This document shows, in pieces, positions 1-64,000 of a DNA stretch of 64,000 nt (position 1 is its first letter; each line of letters starts with the position of its first letter). Below the pieces are notes generated by a model. It worked only from the letters and a program-made list of their open reading frames with translations. It searched no databases and was not told where the DNA came from. The DNA is taken from NCBI GenBank assembly GCA_944359625.1, contig CALVSW010000003.1, positions 42,174 through 106,173 of the forward strand, given 5' to 3'. A program made the position numbers and the translations under genes. The DNA comes from an uncultured Bacilli bacterium. GTDB taxonomy: Bacteria; Bacillota_I; Bacilli_A; RF39; UBA660.

Positions 1-432
1 TAATTTTAATGTTAACCAAGCCTCTTCTATTTTTCTTTGCCAAGTTTTATCAAAATCAAGATATAAATTTTTTACATATTGTTGTGAAATAGTAGAAGCA
101 CCACCAACTATTTGTCCGGTTGTAAAATTATCTATTAAAGTTTTAATTATTCTTAAATAATCAAAACCATTATGGTTATAAAAATTTTTATCTTCGATAC
201 TAATTACTGCATCGATAAAATATGGTGAAACATCTTCTAAAGCAACCCATTTGGTATTTCCACTACCTTGATAAATGATGCTATTATTCTTATCATATAT
301 ATAATATTGTCCTGTATTACGAATATCTAGAATTGGACTAAAATATGCCATAACATATAAGCCAATTATTCCTAAGATTCCGATAATAAATAGGCATATA
401 TTTATCTTTACTAAACGTTTAATAGTTTTCAA
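1..432 (-). CDS. Class A penicillin-binding protein / GT51 peptidoglycan glycosyltransferase, N-terminal part (gene continues past window start)
   Basis: Not in ORF track because it runs off the edge. Reverse translation from TTG at 432 gives LKTIKRLVKINICLFIIGILGIIG (TM anchor), then EDKNFYNHNGFD, GASTISQQYVKNLYL and RKIEEAWL, which are GT51 motifs. RBS GGTGG lies upstream. Confidence 0.75.
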   Translation of the reverse strand, partial: MKTIKRLVKINICLFIIGILGIIGLYVMAYFSPILDIRNTGQYYIYDKNNSIIYQGSGNTKWVALEDVSPYFIDAVISIEDKNFYNHNGFDYLRIIKTLIDNFTTGQIVGGASTISQQYVKNLYLDFDKTWQRKIEEAWLTLKL

Positions 433-496
433 ACTAACCACCTTTTTTTATTATGTAAAAAAAGTAATAATTTATGTAGTCATTTTTAATTGGCTA

Positions 497-505
497 TGTT
501 ATAAT
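497..505 (+). promoter_or_regulatory. Candidate extended -10 promoter (TGtTATAAT) for the DUF1934-argS operon
   Basis: TGTTATAAT at 497-505, about 28 nt upstream of the 533 start. The -35 is weak (TAGTCA). Confidence 0.3.
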
Positions 506-532
506 GTTCTAGAAAAAAAGGAGGTTTATGTT

Positions 533-889
533 TTGAGTAGTAAATTAGGTTTAAATATTTTAAAAAATAATGATTTAATTTATTCAAAAAAAAGTATTCC
601 TTTTATAAAAAATAATAATAGTCATACTTTTATAATAGATGGTATTAATACCCAAGTAGACTTAAATGATAAATCTTTAATTTTAAAAAGAGAAAATGAT
701 GAGTTTTTATTTTATTTAACTATTTCTTCGGAAAAAAATGAGTGTACTTATTTATTAAAAGAAGTTAATACAAATTTTGAAATAAAAGTTGATTATGCAA
801 ACTATAAATTTGATAAAGATAAATTAACAATTAATTATCAAATTGAAACAGATGAGTTTTTAACAACTTTAGAAATTTTATTTGAGTAG
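533..889 (+). CDS. Small beta-rich protein, probably DUF1934 (YwiB-like)
   Basis: 118 aa with a strong RBS (AAGGAGG). It sits immediately upstream of argS, as ywiB does in Bacillus. Sequence resemblance is weak. Confidence 0.45.
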   Translation: MSSKLGLNILKNNDLIYSKKSIPFIKNNNSHTFIIDGINTQVDLNDKSLILKRENDEFLFYLTISSEKNECTYLLKEVNTNFEIKVDYANYKFDKDKLTINYQIETDEFLTTLEILFE

Positions 890-897
890 GTGATAGA

Positions 898-2508
898 ATG
901 AAAAAATTAATTCAAGATGTAATTTATGAAGCATTAACTAAACTTAATATAACTTATTCTGAAGATATAGTTATTTTGGAACCTAAAAAAAAGGAAAATG
1001 GTGATTTTTCAACTAATATTGCTCTAAAATTAGCTGGTATTTTAAAGGAAGATGCCATAAGTATAGCTGATAAAATTTGTCAGAATATATCAAATGATCA
1101 TTTTAGTAAAGTAGAAGTTGTAAAACCAGGATTTATAAATTTTTTTGTTAGTAAATCTTACTTATTAAAAAATATAAATATAGTTTTAAAAGAAGGAAAA
1201 GACTATGGCCGTAATAACTTAGGATTAGGGAAAAAATATAATATTGAATTTGTTAGTGCTAATCCAACTGGAATTCTTCATTTAGGTAATGCTCGTGGTG
1301 GAGCATATGGAGATTCTCTATCCCGTATTTTAAGATTTTCTGGCTATGATGTAACTGAAGAGTATTATATTAATGATGCTGGTAATCAAGTTGATAACCT
1401 TGCTCTATCTATAATCGCACGTTATAAAAATATTTGTGGGATTCAAGCCGAAATACCAGAAAATGGATATCATGGTGAAGAAATAATCACTATAGCTAAG
1501 AATTTATATGATGAGTATAGTGATACTTTGTTAGATAAAGATTTAGAATATTTTAAAAAAATCGGTATAGATATCTTACTAGATAAAATAAAAAAAGTAT
1601 TAAAAGAGTATCGAATTAATTATGATGTTTATACTAGTGAAAAAGAAATCTATAAAAAACATCCGCTTGATAAAATAATAAATGAATTAACTAATAGAGG
1701 CTATACTTATAAAAAAGATGGGGCTTTATGGTTAAAAACAAGTGAATTAGGTGATGATAAAGATCATGTTTTAGTAAAAAATGATGGTAGTTATACATAT
1801 TTAATGCCAGATATTGCTTATCATATTGATAAAATTGAACGTGGTTATAATCATTTGATTGATGTTTTTGGTACTGATCACCATGGTTATGTAGCTAGGT
1901 TAAAAGGGGCTTTGAAAGCACTTGGATATGATAATAATATATTAGATGTTAAACTTCTTCAATTAGTTAAATTAATTTCTAATGGTCAAGAAGTAAAAAT
2001 GAGTAAAAGAACAGGAAAGATAGTATCTTTGCAAGAATTAATGGATATAACAGGTATAAATGCTGCAAGGTATTTCTTCTGTATGCATTCATTAGATACT
2101 CAAATGGATTTTGATTTAGATTTAGCAACTAAAAAGTCAAATGAAAATCCTGTATATTATGTTTGTTATGCTTATGCTAGAATTTGTAGTATTTTAAAAC
2201 AAAATAATGTTATTAAACCTGTAGAAGATTACCATAGCATTAATAGTGAAGAAGCATATAATGTTTTAGAACAAGTTTATAAATTTAAAGAAGTTGTTCT
2301 TAATGCTGCTAAAAAAGAGTTACCTCATTTAATTACTAATTATGCATATACTTTAGCTGAGGCTTTTCATTCATATTATTCTAAAAATAGAATTATTACT
2401 GATAATTTAGAAGAAACAAATGAAAATTTAAATATGATTCAAGCTGTTAAAGTAACTCTACTAAATGCATTAGAACTAATAGGCGTTATACCGCCTGAAA
2501 GTATGTAG
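898..2508 (+). CDS. argS: Arginine--tRNA ligase
   Basis: 536 aa. Class I HIGH-type motif ANPTGILHLGNARGG, KMSKS-type MSKRTG, and an ArgRS-like N-terminal domain and length. Confidence 0.95.
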   Translation: MKKLIQDVIYEALTKLNITYSEDIVILEPKKKENGDFSTNIALKLAGILKEDAISIADKICQNISNDHFSKVEVVKPGFINFFVSKSYLLKNINIVLKEGKDYGRNNLGLGKKYNIEFVSANPTGILHLGNARGGAYGDSLSRILRFSGYDVTEEYYINDAGNQVDNLALSIIARYKNICGIQAEIPENGYHGEEIITIAKNLYDEYSDTLLDKDLEYFKKIGIDILLDKIKKVLKEYRINYDVYTSEKEIYKKHPLDKIINELTNRGYTYKKDGALWLKTSELGDDKDHVLVKNDGSYTYLMPDIAYHIDKIERGYNHLIDVFGTDHHGYVARLKGALKALGYDNNILDVKLLQLVKLISNGQEVKMSKRTGKIVSLQELMDITGINAARYFFCMHSLDTQMDFDLDLATKKSNENPVYYVCYAYARICSILKQNNVIKPVEDYHSINSEEAYNVLEQVYKFKEVVLNAAKKELPHLITNYAYTLAEAFHSYYSKNRIITDNLEETNENLNMIQAVKVTLLNALELIGVIPPESM

Positions 2509-2519
2509 GAGGATATAAA

Positions 2520-2966
2520 ATGAAAATAAAAGATATGACTAAAGAAGAATTAGAAGCATTAAGTTATGATGATATTGCTTATTTAATATTAGAAGAAAGT
2601 GGTACTAAAACAAAAATTACTGATTTATTTCAAGAAGTATGTAATTTACTTGAATTAAGTCATGATGAATATGAAGCTAAAATTGCTGACTTTTTTCAAA
2701 TGCTATCTACGGATCAAAGATTTGTGATGTTAGAGAAAGGCTTTTGGGATTTAAAATCACGTCATCAAACTAAAATAATTCTTGATGATACTGATGAAGA
2801 AGACTTAGATGAAGAGAATATTGATGATACTGATGATATGGCTGAAGATAATGATGATGAAATCTTTTATGATGATGAAGAAAATGATGATGATAGTGAT
2901 GATGATTTAAAAGATTTAGTAATTGTTAATGAAGATGATGCCGATGAAGAAAATGGAAGCATGTAA
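2520..2966 (+). CDS. rpoE: DNA-directed RNA polymerase delta subunit
   Basis: N-terminal HARE-HTH-like region (LSYDDIAYLILEE...FFQMLSTDQRFVMLEKGFWDLKS) followed by a long D/E-rich acidic tail, as in B. subtilis RpoE. Confidence 0.85.
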   Translation: MKIKDMTKEELEALSYDDIAYLILEESGTKTKITDLFQEVCNLLELSHDEYEAKIADFFQMLSTDQRFVMLEKGFWDLKSRHQTKIILDDTDEEDLDEENIDDTDDMAEDNDDEIFYDDEENDDDSDDDLKDLVIVNEDDADEENGSM

Positions 2967-2999
2967 TAATGCTTTTTCTTTACTAAAGAAAGGATAAAA

Positions 3000-4055
3000 A
3001 TGAAAGATAGGTTAGAGACAATTATCAAGAAATACAATGAGCTTACTGAATTATTAACTAAACCAGAAGTATTAGCTGATTATAATAAATTAAAAAGTTT
3101 ATCAAAAGAACAAAAAGACTTAGAAGAAATAGTTAAAAAATATAGTGAATATCAAAAATGTGAACAAGATATTGAAGAAGCAAAAGAACTAGTTAATGAT
3201 CCTGAATTAAGAGATTTGGCTAATGAACAATTAGAAAAAGCCAATGAAAATCTTAGTAAATTAACAAAGGAATTAGAACTAATGTTAATTCCTAAAGATC
3301 CTTATGATGATAAAAATATCATAATGGAAATAAGGGGTGCAGCAGGTGGTGATGAAGCTAATATTTTTGCCGGCGATTTATTTAGAATGTATAGTAAATA
3401 TGCAGAAAAACAAGGATGGAAATTAGAAGTTTATCATGAAGTAGAAGGAACTGCTGGCGGCTATTCACAAATAGAATTTATGATAAAGGGTGAAAATGTT
3501 TATTCAAAATTAAAATTTGAAAGTGGTTCTCATCGTGTTCAAAGAGTACCAGTTACTGAAGCTCAAGGACGTGTTCATACATCAACTGCTACCGTTTTAG
3601 TAATGCCAGAAGTTGATATTGAAGAAGTAGAAATTAAAGAAAGCGACTTAAAAATTGATGTATATCATAGTAGTGGTGCAGGTGGCCAATCTGTAAATAC
3701 TTCAAATTCAGCTGTTCGTATTACACATATTCCTACTAATACTGTAGTAACTTGTCAGGTTGAAAGATCACAATTAAAAAACAAAGAAAAAGCAATGAAA
3801 ATGCTTGCTATTAAACTTCATGATGCGGCGATAGCAAAGTATGAAAATGAAGTTGGTAGTGCTAGAAAAAATAAGATAGGAACTGGAGATAGATCTGAAA
3901 AGATTCGTACTTACAATTATCCTCAAAATAGAGTAACTGATCATCGTATTAATTTTTCAATAATGGAATTAGATAAAGTTATGGAAGGTAATCTTGATCC
4001 AATTATAGAGGCTTTAATTACAGAAGAACAAAGATTAAAACTTTTAGGTGAATAA
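3000..4055 (+). CDS. prfA: Peptide chain release factor 1
   Basis: 351 aa with GGQ motif (SGAGGQSVN) and RF1-type PVT tripeptide (RVPVTEAQGRVHTS). Confidence 0.97.
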   Translation: MKDRLETIIKKYNELTELLTKPEVLADYNKLKSLSKEQKDLEEIVKKYSEYQKCEQDIEEAKELVNDPELRDLANEQLEKANENLSKLTKELELMLIPKDPYDDKNIIMEIRGAAGGDEANIFAGDLFRMYSKYAEKQGWKLEVYHEVEGTAGGYSQIEFMIKGENVYSKLKFESGSHRVQRVPVTEAQGRVHTSTATVLVMPEVDIEEVEIKESDLKIDVYHSSGAGGQSVNTSNSAVRITHIPTNTVVTCQVERSQLKNKEKAMKMLAIKLHDAAIAKYENEVGSARKNKIGTGDRSEKIRTYNYPQNRVTDHRINFSIMELDKVMEGNLDPIIEALITEEQRLKLLGE

Positions 4056-4056
4056 T

Positions 4057-4788
4057 ATGGAGAAGCCAAATAATATTTCGGATTTAGATTTCAGTATTTT
4101 AAAAAAATTATATCCAAATAATATGGATGATATTATAAAAAAGTTAAATGCTAACTATCCAGTCCAATATTTAATAGGTAATGTAAATTTTTATGGATAT
4201 CAAATAAATGTCGATGAAAGAGTACTTATTCCTCGCTTTGAAACTGAGTGGTTAGTAGATAAAACTATTAAATTAATAAAAGAATTAGACTTAAAACCTA
4301 AAATTATTGATATTTGTACAGGTAGTGGGGCAATAGCAATCGCTTTAAGTAAAGAATTAGATTGTGAAGTTACAGCTTTAGACATATCAAAACCAGCAAT
4401 TGATTTAGCAATAGAAAATACTATATTAAATAATGCCAATGTTAAGTATTTAATTAAAGATATTAAAAATTGTGATATTGAAGGAAAATATAATGTAATA
4501 ATTAGTAACCCTCCATATTTAAAAAAAGAAGATAAAGTAGCTCCTCAGACAAAATATGAACCGCAAATTAGTTTATATGCTAATGATAATGGTTTGGAAT
4601 TTTATAAAATTATTATTGATAAAAGTCGTAGTATTTTAGAAGATAGGTTTTTAATTGCTTTTGAAATAGGAGATTTAGAAGGTGATGATATTATAAATTA
4701 TGCTAAAACAGTATATCCTAATGCTAATATATTTTGTCAAAAAGATTTAAATAATTATGAACGTTATCTTTTTATCGTAAATGATTAA
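4057..4788 (+). CDS. prmC: Release factor glutamine N5-methyltransferase (HemK/PrmC)
   Basis: SAM-binding DICTGSGAIA and NPPY motif, located downstream of prfA. ORF opens at 4048; the ATG at 4057 follows RBS AGGTGA and the prfA stop. Confidence 0.9.
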   Translation: MEKPNNISDLDFSILKKLYPNNMDDIIKKLNANYPVQYLIGNVNFYGYQINVDERVLIPRFETEWLVDKTIKLIKELDLKPKIIDICTGSGAIAIALSKELDCEVTALDISKPAIDLAIENTILNNANVKYLIKDIKNCDIEGKYNVIISNPPYLKKEDKVAPQTKYEPQISLYANDNGLEFYKIIIDKSRSILEDRFLIAFEIGDLEGDDIINYAKTVYPNANIFCQKDLNNYERYLFIVND

Positions 4789-4829
4789 AATTTAAAGTAA
4801 ACACTCAATATAAAGTTGGGTGATTTTAT

Positions 4830-5336
4830 TTGAAAAAATTAATTATTTTACTGGCCTTTATATCTTTTATCTTTTTATTAACTTCAAATTCATCTTTAGA
4901 AATTCCAACAGAGTCAATCAGGTTTAGAATAATTGCATCATCTAATTCTTTTAAAGATCAGCAATTAAAACAAAAGATAAAAAACGATTTAGTTAATAAT
5001 ATTATTCCTAATATTTTAACTGATGTATCTATTCAAGAATCTAAAAATTTAATTAATAATTCAATTAATAAAATAGAAGATATATTAAATAAGTATGATA
5101 TAAGTTATAAAATCAATTTTGGGCAAAATTTTTTTCCCCAAAAAAATTATCAAGGAATAACTTATCCCGCTGGTAATTATGAATCATTAGTAATTACTTT
5201 AGGAGAAGGTTTAGGTGATAATTGGTGGTGTGTGCTATATCCTCCCTTGTGTCTTATTGAAAATAATTTTGATAGTTCAAATATTGAATATCGTTCTTAT
5301 ATTAAAGATATTATTCTAAAAAATAATCACCATTAA
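4830..5336 (+). CDS. spoIIR: Stage II sporulation protein R
   Basis: Signal/TM N-terminus. IRFRIIASSNSFKDQQLKQKI and WWCVLYPPLCL are characteristic SpoIIR motifs. Confidence 0.8.
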   Translation: MKKLIILLAFISFIFLLTSNSSLEIPTESIRFRIIASSNSFKDQQLKQKIKNDLVNNIIPNILTDVSIQESKNLINNSINKIEDILNKYDISYKINFGQNFFPQKNYQGITYPAGNYESLVITLGEGLGDNWWCVLYPPLCLIENNFDSSNIEYRSYIKDIILKNNHH

Positions 5337-5349
5337 TATATATAGATAG

Positions 5350-5877
5350 GTGATTTTTTTGTTGCTATTATTTACGATAGGATTAGCATTAAGTATGGAT
5401 ACATTTTCCTTAGCCCTTTCACTAGGAACTCTTAACTTAAATAAAAAAAATATTTTATTATTTACAACCTTAGTAGGATTACTCCATTTTATGTTACCTC
5501 TTTTATCAAGAAGAGTTGGAACATATATATTTTTTATTAATCCAGATAAATTACTTGGGATAATTTTTTTATTTCTTTTTTTAAAACTAACTTTTGAATT
5601 AAGAAAAGAAGAAAAAATAGAATTAAATATAAATTTTATTTCTTTATTTATATTAGCCATATCTGTAAGTTTAGATAGCTTTTCAACTGGCCTTGGCCTA
5701 GCCAAAATTTCTAGTAGTATTTTTTTGCCATCATTAATATTTTTATTAGAAAGCTCTTTTTTTACCTTACTAGGTTTGCTTATTGGTAAAAATGCTAATC
5801 AATCTTTAGGAAAAGTTGCAAATTATTTTGGCCTTTTCTTATTACTTATGTTATCAATAATTCATTTGGTTAAGTAA
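5350..5877 (+). CDS. MntP/YtaF-family (DUF204) membrane protein, sporulation YtaF-like
   Basis: Polytopic, with duplicated motif LALSMDTFSLALSLG / LAISVSLDSFSTGLGLA typical of the MntP/YtaF family. Confidence 0.7.
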   Translation: MIFLLLLFTIGLALSMDTFSLALSLGTLNLNKKNILLFTTLVGLLHFMLPLLSRRVGTYIFFINPDKLLGIIFLFLFLKLTFELRKEEKIELNINFISLFILAISVSLDSFSTGLGLAKISSSIFLPSLIFLLESSFFTLLGLLIGKNANQSLGKVANYFGLFLLLMLSIIHLVK

Positions 5878-5936
5878 ATATCTAATATTTTTTAATTTTT
5901 TATGATAAAATTAAGTGAAAGGAAGAAAGTGTATAT

Positions 5937-7187
5937 ATGTCAAAATTATTAATTGAGGGTGGACATACGTTATCTGGTGTAATTAATGTAAGTGGTGCTA
6001 AAAATAGTGTAGTAGCCATAATTCCAGCCTCTATTTTAGCTGAAAATAATGCTATTATAGAAAATGTACCTAATATATCTGATACTAATGATTTAATAGA
6101 TATTTTAAAATTATTAGGAGTTAATTGTGAATTTTCAGATAATATTTTAAAAACGGATACTTCTAATATAAAAAATATGTTAATTCCTGCTGAATTATCT
6201 ACTAAATTACGTGCTTCATATTATTTTATGGGGGCTTTATTAGCAAAATATCATCATGCTGAATTATACTATCCAGGTGGTTGTAATATAGGGGCAAGAC
6301 CAATTGATATTCATTTAAAAAGTTTTGAAAAAATGGGGGTTAAAATAACTTGTTTAGATGATAAGTATGTTTTAGATGCTAAGCATCTTACCGGTGCCGA
6401 TATTGAATTACGTTTTCCTTCAGTAGGAGCAACAATCAATATTATGCTAGCAGCAAGTAAGGCTGATGGTGTTACAAAGATACGTAATGCCGCTATGGAG
6501 CCAGAAATAGTTAATGTTGCAGAATTTTTAAATAGTATGGGTGCAAAAGTAGTTGGTGCTGGTACAAAAGAAATTATTATTACCGGTGTCGATAAATTTA
6601 CTAATGGTAGTGTTAAAATAATTCCCGATCGTATTGAAGCTGGTACCTATTTATTAGCTGGATCTTTAATTGGTAAAAATCTTACAGTAAATAATTTAAA
6701 TCCAAAACATTTAGAGGCTCTTATAAGTAAATTACAAGCGTCTGGAGTTATTATGGATATAGAAGATAATAAGATAACTGTTACTTCATCAAAAAAAATA
6801 CTACCAATAAATGTAAAAACCTTAGTTTATCCAGGATTTGTTACAGATTTAGGCCAACCTATGCAAGTGTTTTTAGCTCGCTGTAATGGTACTTCTTTAT
6901 TTGAAGAAACTATTTATGAAAATCGTATGCAACACATTAAATATTTACAAAAAATGGGTGCTAAAATAGAGTTAAATAATAATATTGCTTTAATTAAAGG
7001 ACCATGTCATTTACATGGCGCTAATGTAACAGCAACTGATTTAAGAGCTGGTGCTACTTTAGTATTAGCAGCATTAATTGCTAAAGGAATCACAAAGATA
7101 GATGGAGTAAAACACATATTACGTGGATATGATAGCTTACCTATTAAATTACAACAAGTAGGTGCTAAAATTACTATAATAGAATAA
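5937..7187 (+). CDS. murA: UDP-N-acetylglucosamine 1-carboxyvinyltransferase
   Basis: 416 aa. GAKNSVVAIIPASILA, active-site Cys loop GGCNIGARPID, and a MurA-like C-terminus. Confidence 0.95.
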   Translation: MSKLLIEGGHTLSGVINVSGAKNSVVAIIPASILAENNAIIENVPNISDTNDLIDILKLLGVNCEFSDNILKTDTSNIKNMLIPAELSTKLRASYYFMGALLAKYHHAELYYPGGCNIGARPIDIHLKSFEKMGVKITCLDDKYVLDAKHLTGADIELRFPSVGATINIMLAASKADGVTKIRNAAMEPEIVNVAEFLNSMGAKVVGAGTKEIIITGVDKFTNGSVKIIPDRIEAGTYLLAGSLIGKNLTVNNLNPKHLEALISKLQASGVIMDIEDNKITVTSSKKILPINVKTLVYPGFVTDLGQPMQVFLARCNGTSLFEETIYENRMQHIKYLQKMGAKIELNNNIALIKGPCHLHGANVTATDLRAGATLVLAALIAKGITKIDGVKHILRGYDSLPIKLQQVGAKITIIE

Positions 7188-7217
7188 AATTAATTATAGT
7201 TATTGGTGGGGGCATAT

Positions 7218-7766
7218 ATGCGTATAAAAATTTTCTTTTTAATACTAGCATCTTTCTTTTTAACATATTTAATATTTACTACTAACATTGAAAATAAAAT
7301 TTCTATTATGAGTTTCTATGATCGAACAACAACCCCTTCGCCTAATTTTAATGATTATTTAAAATCATTACTTGAAAATACTATAGATTTTACTTATACA
7401 GAATATACAAAAAAGAATTTAGAAATTGAAAATGTAATAGCAAGTATAAAAGAAAATGAAAATAATATTCATGAAAAAATTCATGATTCTAAAATTTTAA
7501 TAATTTATTTAGGAGAGTTTGAACTATTAAAAGAAGAAATGAATATAAGCGAATTAACTGCCAACTTAAATATTTTGTTTAAAGAATTAAGAAAATTAAA
7601 TAATTATCAGATTATATATATTTCTCCCCCTAGTTTATCAATGATATATAGTATAAAAGATCTTTGCAAATCAAAAAATATTAATTTTTTAGCATCTTCT
7701 AGTAATCAAGATATTATTGCTAAAAATATTAAAAAAAATATAACTACTGCTTGGAATATTTTTTAG
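7218..7766 (+). CDS. Hypothetical membrane-anchored protein
   Basis: N-terminal TM helix and RBS GGTGGGGG before the ATG at 7218. No recognisable motif. Confidence 0.4.
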   Translation: MRIKIFFLILASFFLTYLIFTTNIENKISIMSFYDRTTTPSPNFNDYLKSLLENTIDFTYTEYTKKNLEIENVIASIKENENNIHEKIHDSKILIIYLGEFELLKEEMNISELTANLNILFKELRKLNNYQIIYISPPSLSMIYSIKDLCKSKNINFLASSSNQDIIAKNIKKNITTAWNIF

Positions 7767-7794
7767 TTGAATTTTTGCTAACATATGATATAAT
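7767..7794 (+). promoter_or_regulatory. Sigma-A type promoter of rpmE (TTGAAT-16-TGaTATAAT)
   Basis: TTGAAT at 7767-7772, TATAAT at 7789-7794 with an upstream TG, about 55 nt before the rpmE start. Confidence 0.55.
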
Positions 7795-7849
7795 ACTTTA
7801 GACGGAATATTCTATGTTAAAATTTTTAACATGGCGGAAGGAGAGTAAA

Positions 7850-8059
7850 ATGAAAAAGAATTTACATCCAGAAATGCATGAAGTAGAAGTACGTTGTGCA
7901 TGTGGAAATACTTTTACGGTTAAATCAACAAAATCTAGTATTCAATGTGATGTATGTAGTGCATGTCATCCATTTTATACTGGTAGTCAAGCTAAGGTTA
8001 AAAAGACTGGATCAGTAGAAAAATTTAATCGTAAATATGGTTTAAATCAAGAAAAGTAA
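7850..8059 (+). CDS. rpmE: 50S ribosomal protein L31 (Zn-ribbon type A)
   Basis: MKKNLHPEMHEVEVRCACGNTF...CDVCSACHPFYTG. The true start is the ATG at 7850 after RBS GGAGAG. Confidence 0.95.
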   Translation: MKKNLHPEMHEVEVRCACGNTFTVKSTKSSIQCDVCSACHPFYTGSQAKVKKTGSVEKFNRKYGLNQEK

Positions 8060-8063
8060 TTAA

Positions 8064-8095
8064 AACTGCAAAATTAATTGTAGTTTTTTTTTTTA
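8064..8095 (+). terminator. Rho-independent terminator after rpmE
   Basis: Hairpin AACTGCAA/TTGTAGTT followed by a T-run of about 12. Confidence 0.7.
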
Positions 8096-8114
8096 TTTTA
8101 TATAATTAAGAGGG

Positions 8115-9074
8115 ATGATTGTGATGGGGCAAAGCTTTTGGAAAATAGTCAATTATATTAATGCAGAAACTGATATATCTAAAATTAAAATATTTTTTGA
8201 TATCTTAAAGTGTAATATTAAGTATGGATTTAGTCCAATTGATTATAATATCTATAAAGCTTACAATATAACAGAGGAATTAAGAAAGAATATATTAACT
8301 AAACGTGAAAATAAAAAATTGAGGATAAAATATAATAAAATTAAAGATATTAATGCTTTTAAAAATAGAGAAATCTTTAATAAAAAATTTAATTTATATT
8401 TAGGATTTAATTGGTTATATTTAAATGGTACTAATATAAAAGATTATTATAATTTTATTAAAGATAAAAATATTATTTATGCTCTACCAATAAATTTAAG
8501 TGATAAATCATGGAAAAAAGTAAATATAAATTTAAAAAATTATACTAATACTTATAATGATTTAGTTTTATCAAAATATTCGATAGTTATAGATAATTTT
8601 TTTCAAAATAAAGCTTTGGCTAAATTAAATTCTTTTTCTTTAAATATTATTAGATTTATTGTTTTAAATGGTAATATCTATAGTTGCTATTTAATTACTT
8701 CTAAAGATAAAGAAAGTATAATTAAAAATAATAACATTTATGCTTCCATCAATTTAGAAACAGGTATAATCGATTATAAAGGAATAACTATATATCAAGA
8801 TACATATGAAATTCATCCGTTATCAAACGAAAAAATAGTTAATTTTCAAATTCCTAAATGGCCTCGTAGTAAAAGGTTAGTTTGTAAAGTAGCAGAAATA
8901 GTAAAAGAATTAAAATATTTAGAAATAGATATTACGATAAGTGAAGATAAACCTATTTTATTAAATGTTAATCCCTTTCCCAATTATCAAATAGTCCAAC
9001 TTCTTAATTTAGTAAATTATTCAACTGGATTAAAAAGTAATATTAATTATTTATTAAAGGAGAAAAATAAATGA
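8115..9074 (+). CDS. Hypothetical protein (weak resemblance to sugar-transfer-associated ATP-grasp proteins)
   Basis: 319-aa ORF between rpmE and rpiB, overlapping the rpiB start by 4 nt. Assignment rests on N-terminal resemblance only; an alternative start is at 8124. Confidence 0.3.
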   Translation: MIVMGQSFWKIVNYINAETDISKIKIFFDILKCNIKYGFSPIDYNIYKAYNITEELRKNILTKRENKKLRIKYNKIKDINAFKNREIFNKKFNLYLGFNWLYLNGTNIKDYYNFIKDKNIIYALPINLSDKSWKKVNINLKNYTNTYNDLVLSKYSIVIDNFFQNKALAKLNSFSLNIIRFIVLNGNIYSCYLITSKDKESIIKNNNIYASINLETGIIDYKGITIYQDTYEIHPLSNEKIVNFQIPKWPRSKRLVCKVAEIVKELKYLEIDITISEDKPILLNVNPFPNYQIVQLLNLVNYSTGLKSNINYLLKEKNK

Positions 9075-9520
9075 AAATATACATAGCATGTGACCATCGT
9101 GGAGTGGAAATAAAAAAATTCTTAAAAGAAAAATTACAAAAAGAATATGAAATTATTGAGTCTAATTTACCTAATAATGCTAATGATGATTATCCTGATT
9201 TTGCTTTTGACATATGTAATTTAATGAATAAAAATGAGGATAAAGCTATTTTAATATGCGGAACTGGAATAGGTATTTCAATTGCAGCCAATAAAGTTAA
9301 AGGAATACGTTGTGGAAGAGTTTTAAATGTTGTAGATGCTAAGTTAGCTCGTGAACATAATGATTGTAATGCTATTGCACTTTCTGCTTCATTAACAAAT
9401 GATCAAGCATTGGAGATTGTAAAAGCTTTTTTACAAACTAATACTTCTAATTTAGAAAAACATCAAAGAAGAGTAAAAAAAATCATATCTTATGAAGAAG
9501 GAACATATAATGGATCATAA
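9071..9520 (+). CDS. rpiB: Ribose-5-phosphate isomerase B
   Basis: 149 aa. MKIYIACDHRGVEIK and CGTGIGISIAANKVKGIRC are RpiB/LacAB signatures. Confidence 0.9.
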   Translation: MKIYIACDHRGVEIKKFLKEKLQKEYEIIESNLPNNANDDYPDFAFDICNLMNKNEDKAILICGTGIGISIAANKVKGIRCGRVLNVVDAKLAREHNDCNAIALSASLTNDQALEIVKAFLQTNTSNLEKHQRRVKKIISYEEGTYNGS

Positions 9521-9692
9521 AACAATATTATATACTATAAATTTGTTTTTAAGTATGTTTGTACTTAGTGGAATTAATTTTGATAAAATAATGAAAAGAA
9601 ATAAAGTTATTGAAGCAAGATTATTAATTTTGGTACTTGGTTTTGCTATTAGTTATTTGATAACAAATTTTATGGTTGATTTTATTTCTTAA
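9510..9692 (+). CDS. DUF1146 (YwzB-like) small membrane protein
   Basis: Two TM helices; the motif INFDKIMKRNKVIEARLLILVL resembles B. subtilis YwzB. Its position upstream of spoIID is conserved. Confidence 0.55.
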   Translation: MDHKTILYTINLFLSMFVLSGINFDKIMKRNKVIEARLLILVLGFAISYLITNFMVDFIS

Positions 9693-9702
9693 AAGGATCG
9701 AT

Positions 9703-10587
9703 ATGAAAAATAAAATTTATCTTTTTTTAGTAATTATTTTAACACCATTAGCAATATTATCTAAACCTCAAACTAAGTCTAACTTAGAAAAAGAAAATAA
9801 TATAATGGTGCAATTACAAATAAATGATGAATTATTAACGTTACCATTAGAAGATTATGTAATAGGAGTAGTAGCACAAGAAATGCCTGCTTCTTTTTAT
9901 GATGAAGCAATTAAAGCCCAAGCTGTAGCAGCAAGAACATTTGCTCTTTATAATTTACAAAATAATGATTATTTAACTACAGGTATGCAAGCTTATATTA
10001 GTGTAGAACAAATGCAAGAAAAATGGAAAGAAGAATTTGATTATTATTATAATAAAATAAAAAATTTAGTTTTGGAAACAAAAGATTTAGTATTAACTTA
10101 TAATGGTAATTTAATTAAATCTTATTATTATGCGATGAGTAATGGAATGACAGAAGATTCTTTAGCAGTTTTTAATGAGGATTTGCCTTATATAAAAGAG
10201 GTATCATCTAGTTATGATAATGAATCTTTAAATAAATTTAATTATGAATTAGTTCTTAGTAAAGAAGAATTTTGTAGTAAATTAAATATTTCTTGTTCAA
10301 AGATAAATATTTCTTCTATAGAAAAAGATTATTCAAATCGTGTTAGTAGTTTAAAAATAAATAATAAAACTTTTTCTGGTATAGAAGTAAGAAAATTATT
10401 AGATTTGCGATCTACGGATTTTAATATTGAAGTTGCTGATAATATAATAATTACAACTAAAGGTTATGGTCATGGTGTTGGTATGAGTCAATATGGTGCG
10501 AACGGAATGGCTAAAGATAATAAAAATTTTATAGAAATACTTAACCATTATTATCAAAATGTTGAAATAGAAAAATATAATGTATAA
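9703..10587 (+). CDS. spoIID: Stage II sporulation protein D (lytic transglycosylase)
   Basis: VVAQEMPASFYDEAIKAQAVAARTFAL and GHGVGMSQYGANGMA motifs. ATG at 9703 after RBS AAAGGA. Confidence 0.9.
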   Translation: MKNKIYLFLVIILTPLAILSKPQTKSNLEKENNIMVQLQINDELLTLPLEDYVIGVVAQEMPASFYDEAIKAQAVAARTFALYNLQNNDYLTTGMQAYISVEQMQEKWKEEFDYYYNKIKNLVLETKDLVLTYNGNLIKSYYYAMSNGMTEDSLAVFNEDLPYIKEVSSSYDNESLNKFNYELVLSKEEFCSKLNISCSKINISSIEKDYSNRVSSLKINNKTFSGIEVRKLLDLRSTDFNIEVADNIIITTKGYGHGVGMSQYGANGMAKDNKNFIEILNHYYQNVEIEKYNV

Positions 10588-10631
10588 TTCTTTTTTCTTT
10601 TGTTAAAACTTTCTAATAGGAAGGTGAAATA

Positions 10632-11279
10632 ATGAAAAGAAGAAAACTAAGAGGTTATGTAATTCCTACTATATGTTTAATATTAATATGTACAATTATC
10701 TTTAGCAGTTATAAAATGTATGAAATATTATCTTACAAACCAGTTGAAGAAGATATCCAAAGTGAGCCTGTAATTAATAATAATTATGATAATGATGAGA
10801 TTGTTAATGCTACAACTACTTCTAATTCTATTATTAGGCCATACACTTCAGATTCAGTTACCGCTACAATTCCATTTTATAACCGTGAAGGTACAGAGGA
10901 AGAACAAACAGCAGCTTTAATTTATTATGAAGGAATTTACATGCAAAATACAGGTGTTTTATATACTGCTAATGAAGCATTTGATTGTGTTGCTGTATTA
11001 GATGGAGTTGTAAAAAATATAAAAGAAGATAGTATAATGGGGAATATTGTTGAAATAGAACATACTAATTCTTTAACAACTATTTATCAAAATCTAGGGG
11101 AAGTAAAAGTTACAATTGGTGCTAGTGTTAAGCAAGGAGATGTTATTGCAGTATCAGGTAATAACACGTTAACTTCAGATAATTCTAATGCTCTACATTT
11201 TGAAGTATTTTATAAAGGGGAATTAATTAACCCAGAAGAATTCTATTTATATGATTATGAAGAAGTAATTAATGAATAA
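10632..11279 (+). CDS. M23/LytM-domain peptidase family protein (SpoIIQ-like context)
   Basis: N-terminal TM. The C-terminal LytM domain (IVEIEHTNSLTTIYQNL...GDVIAVSG...ALHFEVFYKGELINP) shows ALHFE where I expect HxH, which suggests a degenerate active site. Confidence 0.7.
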   Translation: MKRRKLRGYVIPTICLILICTIIFSSYKMYEILSYKPVEEDIQSEPVINNNYDNDEIVNATTTSNSIIRPYTSDSVTATIPFYNREGTEEEQTAALIYYEGIYMQNTGVLYTANEAFDCVAVLDGVVKNIKEDSIMGNIVEIEHTNSLTTIYQNLGEVKVTIGASVKQGDVIAVSGNNTLTSDNSNALHFEVFYKGELINPEEFYLYDYEEVINE

Positions 11280-11802
11280 AATAAGTATTTATTTTAATGA
11301 TAATACTTATCAAGTAATAACAAATAAAATATCCTCTTTTACATCAAATTATGTTTTAGATAGTAATATTCAAGATAAAAATAATTTTTTAAAAGAGTTT
11401 AAGGAAAATAATAAGCAAAATAAGTTTATGAGTACTATAGTACCTTATAATTTAGATATATATTTAAATTTTCCAATAACAGAAAAAGATAACTTTTATT
11501 ATTTAGATATATTTGAAGAATTAAATTTTAATAAAATTAAATTAAAATATATAACTGAATTACTAGATAGTAAAACTTATTTAATAAGTAATTATAATTC
11601 TTTATATATTATTTATAAAAATAATACTATTAAAATTTATAAATATTTACTAAAAGAATTTATAAATAAAAAACATTTTAAGAAGTTATATTTATTTGGA
11701 AATAATATTAATAATCTAGATTATAGTAAAATATATATATTTAGTAACTATAAAAATTACATAGCTAAAAAAGTTTTAGATATCAATAAACTAGAAATTT
11801 GA
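11272..11802 (+). CDS. Hypothetical protein
   Basis: 176-aa ORF overlapping the upstream gene by 8 nt and ending in TGA. No motif recognised. Confidence 0.4.
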   Translation: MNKISIYFNDNTYQVITNKISSFTSNYVLDSNIQDKNNFLKEFKENNKQNKFMSTIVPYNLDIYLNFPITEKDNFYYLDIFEELNFNKIKLKYITELLDSKTYLISNYNSLYIIYKNNTIKIYKYLLKEFINKKHFKKLYLFGNNINNLDYSKIYIFSNYKNYIAKKVLDINKLEI

Positions 11803-11837
11803 TATCTTTTTTGTTATAATGTAATCGGAGGTATTAT

Positions 11838-12365
11838 ATGCGAATTAAAATTCGTGGTGAAAAAATAACAGCTACTGATGCAATCAAAAATTATATTGAA
11901 GAAAAAATGGGGCGATTAGATAAGTACTTTAATAGTGAAGATATTGAAGCTAATATTGTTATGAAGTCTAATAAGAATTCTAAAACTATTGAAGTAACTA
12001 TACCGACAGGAAGTTTAACTTTAAGACGTGAAGAGGAAAACGAAGATTTATATGCCGCTATCGATTCTGTAATCGATAAATTAGAAAGACAAATAAGAAA
12101 AAATAAGTCTCGTTTAGAAAAAAGACTTAAAGTTACTAATGAAGTAACATTTTCTCTTGATTTTAAGGATGATACTCCAAATGATACAAAAAAAATTGTT
12201 AAGAGAAAAAATTTTGACAGTAAACCTATGAGTGAAGAGGAAGCAATTTTACAATTAGAGCTATTAGATCATGATTTCTTTGTATTTAAGAATGCTGAAA
12301 ATGATTGTATTTCTGTTCTTTATAGAAGAAAAGATAAGAATTATGGTATTATAAATATAAATTAA
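11838..12365 (+). CDS. hpf: Ribosome hibernation promoting factor (long HPF)
   Basis: MRIKIRGEKITATDAIKNYIEEKMGRLDKYF N-domain plus dimerisation C-domain (KPMSEEEAILQLELLDHDFFVFKN). Confidence 0.9.
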   Translation: MRIKIRGEKITATDAIKNYIEEKMGRLDKYFNSEDIEANIVMKSNKNSKTIEVTIPTGSLTLRREEENEDLYAAIDSVIDKLERQIRKNKSRLEKRLKVTNEVTFSLDFKDDTPNDTKKIVKRKNFDSKPMSEEEAILQLELLDHDFFVFKNAENDCISVLYRRKDKNYGIININ

Positions 12366-12371
12366 ATAAAA

Positions 12372-12411
12372 ACCTATAAAGTTTAATATTACTTTATAGG
12401 TCTTTTTTTTT
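12372..12411. terminator. Bidirectional terminator between hpf and the convergent DUF3006 gene
   Basis: 11-bp stem ACCTATAAAGT/ACTTTATAGGT, T-run on the + strand and A-run upstream. It overlaps the last codons of the minus-strand gene. Confidence 0.7.
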
Positions 12412-12618
12412 GACTTTATTAAATTTTTCTTTTATAAGTTCTATTCTTTTTTTCTTAGTCTCTAAATCTAGTCTAAATTTATTATTATCATAATATAATA
12501 CATCGCCATCTTTTACCAAAAAATTAATTTTATCCTTAGGTATTTCTAAAATACTTTTATCTTTTAAATTTTCTAAGATTATTATATTATTTTCGATTCT
12601 ATCAACTACATATTTCAT
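12394..12618 (-). CDS. DUF3006-like small protein
   Basis: MKYVVDRIENNIIILENL...VKDGDVLYYDNNKF resembles DUF3006, which commonly follows ComEC-type MBL genes. The ATG at 12618 lies 1 nt after the upstream stop. Confidence 0.55.
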   Translation of the reverse strand: MKYVVDRIENNIIILENLKDKSILEIPKDKINFLVKDGDVLYYDNNKFRLDLETKKKRIELIKEKFNKVKKKDL

Positions 12619-12619
12619 T

Positions 12620-13495
12620 TTATCCATCCGTATTAGTTTTTTCTGTTCTAAAATTAATTGTTTTTCCATCACTAGTAGATATTATAGTACCTTCTAAGTC
12701 CGTACGATATATTTGAATATTATTTTCTTCTAATAAGTTAATTGTTTTATTACTAGGATGTCCATAAGAATTATCTTTACCTACAGAAATAACAGCATAT
12801 TTAGGATTTACTTTGTTAATAAAATTTTCGGTAGTCGAATATTTTGAGCCATGATGACCAATCTTTATAACATCAGCTTTTATATTACTATTAATTATAT
12901 TTTCTTCAACTATATCAGTAGCATCTCCCATAAATAAATATCTATTATCTCCATATGTTAATTTTAATACTATTGATGTATTATTTAAGTCATTATCATC
13001 TTCTCCTACATACATAACTTCAAATATAGCATTACCTAAATTAAATTTTTCTCCAATTGTAGGCGTATTTAATTCAACATTTTTTTCATCAAGAGCATCA
13101 AGAACATCTTCAAATGTTTTAGTAGTAGTAATTACATTAGGCATATAAAAGTTATCAATATTAAAATTATCGATAATATCATCCATGCCACCAATATGAT
13201 CTTCATGAGGATGAGTACCAAATACATATTCAAAATCTGTAATACCTAAATTTTTAAAATAATCTACTAATAAATTACCATCATTATTATTTCCAGCATC
13301 AATTAGTGCGTATTTATCATTTTCTTTTATCATAATTGCATCTGCTTGACCAACATCGATAAAATATACTTGTAAATTACCATTTTCTATATTACTTGTA
13401 CTAGGTTTATTATAATATAAAAATGTACCAAATATAGTTAATAATAGTATAAAAATACCATTAAAAATTCTTAAATTATTATTTTTTTTCTTCAT
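12620..13495 (-). CDS. MBL-fold metallo-hydrolase (ComEC C-terminal-domain-like), membrane anchored
   Basis: N-terminal TM; HPHEDHIGG metallo-beta-lactamase motif; IKIGHHGSKYS. Confidence 0.8.
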   Translation of the reverse strand: MKKKNNNLRIFNGIFILLLTIFGTFLYYNKPSTSNIENGNLQVYFIDVGQADAIMIKENDKYALIDAGNNNDGNLLVDYFKNLGITDFEYVFGTHPHEDHIGGMDDIIDNFNIDNFYMPNVITTTKTFEDVLDALDEKNVELNTPTIGEKFNLGNAIFEVMYVGEDDNDLNNTSIVLKLTYGDNRYLFMGDATDIVEENIINSNIKADVIKIGHHGSKYSTTENFINKVNPKYAVISVGKDNSYGHPSNKTINLLEENNIQIYRTDLEGTIISTSDGKTINFRTEKTNTDG

Positions 13496-13606
13496 TTCTA
13501 CTACTCTCCTAAATTAATATTATCATATTTTATAAATTTTATTAAATAAAAAATTAGCAAAAAAATAAAATAAAGAGTATAATAGTTATACATTTGGAGG
13601 GTTATA

Positions 13607-14083
13607 ATGTATAATAAAGGAAGTTTAGTAGTATATAAAAGGGATGTATGTAAAGTTATTGATATACGTGTCATTCATGATGAATCTTATTACGTATTAA
13701 ATTCTACTATTGATAGTAGTTTAAAAATAGATGTTCCTGTTAATAAAGAAAAGAAATTATTACGTCCTTTAATAACAAAAAAAGAATTAGATAATTTAAT
13801 AAATGAAATAAAGTTTTTACCTGTTTTAGATGTCGAAGCTCGTATGTTAGAAGATGAATATAAAAGGCTTTTAAAAGATGGGACAATGGAATCTTTAATA
13901 ACTATTATAAAAACGGCTCATTTAAGAAATAAAATTAGACAAGAAAATAAAAAAAAGTTAGCTGATAATGATCAGTATTACTTTAATTTAGCTGAAAGAT
14001 ATTTATATAATGAAATTTCTTATGTATTAAATGTTAGTTATGATGATGCTAAAAATTATATTATAGAAAAATTAAATAAATAA
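13607..14083 (+). CDS. CarD/CdnL-family transcriptional regulator-like protein
   Basis: 158 aa with an N-terminal Tudor-like KGSLVVYKRDVCKVIDI and a helical C-terminus, matching CarD_CdnL_TRCF architecture. Confidence 0.65.
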   Translation: MYNKGSLVVYKRDVCKVIDIRVIHDESYYVLNSTIDSSLKIDVPVNKEKKLLRPLITKKELDNLINEIKFLPVLDVEARMLEDEYKRLLKDGTMESLITIIKTAHLRNKIRQENKKKLADNDQYYFNLAERYLYNEISYVLNVSYDDAKNYIIEKLNK

Positions 14084-14087
14084 AAAG

Positions 14088-15314
14088 TTACTTTTTTAAT
14101 TGAGTAAAAAATTGCTCAATTCTTTTTATATTATTTTCTTGATAACCAGCCATTTTTTTATTAAGTAAAATACTTTTTATAGTTTCAAGTTCATTATTTT
14201 TAATATTTATTAACTTATTTAATCTAGATTTAGAAATAGGTTTATTAGCTTGTGTATTAACATAATCCTCTTTTTCGTAACAAAATAATTTAATATATGG
14301 AAAATAGTTTTTTACTTTGTCAGCAATTAGTAACCCTTCAGGATCAAAATCGCCATTGTAATAAATTTGTGTCTTTTTATCTATTTTATCTATTAATTTA
14401 TAAAAAGCTAAATTTGGCATTCCTGAAGTTATAATAATACTAGCTTTTTTTGTTTTAAAATAATTTAATATTGAAGGATTTTCAAAAATAAATATTTTAT
14501 TATTTAGACCCGTAATTGAACTAATATTATTAATATTATCCATATTTAATATCAGTGCCCCAAATTTATTATTAAACTCTTCAATTATATTTTCACCTAT
14601 TAAATTAAAAGTAATAACATAGTTAGAAATTGTATCATTATAAACATTTAATTCTGCTAACAAATTCCACTTATCTTCATTACAAGTTAATTTAAATTTT
14701 TTTATTTCACTTAAAATATGAAAAAATAAAGTATTACTAGAGGAATTTAAATCTAAAAAATGAGGATTACCTGTTAATGAAGCATATAAAGGTAGAGAAG
14801 TTGGTTTATTAGGTATATTATTGAGTAATATATCAATATTAATTAATTCTTTTTCTAAAGTACCTTTATTATATTTTTTCTTTAATAAAGAACTTATAAT
14901 ATTCTTATTATTTATATTAAAACATATAATATTTTTTAAATAATTATTATTTAATTTATTTAAAATATTATTTAAATATTGTTTATAATCATTTTCTTTT
15001 TCTAACTTTATTTCTTTATTAGTTTTTAAATTATCAATATTTAAAAAACTTGTAATTAGATTTACTAAGTTAAAATCTTTAAATTTACTTTTTTCTATTA
15101 CTTTATTAAAAGTACTTAAAGAAATCTTTATATCACTACCAACTTCAAAATTTGTACCAAAAAATCTTTCAAAGGTGTTTTTTTCTATTTGAGTAATATT
15201 ATTTATTTTTACAAATCCTTTAAAAGTACCAGTGGATTCATATTTGTCTTTTAAAACTTTTATAAAACGAGTAAAACCATCTTTGTTTTTTTGAAAATAA
15301 TCTAAATAATTCAT
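14088..15314 (-). CDS. jetD: Wadjet JetD (TIGR02679/DUF2399-type, Toprim-like nuclease subunit)
   Basis: 408 aa. C-terminal IFIFENPSILNYF ... IYYNGDFDPEGLLIADKV gives Toprim-like E and DxD motifs. The start overlaps the jetC stop as ATGA. Confidence 0.8.
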   Translation of the reverse strand: MNYLDYFQKNKDGFTRFIKVLKDKYESTGTFKGFVKINNITQIEKNTFERFFGTNFEVGSDIKISLSTFNKVIEKSKFKDFNLVNLITSFLNIDNLKTNKEIKLEKENDYKQYLNNILNKLNNNYLKNIICFNINNKNIISSLLKKKYNKGTLEKELINIDILLNNIPNKPTSLPLYASLTGNPHFLDLNSSSNTLFFHILSEIKKFKLTCNEDKWNLLAELNVYNDTISNYVITFNLIGENIIEEFNNKFGALILNMDNINNISSITGLNNKIFIFENPSILNYFKTKKASIIITSGMPNLAFYKLIDKIDKKTQIYYNGDFDPEGLLIADKVKNYFPYIKLFCYEKEDYVNTQANKPISKSRLNKLINIKNNELETIKSILLNKKMAGYQENNIKRIEQFFTQLKK

Positions 15315-18300
15315 AAGTCACCATCTAATGATATTCTTACTTTACCATTCCAACGATAATGCTTTACCCCAATAGTTTTACTAACATGATCGCTAACTAA
15401 TTCACAAATAGATATATCTTTAACAGTGCTATAATCACACCATAAAGCTTGACTAGTTAGAATATAATCTAAATCAAAAGAACTTAATATAGCAAACATT
15501 TCTTCGATATTATCATCATCTACTCCCGCAAATGCTTCATCTAATGCTATTAAACGCGGAGCATCTTCATTGGCACTAGATAGTTTAGCACATATACTTG
15601 CAAAAAGTGGTATATACATTGTTTTGGCCTTTTCTCCGCCACTAAATACGGAAAAAGCCTTATCAGTTAATTCTCTTCTTTCCCCGTCAAGTCTTTTATA
15701 ATACAATTTAAATTCAAACCAATTACGATAATCAAGAATATTAAATATTATATCGTTATATGATTGTTTATTTTCTTCCATAACTTCTTCAGCATTAGCT
15801 ATCTTAGCTCTAAAATGTTTAATTAATTTGTTAATAATCTCATCATTTAGTAAATCTGGATCCATTTTAAATATTTCAACTAAATCTTTAGTATCCATTT
15901 CTTCTAACGATTCTTTACTTTTATTTAACCAAGATAAATAGAATCTTAAATTACTATCTTTCCCTTTTTCTTCCATAATATCATTAATATTTTTAACCCA
16001 TTCTTTGGCAGAATTTATTTTATCTTTTATTTTACTACCTATAGTTCTTAATAATATATCTTCAAATAAATGTCTATCTTTTTCACTTAATAATATTTTA
16101 TTACTTTCATAATCATCTTTTAAATTACTTAACAAAGTATATAAATTAACTTTTTTCCCTTGATAAATTGCAGTAATATCTTGTCGTTCAGCTTCATTAA
16201 AAATATTTATTAATTTTTCTTCTGGTATATCTTTATCTAAATATAATTTAATACTTAGATTTTTGTTATCAAATAAAACTATATCGTTTAACGAGTAATC
16301 AATTAAACTTTGACGATAATTATTAAAACCATTGTAATAGTTAGCAGTTGCTCTCGTTTTATCTAAACTATTAATAGTACTTATTCTATTTAACAATAAA
16401 TCAACATTATTTTCATTTAATTCAAAATCATTAATAACATATTTTAAGTTAAATTCTTCTTCTAATATATTAAAATATAAATCTAAATATATTTTCATTT
16501 CTTCTATCTGATTATGTAATTCTTGATAGTTAGCATTTTTTTGAATTATATTTTCACTAATTTTACCTAAATTTCTCTCTAATTCACTACTTTTTTCAGG
16601 ATAATTATTTATAATTAATTCTAATTTTTTTAATTTATCACTAATTTCTTTATATTCATCAGTATTAAGAGTTTTTTCTATAACTTGATATTCTGTTTCT
16701 TTTTTAGTTAAAATTTTATTATCTTCAGCAATAATACTTAAATAGTCATCAAAAGTTTTACTTACATCTTTTAAATAATCTAAATTATTTTGTTTTAGCT
16801 CTTTTAATGAATTAATCTCATATTCTCTATTTTTTATAGAATAAAAATCTTTCTCTATGATTTCTATAATAGTACTAGCTTCGTTAAAACTTGCTAAATT
16901 TAAAGGGATTTTATTATTACCTTTAATCTTATTTAACTCTAACATAAGATTTTCTAATTCATTATTTAATTTTTTTAACTCTTCTTCTTGCTCATTTTTA
17001 TTTTCTAAAATAATCTTAGTTTTAATATTGTTTTCTTCAATATCAGAAATAATATTTTTTAAAGTATAGACATTTGGAAAATCTTTCCTTTCATCATTTA
17101 GAATATAGTTATTATTTTCTAAACTAATTTTTAAATTTTCTACACTAGTAATTTTACTTTTCAATTCATTTATAAGATTTTTTTGCTTACTTATCTTTTT
17201 TAAGTGTTCATTTTTTCTATTTAAAAACCCAATATATTTTGCTTCATATATGTTATTATAACCATGCAATACATCAAACTTATAAGATTTTTCATTTATA
17301 TAACTATTATCGGTCTCATCAATACTTATTGATTCTAATATACTAAGGATATAATCTTCTGAAAAATATTTAATATTTTTGATAGGATTAAAATATTTAC
17401 TTAGATTATTTTTCTTTTTATTACTTGGAACTAAATAAGTAATGTTGGTATTAGAAACTTTTTTAATATCTTCTAATAAAATTATTTTAGCATTTAATAA
17501 TCCAGAAGATAATAGATTTGCTTCTAGTGAGTTTTTAATATTTTTATCTATATCATCTTTAAATTCAATAACTTTATAGAAGGAAATATAATTAATATTA
17601 TTATTTATTAAATATAAATTAGTTTCAGATTCTAATTCTTTATCCGTTAATTCAATTTCTTCTTCACTTTCTAATTTAGAAAGAATATTTTCTTCATCTT
17701 TTAATTCATTATTAAAATCAGTTAATTTAACTTCTAAACTAGATAATTTTTTAGTATTTTCTTGATAATATCTTTGAAATATTTCATCATATTTATTCTT
17801 AGCTAAATCATAATTATCTAAATTAAAATCAGCTAATATATTAATTATTTCTTTTAAATCAGCATCTTCTAATATAAATTCTTTGTGTTTACGATTATTT
17901 TCTATTAAAATATTTATAAAATTATCTTTTTCATTATCTAATTTTACATTTAATTCTTTTATTAATTCATCTATTTTATTATATTCTTTAATTAGTTTAT
18001 TAAATTTAACCTCGCTTTTTTCAATTTTATTATTATATTCTTCTTTTTCTTTTAATATATTTCTAATTCTCTCTATATCTTTTTTCTTATTAATAATAGA
18101 ATCATTAATAATGTCAAAACTTTCTAGATTTCCTGATATAATCAAATTTAAGTAATTTTCTAAAGTATTAAAATAAATTTTTTTACTATAATCTTCAATA
18201 TTACTAATTATTTTTTTAACTTCATTATTTAATAAATTAATTTTATTTTCATAGCCTTCATTATTTTTATTAAGATTATTAATCTTGTTTTTACTTGATT

Positions 18301-19366
18301 CTAAATTTTCTTTTTTAATAATTAAATTATTTTTTAAATCTTTTATTTCATTTTCTAACTCAGCAAGTCTTTTAGTTTTAGAAATAATATCTTTATTATT
18401 ATTATTTTCTTTTTCTATAATTGCTTTATCATACTCTTCTTTTAATTCTTTTATTTTCTTTTCTAAAATCCCTTTTTCAACTTCTAAATTATTATTTTCT
18501 TCTTTAAGTTTATTAAAATTTTCAATTAACTTATTATATTCTTTTTTAGTATCAGAGTATTTCTTAGCTTTTAAATATAATATTACTTGATTATAATTAT
18601 TATATACTTTAATAAAATTATTTAAGTCTTTAATTTTACTATTTAAGTCATCTATTTTTTCTTTAATAGTATTCATAGATTCAATAGTTTCTACTAATGG
18701 ATTAAGATCATCATTAGAAAGTGGTGGTAAAACATCATTTAAAGTTTTCATTAAAATACTCGGTTTATATTCTTTTGATAATTTAGGACTTCTAATTTGT
18801 AAAATAATATTTATAAATTCATCAAAAGATTCACTACTTTTAAACCCATATAATAAATTATTTACCATTTTTTTATATTCTTTGGCAGATTCTACAAAAA
18901 TATTATTTATTCCTAAACTAGCTCTTAACTCTAATTTAGTTAAAGGTGTTTTATTAAAACCATCTTTTTGTTTATATAGTTCAAATCCATCGTGCACTCT
19001 TCGTCCATCTTTTAAAGCAAAACCAAAAAAATCAGTTTGTTTTCCCCGTTTTGCTGTTAATCCAATTCCAATAGTAATATATTTTTCTTTTTTAGAATCA
19101 AAAAATTCCATGTATAAGTAGCCCGTTGAATTATCTTTATCTTCTCCTAATAGATAATATTCTATATGTTTATCGCTACCTCCAAAAGTATCTAATCTTT
19201 TAGGCGTTTTATTACCATCTAAAATAAGTGGAATAAATGATTGCATTGTAACAGATTTACCACTTCCATTTTTCCCTCTTAAAAGCATTTTCCCATCAAA
19301 AAATTCATATTCTTCTTCATCATAATACCAAAAGTTTAAAAGACCTAATTTTGTCGGTTTAATCAT
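15311..19366 (-). CDS. jetC: Wadjet JetC (TIGR02680-type SMC-like ATPase)
   Basis: About 1350 aa. Walker A LRGKNGSGKSV, a coiled coil of about 1000 aa rich in K/E/N, signature FSGGEKAKT and Walker B PRLIALDEAFAGVDD. The ATG at 19366 follows RBS GGGGTGA (ORF opens at the GTG at 19375). Confidence 0.9.
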   Translation of the reverse strand: MIKPTKLGLLNFWYYDEEEYEFFDGKMLLRGKNGSGKSVTMQSFIPLILDGNKTPKRLDTFGGSDKHIEYYLLGEDKDNSTGYLYMEFFDSKKEKYITIGIGLTAKRGKQTDFFGFALKDGRRVHDGFELYKQKDGFNKTPLTKLELRASLGINNIFVESAKEYKKMVNNLLYGFKSSESFDEFINIILQIRSPKLSKEYKPSILMKTLNDVLPPLSNDDLNPLVETIESMNTIKEKIDDLNSKIKDLNNFIKVYNNYNQVILYLKAKKYSDTKKEYNKLIENFNKLKEENNNLEVEKGILEKKIKELKEEYDKAIIEKENNNNKDIISKTKRLAELENEIKDLKNNLIIKKENLESSKNKINNLNKNNEGYENKINLLNNEVKKIISNIEDYSKKIYFNTLENYLNLIISGNLESFDIINDSIINKKKDIERIRNILKEKEEYNNKIEKSEVKFNKLIKEYNKIDELIKELNVKLDNEKDNFINILIENNRKHKEFILEDADLKEIINILADFNLDNYDLAKNKYDEIFQRYYQENTKKLSSLEVKLTDFNNELKDEENILSKLESEEEIELTDKELESETNLYLINNNINYISFYKVIEFKDDIDKNIKNSLEANLLSSGLLNAKIILLEDIKKVSNTNITYLVPSNKKKNNLSKYFNPIKNIKYFSEDYILSILESISIDETDNSYINEKSYKFDVLHGYNNIYEAKYIGFLNRKNEHLKKISKQKNLINELKSKITSVENLKISLENNNYILNDERKDFPNVYTLKNIISDIEENNIKTKIILENKNEQEEELKKLNNELENLMLELNKIKGNNKIPLNLASFNEASTIIEIIEKDFYSIKNREYEINSLKELKQNNLDYLKDVSKTFDDYLSIIAEDNKILTKKETEYQVIEKTLNTDEYKEISDKLKKLELIINNYPEKSSELERNLGKISENIIQKNANYQELHNQIEEMKIYLDLYFNILEEEFNLKYVINDFELNENNVDLLLNRISTINSLDKTRATANYYNGFNNYRQSLIDYSLNDIVLFDNKNLSIKLYLDKDIPEEKLINIFNEAERQDITAIYQGKKVNLYTLLSNLKDDYESNKILLSEKDRHLFEDILLRTIGSKIKDKINSAKEWVKNINDIMEEKGKDSNLRFYLSWLNKSKESLEEMDTKDLVEIFKMDPDLLNDEIINKLIKHFRAKIANAEEVMEENKQSYNDIIFNILDYRNWFEFKLYYKRLDGERRELTDKAFSVFSGGEKAKTMYIPLFASICAKLSSANEDAPRLIALDEAFAGVDDDNIEEMFAILSSFDLDYILTSQALWCDYSTVKDISICELVSDHVSKTIGVKHYRWNGKVRISLDGDL

Positions 19367-20534
19367 TATTATCACCCCATATATCTAATTGCTTATTCTT
19401 ATTTTCTATTAACTTACTACTAAAAATTCTAATGGCAGGAAGAATTTCATAATAATTATCAACATTCCTAATGAATGTGTATGTTTCTAAAATATCAATT
19501 ATATTATCAAAAAAAGCACTATCTGTTAAATCTTTTAATGTTTTACTTAAATAAATATTGTATTTATTTTTAATACCAATGATTATGTTATATAAATCTT
19601 CATAACTTATTTTTCCAATTTCATATTCATTTAAGATTATTTTATTTTCTTTAATAAGTTCATATAATTTTGTAAGTACTATTAAAACTATTGCAGAAAT
19701 TCTTTTATTATTTGGAAAACTATCTTTAGTTAAAGCATTTTCGTTTTCAAAAACCAAAGCCATATTTTTAGTAAGTTCTAATTCATAATTTAAATTACTT
19801 AATTCATTACTTATATGATGTCTTAATTGTTTTAAATAATCTATCTCACTTTTTGAAATATCATTCATATAAATACAAGGTGTATAAATTAAATTACGAT
19901 ATATTTTATATTTTCTAATATCCCCTTTTTCATCATTTTGATATGTCCATTCATCTTTAATAAAATCTTCTTCTTGTTTTATATCAAATATTTCGTTATT
20001 AAACATCCGCATAACATAATTTGATAATCCAGTAGAAATATACAAAGCTTCTGCGTTTTCATTATCGCTAAAATCATCTTTACTTGCATCTTTAAGTTTT
20101 ATAACCTTTATCTTTTCTAAAAAATTTACTGCTCTTTTTAAACTTTTTCGCTCTTTAGTAAGTGTCCAATTGGGTACATTATTTAGTTCTAATGCTACAG
20201 CAGTATTTTTAACATAATCTATTAAATCAGAAAGCATAAAATATGTTTCTCTCGTTTTATCTTCGAGAAATAATAATATTAAACATAAATAAATATAGTC
20301 AGTTTGTAATATAAAATTAGGTAAACCTATACTTTCTAAAGCTTGTGCTGGTATTTTTTCTAACTTTATAAAACGATCGTGAATTATTAAACGACTGCCT
20401 AATGTTTTATTAATATAATCTCTTAATAAATGTTGATTTCTTTTAATCTTATAGTAGTTATCTAAGTCATCTTCTTTTAAAATCCAAAAATTATTTAATA
20501 ATAATTGCATACATTCATTTATAGTCTCACTCAT
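19359..20534 (-). CDS. jetB: Wadjet JetB (TIGR02678/DUF2398-type kleisin-associated subunit)
   Basis: About 391 aa, overlapping both neighbours by 8 nt. Size and position match the second gene of TIGR02677-02680 cassettes. ORF opens at 20549. Confidence 0.75.
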   Translation of the reverse strand: MSETINECMQLLLNNFWILKEDDLDNYYKIKRNQHLLRDYINKTLGSRLIIHDRFIKLEKIPAQALESIGLPNFILQTDYIYLCLILLFLEDKTRETYFMLSDLIDYVKNTAVALELNNVPNWTLTKERKSLKRAVNFLEKIKVIKLKDASKDDFSDNENAEALYISTGLSNYVMRMFNNEIFDIKQEEDFIKDEWTYQNDEKGDIRKYKIYRNLIYTPCIYMNDISKSEIDYLKQLRHHISNELSNLNYELELTKNMALVFENENALTKDSFPNNKRISAIVLIVLTKLYELIKENKIILNEYEIGKISYEDLYNIIIGIKNKYNIYLSKTLKDLTDSAFFDNIIDILETYTFIRNVDNYYEILPAIRIFSSKLIENKNKQLDIWGDNND

Positions 20535-21996
20535 TATTATTACCCCCATTAAAAATAATTTTTATTCCATCCATATAAAAAGTACCATCTTCAGTAGTTA
20601 TTTGACATTTTTCTTTACTAGGCTCAATAATATAAGTTAGTCCTAAAATACTTTCTTTATTAATTCTTTTATTACTTCGACTAATTAAATTTAATATGTA
20701 ATTAAGTTCAGATTTATTTAAATTTACTTTTCCAATAAGATTTACTGTTTTTTGATTTACAAACTTAAGAAGTATTTCTTTTTCTTTTAATAAACGTTCT
20801 TTTTCTTTATTAATAATTTCTTTCTTCTTATCACTTTTTGACTCAATGATTACTCTATTTTTTATTGCTCTATTTTGCTTTTCATGAGGCTCTACCTCAA
20901 TTAAAATAGGATTAACATCATAAGATGGTACAATTAAATCTGTATCTAAATTACTTATTCCTTTAAAATGTCTTACTTCATTTATTCCAAATATTACTGA
21001 TGATAATTTATGACATTCTTTAATATTATTTTTACTATCAAATAATTTACAAATATTTTTATATTCTTCTTTTCTAGCAATCATATTGCCATGGAGTTCA
21101 ATTAATGATGATACACATTTAGATATTTGCGTAATAATTGAATTTGTAACTTCTAATAAGCGGTCACCTTCACTAATTCCATTATTGCCAACAAACCAGT
21201 TTACTATACTTTGCCATTTACCTCTATTTAGTTCATTAAATTTCTTATAATTAAAATCTTGACTAATTTTTGGTAGTTCTCTTTGTTTTTGTTCTAATTT
21301 ATTTACAATTTGTTCTTCAATATTTGCATCTAATTCTTTTATTATATTTTTTATTTTGTTTCCGTTGTTTAAATAACCTTTAATAAAATCTTGTAAATAG
21401 GATATCATTTTATTTTTGTATTCTAAAAAATAAGTACTTTCTAATAACTCTTCAGTTTTAGATTCTTGAAATTTTTTTAAAAAGTCTTGATAATTATGAT
21501 TTAAATCTTTAAATTCATTAATAATTCTATTCCATAATTCACTAAAATCATCTAAAGTTTTATTATTAATATCTTTAATTTCCATTATTAAATTTTTGAG
21601 ATTTTCAAATCTTCTTGGAGATAGAGATGCCGTTTTTACCTCCATTTCTTCAAGATTAATTGTTAATCTTTCGATTTCAATTGCATAATCTGTCATTTGA
21701 TATCTAAATTTTTTGTTTTTAAAATCTTCTAACGTTTGAGCACTTTTTACATCTTGTACAGTCGTTAAACTCTTATTTTCAACAAGGGTTGTTAAATCAC
21801 GTTCTAAATCATCAATAGTATAATCTAATATTTTATCTTTTAAATTTTCATAAATTTCTTCTTTATAAAGCCAATTCTGAGCTTGTTCATATTTATGATA
21901 AAAAAATCGCATAATTGGGCGATATCGGTAAGTATTCTCGGTTGCTAAATATTTAATTTCTGTAATTTCTTTTTGTAAATTATTTAAATTATCCAT
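20527..21996 (-). CDS. jetA: Wadjet JetA (TIGR02677/DUF2397-type kleisin-like subunit)
   Basis: 489 aa. N-terminal YLATENTYRYRPIMRFFY is typical of TIGR02677. It is the first gene of the operon and has a GGAGG RBS. Confidence 0.75.
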   Translation of the reverse strand: MDNLNNLQKEITEIKYLATENTYRYRPIMRFFYHKYEQAQNWLYKEEIYENLKDKILDYTIDDLERDLTTLVENKSLTTVQDVKSAQTLEDFKNKKFRYQMTDYAIEIERLTINLEEMEVKTASLSPRRFENLKNLIMEIKDINNKTLDDFSELWNRIINEFKDLNHNYQDFLKKFQESKTEELLESTYFLEYKNKMISYLQDFIKGYLNNGNKIKNIIKELDANIEEQIVNKLEQKQRELPKISQDFNYKKFNELNRGKWQSIVNWFVGNNGISEGDRLLEVTNSIITQISKCVSSLIELHGNMIARKEEYKNICKLFDSKNNIKECHKLSSVIFGINEVRHFKGISNLDTDLIVPSYDVNPILIEVEPHEKQNRAIKNRVIIESKSDKKKEIINKEKERLLKEKEILLKFVNQKTVNLIGKVNLNKSELNYILNLISRSNKRINKESILGLTYIIEPSKEKCQITTEDGTFYMDGIKIIFNGGNNNE

Positions 21997-22049
21997 TTAG
22001 TTCCTCCGTTGAGGGATATTTTAACATAAAAAAATAAATAATAAAATAT

Positions 22050-22301
22050 TTATTTTTTCATAACTTCTTCAAAACGATACTTTTGTTTTACATCAGGATA
22101 TTTTTTATGATCAACTTCAGATAAAAACATATTTAATGGTCTAGCATATAACCCATCAGTGTGATTAGAATTGTTGTTACTATCCATACAATAATAAATA
22201 ACTAAATCTTCTAGAGTTTCAGTATGTTTTGCAATACCTAATACTAAAACATTAAATCCTTTAAAATGCCTATATAATGTATATGGCTTTACTTCTCTCA
22301 T
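22050..22301 (-). CDS. DUF1653-like small protein
   Basis: 83 aa; YRHFKGFNVLVLGIAKHTETLEDLVIYY...LYARPLNMFLSEVD matches the DUF1653 pattern. Same strand as jetA, 53 nt upstream of it. Confidence 0.65.
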   Translation of the reverse strand: MREVKPYTLYRHFKGFNVLVLGIAKHTETLEDLVIYYCMDSNNNSNHTDGLYARPLNMFLSEVDHKKYPDVKQKYRFEEVMKK

Positions 22302-22403
22302 ATAATCACCAATTATATTTTAGCATAAATATTAATAATAATGTTGTATAATAATTACGAGAGGATAATATTTAAATTTTATAAAAAATTAAATAGGAGT
22401 ATT

Positions 22404-23169
22404 ATGATAGAAAATGGATATTTATTTGCTAAAGATAATAAAAGATTATTTGTTAATGTAAATATTGGTTGCTTAGGAAATTGTAGTTATTGTTATCTTC
22501 CTATAATGGGTTATTCCAATAATAAAATAATAAAAAGTACTAAAACAAGTGAAGAAGTAATTAATATGATTAACAATTCTAATCTTCGAATAAATAAAGA
22601 CACTTTAATTACATTTGGTTGTTTTTGTGAATGTTTTGATGAATTTAATAAGGAAGAAACTATTAAATTAATAAATTATTTTTTAGATAAAGGCAATCAA
22701 GTACAAGTATCGACTAAAAAAATGTTAAATTATCTTGATATTAAAAAGATACTTTCTCATATAAAGTATTATGGTCAATTTATCTTATTTGTAAGTAGTG
22801 CTTCTATTTCACAACACAGTGTTTATGAAAAAAATACTGATATTCCAGAGCTAAGATTTAAAAATTTTAAATTTAGTAAGTATTTTTCCCGTTATTTTAT
22901 ATTTAAAGCCAGTTCTTAAAAATATAACTTATAAAGATATATCACTATATAAAGAATTAATAAAATCATATAACATAAAATATGTTGTTGTTGGTTCTAT
23001 ATTTACAAAAGATAAGTCTTTAGAAAGTGTTCATTTTTCTAGTAATAATACATTATTTTATAATGAAATAAATGATGAATATGTGATAATTGATGAATTA
23101 AAAAAAATATCTAATGTTTATAGACGCAGTAGTGAAGTGTGCAGTTTATTAAAAAGAATTGTATCGTAA
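22404..23169 (+). pseudogene. Radical SAM protein (SPL/DNA-photolyase-like), apparently frameshifted
   Basis: CLGNCSYCY gives a CxxxCxxC cluster. The reading frame stops at 22919, but the +1 frame continues in good coding sequence (PVILYLKPVLKNITYKDISLYKELIKSYNIKYVVVGSIF...) to a TAA at 23167-23169. The likely slip is in the T5 run at 22883-22887. Confidence 0.6.
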
Positions 23170-23217
23170 TATGATTAATGTTAAAATAGTTTTTATAATT
23201 TTTTAGGAGCTGAAAAA

Positions 23218-24147
23218 ATGAAAAATACTAATAGAATAAAAAGATATATTTCAAAAAAAATTTATGATAAATTACGCCAAGAATATTTAAAATATTATAT
23301 TAGTAATATTGGAAGAATAGTTGAAGAAGAAGACAAAATAATATGTTATGTTGATCAGAAATCGTTAGAAAAGTATAAAGGTAATAATCCAATTTATGAA
23401 CTAAAACTTTATGGTATGAATCAAGTAACAGATGGAATAAAAGAACAGGTTAAAAAATTAGGCTTAGATAAGCCAGTATATTATATTTTTGATGGTATTA
23501 ATTTTAATACAGCGGTAAAATTAGTTTCAAGATGGGCAACTATTGTGTTTAAAAATTGTACCTTTAATAAAGGAATTAATGTGCTTTGGTGTGATAACAT
23601 AGTTTTTGAAAATAATAAATATATTGATTGGGCTAATATTTATTTTACTAGTGACATTTTTATGAATATTAATAGAGTCAATGAGTTAACATTTATAAAT
23701 GAAGAATTCAAAAATAGTTATGAATATACAAAAATTTATGATACAAATTTTGGCATGCGTTTAAATGCTAAAAGATTAAATATTACAAATTGTATATTTG
23801 GAGATGCAACAACAACTTGGATAAATATAATTTCAGAAGAAACAAGACTTTATAATTCTAATTTAAAAGCAAAAGAAATACACTTAAATTCAGAAAGTAT
23901 AAAATCTGAAAATAGCACATTTATGGCTTCTGATGGCATAGAAATTGATAATCAAAATAGTGATTTTAATTCTATAGTATATGCTCCTATTGTATTTTAT
24001 AATAGTATGGTATTAGAAGGTAAAAATAATAATGTGCATGAAGTTAATAGTGCTAATGCTTTATTAAACGATGCTCGAAAAGAATTTTTAACAAAATTAT
24101 ATGAAGTATACAATCAATGTCGTTATATTAATAATCAAAAACTTTAG
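23218..24147 (+). CDS. Hypothetical protein (repetitive, beta-solenoid-like middle)
   Basis: 309-aa ORF with RBS AGGAG. Repeated N-x-x-F/I-x-N segments; no catalytic motif recognised. Confidence 0.45.
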   Translation: MKNTNRIKRYISKKIYDKLRQEYLKYYISNIGRIVEEEDKIICYVDQKSLEKYKGNNPIYELKLYGMNQVTDGIKEQVKKLGLDKPVYYIFDGINFNTAVKLVSRWATIVFKNCTFNKGINVLWCDNIVFENNKYIDWANIYFTSDIFMNINRVNELTFINEEFKNSYEYTKIYDTNFGMRLNAKRLNITNCIFGDATTTWINIISEETRLYNSNLKAKEIHLNSESIKSENSTFMASDGIEIDNQNSDFNSIVYAPIVFYNSMVLEGKNNNVHEVNSANALLNDARKEFLTKLYEVYNQCRYINNQKL

Positions 24148-24292
24148 AATCTTAAAACTAAATTAGAAAAACAACAAGTATTAAAATTATTAAAAAAGAA
24201 AGGCTAATTTTAAGATAATAAATTATAAAAGTAATTATCCTACTTAGTATTGAGTTAGTTTTATTGTGGATAATTAATAAGTTAAATTAAAA

Positions 24293-24322
24293 AACTTACA
24301 AACTTTTATTAGTTAGTAAGTT
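24293..24322. terminator. Bidirectional terminator hairpin, copy A of a repeated element
   Basis: AACTTAC...GTAAGTT stem flanked by A5 and T6 between convergent genes. It shares a 17-nt left arm with the copy at 26775. Confidence 0.55.
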
Positions 24323-25120
24323 ATTTTTTCGTTTTAGTTAAATAACTATCTAAAACTTCGTATAAATTTGTATTTAAACAAGTTTTAACTAGTTCATTAT
24401 CATTTTGTAATAATGAATTATTTATTAAATAATTAGAAAGAATATTGGCCAAAGGATATCTTAATAAATAATTAACTATATTAGATGAAACATCAAATCG
24501 TTTTATATATTTTATTTTCTTTAAATCAATATCACTATCAAATATATTTCCATTTTTATTAAATAAATCTTCATAATAAAGTTCATATTTAATTGCAATA
24601 ACCATTCTTTTTTCAAAATATTTTCTATTATTAATTCTTGTATAAATTAAATTTTTATATTTATCATCATTTAGCCATTTTTCAAAATTTTTCTCCATAT
24701 AAAATGCAAAGGTTTCGGATAAAAACCAATATTCATCTGGTACAATCAAGGATTACTATTCCTGTCAATATAATGTGCTAGTTCATGAACAAGTATAAAA
24801 ACGTTTCCATCATTTCCTTGTAATTTAATATATGCTTTATTATTTTGAGTATCAGTAAAAGATTTTTCTTTATTCTGAAATATTATTCTCTTATTTTTAA
24901 AACCTTCTAAAATCATATTGTAGTATTCAATATTATATTCTTTATAAAATTGAAGAGCTAATTTTAAAGGATTTTTAATTGTTACTAAATAATCTATTTT
25001 TGTAATTTCTATATTAAAAATATCAATTAACTGATATATAATATCTTTTTCTAAAAATTTTCGATAAGTAGATTCTAACTTAATTTGTTCTATAAAATTT
25101 TTAATATCTATCTTTTCCAT
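24321..25120 (-). pseudogene. HExxH zinc metallopeptidase split into two ORFs (124 + 142 aa)
   Basis: The upstream ORF ends ...VHELAHYIDRNSNP-stop. The downstream ORF begins at an overlapping TTG with IVPDEYWFLSETFAFYME, a Glu-containing helix at the spacing expected for the third zinc ligand. This is consistent with a 1-nt indel at about 24746-24750. Confidence 0.5.
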
Positions 25121-25126
25121 AAAATA

Positions 25127-25543
25127 TTATCTTTTTAATTTCCTTATTAGTCTTTTTTCATTTACTTTATCTAATATCAATAATAAACTATATTTATGAA
25201 AATCTTCCGTAATTGTTGGGATTTTATCCTTTAAAGGTACTATATTAACAACATATGGTAAATCAAAATAATGATTACTTTCATTTGAATCAAAAATAAA
25301 TCCAGTAAAAATTTCTCTATATCTAGTTTTACCATTTTCATTTATTTTTTCAAATATATATTTTTGTGTAGTTTTATTGACCATCGGACCAAATGGTGTT
25401 ACTTCACTAGATATTTGCTCTAAATTACCTATTACTAAATTATCAGATTTGTAATAATCTTGCATTTTATAATTATCACTATTAACTTTTGCTGAATTAT
25501 TTTCTAGTTTTTTTTCTTTCTTCCTTTTTAAAATACTAAACAT
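25127..25543 (-). CDS. Hypothetical protein
   Basis: 138-aa ORF 6 nt upstream of the split peptidase, probably in the same operon. No motif. Confidence 0.4.
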   Translation of the reverse strand: MFSILKRKKEKKLENNSAKVNSDNYKMQDYYKSDNLVIGNLEQISSEVTPFGPMVNKTTQKYIFEKINENGKTRYREIFTGFIFDSNESNHYFDLPYVVNIVPLKDKIPTITEDFHKYSLLLILDKVNEKRLIRKLKR

Positions 25544-25808
25544 ATTTTTATCTCCTTTGTATAGACGCTATTATAACATATATTATAGTCTGTAAGTTAT
25601 TTTTTTATTTTAAAAGAATAATATCCAAATTATAAACTAAGATTTTCTTCTATAAGGTTTAAATACTAAAATTAATTCAATTCCAATATTACACTTTTTA
25701 CATTTTGGTAATATAGATTATTTATTCTTTTAATGATATAATTTTTTTATAAAAAATTGCTTGAAAAATTCAACTGATGAATGATATTTCGTTGAGGAGG
25801 TAAAAACA

Positions 25809-25979
25809 ATGAATAGAGAAAAAATATTTAGAGTTTTGACACTTGTATTTATGATTATAACTTTTATAGGTGCAGGGTATGTATTATTTAATAAAGGACA
25901 AGTTAATGCTGGATATGCTGTAATTCCAAGTTTATTTTGTGCAATTTTTTTCTCAATTAGCAGTTTACGAAAAATTTAA
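25809..25979 (+). CDS. Small two-TM membrane protein (56 aa), not in ORF track
   Basis: ATG at 25809 preceded by GAGGAGG. MNREKIFRVLTLVFMIITFIGAGYVLFNKGQVNAGYAVIPSLFCAIFFSISSLRKI. Confidence 0.4.
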   Translation: MNREKIFRVLTLVFMIITFIGAGYVLFNKGQVNAGYAVIPSLFCAIFFSISSLRKI

Positions 25980-26048
25980 AAAAGAAAAAAATAAATAGTA
26001 ATTATTTCCTCAATTAAATTATAAAGTGAAAGGTTAAAGTAATGTTAT

Positions 26049-26636
26049 ATGAAAAAAAAGAAGAAAATTATTGTAAGAATTTTAATTATATTATTAATCA
26101 TAATTATTGGAATAATTGCTGTCTATAAATTGATTGAAACTGGAGTTATAAATAGAGAATCCTTTAAATTTAATATTGAAAATACTAGTTCTATTCCAGT
26201 TGATACAACAAATAACGATAAAAATAAAGATAATATAGAATGGGATGAAATAACAGAAGAAGGGGTTAATGAAGAATTATTATTTCAAAATGTAGATACT
26301 AAAGATTTAGAAAAAATTTCAACACTATTGCAATCTTTAACTGCAGAAATTGCTCAAAAGGAAAAAGAAGATATTAATTTTTATTTAAGTGCAGGTTGGT
26401 ATCAATATGCACTAGATAGTGAGCAATATAATGAAGTTATAAATATGGGAAACGATGCAATAAAACCATTATATTTAATAATATATAAAAGTCCTAATCA
26501 AGGATCTTATGAGTATATTTGTGCAATGGCATTATCAAAACTAGTTGATTTTGACGATACAACCGAGTCTTGGTCTACTTCAAAAGAATTTTTAGAAAAG
26601 TTTAATCAAAAAGTTATTAGTAATAGAGAAAATTAA
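26049..26636 (+). CDS. Hypothetical membrane-anchored protein
   Basis: 195 aa with K-rich N-terminus, a TM helix and an acidic extracellular domain. No motif. Confidence 0.45.
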   Translation: MKKKKKIIVRILIILLIIIIGIIAVYKLIETGVINRESFKFNIENTSSIPVDTTNNDKNKDNIEWDEITEEGVNEELLFQNVDTKDLEKISTLLQSLTAEIAQKEKEDINFYLSAGWYQYALDSEQYNEVINMGNDAIKPLYLIIYKSPNQGSYEYICAMALSKLVDFDDTTESWSTSKEFLEKFNQKVISNREN

Positions 26637-26777
26637 TTAAATATATATTACTCATCAAAAATGATAGGTTCTTTTTAATAATTAGTATTATTTTCTAAAA
26701 TATAATTGTGTGAATTCTTTTATTAAAATTTAAGTGAAATGTAAATTTGATTTTAATTAAACATAGAAAAGTAAAAA

Positions 26778-26806
26778 AACTTACAAACTTTAATAGTCTG
26801 TAAGTT
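26778..26806 (+). terminator. Terminator hairpin, copy B of the repeated element
   Basis: Perfect 8-bp stem AACTTACA/TGTAAGTT. The 15-nt segment ATAGTCTGTAAGTTA also occurs at 25585-25599. Confidence 0.5.
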
Positions 26807-27003
26807 AATTTTAATTTGGAGCAATAGCACAGGCTATTTGAAACTCCTAATAGTAAAAGTTGATAAACAACTAATCACTAAAATAATAATACCACAAATA
26901 TTGATAAATTCAAATACTTATGCTGATTAATTTGTCAAATTATGTTATACTTATAGTAGCTGAATATCTTTATGATATTCTTTTTTTATAAGGAGGATAG
27001 ATT

Positions 27004-28758
27004 ATGCCTGAATCTAAAAGAAGTTCAAAAAAAACTGAACATAGAGCCGTTAGTAAAATTAGATATTTAATTGATGAACTTGAATATATCGATTATAATT
27101 TTAGTGAAAATGATAAAGGTATCTCATTTGATGGTACAATAGATTTATTTAAAGGAGATATAGATTTAAAAGAAAATTGGGAAGGTAGTATAAAAGCCCA
27201 GATAAAAGGTAGAACCATGTATAAAGACCCAACTAATGTTGATAAAATAACTTTTGATTTAGATAAAAGAGACTTGAATAATTTTTTGAAAGAAGACGGA
27301 ACGATACTTATAGTAGTTAAATTTTATGACAAAGATATAAATAAATATGGCATTTATATTAATCCTTTACTACCTGCGGATATAAAAAAAATACAAGATG
27401 AAAATAAATCTAACACTTCAGCAAATGTAAAAGTAAAATTAAGAAAAGTTAAAGATAGCATAAACTTAGAAAAAATATGTAGAACATTTAAAATAAATCA
27501 AGATATTCAAAAAGGTAAAATTGATTTAATAAATAATAACTTTAAAATGGATCCCTCATATATAACAAAATTCTTCTTGTGGGATTCAAAAGATTTCAGG
27601 TTAGAAAATTTACTTGGCTCTACTCAATATTTTTATACTTATGATTCTAATCAAAATTTAATTAATATATGTTCACAAGAGATAAATACTTTAACGGAAA
27701 AAATGAATTATAAAATTACTGATAAAGATGAAAAAATTGTTTTTGATGATATTACATTGACTACTACGGATGAAGAAAAAATAATATCTTTTGGTAAATC
27801 ATTTGTATTAAATCCTAAAAAGTTTGAATTTAATATAAAAATACAAGGCACTTTTCACGAAAGAATTAAAACTTTAGATTTTATAAAGTGTATTTATAAT
27901 GAGGGTGGCTTTTATGTTGATGGAAATTTATTATCTTTAAATATAAATGATAACTTCAAAGATAGTTTTGGTAAAATATATGATGAATATAAATCCATTG
28001 AGAGTTTTTTGTCAAAACATAATGTTAAAAAAGATTTAAACTTTGATCTTTGGACTAATGATGATTTTAAAAATTTAGGTATAATTATTTCATCAATAGA
28101 AAACAAAAGAGCAATAAGTTTTAATGGTTCATTGAATTCAATGTTAGGACCATATAAAATAAAAGATTTATCGTTATCAATTCTTGCAGTTAGACGTAAT
28201 GATGGATTGTTTGATACATATTCTATATGGAATTCTGACAATCAATATAATAATTTTAAAATCACAATACCTGGTAATAATGATATATTATGCAATAATA
28301 AATTTATGGTATTAAATAAGGAGGCATATCTTTCTGATGATATTAATTACGATGAAATGAAAAATAGTTTCAAAAATATTGAATATAACAAAGACAATAA
28401 AATTTTAATAAATGCTCAAGTTTTAAATTTGATTGATATATATGATGAAAATAATAATAAGGACTTACTTGATTATTCAATGTGGTTAACAAATAATCTT
28501 TTAACTCATTCTAATGAGGAGGATAAACATATTTATTTTATAAATCGTTGTCAAATATTAAAAAGACTTGATTCAATTTCTAAAGAAGATAAAGAAGAAT
28601 TATTTAAAATCAAAGAAAATACAACAGATTCATTAACAAAAATAAGTTGTAATTTATTACTGGATAATAAAGAGGATGCTAATATAATAATAAGTAAATT
28701 AGATGAAAATGCTCTTGCAACTTTAAAAGAATTTCCAATTTCAAAATACATTAATTAA
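27004..28758 (+). CDS. DUF4365-domain (PD-(D/E)xK-like) protein with about 430 aa of unassigned C-terminal region
   Basis: The N-terminus EHRAVSKIRYLIDELEYIDYNFSENDKGISFDGTIDLF...IKAQIKGRT fits the DUF4365 pattern (D-x-G-I-D-G ... Q-x-K-G). The remainder has no recognisable motif. Confidence 0.55.
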   Translation: MPESKRSSKKTEHRAVSKIRYLIDELEYIDYNFSENDKGISFDGTIDLFKGDIDLKENWEGSIKAQIKGRTMYKDPTNVDKITFDLDKRDLNNFLKEDGTILIVVKFYDKDINKYGIYINPLLPADIKKIQDENKSNTSANVKVKLRKVKDSINLEKICRTFKINQDIQKGKIDLINNNFKMDPSYITKFFLWDSKDFRLENLLGSTQYFYTYDSNQNLINICSQEINTLTEKMNYKITDKDEKIVFDDITLTTTDEEKIISFGKSFVLNPKKFEFNIKIQGTFHERIKTLDFIKCIYNEGGFYVDGNLLSLNINDNFKDSFGKIYDEYKSIESFLSKHNVKKDLNFDLWTNDDFKNLGIIISSIENKRAISFNGSLNSMLGPYKIKDLSLSILAVRRNDGLFDTYSIWNSDNQYNNFKITIPGNNDILCNNKFMVLNKEAYLSDDINYDEMKNSFKNIEYNKDNKILINAQVLNLIDIYDENNNKDLLDYSMWLTNNLLTHSNEEDKHIYFINRCQILKRLDSISKEDKEELFKIKENTTDSLTKISCNLLLDNKEDANIIISKLDENALATLKEFPISKYIN

Positions 28759-28831
28759 AATTCAATTGTTTTAAGACAAAACCAAATAAAAATGGTATAA
28801 TAATTATTAAGAGTATTGGAGGTAAATAATA

Positions 28832-29851
28832 ATGAAAAAATCAAGAAAATGTATAGAATTATTTGCCGGTGCTGGAGGTTTGGCATTAGGTTTAGAACAA
28901 GCAGGTTTTGAAGAAATCGGATTAGTTGAATTTGATCATACCGCTTGTGAAACATTAAGAATAAATAGACCTAATTGGAATGTGTTGGAAGAAGATGTAA
29001 TTGAAGTATCAAAAAGAGATTTATTAAAAGAATTTAAATTAAAAAAAGGAGAACTTGATTTACTATCTGGAGGATATCCGTGTCAAGCATTTAGTTATGC
29101 AGGTAAAAAATTAGGACTAGATGATGTTCGTGGAACAATGTTTTATTATTATGCTGAATTTATTAAGCAATTACAACCTAAAATGTTTTTGGCAGAAAAT
29201 GTAAAGGGACTAACTACTCATGATGGTGGTAAAACTATTGGTACAATGGTAAATGTATTTAAAGATTTAGGATATGCAGTTGAATGGCAAGTTTTAAATG
29301 CTTGGGATTACGGAGTTGCTGAAAAAAGACAGAGAGTTGTTATTATTGGAATAAGAAATGACTTAAAAGAAAAAGTAAAATTTGAATATCCTACACCACA
29401 TGAATATAAACCTGTATTAAGAGATGTCTTAAAAAATGTACCTGATTCTATTGGTGCTAAATATCCAGAAAGTAAAAAGAAAGTTTTTGATTTGGTTCCA
29501 CCTGGAGGATATTGGAAAGATTTGCCAGATGATGTTGCTAGAGAATACATGAAATCTTGTTATTTTATGGGTGGTGGAAGAACAGGAATTGCTAGGAGGT
29601 TATCATGGGATGAACCATCATTAACACTTACGTGTTCTCCAATGATGAAGCAAACAGATAGATGTCATCCAGATGAAAGTAGACCATTTACAACGAGAGA
29701 ATATGCACGTATTCAATCATTTCCTGATGAATGGCAATTTGCTGGTAAAATGAATGATATATATAAGCAAATTGGAAATGCTGTTCCCGTTAATTTAGCA
29801 AAATGTGTTGGAATAGAAATAATGAACGCATTAAATGGAGGTGAAGCATAA
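28832..29851 (+). CDS. DNA (cytosine-5)-methyltransferase
   Basis: Motif I LFAGAGG, motif IV GGYPCQAFS, motif VI ENVKG, motif VIII QRRQRV, motif X GNAVPV; short TRD. A TGgTATAAT promoter lies upstream. Confidence 0.95.
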   Translation: MKKSRKCIELFAGAGGLALGLEQAGFEEIGLVEFDHTACETLRINRPNWNVLEEDVIEVSKRDLLKEFKLKKGELDLLSGGYPCQAFSYAGKKLGLDDVRGTMFYYYAEFIKQLQPKMFLAENVKGLTTHDGGKTIGTMVNVFKDLGYAVEWQVLNAWDYGVAEKRQRVVIIGIRNDLKEKVKFEYPTPHEYKPVLRDVLKNVPDSIGAKYPESKKKVFDLVPPGGYWKDLPDDVAREYMKSCYFMGGGRTGIARRLSWDEPSLTLTCSPMMKQTDRCHPDESRPFTTREYARIQSFPDEWQFAGKMNDIYKQIGNAVPVNLAKCVGIEIMNALNGGEA

Positions 29852-30597
29852 TGTGGGAATTAGATTTTATATCTAGGGAAGATTTTAAAGAACACGTAGC
29901 AAATACTATAAAAACATATGATAATACATTAAAATCAATAGATTTAAAAACTTTTAATAGTAATATTATTGATCCTATTAAATTAACTTTTGATAGTAAA
30001 GTATATAGAAAAGATATAGAAGAAGTTATTGAAAACGAATTAGTAAGACAAAGAGATAAGACAAATACAAATGCGATTGGTTATTTTCATCAGAATCTAT
30101 TTAAATATATTAAAAATTGTGAAGTACCAGATGTAGGTTTTGATGTTATTTTTACTAGAAAAGATGGTTCAAAGGTATATGTAGAAATGAAAAATAAACA
30201 TAATACAATGAATTCTTCTGCTGCACAGAAAACATATTTAAAAATGACAATGCAACTTTTAGAAGAAGATTGTGATTGTTATTTAGTAGAAATAATTGCA
30301 AAGAAAAGTCAAAATATTATTTGGAGTATTTCTTTAGATTATCAAAAAACAACAAACGAACATATAAGACGTGTTTCTATAGATAAGTTTTATGAGGAAG
30401 TGACGGGTAATAAAAATGCTTTTTACTTAATTTGTAAAAACCTACCAAATATTATTGATGAGATAATCAGTGAGAATAAAGAACTATCTGTTGAAGAAGA
30501 TACAGTAATTAGTGAATTAAAACAAAATAATCCTGATATTTTAAAATCATTATATATGTTGGCATTTAGTACTTATGAAGGATTTAAAGAAGAATAG
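29851..30597 (+). CDS. Type II restriction endonuclease (Eco47II-family-like by recollection)
   Basis: The start overlaps the MTase stop (ATAATG). FISREDFKEHV..IDPIKLTFD..IGYFHQNLF..GFD-(13 aa)-VEMKNKHNTMN gives a PD-ExK-like D...E-x-K arrangement. Confidence 0.6.
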   Translation: MWELDFISREDFKEHVANTIKTYDNTLKSIDLKTFNSNIIDPIKLTFDSKVYRKDIEEVIENELVRQRDKTNTNAIGYFHQNLFKYIKNCEVPDVGFDVIFTRKDGSKVYVEMKNKHNTMNSSAAQKTYLKMTMQLLEEDCDCYLVEIIAKKSQNIIWSISLDYQKTTNEHIRRVSIDKFYEEVTGNKNAFYLICKNLPNIIDEIISENKELSVEEDTVISELKQNNPDILKSLYMLAFSTYEGFKEE

Positions 30598-30982
30598 AGT
30601 TATTACATTAAAGCAACCATGGGCTTCTTTAGTTGCTAATGGCTTAAAAATTTATGAATTTAGAAATATGAATTATTCGTATCGTGGCAAAATTTTTATC
30701 CATGCTGGAAAAGGTATAGATAAAGATGCTTTGGAAAGCGTTAAAGAATACAATTTAGAATATCCACAATCTAAAATATTAGCAGAAGTTGAAATTGTTG
30801 ATTGCTTAAAAATTGATGATAACTTTAATAAATTTATAAATGACATGAATTCTCCTGTATATGGTAACAAGCAAAGAACAGGATACGCTTGGAAATTGAA
30901 AAATATAAAAAAATTAAATTGTAACAACACTATTAATGGAAAACAAGGTATTTGGTATATTGATGATAAAGAAATAAAATAG
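30575..30982 (+). CDS. ASCH-domain (PUA-like fold) protein
   Basis: ITLKQPWASLVANGLKIYEFRN is a typical ASCH N-terminus. 135 aa, overlapping the REase 3' end by 23 nt. Confidence 0.65.
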   Translation: MKDLKKNRVITLKQPWASLVANGLKIYEFRNMNYSYRGKIFIHAGKGIDKDALESVKEYNLEYPQSKILAEVEIVDCLKIDDNFNKFINDMNSPVYGNKQRTGYAWKLKNIKKLNCNNTINGKQGIWYIDDKEIK

Positions 30983-30986
30983 ATGA

Positions 30987-32378
30987 TTAACGTTCATAAT
31001 TATCTTTTTCTTTGCTCAAATCTAAATCTTCAATATCTTCATCATCCAAAACATTATCTTCATACATTTCATTAACAACATCAATATATTTATCATCTTT
31101 ATCATACCAAGTATGAAGTTTGCTATGTAAGAAAGATATTAATTTATTAAATTTTTCTTTCCAATAATCAATGATATTTCTTAAATCATTAATCTTTGAT
31201 TTTAAAAATGATATTTCATTATCTTTTTCCTCAATAGTAGCGTTTAAGGTTTTAACTCTTAAATTAAGTGCCTCATTATTTTCAGTAAGAGTTTTAATTT
31301 TTTTTCTATTATCTTTTAATTCATCATTAACATTGTTAAGAGTTTTAGATAAAGTTTGTATTTTATCATACTCTTTATTTGTATTATCAACTTGTTTGAT
31401 AAAATCGATAAAAGAATCTTTATCTTCTTTTGATAATATATAATTATCTTTATTAATTTTAGATGTTTTAAGATTATTAATTTTATCTTTTATATCTTTA
31501 GAGTTTGTTTTTAATTCTGAAGATTTTTTATTTGCTACTTCTAAATTTTCAGTATTCTTTTCAAGTTGTTTTTTCATTTCAATATAATTGTCCATATCTT
31601 TAATATGTATATCTCTATTTCTTCCTTTTTGTTTTTTCTTTAAAGTAGAATCTAAATTATATTCTTGATTAAATTCTTCAATACATAAAGTTCTCATTTT
31701 ATCTTGTAATCTGATTAATGATTCTTTAGTGAATACATCGGATTTGCCAACTTGTTTTTCCATACCATTTTTATTTTTGTATTTAATTGGAACACCAACT
31801 ACATGCATATGTGGACTTGTTTCATCATAATGGATTATTGCTGAAGCAACTTTAAAATTCGGAACTAATAATTCTAAATCATCAACTTGTTTCTTATAAA
31901 CTTCTGACATTTTCTTTTTATAATTTTCATCTTTAGTATCCCAGTATTCTTTATCTCCAAGTTCAATAATAATTTCACAAGCAAGATCCTTTTTCTCATT
32001 ATTAGATACATTATCAAAATAATTATCTATCATACGACTAGGTCTAGATTGTTTTGAATTGTATTCTAATCTTGCTTCCTCAAATTCATCTAAATATAAT
32101 TTTTTAACATCTTCAAGTGGAGAAGAAGAACCTTTTACTATTTCAATTAGTTCTTGTTCATTATTATATTTTCTATAATTATGTTTATCTACTTTCGATA
32201 ATTGTCTAATATTTTGAATAGCATTATTACAATATGAAGTTGTTCCACTTAAATTATTTTTACCATTTCTTTTAGATATGTTTTTTCTATTTTGATCACT
32301 ACCTAAATGTAGTGAATAAGCAAGTTCTTCCATATATAAATCACCATCCTTTTTATAGGAGCATATTTTGTCATCCAA
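30987..32378 (-). CDS. mob: MobV-family relaxase (Pre/Mob plasmid recombination enzyme)
   Basis: IIHYDETSPHMHVVGVPI is the HxDE..PHxH motif of MobV relaxases, with a long coiled-coil C-terminus. An alternative start at 32333 has a better RBS. Confidence 0.85.
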   Translation of the reverse strand: MDDKICSYKKDGDLYMEELAYSLHLGSDQNRKNISKRNGKNNLSGTTSYCNNAIQNIRQLSKVDKHNYRKYNNEQELIEIVKGSSSPLEDVKKLYLDEFEEARLEYNSKQSRPSRMIDNYFDNVSNNEKKDLACEIIIELGDKEYWDTKDENYKKKMSEVYKKQVDDLELLVPNFKVASAIIHYDETSPHMHVVGVPIKYKNKNGMEKQVGKSDVFTKESLIRLQDKMRTLCIEEFNQEYNLDSTLKKKQKGRNRDIHIKDMDNYIEMKKQLEKNTENLEVANKKSSELKTNSKDIKDKINNLKTSKINKDNYILSKEDKDSFIDFIKQVDNTNKEYDKIQTLSKTLNNVNDELKDNRKKIKTLTENNEALNLRVKTLNATIEEKDNEISFLKSKINDLRNIIDYWKEKFNKLISFLHSKLHTWYDKDDKYIDVVNEMYEDNVLDDEDIEDLDLSKEKDNYER

Positions 32379-32397
32379 AATTACTAACCCCCTAGGA

Positions 32398-32451
32398 ATT
32401 TTGTACGCCTAGCATACAAAATATCCAGTGGTCTAAGGTTTAACACCTTAG
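32398..32451 (-). other. Candidate oriT: two hairpins immediately upstream of mob
   Basis: IR ATTTTGTA-N9-TACAAAAT (32398-32422) and IR CTAAGG-TTTAACA-CCTTAG (32433-32451). On the mob strand the second loop reads TGTTAAA, preceded by GG. Confidence 0.35.
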
Positions 32452-32467
32452 AATTCGTTTACTTTAT

Positions 32468-32555
32468 TTCGTAATAACCAAAACTTCGTAAATATTTAAA
32501 ACTTCATAAAGTATTAATTTTTAAATTGCTATCGCCACTTTCATTTACTTCGTAA
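32468..32555. repeat. Four spaced copies of (C)TTCGTAA(A) between oriT region and recombinase gene
   Basis: TTCGTAA at 32468, 32485 and 32549, and TTCATAA at 32503. Spacings are 17, 18 and 46 nt. An inverted-type variant TTCGTTTAC lies at about 32454. Confidence 0.5.
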
Positions 32556-32574
32556 ACAAAACGTGCCACGCATT

Positions 32575-34431
<1,857 letters not shown>

Positions 34432-34452
34432 TTATCAACTCCTTTTATCAAC

Positions 34453-34499
34453 AAAAAAGGGAGTCAAAAATACTAGTTCAAACTAATACCTTTGACTCC
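34453..34499 (-). terminator. Terminator-like hairpin in the leader of the recombinase gene
   Basis: On the minus strand: GGAGTCAAA, a 22-nt loop, TTTGACTCC, then CTTTTTTG. It lies 25-70 nt upstream of the recombinase ATG. Confidence 0.5.
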
Positions 34500-34601
34500 A
34501 CTTAATTTTATATTATATTTTTTATTAATTATGTACTTGACCATAGATGTACCTCGCTTTCTAATAAAAGACGGATACTGCTTGTCATTTATTGGTTTTA
34601 T

Positions 34602-34630
34602 ATAATATACTTTTAAACTTGATTTGTCAA
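34602..34630 (-). promoter_or_regulatory. Near-consensus sigma-A promoter (TTGACA-17-TATTAT) reading toward the recombinase
   Basis: The minus strand has TTGACA at 34630-34625 and TATTAT at 34607-34602, with a 17-nt spacer. Confidence 0.5.
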
Positions 34631-34650
34631 TCCTATCAATAGGTATTAAT

Positions 34651-34917
34651 TTATTTTATATAATTTTCTAATTCAGATAATTTAATCTTATTTGATAAAT
34701 TTTCTATAAATATTTCATTAGAATAGTTAAAAGCAAGAAAAGTAATATTATTAATAATAATTCTATGTGGCTCAATATAAGTTAAGTTCGTCTTGTCAAT
34801 TTTTCTAATACTACCATTAATAATAGTTGGTTGTACTTTAGCAAATTCGCATATAAATTCAATTTTCTTTTTTAGTGATTCTTCTAATGAAATTTCTTCT
34901 TTAATAATATTTACCAT
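34651..34917 (-). CDS. Hypothetical protein
   Basis: 88-aa ORF with RBS AAAGGATGG. No motif. Confidence 0.4.
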   Translation of the reverse strand: MVNIIKEEISLEESLKKKIEFICEFAKVQPTIINGSIRKIDKTNLTYIEPHRIIINNITFLAFNYSNEIFIENLSNKIKLSELENYIK

Positions 34918-34966
34918 AGTTCCATCCTTTCTTTATAAAGTAGAATAGTTTTCTAAACGAAAAAAA

Positions 34967-35016
34967 ACTAATCCATTTCTAGATTAGTTATTTATCAAAA
35001 CTCGAAAAGTTCGAGC
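34967..35016 (-). terminator. Two tandem terminator hairpins downstream of tRNA-Gly
   Basis: CTCGAA-AAGT-TTCGAG (35000-35016) followed by TTTTG on the minus strand, and AACTAATC...GATTAGTT (34967-34990) followed by T8 on the minus strand. Confidence 0.65.
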
Positions 35017-35027
35017 AGATTTCACTA

Positions 35028-35101
35028 TGGAGCAGGCAAGGGGAATCGGACCCCCATCCTAAGCTTGGGAAGCTTATGTTCTACCACTAAACTATGCCTG
35101 C
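35028..35101 (-). tRNA. tRNA-Gly (anticodon CCC), CCA encoded, atypical T-loop
   Basis: The reverse complement GCAGGCATAGTTTAGTGGTAGAACATAAGCTTCCCAAGCTTAGGATGGGGGTCCGATTCCCCTTGCCTGCTCCA folds as a 74-nt cloverleaf with anticodon loop TTCCCAA. The T-loop reads TCCGATT (C at position 55). Confidence 0.85.
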
Positions 35102-35173
35102 ATATAAGAATTATAACATATTTAATAAATAATAAATAGCATTTTTATTTCATATAATTAGTTGGGTGTTATA

Positions 35174-37678
35174 ATGAACGGATTAACTACAAAAGAAGTT
35201 ATAGAAAGCCGTAATAAATATGGAAGTAATACTTTAACTAAAATAAAAAGAAAATCTTTTTTAAAATTAGTTTTAATATCACTTAGTGATCCAATTATTA
35301 AAATTCTTTTAATAGTATTATCTATTAAGTTTATTTTTTTATTTAAAGATTTTGATTGGTATGAAACAATAGGTATTTTAATAGCAGTAGTGTTAGCTTC
35401 ATTAATTAGTGCTTTATCTGAATATGGAAGTGAAGAAGCATTTAAAACGTTAGAAGAAGAGTCTAGTAAACAATTAGTTAATGTTTTAAGAAATGGTAAA
35501 ATAACTACTATTTCTTCTACTGATATAGTAGTAGGTGATGTAGTTTTATTAAATAGTGGTGAACGTATTCCAGCCGATGGTTATATTATAAGTGGAAATT
35601 TAACAGTTAATGAATCAAGTATTAATGGAGAATCTAAAGAAAAACATAAAAAAGAAGGTGAATTTCTTTATTCTTCAACAATAATTTATGATGGCGAAGC
35701 TAGGATGTTAGTTAAAAAAGTAGGTGATAATACTTTAATAGGAGGCTTAGCAAAGGATATCCAAGAGGATGATGAAATAAGTCCTTTAAAAAAGCGTTTA
35801 TCTAAATTAGCTAAAATTATATCTTTATTTGGTTATGTAGGTGCTGTATTAGTAGCTATTATATATTTAGTAACAACAAATGATTATAGCTTTGATAATA
35901 TTTTATATACTTTAACTTTAAGTATAACTGTTTTAGTAGTAACTGTACCTGAAGGTTTACCATTAATGATATCTTTAGTGCTATCATCTAATATGAAAAA
36001 AATGGTTAAAGATAATGTATTAGTAAGAAAATTAATAGGTATTGAAACTAGTGGAAATATAAATTGTTTATTAACTGATAAAACTGGTACAATTACAGAA
36101 GGAAAACTACATGTTACTTCATATGTTAGTCCAAATAATAAATCCTATACTTCAATTAATAAAGTACCCATAGGATTAAAAGAAAATTTACTAAATAATT
36201 TATATTATAATAATTCTAGTTCTTTTAATGATAATAATTTACCTATTGGAGGTAATCAAACAGATAAATGTATTTTAGAATTTGTAGAAAAGAAATTAAG
36301 AACTCATAAAATTATTGAAAAAGAATTATTTAATAGTAATAAAAAATATAGTTCGGTTTTATTAGATAATAATATAAAATATTATAAAGGTGCTAAAGAA
36401 GTTCTTTTAGATAAATGTATTTATTATTTAAATGAAAATGGTGAAAAAAAGATTATTTATAATAAAGATAAGATTACTAAAGAAATGGATGCAGTAGCTA
36501 GTATGGGTTCTAGAATAATATTTTTAGCTTTAAATGATAAAAGTGATAGTAATAGTTTAATATATATGGGATATCTTGTTATAAAAGATACAATTCGTTC
36601 TACCGCAGCATCATCAATTGATATTTTACATAAATCAGGAATAAATGTCATAATGATAACTGGAGATAATATTAATACTGCTACTGCTATTGCTAAGGAA
36701 GCTAGAATAGTTCAAAGTAAGGAAGATATTGTACTAGATTCTAAAGGATTTAATAATCTAAGTGATGAAGAAGTAATTAGTATTTATCCTCGCCTAAAAG
36801 TAATAGCGCGAGCTTTACCACAAGATAAAAAAAGATTAGTAACAATTTTACAGAAAGAAAATTTAATTGTTGGAATGACTGGCGATGGGATGAATGATGC
36901 TAGTGCTTTAAAAAAAGCAAATGTTGGTTTTGCTATGGGAAGTGGGACTTCAGTTGCTAAAGAAGCTAGTGATATAGTAATTTTAGATGATAATATTAAA
37001 TCGATAACCAAAGCTATATTATATGGGCGAACAATATTTAAAAATATTAGAAAATTTATAATTTTTCAATTAACAGTAAATATATGTGCAATGTTTATGG
37101 CAATTATTGGTCCTTTAATTGGTGTAGCAACTCCGGTAACCGTTATTCAAATGCTATGGATAAATATGATTATGGATACTTTAGCAGGAATAGCTTTTTC
37201 TCATGAACCAGCATTAAAAGAATATATGTTAGAGTCTCCTAAAAATGAAAATACTCCAATTATAAATAAATATATGTATCAAGAAATATTTGTTGCCGGT
37301 ATTTATTCTTCAATATTAGGTTTATTTTTTCTTAAATCACCTTTAATTAGTAATATAATACGGTATTCTCCCGATAATCGTTATTTATATACAGCATATT
37401 TTTCTTTATTTGTATTTATGGGAATAATTAATGCTTTTAACTCTCGTACTATTAGATTAAATGTATTTGCTAATTTATGGCGCAATAAACATTTTATAGT
37501 AATTTTTTCTTTAATAATTATTATTCAATTATATTTGATTTATTATGGTGGTTCATTATTTAGAACTTATGGATTAACACTTAAAGAATTGTTATTTACT
37601 ATTAGTTTATCTTTAACGATAATACCAATAGATTTTATTAGAAAAAGATTGACTAAAAATAGAGCAGATAAAATTTAG
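35174..37678 (+). CDS. P-type Ca2+-transporting ATPase (PMCA/YloB-like)
   Basis: DKTGTITEG phosphorylation site, TGES-like region, MITGDN, GDGMNDASALKKA and 10 TM segments. Confidence 0.92.
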   Translation: MNGLTTKEVIESRNKYGSNTLTKIKRKSFLKLVLISLSDPIIKILLIVLSIKFIFLFKDFDWYETIGILIAVVLASLISALSEYGSEEAFKTLEEESSKQLVNVLRNGKITTISSTDIVVGDVVLLNSGERIPADGYIISGNLTVNESSINGESKEKHKKEGEFLYSSTIIYDGEARMLVKKVGDNTLIGGLAKDIQEDDEISPLKKRLSKLAKIISLFGYVGAVLVAIIYLVTTNDYSFDNILYTLTLSITVLVVTVPEGLPLMISLVLSSNMKKMVKDNVLVRKLIGIETSGNINCLLTDKTGTITEGKLHVTSYVSPNNKSYTSINKVPIGLKENLLNNLYYNNSSSFNDNNLPIGGNQTDKCILEFVEKKLRTHKIIEKELFNSNKKYSSVLLDNNIKYYKGAKEVLLDKCIYYLNENGEKKIIYNKDKITKEMDAVASMGSRIIFLALNDKSDSNSLIYMGYLVIKDTIRSTAASSIDILHKSGINVIMITGDNINTATAIAKEARIVQSKEDIVLDSKGFNNLSDEEVISIYPRLKVIARALPQDKKRLVTILQKENLIVGMTGDGMNDASALKKANVGFAMGSGTSVAKEASDIVILDDNIKSITKAILYGRTIFKNIRKFIIFQLTVNICAMFMAIIGPLIGVATPVTVIQMLWINMIMDTLAGIAFSHEPALKEYMLESPKNENTPIINKYMYQEIFVAGIYSSILGLFFLKSPLISNIIRYSPDNRYLYTAYFSLFVFMGIINAFNSRTIRLNVFANLWRNKHFIVIFSLIIIIQLYLIYYGGSLFRTYGLTLKELLFTISLSLTIIPIDFIRKRLTKNRADKI

Positions 37679-37743
37679 CTAGATTAATTATACTAGCTTT
37701 TTTTTATAAATAAAATATGTTATTATTTTAATAGGATAGTGAT

Positions 37744-38472
37744 ATGATGAAGAAAAATTCTGGTTTTGTTTTTATAGAAACAGTTATGGTAACAGTTGTA
37801 CTTTCTATAGTATTAATTGCTTGTTTAGTAGCATTTAACAAATTATTAGCAGAAGAAAAAAGAAGATTAATGTATGATGATACGTCATATATTTATACTA
37901 CTTATCATATAGAAAATTTTATTGTATCTCTAAATATAGAAAAATATATAAAAGAGTATATGTTGCAAGAAGATTCTAAAACTGAATATAAAAGGAAGAT
38001 AGTAGAATTTAATTGTAGTGATCGTACCTTATATGATTTAGTAAATAATGGCGAGATTGATCCTAAAGAAGAGCAAAAAATGAATTTTTGTACTAATGTT
38101 ATAAATTCTGATGCTTTGAATATTAAACATATTTATATTACAACATATGATGTTAATTCAATAAAAGATTGTCTTGATGATAATGGTAATGTTGTTTGTG
38201 ATACAGCTGATATGGAAGTTTTAGATAACTTAAGTATTAATGCTATATATTATTTACGTACTTTATATGGCTCTAATAAAGATCCAGATAATCCCGACTA
38301 TCGAGTAATAGTAGAGTATGAAGAAGAAGTTAATAATTGTAAAGTAACTAAAAATCCAGTTAATGGCTCTTGTCCATCAAATTATAATATGGTTAATTCA
38401 AAATGTTGTAAAAAAGATTTAAAAAACTATTATAGTAATATAAAACTAGTAATAAGAGGTACTTATTTATGA
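37744..38472 (+). CDS. Prepilin-type N-terminal cleavage/methylation domain protein (minor pseudopilin-like)
   Basis: KKNSG/FVFIETVMVTVVLSIV has G at -1, E at +5 and a hydrophobic helix. The C-terminal domain is Cys-rich. Confidence 0.6.
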   Translation: MMKKNSGFVFIETVMVTVVLSIVLIACLVAFNKLLAEEKRRLMYDDTSYIYTTYHIENFIVSLNIEKYIKEYMLQEDSKTEYKRKIVEFNCSDRTLYDLVNNGEIDPKEEQKMNFCTNVINSDALNIKHIYITTYDVNSIKDCLDDNGNVVCDTADMEVLDNLSINAIYYLRTLYGSNKDPDNPDYRVIVEYEEEVNNCKVTKNPVNGSCPSNYNMVNSKCCKKDLKNYYSNIKLVIRGTYL

Positions 38473-39056
38473 AATTAAATAGTAAAGGTATGACCTTAAC
38501 AGAAGTAATAGCAGCTTTAATAATTTTATCTATAGTTATGATATTTTTATTTAATATATTATCTGATTTACGTTACGAAGATTATTTAAGTTTAAGTCGT
38601 AATGAAGATTCTATTAATAGAGCTAATTTAATTAATATTATAGAAAATGATTTTATTAGTAAGGATTTATATAGAGTTAGTTCTTGTGAAGATGGTAATA
38701 ATATTTGCTTACTTTTAGACTTTAAAAAATCAAATCAAAAAAAATTAATAGTAGCAGAAACATTTGTTGCATATGGTTCTGAAAATGCGTTAGAAAAATG
38801 GGATTTACAAAATGGAAAATATGATTTACAAGGTTTTTCTTATTGTTTAAAAACTTCTAGTTATGATGAAAACTTATCTGATTTAACTAATATGCAATAT
38901 AGTGAATACTTTTTTTTAAGAATAAAAGTACCTGTAATTGATATTATAGATAATGGTCGTAAAGCAGATTTAGATTTAACTTATATGAATAAATCAATTA
39001 ATCATCAATTTCCTTATTCCATTAGTGTTCGTGGTAGTACTTATACTTGTGTCTAA
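38469..39056 (+). CDS. Prepilin-type N-terminal cleavage/methylation domain protein (minor pseudopilin-like)
   Basis: NSKG/MTLTEVIAALIILSIV has the class III signal peptide pattern. It overlaps the upstream gene by 4 nt. Confidence 0.65.
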   Translation: MKLNSKGMTLTEVIAALIILSIVMIFLFNILSDLRYEDYLSLSRNEDSINRANLINIIENDFISKDLYRVSSCEDGNNICLLLDFKKSNQKKLIVAETFVAYGSENALEKWDLQNGKYDLQGFSYCLKTSSYDENLSDLTNMQYSEYFFLRIKVPVIDIIDNGRKADLDLTYMNKSINHQFPYSISVRGSTYTCV

Positions 39057-40580
39057 TTATTTCATATAATTTATTTTAATTTGTTTTTTATAATTTCTAA
39101 CTATTTCTTTAACAAAGATAGATTCTTTTTCCTTATTAACAAGTAAAATACAATAATTTTTAGTTCTTGTTAAACCTACATAAAATAATCTTCTTTCTTC
39201 TCCAAAAGGATAACTTTCTTTAACATTATTTACATATTTTAACATCATATTAGTTTTAATTTTACTTGGTAATCCACATATATCATTTTCTAAGTTAATT
39301 ATAAATACATTATTACTTTCTAATCCTTTAGAACGATGGATAGTTAAATATTTAATATCAATATTTTCAAAATTTTTAATAATTATTTTATTATTTTTAA
39401 ATGTTATCTCATTATTTAATATTAAATTAATATCTTTATTATTTCTTCCTAGTACTAAGAAATCATTTCCATAAAGATTAAATAATTTTATAATTATTTT
39501 CTTAAAATCATTTTGAATATTTTTATAATATATTATCTGTATTGGATACTTTAAAGATTTAAAAGAATTTAAGTCTTTTTTTATTTGCAATTTATTTTTC
39601 ATAATAAAATCACCAGCTATTTTAATTAACTCTTTACTATTTCTATAGGTAGTATTTATTTTAAGAATTTTAGCATCATTAAAATATATTTTAAAATTAA
39701 CAAACAAATCTAAGTTGCATCCAGAAAAGCGATAAATTGATTGAAAATCATCGCCAACAACCATTAATTTAGCATTAGTTTTATTTAAGATAGCTTCTAT
39801 TAACTGGAATCTTATTAAAGAAGAATCTTGATATTCATCTATTATTATATACTTATATGGTAAATTTATTTTCCTTTTAATAATAATTTCTTTTGCTTTA
39901 ATAATTAAATCATCAAAGTCCAATTCATTATTATCAATAAGAAATTGTCGATATTTTAAGTAAATATTTAAAGTAATTAATAAAAAAGCTTTTCTTTTTT
40001 TAGAAGTAAAAATATGGTACTTAGTATTTTTTAAATAAGTATAAAAGTTATTAAAAGAATAGTTATTACATTTAAAAAGGCGAATAAAAGTACTGATTAA
40101 TTCGATAATTTTTTCAATTTTATTACTATTATTATTTATATAAAAAATATATTCTTTAGTATTTTTAAATTTTGCATTTAATATAATTCCTATATATTCT
40201 ATTTGTTTTAAATTATAAGTTATATCTATAAATAAATATTCATAAATACACCTATTTAAAGTTTCATTATCAGTAATATTAAAATTTATATTCTCTTTTC
40301 TTAATATTTCTATACTTAATTTATGAAAAGTAAAAGTATCAATATTTAGATTAAATTCTTTAGTAATTTTTTGCTTTAAACTTAAAGCAGCATCTCTTGT
40401 ATATGATATACATAATATTTCTTCTTTTTTATATTTTTTATTATTAATTAAATAATTAATTTTTCCAAGAATAGTAAGGGTTTTACCGGCTCCAGCTCCA
40501 GCAACTACCAGTAAATGATTAGATTCATCAAGAACTATTGCTGTTTGTTCTTTATCTAGTTCATATCCGTTTATGAGCAT
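39057..40580 (-). CDS. UvrD/PcrA-like superfamily 1 helicase
   Basis: Walker A VVAGAGAGKT, IIIDEYQDS, VGDDFQSIYRFSG, TIHRSKGLE and YVGLTRTK. Confidence 0.85.
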   Translation of the reverse strand: MLINGYELDKEQTAIVLDESNHLLVVAGAGAGKTLTILGKINYLINNKKYKKEEILCISYTRDAALSLKQKITKEFNLNIDTFTFHKLSIEILRKENINFNITDNETLNRCIYEYLFIDITYNLKQIEYIGIILNAKFKNTKEYIFYINNNSNKIEKIIELISTFIRLFKCNNYSFNNFYTYLKNTKYHIFTSKKRKAFLLITLNIYLKYRQFLIDNNELDFDDLIIKAKEIIIKRKINLPYKYIIIDEYQDSSLIRFQLIEAILNKTNAKLMVVGDDFQSIYRFSGCNLDLFVNFKIYFNDAKILKINTTYRNSKELIKIAGDFIMKNKLQIKKDLNSFKSLKYPIQIIYYKNIQNDFKKIIIKLFNLYGNDFLVLGRNNKDINLILNNEITFKNNKIIIKNFENIDIKYLTIHRSKGLESNNVFIINLENDICGLPSKIKTNMMLKYVNNVKESYPFGEERRLFYVGLTRTKNYCILLVNKEKESIFVKEIVRNYKKQIKINYMK

Positions 40581-40658
40581 AATATAACTTTCTATTCTTA
40601 TAATTATCTCAACCGGTTGTTATTATATCATAAATAAAAAATTAGGAAACTTTTAATC

Positions 40659-41237
40659 CTAATTTAATATATTTTTAACATCTAAATTTTTATTTTTATA
40701 TTCTTCATATAATTCTTTAAAACGATTATAATGAATTACTTCTCTTTGTCTTAGAAACAATAGGGGCTGTATAAGATCAGGATCAGTAGCTAAGTTAAGT
40801 AAATTTTCATAACCAGCTCGTGCTTTTTCTTCTGCAGCCATATCTTCGCATAAATCAACAACCGGATTACCAGTTGATGCAAAATAATCAGCTGTAAATG
40901 CAACTCCTGATGGATTTACTGGATATACTCCTTTACCATGTTCTGTATAATATTCGGCAAGTCCAACAGCTTCTAATTCTTCAAGTGTTGCATCCTTAAT
41001 TAATTGCCTAAACATAGTAGCAATCATTTCACAATGACCTAATTCTTCTGTAGCAATCATATTTAATAAAGCTTTTCCTTTAGCATCAGGCATTGCAAAA
41101 CTTTGTGAAAAATATCTTAAAGCTGCTGCTAATTCTCCAGCATAACCTCCTAAAGCACTAATAATATATTTTGCCATTCTTAAATCTTTCTTCTTGATAT
41201 TTATGGGAAATGCTAAGTGTTTTTCATATTTATACAT
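40659..41237 (-). CDS. cotJC: Spore coat protein CotJC (manganese catalase family)
   Basis: YEKHLAFPINIKKKDLRMAKYIISALGGYAGELAAALRYFSQSF...ATEELGHCEMIATM. Confidence 0.9.
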   Translation of the reverse strand: MYKYEKHLAFPINIKKKDLRMAKYIISALGGYAGELAAALRYFSQSFAMPDAKGKALLNMIATEELGHCEMIATMFRQLIKDATLEELEAVGLAEYYTEHGKGVYPVNPSGVAFTADYFASTGNPVVDLCEDMAAEEKARAGYENLLNLATDPDLIQPLLFLRQREVIHYNRFKELYEEYKNKNLDVKNILN

Positions 41238-41640
41238 ATTTTACCCCTCCATCATTATCCCATGGCCATGGGTTTTTATAATAATCATAAATATTAGTGT
41301 ATGTTGAACATAAATCTAATGGACGGAAAGTTCTTTCGTATTCGTCTAAATAAGTTTTATATTCTTTAACATACATTTTAAATTTATTATACATTTCGGT
41401 ATCATTAGGATGTAAATCTAAATATAGACTTAAATCATTTAAAGCAAATTCAGCTTCACTTAGCTTTATTAATAATTCTTCTTCTTTACTATTAGCGATT
41501 AATTCTCTTACTTTATAATTTTTATAAGGCATATATTCATTAGCAAACATATTACCACGAATATATCCAAGTTTATCATCAACAAGTTGTGTATTATTAT
41601 CATTATTTTCTATAAAAAAATCAAAATCATCAATTAACAT
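41230..41640 (-). CDS. cotJB: Spore coat protein CotJB with CotJA-like N-terminal extension
   Basis: LSEAEFALNDLSLYLDLHPND...YKNPWPWDNDG is CotJB-like. The N-terminal GYIRGNMFANEYMPYKNY resembles the CotJA G-T-x-F..L..PY motif. No separate cotJA ORF lies upstream. Confidence 0.7.
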   Translation of the reverse strand: MLIDDFDFFIENNDNNTQLVDDKLGYIRGNMFANEYMPYKNYKVRELIANSKEEELLIKLSEAEFALNDLSLYLDLHPNDTEMYNKFKMYVKEYKTYLDEYERTFRPLDLCSTYTNIYDYYKNPWPWDNDGGVKYV

Positions 41641-41772
41641 ATTTGACCTCCTAAGCTCATTTTATGTAAAATATTTCTTATTGCATATGTTATTAGCCTA
41701 TACAACTATTTTAACTTTTTGCATAATTTTTATACTTATGATATAATCAAACTAGAAAGTAGGTTGATCCTA

Positions 41773-42318
41773 ATGGCTAAAAGTAAAGTTATGAAAAAAT
41801 ATGAAGAAGATTTTAAAAAATTAGCTCTTGCTATAACCTTAATTATTACAATATTATTAATTGGATACTTCGGTTATAGTATGTATAATCAATATACTGA
41901 AGCTAAAATTCAAAGATCTTATTTAGTAAGTAAAAAATTAGTAAAAAAAGATTATAATATTGAAGAAGATTTAACTGAATTAAAGAATTTAACTGGTGAA
42001 AGATTTATTTATATTTCTTATACTGGTAATAAGGATATATATAACTTAGAAAAAGATTTAAAAAAGTTAATTGATGAATATAATTTAAAAGATAAATTTT
42101 ATTATGTTAATATTGACTCCATCAAAAATGATGATAATGTTATTTCTGCAATTAATAATTTATTAGGAATTGATGAAGGATTAGTTACTAAAGTTCCTAC
42201 TATAATATATGTTAATAAGAATAATGAGATTTTAAGAGATAATGTAATTACAAGATTAGATGATAATTTAATGGAAGTTGGCGACTTTCAAAAATTATTA
42301 GATATAAATGGCTTTTAA
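41773..42318 (+). CDS. Hypothetical membrane-anchored protein
   Basis: Likely start is the ATG at 41773. It has one TM helix and no catalytic motif (no CxxC). Confidence 0.4.
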   Translation: MAKSKVMKKYEEDFKKLALAITLIITILLIGYFGYSMYNQYTEAKIQRSYLVSKKLVKKDYNIEEDLTELKNLTGERFIYISYTGNKDIYNLEKDLKKLIDEYNLKDKFYYVNIDSIKNDDNVISAINNLLGIDEGLVTKVPTIIYVNKNNEILRDNVITRLDDNLMEVGDFQKLLDINGF

Positions 42319-42382
42319 GGTCATTTTTTTCTTTAAAAAAATTATATAGTAATTTATAATATTTAGTCATGATGGAGGTTTT

Positions 42383-43378
42383 ATGGAAAATTACATAAAA
42401 GATATTATAGAAAAAATTAGATTAAGAAACTATGGTTTTGTTAATAAATTAATTGAATTAAATATATTAGATAGTAATTTACTAACAAAAGAAATAATTA
42501 AAACTAAAGATTATAGTTTATATGTTCAGGCTATATTGAATTTAAAAAGTATTAATTATGATGAAATAATTACAATGATATGTAATTCTTATGATAGCAA
42601 AAAATTACAATATTTATTAAATATTGCTGAAAACAATAATCAAATATGTAAAGAAAGAATTATCGAATGTTTTATAGAAGATTCAGCTAATGTTGAAGAA
42701 TTATATGATTTACAAATGATTTATGGAAATGATAAAAGGATAATTAGGGAAATAATAAATAAATCTAGACTATTACACCAATTATTTCCAAGTCTAGTTC
42801 TTACTAAATACGAAGATGAAGATTTAATAAGGGCATGTATAGCTCGTATTTACACTATCAATAAAGAATCATTATTAATATTATTAAATGTAGATTCAAA
42901 ATATTCTGTTAAAGTTATTAAAGCTATGGTAAATAACGATAAAGAGGATTTTGCTTATATGCTCATGAGTTATTATAATTTGTTAAAACTATTTAATCAA
43001 ACTGATAAAGCTATAACATTAGATTCGTTAATAATAGGTATTGAACCTACTATAAAAAGCAATATATTAAACTATCAAAAATTTTATATAAGTTTATTAA
43101 TTTGTTTAAGAAAAAGTTTACCATCAATGGAGGTCAGAAATATAGTTGGTTGCGAAGGTTTAGATGATGAACAATTAAAATTAGTAGAAAATGAAATTAT
43201 TAAACATATTAATGTAGTATTAGAATCTGATGATGTAACTGATTTGGAATTACATAATTATTTAATTTGGTTATATTCAGTTAGAAATACAGAAATTATG
43301 AATAAATATTCTTTAAAATTTGCTAAGTTATTTAATAATAGTCCAACAAGACAATTAAATCTTAAAAAAAATCAATAA
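42383..43378 (+). CDS. Hypothetical protein
   Basis: 331-aa helical protein with RBS GGAGG. No motif recognised. Confidence 0.4.
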   Translation: MENYIKDIIEKIRLRNYGFVNKLIELNILDSNLLTKEIIKTKDYSLYVQAILNLKSINYDEIITMICNSYDSKKLQYLLNIAENNNQICKERIIECFIEDSANVEELYDLQMIYGNDKRIIREIINKSRLLHQLFPSLVLTKYEDEDLIRACIARIYTINKESLLILLNVDSKYSVKVIKAMVNNDKEDFAYMLMSYYNLLKLFNQTDKAITLDSLIIGIEPTIKSNILNYQKFYISLLICLRKSLPSMEVRNIVGCEGLDDEQLKLVENEIIKHINVVLESDDVTDLELHNYLIWLYSVRNTEIMNKYSLKFAKLFNNSPTRQLNLKKNQ

Positions 43379-43384
43379 AACTAT

Positions 43385-43413
43385 TTGACTTTTATACTAC
43401 TTTCTTATATACT
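43385..43413 (+). promoter_or_regulatory. Sigma-A promoter of rplM-rpsI (TTGACT-17-TATACT)
   Basis: TTGACT at 43385-43390 and TATACT at 43408-43413, followed by an 80-nt leader before rplM. Confidence 0.6.
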
Positions 43414-43494
43414 TTTAACTGGTACATTTTATTTATGTAGGAATTTTTGATGTGGGAAGTTAACTATTTCTATATAATTGAGAGGGAAAGAATT

Positions 43495-43926
43495 ATGAAA
43501 ACATTTATGCAAAAAAAGGAAACTGTAGATCGTAAATGGTATGTAATTGATGCTACAGATATGACTTTAGGTCGTTTAGCAACTAAAGTTGCTACAATTT
43601 TAAAGGGTAAACATAAACCAACTTATACTCCACATGTAGATTGTGGTGATTATGTAATTGTTATCAATGCTAAAAAAGTTAATTTAACTGGTAAGAAGTT
43701 AGCTGATAAAGTTTATTATAATCATAGTCGTTATGCTGGTGGTTTAAGAGAAAGAACTGCTGGAGAAATGATTGAAAAATATCCAGAAGAAATGATTGAA
43801 AGAGCAGTAAAAGGTATGCTTCCAAAAGGTCCATTAGGACGTCAAATGGGTAAAAAGTTATTTGTTTATGCTGATGAAAAGTATGAACAAGTTGCACAAA
43901 AACCAATTGAATTGAAAGTTAAATAG
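43495..43926 (+). CDS. rplM: 50S ribosomal protein L13
   Basis: [20 protein letters not shown]...[22 protein letters not shown]. The true start is the ATG at 43495. Confidence 0.97.
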
Positions 43927-43937
43927 GAGGAAATTAC

Positions 43938-44357
43938 ATGGCAAATAAGCAAGTATGGACTGCAACAGGTCGTAGAAAAAGATCTAGCGCACAAGTTAGA
44001 ATGACAACTGGAAAAGGTAAAATTACTATAAATGGAGTTCCTGTTAGTGAATATATGCCTTACGAAACATTAGTAATGGATATTAAACAACCATTAACAA
44101 TTACAAATAATGATGATAAATTTGATATTGAAGTAACTGTTAAGGGTGGTGGATTCTCTGGTCAAGCAGGTGCTACTAGATTAGCAATTACTAGAGCATT
44201 AATTGAATATGATGCAAATACAGATCAAACTAGAGAAGATTCTTATCGTAAAATTTTAAAAAAGGCTGGCTTTGTTAAACGTGATCCAAGAGTTAAAGAA
44301 CGTAAGAAATATGGTCTTAAAAAAGCTCGTCGTGCTCCACAATTCTCAAAGAGATAG
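43938..44357 (+). CDS. rpsI: 30S ribosomal protein S9
   Basis: GRRKRSSAQVRM...GGGFSGQAGATRLAITRAL...KKARRAPQFSKR. Confidence 0.97.
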   Translation: MANKQVWTATGRRKRSSAQVRMTTGKGKITINGVPVSEYMPYETLVMDIKQPLTITNNDDKFDIEVTVKGGGFSGQAGATRLAITRALIEYDANTDQTREDSYRKILKKAGFVKRDPRVKERKKYGLKKARRAPQFSKR

Positions 44358-44366
44358 TAATTTATT

Positions 44367-44395
44367 ACTTCATGACTTCGGTTATGAAGTTTTTT
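44367..44395 (+). terminator. Rho-independent terminator after rpsI
   Basis: 10-bp stem ACTTCATGAC/GTTATGAAGT, TTCG loop and T5. Confidence 0.8.
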
Positions 44396-44430
44396 CATAA
44401 TATTAATTAAGCTAACACATATAATTTAAT

Positions 44431-45063
44431 ATGAAAAAGTTTATAGTTTTAATCTTTTTATTGCTTGCTGTTAGTTTAACACAAGTGTTTGCAATGTTAC
44501 CATTAAGTGGTAAATTAATTGTAATTGATGTTGGCCATGGTGGTAAAGATTCGGGGACTAGTTATCAAAATATTTTAGAAAAAGATTTAAATTTAGAAAT
44601 TGCATTTAAGTTAAGAGATGAATTAATTAAAAATGGCGCTGATGTAATTATGACAAGAGAAGGAGATTATGATTTATCATCACCAGATGCTAGTAGAAGA
44701 AAGAAAAGTGATTTTGATAATCGTATTAAATTGATTAATGATTCTAAAGCCGATTTATATTTATCAATACATATAAATTATTTAGAAGATTCAAGTTATA
44801 GTGGTGCGCAAATTTTTTATGAAGGTGATAATAATAAACAACTAGCTACATTTTTACAAGAGCAATTAAATACAATAAGTTATCCTCGTAGCATTAAGCC
44901 GATGCCAAATATTTATATGTATCAATATTTAAAAATTCCCGGGGTATTAGTTGAATGTGGTTTTATATCTAATGCTAATGAAAGAAAAAGATTACAAGAT
45001 AGTAATTATCAGAAACAATTAGCACTTGCTTTAACAAATGGCATAATAAATTATTTCACATAA
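44431..45063 (+). CDS. cwlD: Germination-specific N-acetylmuramoyl-L-alanine amidase
   Basis: LPLSGKLIVIDVGHGGKDSG...RRKKSDFDNRIKLINDSKADLYLSIHIN...GVLVECGFISN aligns closely with B. subtilis CwlD. The rplM-rpsI-cwlD synteny is conserved. Confidence 0.88.
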   Translation: MKKFIVLIFLLLAVSLTQVFAMLPLSGKLIVIDVGHGGKDSGTSYQNILEKDLNLEIAFKLRDELIKNGADVIMTREGDYDLSSPDASRRKKSDFDNRIKLINDSKADLYLSIHINYLEDSSYSGAQIFYEGDNNKQLATFLQEQLNTISYPRSIKPMPNIYMYQYLKIPGVLVECGFISNANERKRLQDSNYQKQLALALTNGIINYFT

Positions 45064-45149
45064 TCTTCACAAAACTAACTTATTTTTGTCATTTAAAATA
45101 GGTACCATTTAAATGTCTGTTGTGATATAATTTAACAATAGGTGATAGT

Positions 45150-46091
45150 ATGAAGGGTAAGGAAAAAACATTTAAGACTATTGATGAACAAATTGATATT
45201 CTTTTAGAGAAAGGCCTTATCATAGATGATATTGATTATACTAAATCAATTCTATTACGTGAAAATTATTTTTTCCTTATGGGGTATCGTCATTTATTTT
45301 TAAAAACTGAAAAAGAAAGATACTTTATTACAAATACTAACTTTAGAGAATTATATGGAATGTTTAATTTTGATAGACAATTAAGGAATATAGTGTTTAA
45401 AAATATACTTATTGTAGAAAATAATGCTAAAAGTATATTTTCATATCAGTTATCTAAGAAATATGGTATTAAAGAAAAAAACTATTTAAACTCTAAAAAC
45501 TTTAATCAAGACCCCCAAAGACGACGTCAAGTACAAGATTTAATCAAAAAAATGCAACGACAAATAAGAGTTAATGGTGGTCAACATTCGGCAACGATGC
45601 ATTTTATAACAAAATATGGTTATATTCCTTTATGGATTGTAGTAAAAGTTTTATCTTTTGGTATAGTTAGTGAATTATTCACTATACTAAAACCAGAGGA
45701 TCAAAAAGAAATTGCTAATATTTATCAAATTAATGCAGATAATTTAGCTTTGTACTTACCAATATTAGCAAATTTTAGAAATTTATGTGCTCATGAAGAT
45801 ATTTTATATAATCATAAATCTCAACGAATTATTCCCGATACAAAATATCATAATATATTAAATATTCCTAAAATGAATGGTGAGTATATTTACGGAAAAG
45901 ATGATTTGTTTGCCCTTATTATTATTTTAAAACAGATGTTAAGAGAAGAACAATTTTGTTTATTATTAAATGAAATTTCTTACGAATTAGATGTTTTAGA
46001 AGGAAAATTAAGACATATAAAAATTGATAAAGTATTAGATGCTATTGGTTTTCCTAAAAATTATAAAAATTTACTAAGGATGGATTATTAA
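45150..46091 (+). CDS. Abi_2 (AbiD/AbiF-like) abortive-infection family protein
   Basis: 313 aa. The N-terminal TIDEQIDILLEKGLIIDD, YRHLF, and NLCAHEDILYN (the conserved R..xAH motif region) are typical of Abi_2 proteins. Confidence 0.75.
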   Translation: MKGKEKTFKTIDEQIDILLEKGLIIDDIDYTKSILLRENYFFLMGYRHLFLKTEKERYFITNTNFRELYGMFNFDRQLRNIVFKNILIVENNAKSIFSYQLSKKYGIKEKNYLNSKNFNQDPQRRRQVQDLIKKMQRQIRVNGGQHSATMHFITKYGYIPLWIVVKVLSFGIVSELFTILKPEDQKEIANIYQINADNLALYLPILANFRNLCAHEDILYNHKSQRIIPDTKYHNILNIPKMNGEYIYGKDDLFALIIILKQMLREEQFCLLLNEISYELDVLEGKLRHIKIDKVLDAIGFPKNYKNLLRMDY

Positions 46092-47224
46092 TGGAAAATG
46101 AAAAAATATATGAAGCAAAAGTAATTAATAATAAAAAAAATAGTAATAGTTTTTTAGTAAGACTACTTATTATAGTTTGTTTAATAGCTATTGGAGCAGC
46201 AGGTATGTACATGATAATAGAGGTAATGCCTGGTGATACAGTTATTAATAAGTTAGAAAAAGAAGTAACTGTAAATGAAAATGGTATTGCTGATGCAGTC
46301 GAAAAAGTATACGATGCTGTAGTAGTTGTAGAGACATATCGCCGAAATACTTTAGTAGCTACCGGTACTGGTGTAATTTTTAAGCAAGATAATAATAAAT
46401 ATTATGTAATGACTAATTATCATGTAATCGAAGATGGTACAACAATAAAAATTGTATTAACTGATGGAAACAGATATGAAGTTAATGTTGATGGTGGAGA
46501 TATTTACTCAGATATTGCAGTATTATCATTTGATTCTAAAGAAGATTATACAATTGCTGAGATGGGATCTAGTACCGATGCTCGTGTTGGGGATACTACA
46601 TTTACAGTAGGAGCTCCACTTGATGCTGATACTTATTCTTGGACGGTAACAAGAGGAATATTATCTGGTAAGGATAGAATGATAGAAGTATCTACTTCCA
46701 ACACTTTATATAATTCAAATGATTATATAATGAAAGTTTTACAAACAGATGCCGCTATAAACTCAGGAAATTCTGGTGGACCTTTATGTAATTCTAATGG
46801 CCAAGTAATAGGCATTACTAACATGAAGTTAGTTTCCGATGGTGTAGAAGGTATGGGCTTTGCAATTCCAATTGAAGATGCTATAGATTTTGCTAATAAA
46901 ATAATTAATGGTGAAGATATTACCCGTCCTAAAATTGGTATTTCAATGGTTGCTTTAGCAGGTGCTTCAATTTATGGTGTTGATATACCTGATAATGTAG
47001 AAAATGGTGTTGCTGTTTTAAGTGTTAATTCTGGTAGTTCAGCTGAAGTTGCTGGATTAGAACGTGGTGATATTATTACTGAATTTGATAATGTTAAAAT
47101 CGAGTCCGTAGCGCAATTAAAATATGAATTATATCGTCATAATGTTGGTGATGTAGTTACTATTAAAATTAATCGTCATGGTTCAATAAAAGACTTACAA
47201 ATGACCCTTACAAAAGGTGATTAG
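46091..47224 (+). CDS. HtrA/DegP-family serine protease with PDZ domain
   Basis: TM anchor; catalytic H (TNYHVIE), D (DIAVL) and S (GNSGGPL); C-terminal PDZ (GLERGDIITEFDN). Confidence 0.9.
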   Translation: MENEKIYEAKVINNKKNSNSFLVRLLIIVCLIAIGAAGMYMIIEVMPGDTVINKLEKEVTVNENGIADAVEKVYDAVVVVETYRRNTLVATGTGVIFKQDNNKYYVMTNYHVIEDGTTIKIVLTDGNRYEVNVDGGDIYSDIAVLSFDSKEDYTIAEMGSSTDARVGDTTFTVGAPLDADTYSWTVTRGILSGKDRMIEVSTSNTLYNSNDYIMKVLQTDAAINSGNSGGPLCNSNGQVIGITNMKLVSDGVEGMGFAIPIEDAIDFANKIINGEDITRPKIGISMVALAGASIYGVDIPDNVENGVAVLSVNSGSSAEVAGLERGDIITEFDNVKIESVAQLKYELYRHNVGDVVTIKINRHGSIKDLQMTLTKGD

Positions 47225-47235
47225 TAAGCCTTTTT

Positions 47236-48390
47236 TTATTCTAAATATAAAATATCTAAATCTACATAACTATTAATACCAGGTACTATACCTGTATTAG
47301 TAAATTGCCATAAGAAGTATTCTTTATCATAATCAGTATTATAGGTATAATGAGCTAACCATGTTGGGTATTCATCTATATTCCAAACTGTATTAAGATA
47401 ATATTTACTTCCATAAATCATACTTTTAAAACCATTATCTTCTAATATTTGCATAAAGCGTTTAGCCACACGATTAATATCATAAAAATTTATATTATAT
47501 GTATTAAATTTTGACCAGTCTTCATAATCAAATGCTATAGGTAAATCAAATTTAAAATCTTTAAGATTATCTACTATAAAGTTAGCTTGTTCTTCAGCTT
47601 CCCATATTTCTGTAGCATAAGAATAAAAATAACCACCAATTTTAAGACCTACGTTTTTAGCTTCTGTTAAATTCTTTATAGCATTATTATCTAATATTAA
47701 ACCATCGTTAGTATGACCATATCCTATTCTTATTATAGCAAATTCAATACCACTATTTTTTACTAATTGCCAATCAATATCACCTTGAAAAGTTGATACA
47801 TCGATACCAATCATCGTCTTATCAGTTTTATATTTTAAAATCATTTCTTCTAAATTATCTTCTATTATAGTCGGTTCACTATAATTCATTTCATCAACAA
47901 CATGCAACTTTATATTTTTTGAAGTTACATTATTACTATCATCAATAATCTCTACTTTTAAATTATAAATACCTAAGTTATTAATATCATATTCTCCAGA
48001 TACTTGACAGGTTAAATTACGATCAGCATTATCGCCATAAAATCCTGATTTACAAATATTTACTTCATTTCCAAGAGTAGTATATATATTAGAACTAATA
48101 TTAAGTATCGGAGCTGTTGTATCAATTAAATTAATATCAACTTTTATAGAATCTTTATGTTTTTTAATATCTATATAATCTATATTAACTGTTAATGGGC
48201 CAATATTTTCGTAGTTAATTAAAGTATCATTTATAATATATCCATCAGTAATATTTATTAAATCATGTAAATATATATCTGTTCCATATTCAAAAGATAA
48301 ATTATTATTTACTTCTATAATTGCTATATTTTTACCACATCCAGTTAATAAAAAACAGAGTATTATTAGAAATAAAAATTTAAATCGCAT
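47236..48390 (-). CDS. GH25 muramidase lipoprotein with N-terminal Ig-like region
   Basis: Lipobox LLTGCG; GIDVSTFQGDIDWQLVKNSGIEFAIIRIGYG is typical of GH25. Confidence 0.8.
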   Translation of the reverse strand: MRFKFLFLIILCFLLTGCGKNIAIIEVNNNLSFEYGTDIYLHDLINITDGYIINDTLINYENIGPLTVNIDYIDIKKHKDSIKVDINLIDTTAPILNISSNIYTTLGNEVNICKSGFYGDNADRNLTCQVSGEYDINNLGIYNLKVEIIDDSNNVTSKNIKLHVVDEMNYSEPTIIEDNLEEMILKYKTDKTMIGIDVSTFQGDIDWQLVKNSGIEFAIIRIGYGHTNDGLILDNNAIKNLTEAKNVGLKIGGYFYSYATEIWEAEEQANFIVDNLKDFKFDLPIAFDYEDWSKFNTYNINFYDINRVAKRFMQILEDNGFKSMIYGSKYYLNTVWNIDEYPTWLAHYTYNTDYDKEYFLWQFTNTGIVPGINSYVDLDILYLE

Positions 48391-48483
48391 ATCATCACCA
48401 ATTAAGTTATATCATATATTAAAATGTTTTGCATTAAATACAATTATATGTTATATTTATCTTATAATAAAGAGGGATTTTTC

Positions 48484-49164
48484 ATGGTAAGGAAAAAAGA
48501 AGTAACAAGGCTATGCAATAGAAATATATTATCTTTAGGAATTTTTATAACGTTTGCAGGTATTATAATTGGTATAGTACTTATGTCTTATGGCTTATTA
48601 AAATTAGATTACTATCAAAAAAATTATACAGAAGAAAAAAAGTTAGAGTATGAAAGAAGTATAGAGTTAGTTGATTCGGAACTAGATAGTATTGAACAAT
48701 TAGCGGATGATTTAGAAATTCAAAAAAAATCAATTCAAGAAGAATTAAATAAAATTTATACTGAAAGTGGTTATAGTGAAGAATATTATCAAAAGGAAAA
48801 AGAATTAACTCAAAATGAAAATGATAAAATTAAGAATGATAATTTAAAATATGAAAAAATAGCAACCAAAAATGAATTAAAAAAAGAATTAAATGAAATA
48901 ACTGCTAATTTAGATTTTAATGATAATCGTCTTTTATATGTTTTACCAGGATTTTGCATGACTATTGTATTTATTGCTGTTGGTTTCATAGTTATATCTG
49001 CTTCTTATACAAAAGATAAAGATGAATTAGCGTTACATTCTACACCAGATGGTCCATTACAAACTATTGATGAGATAGAAAAAAACAATAAAAATCAAAA
49101 TAAAAGTGATGATATTAAATTACCAAGTTATAGAAAAGATAAAGGAAAAAAATCTACAAAATAA
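48484..49164 (+). CDS. Hypothetical membrane protein with coiled-coil loop
   Basis: Start is the ATG at 48484 after RBS AAGAGGGA. It has two TM helices flanking a K/E-rich segment. Confidence 0.4.
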   Translation: MVRKKEVTRLCNRNILSLGIFITFAGIIIGIVLMSYGLLKLDYYQKNYTEEKKLEYERSIELVDSELDSIEQLADDLEIQKKSIQEELNKIYTESGYSEEYYQKEKELTQNENDKIKNDNLKYEKIATKNELKKELNEITANLDFNDNRLLYVLPGFCMTIVFIAVGFIVISASYTKDKDELALHSTPDGPLQTIDEIEKNNKNQNKSDDIKLPSYRKDKGKKSTK

Positions 49165-49243
49165 AGCAACATGAAATATAATGTTGTTTTTATTTTGTTA
49201 CAATATTAGTAAGGATACTTAGAAATTAAAAAAGTTATAATAA

Positions 49244-49936
49244 CTATTCTAAAGATACTTTATGAATAATATAATTCCATATTCTTCCATCATAACCATT
49301 TTTTTGCTTGCTAACTTCATTTATTACTTTACAATATTTCCTAATTTTATTAGCTGAGTTATCAATTTGTTCACAAGAAGTCATAGTTAAATATTTATAT
49401 TGACTTTTTAAATATTTTAAACAAAAATTAAATTCATCATCATCTATTATCATTTTATTTAGATTAGTAGCATTTTCTTCATTTGGAAAAACTAAAAAGT
49501 CACCTTTAAATTTATCATTTTTTAACAAAATATAATAAATAGCGATATTATCTCTAATTTCTAAAGCTGCTGGAGTGTCTTCACATCTATAACCATTCCA
49601 TTTTAAAAACTCATTATAATCTCCTTTTATTATTTTATAAGAAACATTTTCAACATATTTTTTTATTTTTTCCATTTTTAATCTAAATTCCTTTCCTTTA
49701 TTTTCAATAATACTTAAGTTACCTGTCTTTAAATAATCTTCTATATTTTTTAAAGATAAATTTAATTCTTTTAACATAATTATTTTTTTTATTTGTTCAA
49801 TTTGTTCATCAGTATAATATCTATATCCAGTAAAATCATCTATATATGATGGTTTAAATAAATTAATTTCATCATAGTATCTTAATGTTTTTACTGGTAT
49901 ACTAACCTTTTTGGAAAAATCACCTATTTTATACAT
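49244..49936 (-). CDS. MerR-family transcriptional regulator with C-terminal effector domain
   Basis: MYKIGDFSKKVSIPVKTLRYYDEINLFKP is a MerR HTH. 230 aa. Confidence 0.85.
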   Translation of the reverse strand: MYKIGDFSKKVSIPVKTLRYYDEINLFKPSYIDDFTGYRYYTDEQIEQIKKIIMLKELNLSLKNIEDYLKTGNLSIIENKGKEFRLKMEKIKKYVENVSYKIIKGDYNEFLKWNGYRCEDTPAALEIRDNIAIYYILLKNDKFKGDFLVFPNEENATNLNKMIIDDDEFNFCLKYLKSQYKYLTMTSCEQIDNSANKIRKYCKVINEVSKQKNGYDGRIWNYIIHKVSLE

Positions 49937-49947
49937 ATTATTACCTT

Positions 49948-50223
49948 CTATCTAAAAACTCCTAGTATCAATCCTATTATAATAAGTATAACAAATAATA
50001 GTAATAAAGCGTCTTCTGAAATCAAAAGATTATCGTAAACTTTACTTTCTTCTATTAGATTATTTACTAATTCTTCATTTCTTGAAGATTTTTTAAAGCA
50101 ATCACATTGCATATCATTAGCATATATGTATTCTTTTTTAACTTTGCAATAGTACAAGCAGCCACTTGTACAACCCTCTTTTTTATTTTTATCGTCTAAA
50201 TAACTACAATAAGCACATTTCAT
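49948..50223 (-). CDS. Cys-rich small protein with C-terminal TM helix
   Basis: 91 aa with 9 Cys in the first 43 residues (CAYCS...C..GC.YYC......C.C), then LLLLFVILIIIGLILGVF. It is the first gene of the MerR operon. Confidence 0.45.
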   Translation of the reverse strand: MKCAYCSYLDDKNKKEGCTSGCLYYCKVKKEYIYANDMQCDCFKKSSRNEELVNNLIEESKVYDNLLISEDALLLLFVILIIIGLILGVFR

Positions 50224-50248
50224 ATCTATTTACCACCTTGGTAAAGAG

Positions 50249-50279
50249 ATAATATCATTACAGTTAACTGGAGAGTCAA
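50249..50279 (-). promoter_or_regulatory. MerR-type promoter: TTGACT-19 nt-TATTAT with palindrome CAGTTAACTG in the spacer
   Basis: On the minus strand, TTGACT is at 50279-50274 and TATTAT at 50254-50249. The 19-nt spacer contains the perfect 10-bp palindrome at 50261-50270. Confidence 0.55.
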
Positions 50280-50415
50280 CCTATAAAAATAAGTAATAAT
50301 TTTTATCATTTACATTTTTAGGTTTTAACTAATTTATTAATAGATACAAAATATAATATTTCTTTTATTAAAATATGGTAGTACCTAATTTATTTTTATT
50401 CATAAACTAAATTAG

Positions 50416-50739
50416 GTGATAAATATGAGTAAAAAGATAGTTATTGATGCTGGACATGGTGGCGATGATCCAGGTGCCAGTGGTAATGGAATAGTAGAAA
50501 AAGAATTAACATTAAAAATAGCCCAATATTTAAAAAAACGTTTTGATGAACTTGGGATACAATCATCATTAACTAGAGATTCAGATATAACTTTAGATCC
50601 AACAGATAGAGTAGAAAAAGTTTTAAGCTTTTATGGAAATGGTGATGATGTAATAGTATTATCTAATCACATAAATGCAGGAGGTGGCGAAGGTCAAAGT
50701 GTAACAAATAAATGTATAACAATTAAAGCCAAATTATAA
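50416..50739 (+). pseudogene. N-terminal fragment of an Amidase_3 N-acetylmuramoyl-L-alanine amidase (CwlC/endolysin-like)
   Basis: KIVIDAGHGGDDPGASGNGIVEKELTLKIAQYL...VLSNHINAGGGEG, after which homology ends (QSVTNKCITIKAKL-stop). Only about the first half of the catalytic domain is present. Confidence 0.7.
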
Positions 50740-50747
50740 ATTTATAA

Positions 50748-50780
50748 AATACTAGGTAAAATAATTTCTAGTATTTTTTT
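50748..50780 (+). terminator. Terminator hairpin after the truncated amidase ORF
   Basis: AATACTAG...CTAGTATT stem followed by T7. Confidence 0.6.
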
Positions 50781-50794
50781 GATTTTATAAGTTT

Positions 50795-50824
50795 GAAATG
50801 GAGTTTAGTGAAATGGAGTTTAGT
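50795..50824 (+). repeat. Tandem direct repeat 2 x 15 bp (GAAATGGAGTTTAGT)
   Basis: Two perfect copies at 50795-50809 and 50810-50824, abutting the -35 of the abiE promoter. Confidence 0.9.
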
Positions 50825-50852
50825 TGACATATAATTAAAAATAATATATAAT
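50824..50852 (+). promoter_or_regulatory. Perfect consensus sigma-A promoter TTGACA-17-TATAAT upstream of abiEi
   Basis: TTGACA at 50824-50829 and TATAAT at 50847-50852. It is followed by a 9-bp inverted repeat ATGTTATTA (50851-50859) / TAATAACAT (50892-50900). Confidence 0.65.
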
Positions 50853-50922
50853 GTTATTAACAAGTGTTATATTTTGCATATTTTAATGAAATAATAACAT
50901 AATATATTTAGGAGGGATATGC

Positions 50923-51576
50923 ATGAATTATAATGATATTTTAATTAAGTATATTGATGAATATCCATGTGATGAACCTATTTTTATTGAGGACATCAAA
51001 GATTATTTTAAAAATTATATTAAAAATAATTTTGATGATGTATTTAAAAATATTTATGTATATATTAATAGACTTGTAAAGGATAATAAACTTGTTCAAT
51101 TTATTAAAGGAGTTTATTATAAGCCTTTAAAAGGTACATTTGGAAATAAACTTTTAAATATTAATAAAGTTATTGATAAGAAGTATATACATGATGGAAC
51201 TAGACAAAAAGGATATTTAACAGGTGCTTATTTATTTAATAAAATAGGTTTAACTACGCAAGTACCAAAAGAAATTTTAATTGTTACTAATGAGTGTCCT
51301 AATGCAAATGATTATAATAATAAGAATTTAGGTGTTACTATTAGAAGACCTAAAATTGAAATTAATGATGATAATTATAAATATCTTCAACTTTTTGATG
51401 TGTTAATTAATAAGGATAATATAAAAATTGAAGTTGATAATGAAAAAGAAATTATTTATAAATTTATTAAAGATAATGAGTTAGAACTTGAAAAGATATT
51501 TGAATACGCTAATAAAATAAATAATTTAAAACCAATAAAAAGATTATATGAATTAGGAGGTGAAAATATTGAATAA
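50923..51576 (+). CDS. abiEi: AbiEi-like antitoxin (DUF6088-type wHTH protein)
   Basis: 217 aa, immediately upstream of the AbiEii gene and overlapping it. Size and N-terminal wHTH-like region fit; the call rests mostly on context. Confidence 0.6.
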   Translation: MNYNDILIKYIDEYPCDEPIFIEDIKDYFKNYIKNNFDDVFKNIYVYINRLVKDNKLVQFIKGVYYKPLKGTFGNKLLNINKVIDKKYIHDGTRQKGYLTGAYLFNKIGLTTQVPKEILIVTNECPNANDYNNKNLGVTIRRPKIEINDDNYKYLQLFDVLINKDNIKIEVDNEKEIIYKFIKDNELELEKIFEYANKINNLKPIKRLYELGGENIE

Positions 51577-52498
51577 AGAAATATTAGAAGAATTAATATT
51601 AAATATTAATAGTAGAACTGGTATTAGAAATGATATTTTGGAGAAAGATTATTATGTTTGTCTTGTTTTAAAAGAATTAGCTTATAAACAAAAAGAATTA
51701 CAAGCTTATTTTAAAGGTGGAACAGCTGTTTATAAGATATTAGATCATATGAATAGATTTTCTGAAGATATTGATTTAACTGTTAAAGTGAACGAAAATG
51801 AATCAAATAATAGTAACAAAACAAGATTAAAAAAGTCTGCACTTGGATATAGTATTGATGGTTTAATATTAGTAGATGATGAAACAATTGATAAAAAAGG
51901 AAGTATTACATCATTTTATAAATATGATTCATTGTTTAGTTTAAATGAACTTTTTAAATCAGAAAGAATACAGATAGAAGCGACTTCGTTTACTGTATCT
52001 GAACCAGTTTCTACTTATACTATTGAACCTCTTGTTTATAAGTATGCAACAGAAGAAGAAAGAAGTATTTTGAAAGAAAATTATAATATATCTGAATTTG
52101 AAATAGAAATTATTAAACTTGAAAGAATCTTTATTGATAAAATATTTGCTGCAGAATTTTATTATGAAAGAGAAATGTATGAAGATGTTTCTAAACATTT
52201 ATATGATATTTCTATTATGATAAAAAATGATGATATAAAAGAACTATTAAAAAATAAATCTGAATTAACTAAATTAATAGGTTATAAGAGAAAAGAAGAA
52301 AAATCTAGAATAGGTGGAATTCCTGAAGATAAAGATATAATTGATTTTGATTATATGAAGTTAGAGTTTAATGATGGCTTAGTTAGTGCTTTTAATAAAA
52401 TGCAAAGAATATATGTAATGGATAATGAAAGTGTAATAACTATTGATGATGTTAAGGAAACTATTAAAATATTATTTGATGTATTTAAAAATTTGTAG
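51560..52498 (+). CDS. abiEii: AbiEii/AbiGii-family nucleotidyltransferase toxin
   Basis: YFKGGTAVYKIL...RFSEDIDLTV is the AbiEii NTase core motif. 312 aa. Confidence 0.85.
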   Translation: MKILNKEILEELILNINSRTGIRNDILEKDYYVCLVLKELAYKQKELQAYFKGGTAVYKILDHMNRFSEDIDLTVKVNENESNNSNKTRLKKSALGYSIDGLILVDDETIDKKGSITSFYKYDSLFSLNELFKSERIQIEATSFTVSEPVSTYTIEPLVYKYATEEERSILKENYNISEFEIEIIKLERIFIDKIFAAEFYYEREMYEDVSKHLYDISIMIKNDDIKELLKNKSELTKLIGYKRKEEKSRIGGIPEDKDIIDFDYMKLEFNDGLVSAFNKMQRIYVMDNESVITIDDVKETIKILFDVFKNL

Positions 52499-52515
52499 TG
52501 AAGGTGGTATAGTAA

Positions 52516-52776
52516 ATGGAAAAAAATATTGAAGAATTAACATTATTGCTTATGTATTTAACTTCTTGGGAAGAAGATGGATATGTGGCTGATGAAAATG
52601 GTATGCCAAAAGAAACGAAGATTAAAACTTGTTGGAAAGGGTATTCGTTTGATATTATTAACAAGTTAATGGATGAAAAATATTTATACTTTAGTAAATA
52701 TAAAAATAAATCAGTATCTTTAACACCAGAAGGTGAAGAATTAGCTAAAAAATTAATCGATAAATATATAAAATAG
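52516..52776 (+). CDS. DUF6429-like small protein
   Basis: LTLLLMYLTSWEE...CWKGYSFDIINKLMDEKYLYFSKYKNKSVSLTPEGEELAKKL follows the DUF6429 pattern (LL.LT...WKG.d.d....L...G.i....k.KSv.LTeeG). Confidence 0.5.
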   Translation: MEKNIEELTLLLMYLTSWEEDGYVADENGMPKETKIKTCWKGYSFDIINKLMDEKYLYFSKYKNKSVSLTPEGEELAKKLIDKYIK

Positions 52777-53225
52777 TGGAGATGATAATTATGATGACTG
52801 CTCCAAAATTAGATTTTTTAATAGATGTGTTTGATATTAAAAACTACAATCCACAAAGTTATGATGTTTTACTCAAAGAAAAATTAGGTATATTATATGA
52901 TTTACTTGATAGAATAAAACCATTATCAGATGAAGAAATAAAGGAATTAAATATACCGGATTATAAAGATTTAAATATTTATATGCTTCCTTATTATGAC
53001 GATTTAAATCATAAAGATATAATGACTTTATATGTAAAAAGGAATATTTATGATAAAGAAATTAGACAAGCATTGTTTTATGCACTTAGAAATTATGATT
53101 ATATGGATAAATTTTACGATAATTTAAGAAGATATGGACTGTTTAAAGATTATTTGGAATATTCAAATTATTATGAACAAATAATAAAAGATTGGAAAAT
53201 AAAAAATAATATAGATAAAAATTAG
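52776..53225 (+). CDS. Hypothetical protein
   Basis: About 145 aa, abutting the upstream gene. No motif; the start is uncertain (52776-52794). Confidence 0.4.
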   Translation: MEMIIMMTAPKLDFLIDVFDIKNYNPQSYDVLLKEKLGILYDLLDRIKPLSDEEIKELNIPDYKDLNIYMLPYYDDLNHKDIMTLYVKRNIYDKEIRQALFYALRNYDYMDKFYDNLRRYGLFKDYLEYSNYYEQIIKDWKIKNNIDKN

Positions 53226-53237
53226 GATTGGTGTTTT

Positions 53238-54263
53238 ATGAAAGTATTATTTAATGTAACTTTATGTGAATTGGAAGATAAAATAAATAGACAAATATTG
53301 GTTGATGAAGATATCTTGTTAACAGATTTATGTGAGTATGTAATAGTTTCTATGGATGGTAAAAAAATTCCTATTTATGAACTTGAATATGGTAAAATTA
53401 TATATTGGCCGTATGATATAGAAGAGAGTAGATATGATAAAACTTTATTAGAATTAACTTTAAAAAGTTTAAACTTAAAGAAAGGTAAATCTTTTTGTAT
53501 TAGATATAATTTTGATAATTTTTATTATTTTGATTTAAGTGTAGATAATTTTATAGAAGAAGATAATGGTAATAAAAATGTGGATTTTAAAGTTTTATCG
53601 GGAAAAGGATATGGAATAATAGATGATAAAATGTGTTATTATTTAGTAGCATTATTTGCTGAAAAAAGAAAAGACTATGACTCTTATTATTTAAAGAGTG
53701 AAAAAGAATATTTACAAAAAAGATTTGATGTTAATGAAGTAAATGATAGAATTGATGATTATAAAAAGAGTAAAGAAGATATGCTATTACCTAAAAAATA
53801 TATATTTAATGTTTCGTTAGAGGGATTTAATAAAGAAATTAAAAGAAAAATTTCAGTAAATAGTAATATAACAATAAACAGGTTTTGCGAAAAAGTAGTT
53901 TTATCTATGAATGGTGATTTATCGCATCCATTTGATGTAAAAATAGGAAAAGAATATTTAGGAGAATATTATAGTGACCTTGAATTATTTTATTTGAATT
54001 TAAAAGAAAAAAATAAATTGAAAGTTATTTATGACTGGGGAGATAATTGGCAATTTAATTTGACTCTTAGTAAAATAACCCACGGTACTAGTGAGAATGA
54101 ATTTGAAGTTTTATCAGGAAAAGGATATGGAATAATAGATGATTGTGGCGGAGTTTGGACTTTAGGAGATATTTTTAGTGGTGAAAATACTGATTGGGGA
54201 GATTATGATATAAATGAATTTAATTTAGAAAAGTGTAATGAAGATGTTCAAAAAATAGGATAG
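53238..54263 (+). CDS. pRiA4b ORF-3-like family protein with duplicated domain
   Basis: The C-terminal copy VIYDWGDNWQFNLTLSKI...LSGKGYGIIDDCGGVW is canonical. The N-terminal copy IRYNFDNFYYFDLSV...LSGKGYGIIDDKMCYY is degenerate. Confidence 0.7.
   Translation: MKVLFNVTLCELEDKINRQILVDEDILLTDLCEYVIVSMDGKKIPIYELEYGKIIYWPYDIEESRYDKTLLELTLKSLNLKKGKSFCIRYNFDNFYYFDLSVDNFIEEDNGNKNVDFKVLSGKGYGIIDDKMCYYLVALFAEKRKDYDSYYLKSEKEYLQKRFDVNEVNDRIDDYKKSKEDMLLPKKYIFNVSLEGFNKEIKRKISVNSNITINRFCEKVVLSMNGDLSHPFDVKIGKEYLGEYYSDLELFYLNLKEKNKLKVIYDWGDNWQFNLTLSKITHGTSENEFEVLSGKGYGIIDDCGGVWTLGDIFSGENTDWGDYDINEFNLEKCNEDVQKIG
53590..53627 (+). repeat. Intragenic 38-nt direct repeat, copy 1
   Basis: AAGTTTTATCGGGAAAAGGATATGGAATAATAGATGAT matches 54106-54143 at 37 of 38 positions. 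Confidence 0.9.
54106..54143 (+). repeat. Intragenic 38-nt direct repeat, copy 2
   Basis: AAGTTTTATCAGGAAAAGGATATGGAATAATAGATGAT, 516 nt downstream of copy 1. Confidence 0.9.
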
Positions 54264-54272
54264 GTGTAGTGT

Positions 54273-54421
54273 ATGAAAATAGATTTCGAAGATGAATTTT
54301 TTGATTATATTTTAAGTAGAGGGTATGATTATTATACTTCAGGTAAGGTTGGTAAAGTTAAAATAATAAGGGTTATGTAACAGCGATAGTACATGGAAAT
54401 GAAGATTACGTGAATTTTTAG
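54273..54421 (+). pseudogene. Remnant of a SWIM-zinc-finger-protein N-terminus (frameshifted and truncated)
   Basis: MKIDFEDEFFDYILSRGYDYYTSGKVGKVKII is followed, after a frame change, by KGYVTAIVHGNEDYVNF-stop. This is the N-terminal pattern of SWIM-domain proteins, with no SWIM CxC..CxH region downstream. Confidence 0.4.
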
Positions 54422-54473
54422 ACTAAATGCAGGTTTATGAAGTAACATTTAATTTACGAGACTTATTGCTGCT

Positions 54474-55297
54474 TTGGAATATAAAAGCGGAAATAAGTCG
54501 GTATATGCCAATAATATGTTCTTTATAAAATTAAGAAATAAAATAGAACATAGTTATTTAAATTGTACTGATTTAGAAATCAAAATATTTGGAGAATGTC
54601 AATCTTTGTTATATAACTATGAAAATTTTATAATTGAAAATTTTGGAAAAGAATATGCAATAAATGTTTCATTACCTTTTTCATTACAATTTTCTGAATT
54701 ACGTAATGAAAAGTCTTATAGATCTAGCAAAATGTTATTATCTAAAGAAATGTCAAAAATAAATGATTTCATAGATAAATTTAGAGATAATTTGTCAAAT
54801 GATATATATGCTACGCAAGAATATAGTATAAAATTAGTACAAATACCAATAGTTTCTAATACAAATAAAAGTGATTTAGCAATTCAATTTTTAAATTGGG
54901 ATAAATTATCTGATGAAGAAAAAAAGAAGTTGAACGATTAACTGCATTAATAAAAACAAAAACAGTAATAAAAAGTATATCAAACGCTGACAAGATGTTG
55001 CCTGGAACTATAAATATTAAAGTTAAAGAAAAATATCCAAAATTTAACATAAATCTTCATTCGTATTTAACGTATATTTTTTCTATAAGGCCGTCAAAAA
55101 AATTGGAATCAAATAAAGATCCATTTGATACAAATACAAAGTATTGTTATTATGATCAGACACATAAAGATTACCAATATACAAATGAATGGCTAGAATT
55201 TATATTAAAACTTTTTGAAGAAGAAAAATTGTCTATTGAGAAGATTAAAAAATTATATAAAAATAAAGAAAAGTTAGAAATTCAAGAATATGAATAA
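54474..55297 (+). pseudogene. Unassigned gene split by a frameshift near an A7 run, also lacking a credible N-terminus
   Basis: The ORF ending at 54941 (..DKLSDEEKKKLND) and the ORF in the next frame (open from about 54930: ERLTALIKTKTVIKSISNADKMLPGT...) join if 1 nt is changed in the A7 run (GAAAAAAAG) inside GAAGAAAAAAAGAAG at about 54915-54930. Confidence 0.4.
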
Positions 55298-55454
55298 TTA
55301 ATATTGGGAGTACGTTTAGGTACTCCTTTTTCATATTTCGTACAATTAAACTTTATTTTTATTTGTTGTAAGATATAGATACCTAGGGAAAATAATATGT
55401 AAAAGTGCACTTTTATAAAGATATATTTTATTTATAATTCTATATAAGGATACT

Positions 55455-55937
55455 ATGGAAGAATATATAAAACCAATTATACCATTATCAGTTTTTAGTA
55501 ATAATAGAATATCATCTTTAGAAAAGTTATTATTAATACACATAATTTCTTTGTGTAATAATAAAGGATATTGATGGGCGACTAATAGCTATTTTATGAA
55601 AGTTCATGGCTATAGCAAACAAACAATTTCTAAATGTATTAACAATCTCGCCTCTTTAGGTTATATAAAGTTGAAATATGAAAAAGAAAGTACTAATAAT
55701 TCAAAACGTACAATTACGCTTGACCGAGTATTAAAAAAAGAAATACAAGATATTAAAGATAATTTGAATACTAGTATTCAACCTAAATTTAATCATTATA
55801 ATAAAAATAAGATAAATGAAATATATTATAAAGATAAATTAGGTAACGAATACTGGAATGGAAAGTTAATTGAAAAAGAAGAAGCAACTAAACAAGAAAT
55901 AGAAGAATTAGAAAATTTATTAAAAGAATATAAGTAA
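55455..55937 (+). pseudogene. wHTH (replication/regulator-like) gene interrupted by an in-frame TGA
   Basis: From the ATG at 55455: MEEYIKPIIPLSVFSNNRISSLEKLLLIHIISLCNNKGY-TGA(55572-55574)-WATNSYFMKVHGYSKQTISKCINNLASLGYIKL. The frame is continuous with the 55596 ORF. Confidence 0.55.
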
Positions 55938-56173
55938 AAGAGATTAGGAGGTTTTAAAATAATATGCAAGAATTTATCATAAGATTTTTTAAGAGGTGAG
56001 ATATGTTTAATATTAAAGAAACCTTTAAAAAAGATGATAATTCTACTATTAATGATTTGATAATTGGATATATAATGTGCGTTTTAGTAAAATCGTAGAT
56101 TTGTTATACGTCTATATTAATGATAGACTGAATCTAGGCTTTAAATGTTATACAAAAGAAAGGAGAAAAAGCC

Positions 56174-57757
56174 GTGTATAACACTGTGTTACAGCACCCT
56201 AGTTATTATAGAGTAGGATTATATATAAGATTATCTGAATCAGATTCTGATAAAAGTTATGAATCAGAAAGCGAAAGTATTATTAATCAAAGAAATTTAT
56301 TAATGAGCTTTGTAAAACAAAATGAATTTACTTTTGTTGATGAATATATTGATGATGGATTTACCGGTACTAATTTTGATAGACCTGGATTTAAAAGATT
56401 AATTGATGACATAGAAAAAGGTAGAATTAATTGTGTTATAACTAAAGATTTATCTAGATTAGGTAGAAATTATGTAACATGTGGATATTATGTAGATGAA
56501 TACTTTCTTTTAAAGAAAGTTAGATATATTGCTGTATTAGATCAGGTTGATACTTTTTTAAATAATGCTGGTAATGAAATGATACCATTTAAATCAGTAT
56601 TTAATGACATGACTAGTAGGGATAATTCTAAAAAAATTCGTTCTATTTTAAGAAATAAAAAAGAAATTGGAAAATTTATTGGAAGTGAACCTAGTTTTGG
56701 ATATATGAGAGATCCAGAAGATAAAGGACATTTATTACCTAATCCAGAAACTGCATTTATTGTGAAAAAAATATTTGAAATGGCAAATGATGGAATAAGT
56801 GTAAGTGATATAGCAAGTTATCTTAATGATTGTAAATATCCTACACCGAGTCTATATAAGAAAAAAGAAGGTTCTAAACAAAAGATTAATACAATATGGA
56901 CTATTTCATCAGTAAAAAAAATATTAAAAAATCAGATGTATACTGGAGATATGGTACAAAATGTTCAAACTAAATTATCATACAAATCACCTAAAAAAGT
57001 AACACTTAATAAAGAAGCATGGATAATTGTACCTAATACTCATGAACCTTTAGTTAGTAGAGAAGTGTTTTTTAAAGTACAAAATAATGTTAAAAGGAAA
57101 CCAAAGACACAATCTAATAGAGAAAAAAGACTATTTGAAAATCTTATTTACTGCAAAGAATGTGGAAACACTTTAACAGTTACTTACCGAAAAAAACAAG
57201 ATTATTGGACTGTTAATTGTAATAGGTATTCGAGAGATCCAAGAAGACATTTATGTTATCCACATTTTATGCCATATGATAAGTTAGAAGAATCATTACT
57301 AGATACAATAAAAAAGACTTGTAAAAAATATTTAGATAAATTAGATGTTAAATCATTAGCAAAATTAGTTAATGATAAAAATAATAAAAAAGAAAGTAAT
57401 ATGGAAGAAATCAATTATTTAAATAAAAGGATTAAAGAATGTAATTCTAAAATTGATATGTTATACGATGATAAATTTAAAGGTAATATTTCAGAAGATA
57501 CTTATAAAAGATTATCTAGAGAAACAGAAATATTATTAAATCAATCTAAAGCAAGATTGGAAGAATTACAGAGTATAGATAAAAAGAAAATTGATTCTGC
57601 TAAAGAAATTAAAAAGTATGAAGAAAAAATTAAAGAATTAATTAATCTTAATAAACCAAGTAGAGAATTATTACAATCTATCATTGATAAAATAATTATA
57701 GATAAAGATAGAAATATTGAAATCTTTTATAAATTCAGTTTGTTGAATAATATTTGA
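56174..57757 (+). CDS. Large serine recombinase
   Basis: GTG start after AAAGGAGA. VGLYIRLSESDSD contains the catalytic Ser. ITKDLSRLGRNY; CKECG...zinc ribbon; C-terminal coiled coil; 527 aa. Confidence 0.92.
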   Translation: MYNTVLQHPSYYRVGLYIRLSESDSDKSYESESESIINQRNLLMSFVKQNEFTFVDEYIDDGFTGTNFDRPGFKRLIDDIEKGRINCVITKDLSRLGRNYVTCGYYVDEYFLLKKVRYIAVLDQVDTFLNNAGNEMIPFKSVFNDMTSRDNSKKIRSILRNKKEIGKFIGSEPSFGYMRDPEDKGHLLPNPETAFIVKKIFEMANDGISVSDIASYLNDCKYPTPSLYKKKEGSKQKINTIWTISSVKKILKNQMYTGDMVQNVQTKLSYKSPKKVTLNKEAWIIVPNTHEPLVSREVFFKVQNNVKRKPKTQSNREKRLFENLIYCKECGNTLTVTYRKKQDYWTVNCNRYSRDPRRHLCYPHFMPYDKLEESLLDTIKKTCKKYLDKLDVKSLAKLVNDKNNKKESNMEEINYLNKRIKECNSKIDMLYDDKFKGNISEDTYKRLSRETEILLNQSKARLEELQSIDKKKIDSAKEIKKYEEKIKELINLNKPSRELLQSIIDKIIIDKDRNIEIFYKFSLLNNI

Positions 57758-58036
57758 TTTATAGAAGTTAGTTCTATACTAACTTCATACATTTAAGGGC
57801 GAGATAATGAAGTTTAGTTGCTAATTAACTTTGTGGTAGGTTGGCACAAAGTTAGTGATATAAAAATTAAATTAGTTATTTAGTGGTGCGAAATAAAATA
57901 TCATACTGTTATATAAACTTATTACAAATATAAATATTTATACAAGTTTCGGGATAACTTATCTCAATATTTAAATAAAAAAACAAATTATCTGCAAACA
58001 AATATATATATGATAAAATATTAATGGTGGTTAACT

Positions 58037-58222
58037 ATGGAAGAAATAATTATAAATAAAGCTAAATGTAAAAAATGTGGAGATATAATTGAATCTAAAG
58101 ACGTAAATGATTTTAAAAGGTGTGCTTGTGGTAGTATAGCGGTAGATGACGGACAGGATTATATTAAAAGAGTTGGTAATAAGGATGATATAATAGGTCT
58201 TGAAAAATTTGAAAAATGGTAA
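58037..58222 (+). CDS. Small zinc-ribbon protein
   Basis: 61 aa with CKKCG...CACG (two CxxC-type pairs) and RBS GGTGG. Confidence 0.5.
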   Translation: MEEIIINKAKCKKCGDIIESKDVNDFKRCACGSIAVDDGQDYIKRVGNKDDIIGLEKFEKW

Positions 58223-58238
58223 AAAAGGAGGGTAAAAG

Positions 58239-59066
58239 ATGAGTAATATAGAAGAATATACAGAAAAAACTTTTGAGAGTATAAAACATCTTGATGAATT
58301 TGGTAATGAATATTGGGAAGCCAGAGAATTAATGCCATTACTTGAATATAGTAAATGGGAAAACTTTCATAAAGTAATTAAAAGAGCAAAAGTTGCTTGT
58401 GAAACTAGTAATAATAATGTTAATGATCACTTTCCTGAGTTCAGGAAACCGATAGTTGGTGGTAAGGGAAATGCTCAAAACGTTATTGATTATCATTTAT
58501 CAAGATACGCTTGTTATTTAATAGTTCAAAATGCAAATCCAAGGAAGAAATCAGTAGCACTTGGGCAAACATATTTTGCAATACAAACTAGAAAACAGGA
58601 AATTACCGAATTAGAATATTCAAAGTTATCAGAAGATGAAAAAAGATTATATACTAGAATTCTTGTTAATAATAAAAATAAATATTTATTTAAAACAGCA
58701 AGAGATGCAGGTGTAGAAAATTTTGGCAAATTTAATAATTATGGTTATAAAGGACTTTATAATGGAGAAACGGCAAAACAAATTGCAAAACGAAAGAATA
58801 TAAAAGAAAATGAAGATATTCCTGATTATATGGGTAGTGAAAAATTAGGTGCTAATCTATTCCGTATTACACAAACTGAAGCAAAACTTAAAAAGGATAA
58901 TATAGATAATGAAGATGATGCTTGTCTTAGACACTATAATGTAGGTAAAACGGTTAGAAAAGCAATTGAAGAATTAGGTGGTAATATGCCTGAAACTTTA
59001 CCAACACCAAAAAAATCTATTAAAGAACTAGAAAATGAAGAATTACAAAAAATTGGAAATAATTAA
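58239..59066 (+). CDS. dinD: DNA-damage-inducible protein D
   Basis: 275 aa. SRYACYLIVQNANPRKKSVALGQTYFAIQTRKQE, GYKGLYNGETAKQIAKRK, LGANLFRITQTEAKLKKD and VRKAIEELGGNMPETLPTP align along the full length with E. coli DinD as I recall it. Confidence 0.88.
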   Translation: MSNIEEYTEKTFESIKHLDEFGNEYWEARELMPLLEYSKWENFHKVIKRAKVACETSNNNVNDHFPEFRKPIVGGKGNAQNVIDYHLSRYACYLIVQNANPRKKSVALGQTYFAIQTRKQEITELEYSKLSEDEKRLYTRILVNNKNKYLFKTARDAGVENFGKFNNYGYKGLYNGETAKQIAKRKNIKENEDIPDYMGSEKLGANLFRITQTEAKLKKDNIDNEDDACLRHYNVGKTVRKAIEELGGNMPETLPTPKKSIKELENEELQKIGNN

Positions 59067-59115
59067 TAAATATAAATAGTATTTATATAAAAAATAATGA
59101 AATAGAGAATATGTC

Positions 59116-59141
59116 CGATTTTGGTGCTAACACCAAAATCG
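59116..59141. promoter_or_regulatory. Perfect 11-bp inverted repeat (CGATTTTGGTG-CTAA-CACCAAAATCG) upstream of the WYL regulator gene: candidate operator or RNA hairpin
   Basis: Read directly from the sequence. It lies in a locally GC-richer 147-nt intergenic region, 73 nt before the regulator ATG. No T-run follows it. Confidence 0.4.
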
Positions 59142-59213
59142 TGGGAAATAACAATTAGGGACACAATAACCATCGCGAGGTCTTAATAGAGAGTTATAAA
59201 AGGAGAAGTAAAT

Positions 59214-59807
59214 ATGGGAAAAATATCCAATGCAATTCAAATGTTAAATTATTTAAATACTGGTAATAAATATACGGTGAAAGAATTATCTCGAAAATTA
59301 GGGATAACTGAGCGTATGGTTAGATATTATAAAAAAGAATTAGAAGAATCTGGTATTCCAATAGAAACTTTTATGGGACCTAATGGTGGATATTTTATTA
59401 TAAATAAGTATAATCAATATAATCAATTTAATAAGTATGATATTCAATTGTTAGAAAATATATATGAAATCTTAAAAGATAATAATTATCTTTATATTGA
59501 TAAATATAAAAAATTATTAGATAAAATCAAAACTACTAATGATATAAATGAAGAAAAAAGTAAGTATTTTTTTGCTAATAAAATTGAAGATAATTCAAAA
59601 GTATATTTTACTTTAAATGAAGCAATTGTTAATAATTCTAAAATAGCTATTTTATATAGAAATCTAAATCAAGAATGGCAAGAGAGAAATATTCATCCAA
59701 TACAAATTTTTAAATTTGATAATAGATTTTATGTTACAGCTTATTGTGAGTTAAGAAATGATATAAGACATTTTGAATTTAATAGGATAAAAATAAAAGA
59801 AAAATAA
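59214..59807 (+). CDS. HTH + WYL-domain transcriptional regulator
   Basis: N-terminal HTH_11-like IQMLNYLNTGNKYTVKELSRKLGITERMVRYYKKELEESGIPIE. C-terminal WYL-like ILYRNLNQEWQERNIHPIQIFKFDNRFYVTAYCELRNDIRHFEFNRI. Confidence 0.75.
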   Translation: MGKISNAIQMLNYLNTGNKYTVKELSRKLGITERMVRYYKKELEESGIPIETFMGPNGGYFIINKYNQYNQFNKYDIQLLENIYEILKDNNYLYIDKYKKLLDKIKTTNDINEEKSKYFFANKIEDNSKVYFTLNEAIVNNSKIAILYRNLNQEWQERNIHPIQIFKFDNRFYVTAYCELRNDIRHFEFNRIKIKEK

Positions 59808-59832
59808 TAAAGACATAATACTTCCTATATAT

Positions 59833-59842
59833 GTGCTATAAT
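59833..59842 (+). promoter_or_regulatory. Extended -10 promoter element TGcTATAAT for the HAD/PRTase/kinase operon
   Basis: TG at 59834-59835 and TATAAT at 59837-59842, 22 nt before the ATG at 59865, which has a GAGGTGA RBS. Confidence 0.45.
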
Positions 59843-59864
59843 ATGAAATATAAGAGGTGATATT

Positions 59865-60344
59865 ATGTTTGAACGTCCAATTTTTATTGATTTTGATGGT
59901 GTTATATTTGATACTGAAAAGAGGGTAATTCAACAAAAAGAACAATTACCAAAAATAAGTTGGGAAGAATTTTTTGCAACACTAGATTGGTTTAAATTAT
60001 TAGAGGAATCAAAAGTAATAAATAATGCTGTTGATTATATATTAGAAGGGCAGGAAAAAAACAAAAAAATTGCTATTTTAACAAAAATACATACTTTACT
60101 TGAAATGCAGGCTAAAGTTAATAAACTTCGCAACTGTAATATTAATGTACCTATATTATTTGTACCACCACATGTTAAAAAAACTTCAATTTATTTACCA
60201 CATAATGGAGAAATATTAGTTGATGATAGTATAAAAAACCTGAAGGATTGGAAAGAGCATGGTGGCGTTGGAATACATTTTGATGAGAGTTTAAATTTTG
60301 ATTCTGAATTTCAAACAATAAATGTATTAAAAAAAGTTTTATAA
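59865..60344 (+). CDS. Small HAD-superfamily hydrolase (5'-nucleotidase/deoxyribonucleotidase-like)
   Basis: Motif I FIDFDGVIFDT (DxDG) and motif IV-like ILVDDS. 159 aa with a minimal cap. Confidence 0.6.
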   Translation: MFERPIFIDFDGVIFDTEKRVIQQKEQLPKISWEEFFATLDWFKLLEESKVINNAVDYILEGQEKNKKIAILTKIHTLLEMQAKVNKLRNCNINVPILFVPPHVKKTSIYLPHNGEILVDDSIKNLKDWKEHGGVGIHFDESLNFDSEFQTINVLKKVL

Positions 60345-60355
60345 GAGGTGTTATT

Positions 60356-62692
60356 ATGATGGATGAAATATTATTAGAAAATTATCATAATGCCCTAGAA
60401 CAAAAGTATAATGCAATTTGTTTTGATATTGATGGTACATTAACTGAAAAAAATTCTACTAAATTAGATAAACGTATTTTGCCTTTTATTGCTAATTTAT
60501 TAAGCAGGCATGTACCTATTGTTTTTATTACAGGAAGAGGAGAAACTGGATTACTTGATTTAAAAAAACAAATTATTAACGGCTTAAAAGACAATTATGA
60601 TATTAGTAATTATGATTTATCAAAATTATATGCACTTACCAATGATGGAGCAAGACTGTTTTTAACAACTGCTGCTAGTAATGACATTTTTAATGTTAGT
60701 AAATATATTGCATCTTCTATAGATTTACAAAAATTGAAATATTTAGATAAGGAATTAAGGAAAAAATTAGAAGAAAAAGAGTTATTAAAATATTGTAAAG
60801 TAACTTATTCTAAGGACGAAAAATTAAATTTTATAGTTAATATAAGAATTGCCACGACTACTAATAACGAAAATATAAACAATAGTGTATTAGAAATTAT
60901 TAATGAGTTGATTGCTAATTCTGAATCAAAAAATATTAATTTAACAATAGGTGTTTATAATGGAAATAAAATATTTCAAGTAGGAACAACTATTAAGAGC
61001 AACGCTATACAGGTAGCAGAAAAAATTATTGGTATACCACAAAATTCAATGATGAGGATCGGAGATTGTGGCGATGAGTTGGGGAATGATTATAGTATGT
61101 TAAATTGTTCTCAAGGATTTAGTGTTGATAAAACAAGTAGTGAAACTGATAAATGTTTTCCCATTTTAGATGATAATAATAGAATATTAAAAGGTGTAGA
61201 TGCAACTTTATTTTTGTTGAATAAAGCTAAATTATTACCAACAATTTGTTTAGAACATGCTACGGAAACTAATTATACTAAGGCATATGCTAAAGTAGAA
61301 AGACAAATGAATTATTGTAAAAACAAAAGAATAATGGTTTTTAATGAAATTATAAATAACAAATTTCAATTAGTAGATGGAATATATGGATTATACGATA
61401 AGTCGAGTGGCAGTATAAAGATTCCTATGTATGATTGGATTAGTATTGATAATGATAACCCTTTAAAACAATTTTGGAGTAAACATTCTTTTTTGAAAAT
61501 GAAATATGCAATGTGTGATAATGAGAATATTTTGTTAAGAGGTTCACAAGTATATTATTATTTTCTATCTAATCGTTATCACGATGAAATAACTAGAAAT
61601 GATGTAACTTCAAAAGACATGGTGAATATATGGTTAAATAACAATAAAACATTTTTTATGGATGCTATAGAAGCTATAAGTAAAACAAACGATTTAAATA
61701 GTTTAAATAATTCTAAAATGGTTTTAGGAGTACTTGACAACATACGAAATGAACTGCTAATTTTATTAAATCAACAAGTAATTAAAAGTAGTAAAAATCA
61801 AACATTATATCTTAATTTAGAAAAAATTGATAAAAATACATTGGTGTATAAAATATATAAAACTTTATTAGGTGTAATTAAATTGATGCAGTATATTTCT
61901 TTTAACGATAGTTATTTAATTGACAGTAATGAATTATATTGCGTATTAAATAATGCAATTATAGTTACAAATGAATTTCAATCAATGTTTTCACAAGAAA
62001 ATACAAATGATAATTATTCAAAAGAATTTAGAGCATACAGAGAAATTGATAATTTTGCTGAAAACTTCATTACTTGTTATTTAACATACAAAAATGATAG
62101 TGCCATATCTGATAAAGGAATATGTGGCCTATCATACGGAGGAATTGAACTTCCTATTATATTAAAATCTATAAATAATGCTATGAGCGATGTATCAATT
62201 TTAAAATTTAACAAAAATGCAAGCGGATATTCCAAAAAACAGTCAATTGATTTAAGATTTTTTGATATATCAAAATCAGGTGGAATTATGCAAGTTGGCA
62301 TTGACAAAAATAAGAAGTATATCTTAGTTGATGATAATTTGCTGACTGGTAAAACGATGCAACTTGCCTTGACTACTTTATATGACATTGGAATAGATGT
62401 TGACAAAATAGTTGTTGTTAGATATCCAGGTGTTAATAGAATTAGTCAAATGTTTATGAATAATCATGGAGCTATAGACTATAGACTTTTTTTCAATTTT
62501 ATTCAAGGATTATATTTTCCTAGTCCATATAGTTGGAGAGACCCTAATAGTTTAAATCCTTATGAAGATTCTTTAGGTATTTTTGATTTAAATCGTAGGA
62601 AAATAATTGAATGTTTAGCAAAAAATGGCGATTATTATGAAAAAAGTGAAGTAGTATATGTAAAAAGGATGGTAAAACGTGAAAATAATTAG
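60356..62692 (+). CDS. Fusion protein: N-terminal Cof-type HAD-IIB phosphatase + about 300-aa unassigned helical region + C-terminal type I phosphoribosyltransferase domain
   Basis: AICFDIDGTLT, FITGRG and GDCGDELGNDYSML are HAD motifs I, II and IV. KYILVDDNLLTGKTMQLA is the PRPP-binding loop of type I PRTases. 778 aa. Confidence 0.7.
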   Translation: MMDEILLENYHNALEQKYNAICFDIDGTLTEKNSTKLDKRILPFIANLLSRHVPIVFITGRGETGLLDLKKQIINGLKDNYDISNYDLSKLYALTNDGARLFLTTAASNDIFNVSKYIASSIDLQKLKYLDKELRKKLEEKELLKYCKVTYSKDEKLNFIVNIRIATTTNNENINNSVLEIINELIANSESKNINLTIGVYNGNKIFQVGTTIKSNAIQVAEKIIGIPQNSMMRIGDCGDELGNDYSMLNCSQGFSVDKTSSETDKCFPILDDNNRILKGVDATLFLLNKAKLLPTICLEHATETNYTKAYAKVERQMNYCKNKRIMVFNEIINNKFQLVDGIYGLYDKSSGSIKIPMYDWISIDNDNPLKQFWSKHSFLKMKYAMCDNENILLRGSQVYYYFLSNRYHDEITRNDVTSKDMVNIWLNNNKTFFMDAIEAISKTNDLNSLNNSKMVLGVLDNIRNELLILLNQQVIKSSKNQTLYLNLEKIDKNTLVYKIYKTLLGVIKLMQYISFNDSYLIDSNELYCVLNNAIIVTNEFQSMFSQENTNDNYSKEFRAYREIDNFAENFITCYLTYKNDSAISDKGICGLSYGGIELPIILKSINNAMSDVSILKFNKNASGYSKKQSIDLRFFDISKSGGIMQVGIDKNKKYILVDDNLLTGKTMQLALTTLYDIGIDVDKIVVVRYPGVNRISQMFMNNHGAIDYRLFFNFIQGLYFPSPYSWRDPNSLNPYEDSLGIFDLNRRKIIECLAKNGDYYEKSEVVYVKRMVKRENN

Positions 62693-64000
62693 TATAGGTG
62701 ATTTAGTAACAGATTTTTATTATAAAAATGAAAAGTTAATTGGGGTTAATGGTGGGATGACGTCTCATAATATAATTGCTAATATTAGTCAAATGGGAAT
62801 AAAAACTTCAGTATGTGGAGTTTGTGGTGATGATGCAGCAGGGAATATTGCAATAAAAAGTTTATCAGATTTAGGTGTTGAAACTAACTATGTACATGTT
62901 ATAAAAAATTTGAAGACAAGATGTTTTCATGTTTCTTATTCAACAATTAGTGATAAATTGGAGTTTAAATCAAAAAAGAGATGCCCTATGTGCAATCAAA
63001 AAAAATGGTATGAAGAAAGTAATATTAATCCAAATGAAATAATGTCTGTTATAGCTAAAGATGATGTATTAGTATTTGATAATTTAAATGAAAAAAATCA
63101 AATCATTATAAATAATACTAAAAATAGAAAAATGTTAGATTTGGGTCAATATTTTGAACTAGATAATTATACTAATGAAGAAATGATAGAAAAATTAGGA
63201 GATAAATTTGATTTTATAAACTTAAACGAGCGAGTAGAAAAATATTTAAAAAATAGATTTTCTATGGAATCATTGGAAGATATATATAATTTATTGCATC
63301 CTAAAATGATAATTGTTACTAGGGGAAAAAAGGGTTCAGATTTTGTTTTTAATTATAATACAGTCAATAAAGAGTTAAATAAGCCTTCAATAGAAGTTGA
63401 TCCAACAGGTGCTGGTGATGCGTTTTTTGGAATGTTTATTAGTGAGTATGTAAAAAATAATTATATTATTGATTGTAAATTTATAGATATAACTTTTGAA
63501 AAAGCTACAAAATTAACAAGTAAAGTTGTAAAAAAATTTGGTGCTAGAGGTCATATACAATCATTGTATAAAATTAAAAGGATAAAAAATTTTTGTTCAT
63601 GTGAAAATTTTGAAGTTTCAGTAAGAAAAAAAATAAAACGATGCAACATAAATATTAATAATTTAGAAAAAAGGATAATAAATGCTATTAATAGTAATGC
63701 TTATGAAAAATTAAAAACTATTAATTTTTCTAATAGAAAGAATTATCTTTTTGTAGGTACAGGCGGGTCCTTCGCTGGAGCAAAATTTTCTGCAAAAATT
63801 ATTAACAATTTATATGGTTCAAATACAATAACTTTATTACCTAGAAATGTATATTATAGAAATAATGATAATATTGATAATGTATTTTTATTTACATATT
63901 CTGGTACTACAAATGATTTGCTTGTAGGAACTTCTTTATTAGATAATGATAAAAAGTTTATTATCACAAAAGGTGAAATTCAAAATGTAGTAACAAAGAC
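62679..64000 (+). CDS. Fusion protein: PfkB-family sugar/nucleoside kinase + SIS (sugar isomerase)-like domain; 3' end beyond window
   Basis: Not in ORF track because it is open to the window end. The GTG at 62679 follows AAGGATGG and overlaps the upstream stop. MKIISIGDLVTDFYY...GVCGDDAAGN...DPTGAGDAFFG are PfkB signatures. A later FVGTGGSFAGAKFSAKI is a SIS-like P-loop. Cys pairs RCPMC and CSC..C are present. Confidence 0.7.
   Translation, partial: MKIISIGDLVTDFYYKNEKLIGVNGGMTSHNIIANISQMGIKTSVCGVCGDDAAGNIAIKSLSDLGVETNYVHVIKNLKTRCFHVSYSTISDKLEFKSKKRCPMCNQKKWYEESNINPNEIMSVIAKDDVLVFDNLNEKNQIIINNTKNRKMLDLGQYFELDNYTNEEMIEKLGDKFDFINLNERVEKYLKNRFSMESLEDIYNLLHPKMIIVTRGKKGSDFVFNYNTVNKELNKPSIEVDPTGAGDAFFGMFISEYVKNNYIIDCKFIDITFEKATKLTSKVVKKFGARGHIQSLYKIKRIKNFCSCENFEVSVRKKIKRCNININNLEKRIINAINSNAYEKLKTINFSNRKNYLFVGTGGSFAGAKFSAKIINNLYGSNTITLLPRNVYYRNNDNIDNVFLFTYSGTTNDLLVGTSLLDNDKKFIITKGEIQNVVTK

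Follow-up and report, generated by a model that had tools for sequence, protein, structure and literature searches.

Here we describe a four-gene cassette at the right-hand end of a 64,000-nucleotide stretch of DNA (the window) from an uncultured gut Bacilli bacterium, which we read, with a probability of about 0.45, as a predicted conflict system that would make a non-canonical nucleoside-like metabolite, a horizontally moving accessory unit most likely directed against phages. Its evolutionarily conserved unit is a pair of large fusion proteins, HAD-X-PRTase and PfkB-SIS, that recurs across bacterial phyla, and the WYL regulator and small HAD are additions found in the gut-Bacilli clade. The first-pass annotation had described an unassigned, WYL-regulated cassette whose enzymes would act on a phosphoribosyl compound or on a sugar carrying phosphate, and both the domain calls and the existence of a conserved unit support that reading.

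The four genes, their quoted motifs and their tight packing were all verified in the window sequence as that annotation gave them (Table 1). It had also supposed that the operon, cut by the window end, was missing further members, which proved not to be so. Extension past position 64000 through identical metagenome contigs completed gene 3 at 654 aa (contig L001, 5638-7602) and showed it to be the last gene, and the cassette therefore has four genes.

Table 1. Features of the cassette in window coordinates (residue numbers for protein domains).
Feature	Position	Strand	Details
Left direct repeat flanking cassette	59153..59181	+	AATTAGGGACACAATAACCATCGCGAGGT; from junction alignment of filled and empty sites
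HTH-WYL regulator gene	59214..59807	+	197 aa
Operon promoter	59811..59842	+	box, 12-nt spacer, extended -10; conserved across species
Box	59811-59824	+	AGACATAATACTTC
Extended -10	59834-59842	+	TGcTATAAT
Small HAD gene	59865..60344	+	159 aa; FIDFDGVI
Gap, small HAD gene to 778-aa gene	60345-60355		11 nt
HAD-X-PRTase gene	60356..62692	+	778 aa; AICFDIDGTLT, GDCGDELGNDYSML, ILVDDNLLTGKTMQLA
Domains of 778-aa protein	~1-290; ~292-585; ~585-778		HAD-IIB; domain X; type I PRTase and C-terminal extension
Overlap, 778-aa gene with gene 3	62679-62692		14 nt
PfkB-SIS gene (gene 3)	62679..64000	+	GTG start at 62679; cut by window end; DPTGAGDAFFG, CPMC, GTGGSFAGAKF

The regulator matches the Pfam WYL model at 6e-15, above the Pfam cut-off, HTH_11 at 1.4e-7 and the PADLOC WYL model at 2e-26. 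Its PDB matches are PafBC (9e-5), CapW (0.009) and BrxR (0.07), and it is a short protein that lacks the C-terminal WCX domain. A WYL gene lies immediately 5' of the enzyme genes in 71 of 80 gut-clade loci. The promoter first recognised by its TGcTATAAT sequence is conserved: when the WYL-to-HAD spacers of 71 species were compared, a box covering the -35 position (consensus across the family AGACnAAATATTTC, with the palindrome GAAATATTTC inside it) was found exactly 12 nt upstream of TATAAT in 58 by a strict pattern and in about 68 by eye. The box is rare (85 occurrences in the 2.3 Mb searched), and the AT-rich DNA here shows no excess of simple promoter-like matches (48 found against 55 expected). 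The AGACnAAATATTTC box is likely to be the WYL operator. Two reports describe defence systems under the control of WYL regulators (PMC9122601, PMC9122589).

In the small HAD the four HAD motifs (D9, D11, K106 and D120-D121) are invariant among 16 homologues. Weak matches to NT5C (0.0085), HAD-IA (0.01) and PDC-S08 (0.003), along with a deoxyribonucleotidase as top PDB match (3bwv, E 0.066), suggest that it is probably a 5'(3')-nucleotidase-type phosphatase. The 778-aa protein, modelled by AF2 with a pLDDT of 86.9 and a pTM of 0.86, belongs to a family of 466 clusters at 50% identity. Taken by itself it falls under the curated cut-offs for both HAD-IIB (TIGR01484, 6.9e-8) and Pribosyltran (4e-4), and it is the family-wide profiles, motifs and fold that support the HAD-IIB and type I PRTase calls. 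The catalytic motifs (DxD / T / K / DD for the HAD, DDN..T(G)xT for the PRTase) are invariant down to 22% identity; a fold search with the HAD domain places the ISN1 IMP nucleotidase first (E 3e-8), followed by Cof-type HADs; a Pfam PRTase match is present in 11 of 18 relatives; and the PRTase family profile matches PyrR at 1e-4, with PyrR and HGPRT the closest proteins. Between these two domains, the roughly 300 residues of domain X, left unassigned by the first reading, have no match in PDB or Pfam.

Gene 3 encodes a PfkB kinase, into which a CPxC zinc ribbon is inserted, followed by a double SIS-like domain. The PfkB assignment is above the Pfam cut-off (1e-18), with fold matches to ribokinase, AIR-riboside kinase and nucleoside kinases (E~1e-15). 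The SIS assignment stands only at the level of family-wide profiles, its scores being weak but specific: the top PDB matches are the double-SIS enzymes 1j5x and 3tbf (E~0.01), SIS is the commonest Pfam match (8 of 14 members), and precomputed PF01380 matches of distant homologues are weak or faint. Across phyla the GAGD, G(T/S)GGS, SG..D, LESK..E and HExK..SHGRF motifs are invariant, as is the PfkB GG motif family-wide. Taken together, the relatives of the HAD (ISN1), of the PfkB kinase and of the PRTase point to nucleotide and sugar chemistry, and the probable task of the enzymes is the synthesis or breakdown of an unusual sugar-base compound.

About 70 gut-Bacilli genomes, counted at species level, share the order WYL, small HAD, HAD-X-PRTase, PfkB-SIS. 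It had been asked whether the enzyme trio is conserved and WYL-linked; this holds for the gut clade, and distant loci, which include Mycobacterium sp. MBM and environmental metagenomes of 44-69% GC, retain the two-fusion core only. There the two genes are adjacent or overlapping at 12 of the 14 loci that could be assessed, and the PfkB-SIS proteins align with the gut protein over their full length (E 1e-42 to 1e-51). The gut hosts are small-genome organisms dependent on salvage. Genes are inserted in 21 gut cassettes, either a CAT-like gene with an alpha/beta-hydrolase/esterase-type hydrolase or a DHH phosphoesterase with an APH-type kinase, and the fusion partners of distant relatives comprise PRAI with ribulose-phosphate epimerase, a metallophosphatase and a TrpRS/TyrRS-like domain. 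A HAD-less relative on the B. cereus plasmid pRML02 lies inside a biosynthetic-looking operon with an aminotransferase, a CatA-like acyltransferase (the same gene as the CAT-like insertion of gut cassettes), a small HAD, an ACP, a PLP decarboxylase, an adenylating enzyme, an ABC exporter and an extra metG. This operon was the only match among 72,556 plasmids, and the cassette genes were absent from the phage and IMG/VR contigs searched.

The cassette is an accessory unit with presence/absence polymorphism at strain level. In a strain that shares an identical neighbour gene exactly this cassette is missing, and the aligned empty site (L132) has one copy of the repeat that flanks the filled site on both sides, the right copy lying just 3' of the gene 3 stop codon, past the window end (L001, about 7603-7630). 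Locus-specific direct repeats bracket the cassette at 18 of the 60 loci, whereas 4 of 300 mismatched-pair controls show such repeats, and insertion sites vary between loci. In the window the surroundings are accessory and defence DNA, as the first-pass annotation had it, with AbiD, AbiE (AbiEi/AbiEii) and the PADLOC candidate defence genes PDC-S19, PDC-S13 and PDC-S01 on the two sides of the cassette. The absence of linked transporters or catabolic genes was borne out by 122 immediate neighbours in gut species, which are unconserved (166 Pfam families, each seen at most five times) and include three ABC ATPases as the only transporter genes. The expected association with mobile and defence genes is seen at several distant loci, which lie beside SIR2_2 and Tn7-like genes, beside an OLD-like ATPase with an N6_N4 methylase and a ResIII helicase, or in an ICE-like region; established defence genes are few among the 122 gut-species neighbours. 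Many PADLOC matches there are to generic or candidate models, and these counts make no statistical case for defence-island enrichment.

We suggest that the WYL protein, by binding the AGACnAAATATTTC box that covers the -35 region, would hold the operon off until a stress or infection ligand lifts repression. The PfkB-SIS protein could then isomerise and phosphorylate a sugar phosphate, the PRTase domain would link a base or an amine with an activated (phospho)pentose or hexose, and the HAD domain, which resembles nucleotidases, would cleave off the terminal phosphate with the aid of the small HAD. The result may be a non-canonical small molecule resembling a nucleoside or a ribosylamine, with an intracellular role as antimetabolite or signal. 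This biosynthetic reading is drawn by analogy from the pRML02 operon, the cassette insertions, the fused relatives and the angustmycin and Ter precedents discussed below. The conflict side of it draws on WYL control, the defence and mobile neighbours, the empty site, the flanking repeats and the disruption of the 778-aa gene in some species. Points against it are the weak SIS scores, the scarcity of established defence genes beside the gut loci, the absence of the cassette genes from phage and IMG/VR contigs, and a minimal cassette with neither exporter nor immunity gene by which the host would tolerate a toxic product.

It is conceivable, though unlikely, that no special compound is made and that the cassette is a metabolic abortive-infection toxin, in which the PRTase turns PRPP into NMP, the two HAD nucleotidases strip NMP to nucleoside and PfkB-SIS spends ATP and draws off sugar phosphates; such futile cycling would deplete the cell of PRPP, ATP and nucleotides and starve phage replication. 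The fusion of a PRTase to an ISN1-like nucleotidase fold would suit such a cycle, WYL control through a conserved predicted operator fits a dangerous activity, and disruption of the 778-aa gene in about 10 of 80 species (about 12% pseudogenes) suggests a cost to the host. There is precedent in a validated defence system whose PRTase toxin, ShosT, upsets purine metabolism (PMC11961720), and in the PRTase-like effector of retron Eco11 (PMC12746101). However, five conserved catalytic domains and a conserved novel domain exceed what depletion needs, a SIS isomerase has no obvious part in it, and the relatives in an operon with ACP, aminotransferase and exporter, like the optional acyltransferase/esterase pair, point to a defined product.

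Somewhat less probable is that reduced-genome gut Bacilli use the cassette as an accessory pathway of salvage or catabolism, for instance for Amadori (fructosamine-like) or ribosylamine compounds taken up by the cell, in which a FrlD-like kinase phosphorylates, a FrlB-like SIS deglycase splits, and the PRTase and nucleotidases recycle bases. The PfkB domain does match fructoselysine 6-kinase weakly (8.7e-11), the double SIS resembles the GlmS / GlcN6P-deaminase class that acts on amino-ketose phosphates, the hosts depend on salvage, and nucleotide housekeeping genes (NUDIX, Ham1, HD_4) occur among the neighbours. Yet all equivalog scores are far under cut-off (FrlD 41.8 against 247, ribokinase 44.9 against 300), a profile comparison with E. 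coli FrlB gave no signal, and transporter linkage and a sugar-type regulator are both absent; strain-level polymorphism, variable insertion sites and frequent pseudogenes also count against it, as does the occurrence of the core pair in ICE, Tn7-like and restriction contexts of other phyla.

More doubtful again is a compact gene cluster making an antibiotic or signal of nucleoside type, aimed at bacteria rather than phages, such as an aminoacyl-tRNA-synthetase or GMP-synthase inhibitor. The ABC exporter and extra plasmid-borne metG of pRML02 form a classic self-resistance arrangement, and the TrpRS/TyrRS-like fusions and angustmycin lend it further weight, but neither the gut cassette nor the two-gene cores of Actinobacteria carry an exporter or resistance gene, and WYL control with SIR2, restriction-like and Abi neighbours better fits intracellular defence. 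A xenobiotic- or antibiotic-modifying cassette, conferring resistance to a nucleoside or aminoglycoside-like drug that its kinases, phosphatases, CAT-like acetyltransferase and esterase would inactivate, is very improbable: despite its mobile behaviour, the optional CAT-like, alpha/beta-hydrolase and APH-family genes and the GNAT genes beside some loci, the CAT-like, hydrolase and APH genes are missing from the conserved core, neither a PRTase nor a sugar-phosphate isomerase is a resistance activity, and the sole plasmid match looks biosynthetic.

The predicted conflict system corresponds to no named one, as first suspected: the core enzymes match no PADLOC model and the literature searched holds no name for the cassette. 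Membership of the ADP-heptose (GmhA/HldE/GmhB) or FrlB/FrlD pathways, both raised at the outset, was rejected, the two being useful as chemical logic only. In the experimentally established angustmycin pathway a sugar-phosphate epimerase, a pyrophosphokinase, an APRT-like transferase and a HAD phosphatase act together (PMC8599513). There the pyrophosphokinase activates the new sugar, whereas the cassette has no PRPP-synthetase-like enzyme, and therefore either PfkB or domain X would supply the activation or the PRTase would use ordinary PRPP. Ter-associated PRTases and HAD enzymes are predicted makers of nucleoside-like signals (PMC7824862), a logic to which that of the cassette can be likened, and among viral structures the best match to its HAD domain comes from a phage that carries Ter, vB_AbaM_ME3, in the form of that phage's own HAD.

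The region between 59067 and 64000, in a window of ~23% G+C, holds four genes that all run in the same direction: an HTH-WYL regulator, a small HAD protein containing FIDFDGVI, a large protein that joins a HAD phosphatase to a predicted type I phosphoribosyltransferase (PRTase) through a central domain X (HAD-X-PRTase), and a PfkB kinase with a probable SIS-like second half (PfkB-SIS). The 11-nt gap and the 14-nt overlap that the first-pass annotation gave for this cassette are both exact, and all of the motifs that it quoted are found in the sequence. It had also taken the membership of the operon to be incomplete at the window end, which proved wrong: metagenome contigs L001-L006, each encoding the identical 778-aa protein, show that PfkB-SIS is the last gene of the operon. 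On the 3' side follow an AAA_14/DUF4143 ATPase and a TPR protein, and then the core genes for LysM, SleB-like, HtpG and ClpB proteins. An Rfam search (E<=1) over 57700-64000 matched no family, and a riboswitch or other RNA leader was accordingly rejected.

Features of the cassette, its surroundings and the comparison loci. Positions without a locus name are those of the window.
Feature	Location	Detail
AbiD	45150-46091	PADLOC/Pfam
AbiEi/AbiEii	50923-52498	PADLOC/Pfam
PRiA4_ORF3 protein, two-repeat	53238-54263	internal 45-nt repeat at 53583 and 54099
Truncated DUF3644/PDC-S19 gene	54474-54941	PADLOC/Pfam
Large serine recombinase	56174-57757	PADLOC/Pfam
Bro-N/DinD-like gene	58037-59066	PDC-S13, 7e-102
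Perfect 11-bp inverted repeat	59116-59141	between Bro-N and WYL gene
Direct repeat, left copy	59153-59181	imperfect
HTH-WYL regulator	59214-59807	197 aa
Small HAD	59865-60344	159 aa
HAD-X-PRTase	60356-62692	778 aa
PfkB-SIS	62679, continues past window end	GTG start; 654 aa in full (identical-protein contigs)
Direct repeat, right copy	L001 ~7603-7630	just after PfkB-SIS stop (junction alignment)
AAA_14/DUF4143 gene downstream of cassette		PDC-S01, 1e-176
Empty site	L132 2290-2511	single repeat copy
AAA_14/DUF4143 (PDC-S01) paralogues	L132 2512-6125	two, TPR gene between
Optional insert	L013 10324-11648	
Optional insert	L020 7035-7688	
Optional insert	L050 5421-7422	
Optional insert	L083 10430-12407	
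Plasmid match, B. cereus pRML02	L095, NZ_CP011157.1 102046-115042	HAD-less X-PRTase
Setting of two-gene core on L103	L103 4862-7773 and 16886-20475	SIR2_2-containing gene pair; TnsB/TniB/TniQ

The 778-aa protein belongs to a large family, with more than 613 close homologues and 466 clusters at 50% identity (115 of those below 1e-30), all of the clusters bearing the annotation "hypothetical" or "HAD hydrolase". Scanning a single genome for each GTDB species gave 80 loci, nearly all from uncultured gut Bacilli or "Tenericutes" MAGs, among them Candidatus Faecisoma merdavium (91% identity), Onthousia, Caccenecus, Coprosoma and "Mycoplasma sp. CAG:472", and wherever the contig shows it, the order WYL, small HAD, HAD-X-PRTase, PfkB-SIS is retained with essentially no exception. 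Distant full-length relatives in other phyla share 22-35% identity, and in 12 of the 14 distant loci with judgeable downstream DNA a PfkB-SIS gene (~715-740 aa) follows immediately, often with an overlap. Such pairs occur in Mycobacterium sp. MBM (L096 and L097, two contigs with the same protein), on high-GC contigs (L098-L100, L103, L104/L105) and on environmental contigs (L106-L108, L110, L111, L113, L114); the exceptions without an adjacent PfkB-SIS gene are L109, whose two upstream ORFs have no PDB match, and L091. Over their full length the PfkB-SIS proteins of the distant loci can be aligned with the gut protein (E 1e-42 to 1e-51), and the motifs GG, CPxC, GAGD, GARGH, G(T/S)GGS, SG..D, ERGF, LESK..E and HExK..SHGRF are invariant across both sets. 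The WYL-linked trio of enzyme genes is conserved in full order in the gut loci but not in the distant loci, from which the WYL and small HAD genes are absent; the distant pairs have either an XRE-type HTH gene, divergent in three loci (L096, L097 and L103), or no linked regulator. The evolutionary core is two genes, HAD-X-PRTase and PfkB-SIS.

In ~10 of the 80 species representatives, or ~1 in 8, the 778-aa gene is broken by a frameshift or nonsense mutation (disrupted large enzyme genes: L007, L023, L043, L062, L079, L083, L084, L086, L089, L090, and, for PfkB-SIS, L063). Several of the frameshifts sit at A-runs, and the disruptions may reflect pseudogenes, phase variation or errors of assembly. 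Genetic code 4 (TGA = Trp) was rejected for the split genes, the breaks being frameshifts or TAA, TAG or TGA codons at non-Trp positions.

The first-pass observation is real, and its cautious overall interpretation stands. We read the cassette as a putative WYL-repressed mobile conflict module whose two-protein core would make a non-canonical nucleoside-like or ribosylamine-type small molecule, and assign this reading a probability of roughly 45%.

The N-terminus of the 778-aa protein falls in HAD subfamily IIB by its four motifs (D24-x-D26, T59, K214 and D237..N244-D245, invariant or nearly so) and its profile matches: TIGR01484 (HAD-IIB) scores 6.9e-8, 32.8 bits vs a cut-off of 41.8, and distant relatives exceed the PF08282 cut-off. 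Foldseek with an AlphaFold2 model from 25 homologues (pLDDT 86.9, pTM 0.86) put ISN1, an IMP-specific 5'-nucleotidase (Plasmodium and yeast; E ~3e-8), first among PDB folds and Cof-type HAD-IIB sugar phosphatases next; in BFVD the HAD domain comes closest to the HAD of vB_AbaM_ME3, a phage that carries a Ter system. The C-terminus is a predicted type I PRTase, with family-level profile support and a sub-threshold single-sequence score. PF00156 (Pribosyltran) reaches 4e-4 on the 778-aa protein (20.1 vs a cut-off of 26.3) and matches 11 of 18 relatives, at best with 4e-7; a profile built on the last 230 residues of 18 diverse relatives finds PyrR (1e-4) and then APRT, HGPRT and PRPP synthetase, the APRT and HGPRT matches being weak. 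The sequence has a PRPP-binding loop, VDDNLLTGKT, with D659, D660, N661 and T664 invariant. The linker of about 300 aa that the first reading could not assign, domain X (residues ~292-585), matches nothing in PDB or Pfam by profile, and the whole-protein Foldseek lists are occupied by HAD and PfkB domains. Its invariant residues are D348, G352, R395-G396, Y400, D461, R464 and R562-E563-D565. With a PRPP-binding loop and a nucleotidase-like fold in one protein, the module might act by nucleotide or PRPP depletion; depletion gives a SIS isomerase no evident task, and we consider it unlikely.

The N-terminal half of PfkB-SIS belongs to the PfkB/ribokinase superfamily (PF00294, 1e-18, 68 bits vs a cut-off of 25.8). 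Its top 50 Foldseek matches are all PfkB kinases (E~1e-15), the closest being ribokinase, aminoimidazole-riboside kinase, nucleoside kinase and adenosine kinase; the GG and GAGD motifs are invariant across phyla, and so is the CPxC insert in this half. None of the enzymes of the cassette approaches an NCBIfam equivalog cut-off, the PfkB scores being 50 vs 450 for fructokinase, 44.9 vs 300 for ribokinase, 41.8 vs 247 for FrlD and 40 vs 345 for rfaE domain I. The C-terminal half is probably SIS-like: as a profile against PDB, its 330 residues find as their two best matches the double-SIS protein 1j5x and the GlmS isomerase 3tbf (E~0.01), Pfam SIS (PF01380) is the commonest match (found in 8 of 14 members, with 0.003 at best and never above the cut-off, with weak or faint precomputed matches in distant homologues), and the AF2 secondary structure forms two alpha/beta halves. 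Profile comparison with E. coli FrlB gave no signal (probability 0.3%), a weak test because the template was one sequence. The small HAD belongs to the HAD superfamily, with D9, D11, K106 and D120-D121 invariant in 16 homologues. Its best PDB match, a weak one, is a 5'(3')-deoxyribonucleotidase, and its placement as NT5C-like is tentative since every profile score is sub-threshold; among PADLOC models it matches only PDC-S08 (0.003). Overall, the domain calls of the first reading divide into WYL and PfkB, which pass their Pfam thresholds, and HAD-IIB, PRTase and SIS, which do not as single-sequence matches and draw on family-wide evidence.

The accessory setting first read from the window (dinD, AbiE, recombinase) is borne out by matches to a Bro-N/DinD-like gene, AbiEi/AbiEii and a serine recombinase. 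DUF7695 is also encoded within the upstream 14 kb, a defence-island-like stretch, and several metagenome contigs end right at the large serine recombinase, which suggests strain variation there. Among 122 immediate neighbours from 60-odd species we counted 166 Pfam families, none more than five times, so that there is no conserved metabolic neighbourhood, in keeping with the earlier placement of the cassette away from transporter and catabolic loci; three serine recombinases and three ABC ATPases are among these neighbours. A role in accessory salvage or catabolism, against which the small number of ABC ATPases in this survey counts, we hold to be less likely again than depletion. For the conflict module that we favour, established defence models gave few matches among the immediate neighbours across all gut loci. 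At the distant locus L103 the core adjoins a SIR2_2 gene and a Tn7-like TnsB/TniB/TniQ set and may be cargo of a Tn7-like transposon; at L104 it adjoins an OLD-like AAA_15/21 ATPase, an N6_N4 methyltransferase and a ResIII helicase; at L098 it lies within an ICE-like region (TraG/TrwB, Prim-Pol, rve integrase); and at L010 it comes directly after a tyrosine integrase. On L103 the core is placed between a gene pair containing SIR2_2 and the transposition genes, and an intein-containing dnaB is adjacent.

The sole plasmid match, a HAD-less X-PRTase on B. cereus pRML02, lies in an operon that reads aminotransferase, X-PRTase, CatA-like O-acetyltransferase, small DxD HAD, ACP, hypothetical gene, PLP decarboxylase, adenylate-forming enzyme and ABC transporter (exporter), with an additional metG (methionyl-tRNA synthetase) upstream. 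From its gene content this operon looks like a biosynthetic cluster for an amino-acid- or nucleoside-type compound, and its product may be a tRNA-synthetase-inhibiting nucleoside-type compound. The cassette might by the same token produce an antibiotic aimed at other bacteria, which we regard as distinctly improbable: the plasmid operon includes an exporter and the cassette has none. At 21 gut loci extra translationally coupled genes stand between the two large genes, namely a CAT-like acyltransferase (32% identical to the pRML02 O-acetyltransferase) with an alpha/beta hydrolase, the hydrolase alone, or a DHH/DHHA1 phosphoesterase with an APH-family kinase (weak TCAD9 match). Drug modification, to which the CAT-like and APH-family genes might point, is very improbable, these genes being optional additions to the conserved pair.

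For the small molecule of the preferred reading, fusions in the family bear on the chemistry. In the distant relative P0287 HAD-X-PRTase is fused to PRAI (TrpF) and a ribulose-phosphate 3-epimerase-family domain, P0328 and P0339 have an N-terminal metallophosphatase, and P0351 and P0356 a class I Trp/Tyr-tRNA-synthetase-like domain. PRAI and GlmS/FrlB-class SIS enzymes both act on amino-ketose (Amadori-type) sugar phosphates, and thus two reaction orders are possible. In the first, the sugar phosphate would be isomerised and activated before the base is coupled, as in angustmycin biosynthesis; in the second, PRPP and an amine or base would react first, and the ribosylamine would then be rearranged and re-phosphorylated.

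The WYL regulator (Pfam match 6e-15, above threshold) has an HTH and a WYL domain and is without a C-terminal WCX region; its similarity to CapW (E 0.009) and BrxR (E 0.07) is weak, and the PADLOC models that it matches are generic WYL models. The WYL gene and the first enzyme gene are 57 nt apart, and this spacer is conserved in nucleotide sequence even where the proteins are at only 40-50% identity. A box AGACnAAATATTTC, with the palindrome GAAATATTTC inside it, stands exactly 12 nt upstream of TATAAT (usually TGnTATAAT): a strict pattern finds this arrangement in 58 of 71 spacers, inspection by eye in ~68. In 2.3 Mb of locus DNA the box has only 85 occurrences. This conservation validates the TGcTATAAT promoter proposed at first sight and makes the box, which covers the -35 position, the likely WYL operator. 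It is conservation across species that carries the promoter call, since the matches of a simple promoter scan were not enriched in the AT-rich DNA of the window. A conserved WYL operator would offer a ready genetic switch for finding the signal that derepresses WYL-controlled modules. The perfect inverted repeat CGATTTTGGTG N4 CACCAAAATCG upstream of the WYL gene occurs at the empty site on L132 too and is thus part of the flank, not of the cassette; as a candidate operator it was dropped, being unconserved at other loci.

Contig L132, from the same sample series, has a Bro-N gene whose protein is identical to the window's, followed directly by the AAA_14 gene, with exactly the four-gene cassette absent. 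An imperfect direct repeat brackets the cassette, and the empty site has a single copy. Flanking repeats were found in 18 of 60 loci (score >=16) vs 4 of 300 mismatched-pair controls, and were noted at L013, L014, L028-L032, L037, L043, L051, L056, L069, L071, L075, L078, L084, L086, L087 and L089. Their sequence differs from locus to locus and often coincides with a terminator hairpin belonging to the upstream gene; on the right side the copy sets in at the stop codon of PfkB-SIS. No recombinase gene lies inside the cassette, and no att sites or tRNA targets were found in the window. The cassette may move by Campbell-type recombination of a circle, through an integrase acting in trans or in some other way, and the long locus-specific repeats, with an empty allele and no internal recombinase, hint at an unexplained kind of gene-cassette movement. 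A phage origin was rejected, as neither 50,697 phage records nor IMG/VR contained a relative. L132 has two AAA_14/DUF4143 paralogues after the empty site, and cassette-bearing strains show one before their contigs continue.

A more far-reaching version of our reading, which we think rather doubtful, is that of a putative phylum-spanning chemical immune system. HAD-X-PRTase and PfkB-SIS, once derepressed, would turn central sugar phosphates, by way of a PRTase, into an antimetabolite of non-canonical nucleoside (or ribosylamine/Amadori) type, with domain X as a new catalytic or substrate-binding element; in gut Bacilli the recombinase-less four-gene cassette would insert right after terminators and duplicate ~20-60 bp of target, the length range of the repeats (124 bp once, in L056). 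Were a defence function true, the 466 unannotated clusters would gain a function, in a family common among the uncultured Bacilli of human and animal guts, of whose defence repertoire almost nothing is known, and bacteria would have a second enzymatic route, after viperins, to antiviral nucleoside-type small molecules. Such molecules are a proven drug source. Domain X and the kinase-isomerase fusion offer new enzymology for characterisation.

That the cassette is no named system, as first supposed, agrees with PADLOC-DB v2.0.0, in which the 778-aa protein and PfkB-SIS match no model, and with a full-text literature search, in which the gene combination is not described. Two older analogies hold in part. 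GmhA/HldE/GmhB pass a sugar phosphate from a SIS isomerase to a PfkB kinase and on to a HAD phosphatase, as the cassette might with its probable SIS-like half, but the cassette is not an ADP-heptose pathway: it has a PRTase in place of the nucleotidyltransferase (adenylyltransferase) domain, its rfaE domain I and HldE (22.6 vs 521) scores are far below cut-off, and its neighbours are not cell-envelope genes. FrlB/FrlD combine a PfkB kinase with a double-SIS enzyme of the amino-ketose class, to which the probable SIS-like half of PfkB-SIS would correspond; the cassette is without FrlA transporter, FrlC and FrlR and its FrlD score is below cut-off.

In regulation the cassette resembles BrxR-BREX and CapW-CBASS, in which an HTH-WYL gene likewise lies directly upstream of a presumably repressed module with a palindrome-containing operator-like box at the promoter. 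BrxR and CapW, however, have a wHTH, a WYL domain and a C-terminal WCX dimerisation domain, with the operator at the regulator's own promoter; the cassette WYL protein lacks WCX, its box lies at the enzyme promoter and not upstream of the WYL gene, and it presumably regulates metabolic-type enzymes. It is thus not a BrxR/CapW-type regulator.

Type I PRTase-fold proteins serve in anti-phage defence as the toxin ShosT, which perturbs purine metabolism (PMC11961720), and as the effector of Retron-Eco11 (PMC12746101). The cassette lacks the defining features of ShosTA and of retrons (DprA-like antitoxin; reverse transcriptase; ncRNA, Rfam being empty), its PRTase forms one protein with a phosphatase and has a kinase-isomerase as partner, and the ShosTA and retron PADLOC models are unmatched. 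A PRTase and a HAD phosphoesterase also occur together in the stress and phage-resistance context of Ter systems, and the product predicted for them there is a nucleoside-like signal (Anantharaman, Iyer and Aravind 2012, as summarised in PMC7824862). That module is a prediction and not a characterised pathway, Ter systems do not include PfkB-SIS, Pfam PRTase_2 matches weakly (3 of 18 members), and TerB, TerC, TerD, TelA and ATP-grasp are absent from the annotated loci and the top 25 neighbour families; the cassette is thus not a member of the Ter-linked system.

In logic the likeness is to angustmycin (psicofuranine) biosynthesis, in which the epimerase AgmD, the pyrophosphokinase AgmC, the adenine phosphoallulosyltransferase AgmE and the HAD phosphatase AgmB act in series (PMC8599513): sugar-phosphate isomerisation or epimerisation, activation of the anomeric carbon, base transfer by a type I PRTase-like enzyme and dephosphorylation yield an unusual nucleoside antimetabolite. 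The steps in common are the predicted PRTase and the HAD only, with an RPE-family domain in the P0287 fusion; the cassette has no PRPP-synthetase-like pyrophosphokinase, LOG, dehydratase or RPE-family epimerase, its probable isomerase is SIS-type and its kinase PfkB-type, its enzymes are fused into two proteins with domain X, it is WYL-controlled and without an exporter, and sequence relationship is undetectable beyond superfamily level. It is accordingly not an angustmycin-type pathway. The metallophosphatase fusions of distant relatives make DS-9, a validated metallophosphatase and HAD system of unexplained mechanism (PMC13092281), a lead as a possible relative, judged from its description. 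Nucleotide-derived small-molecule chemistry in conflicts is known already; the gene set is an unreported one, with a new domain (X) and a mobility signature that lacks an explanation.
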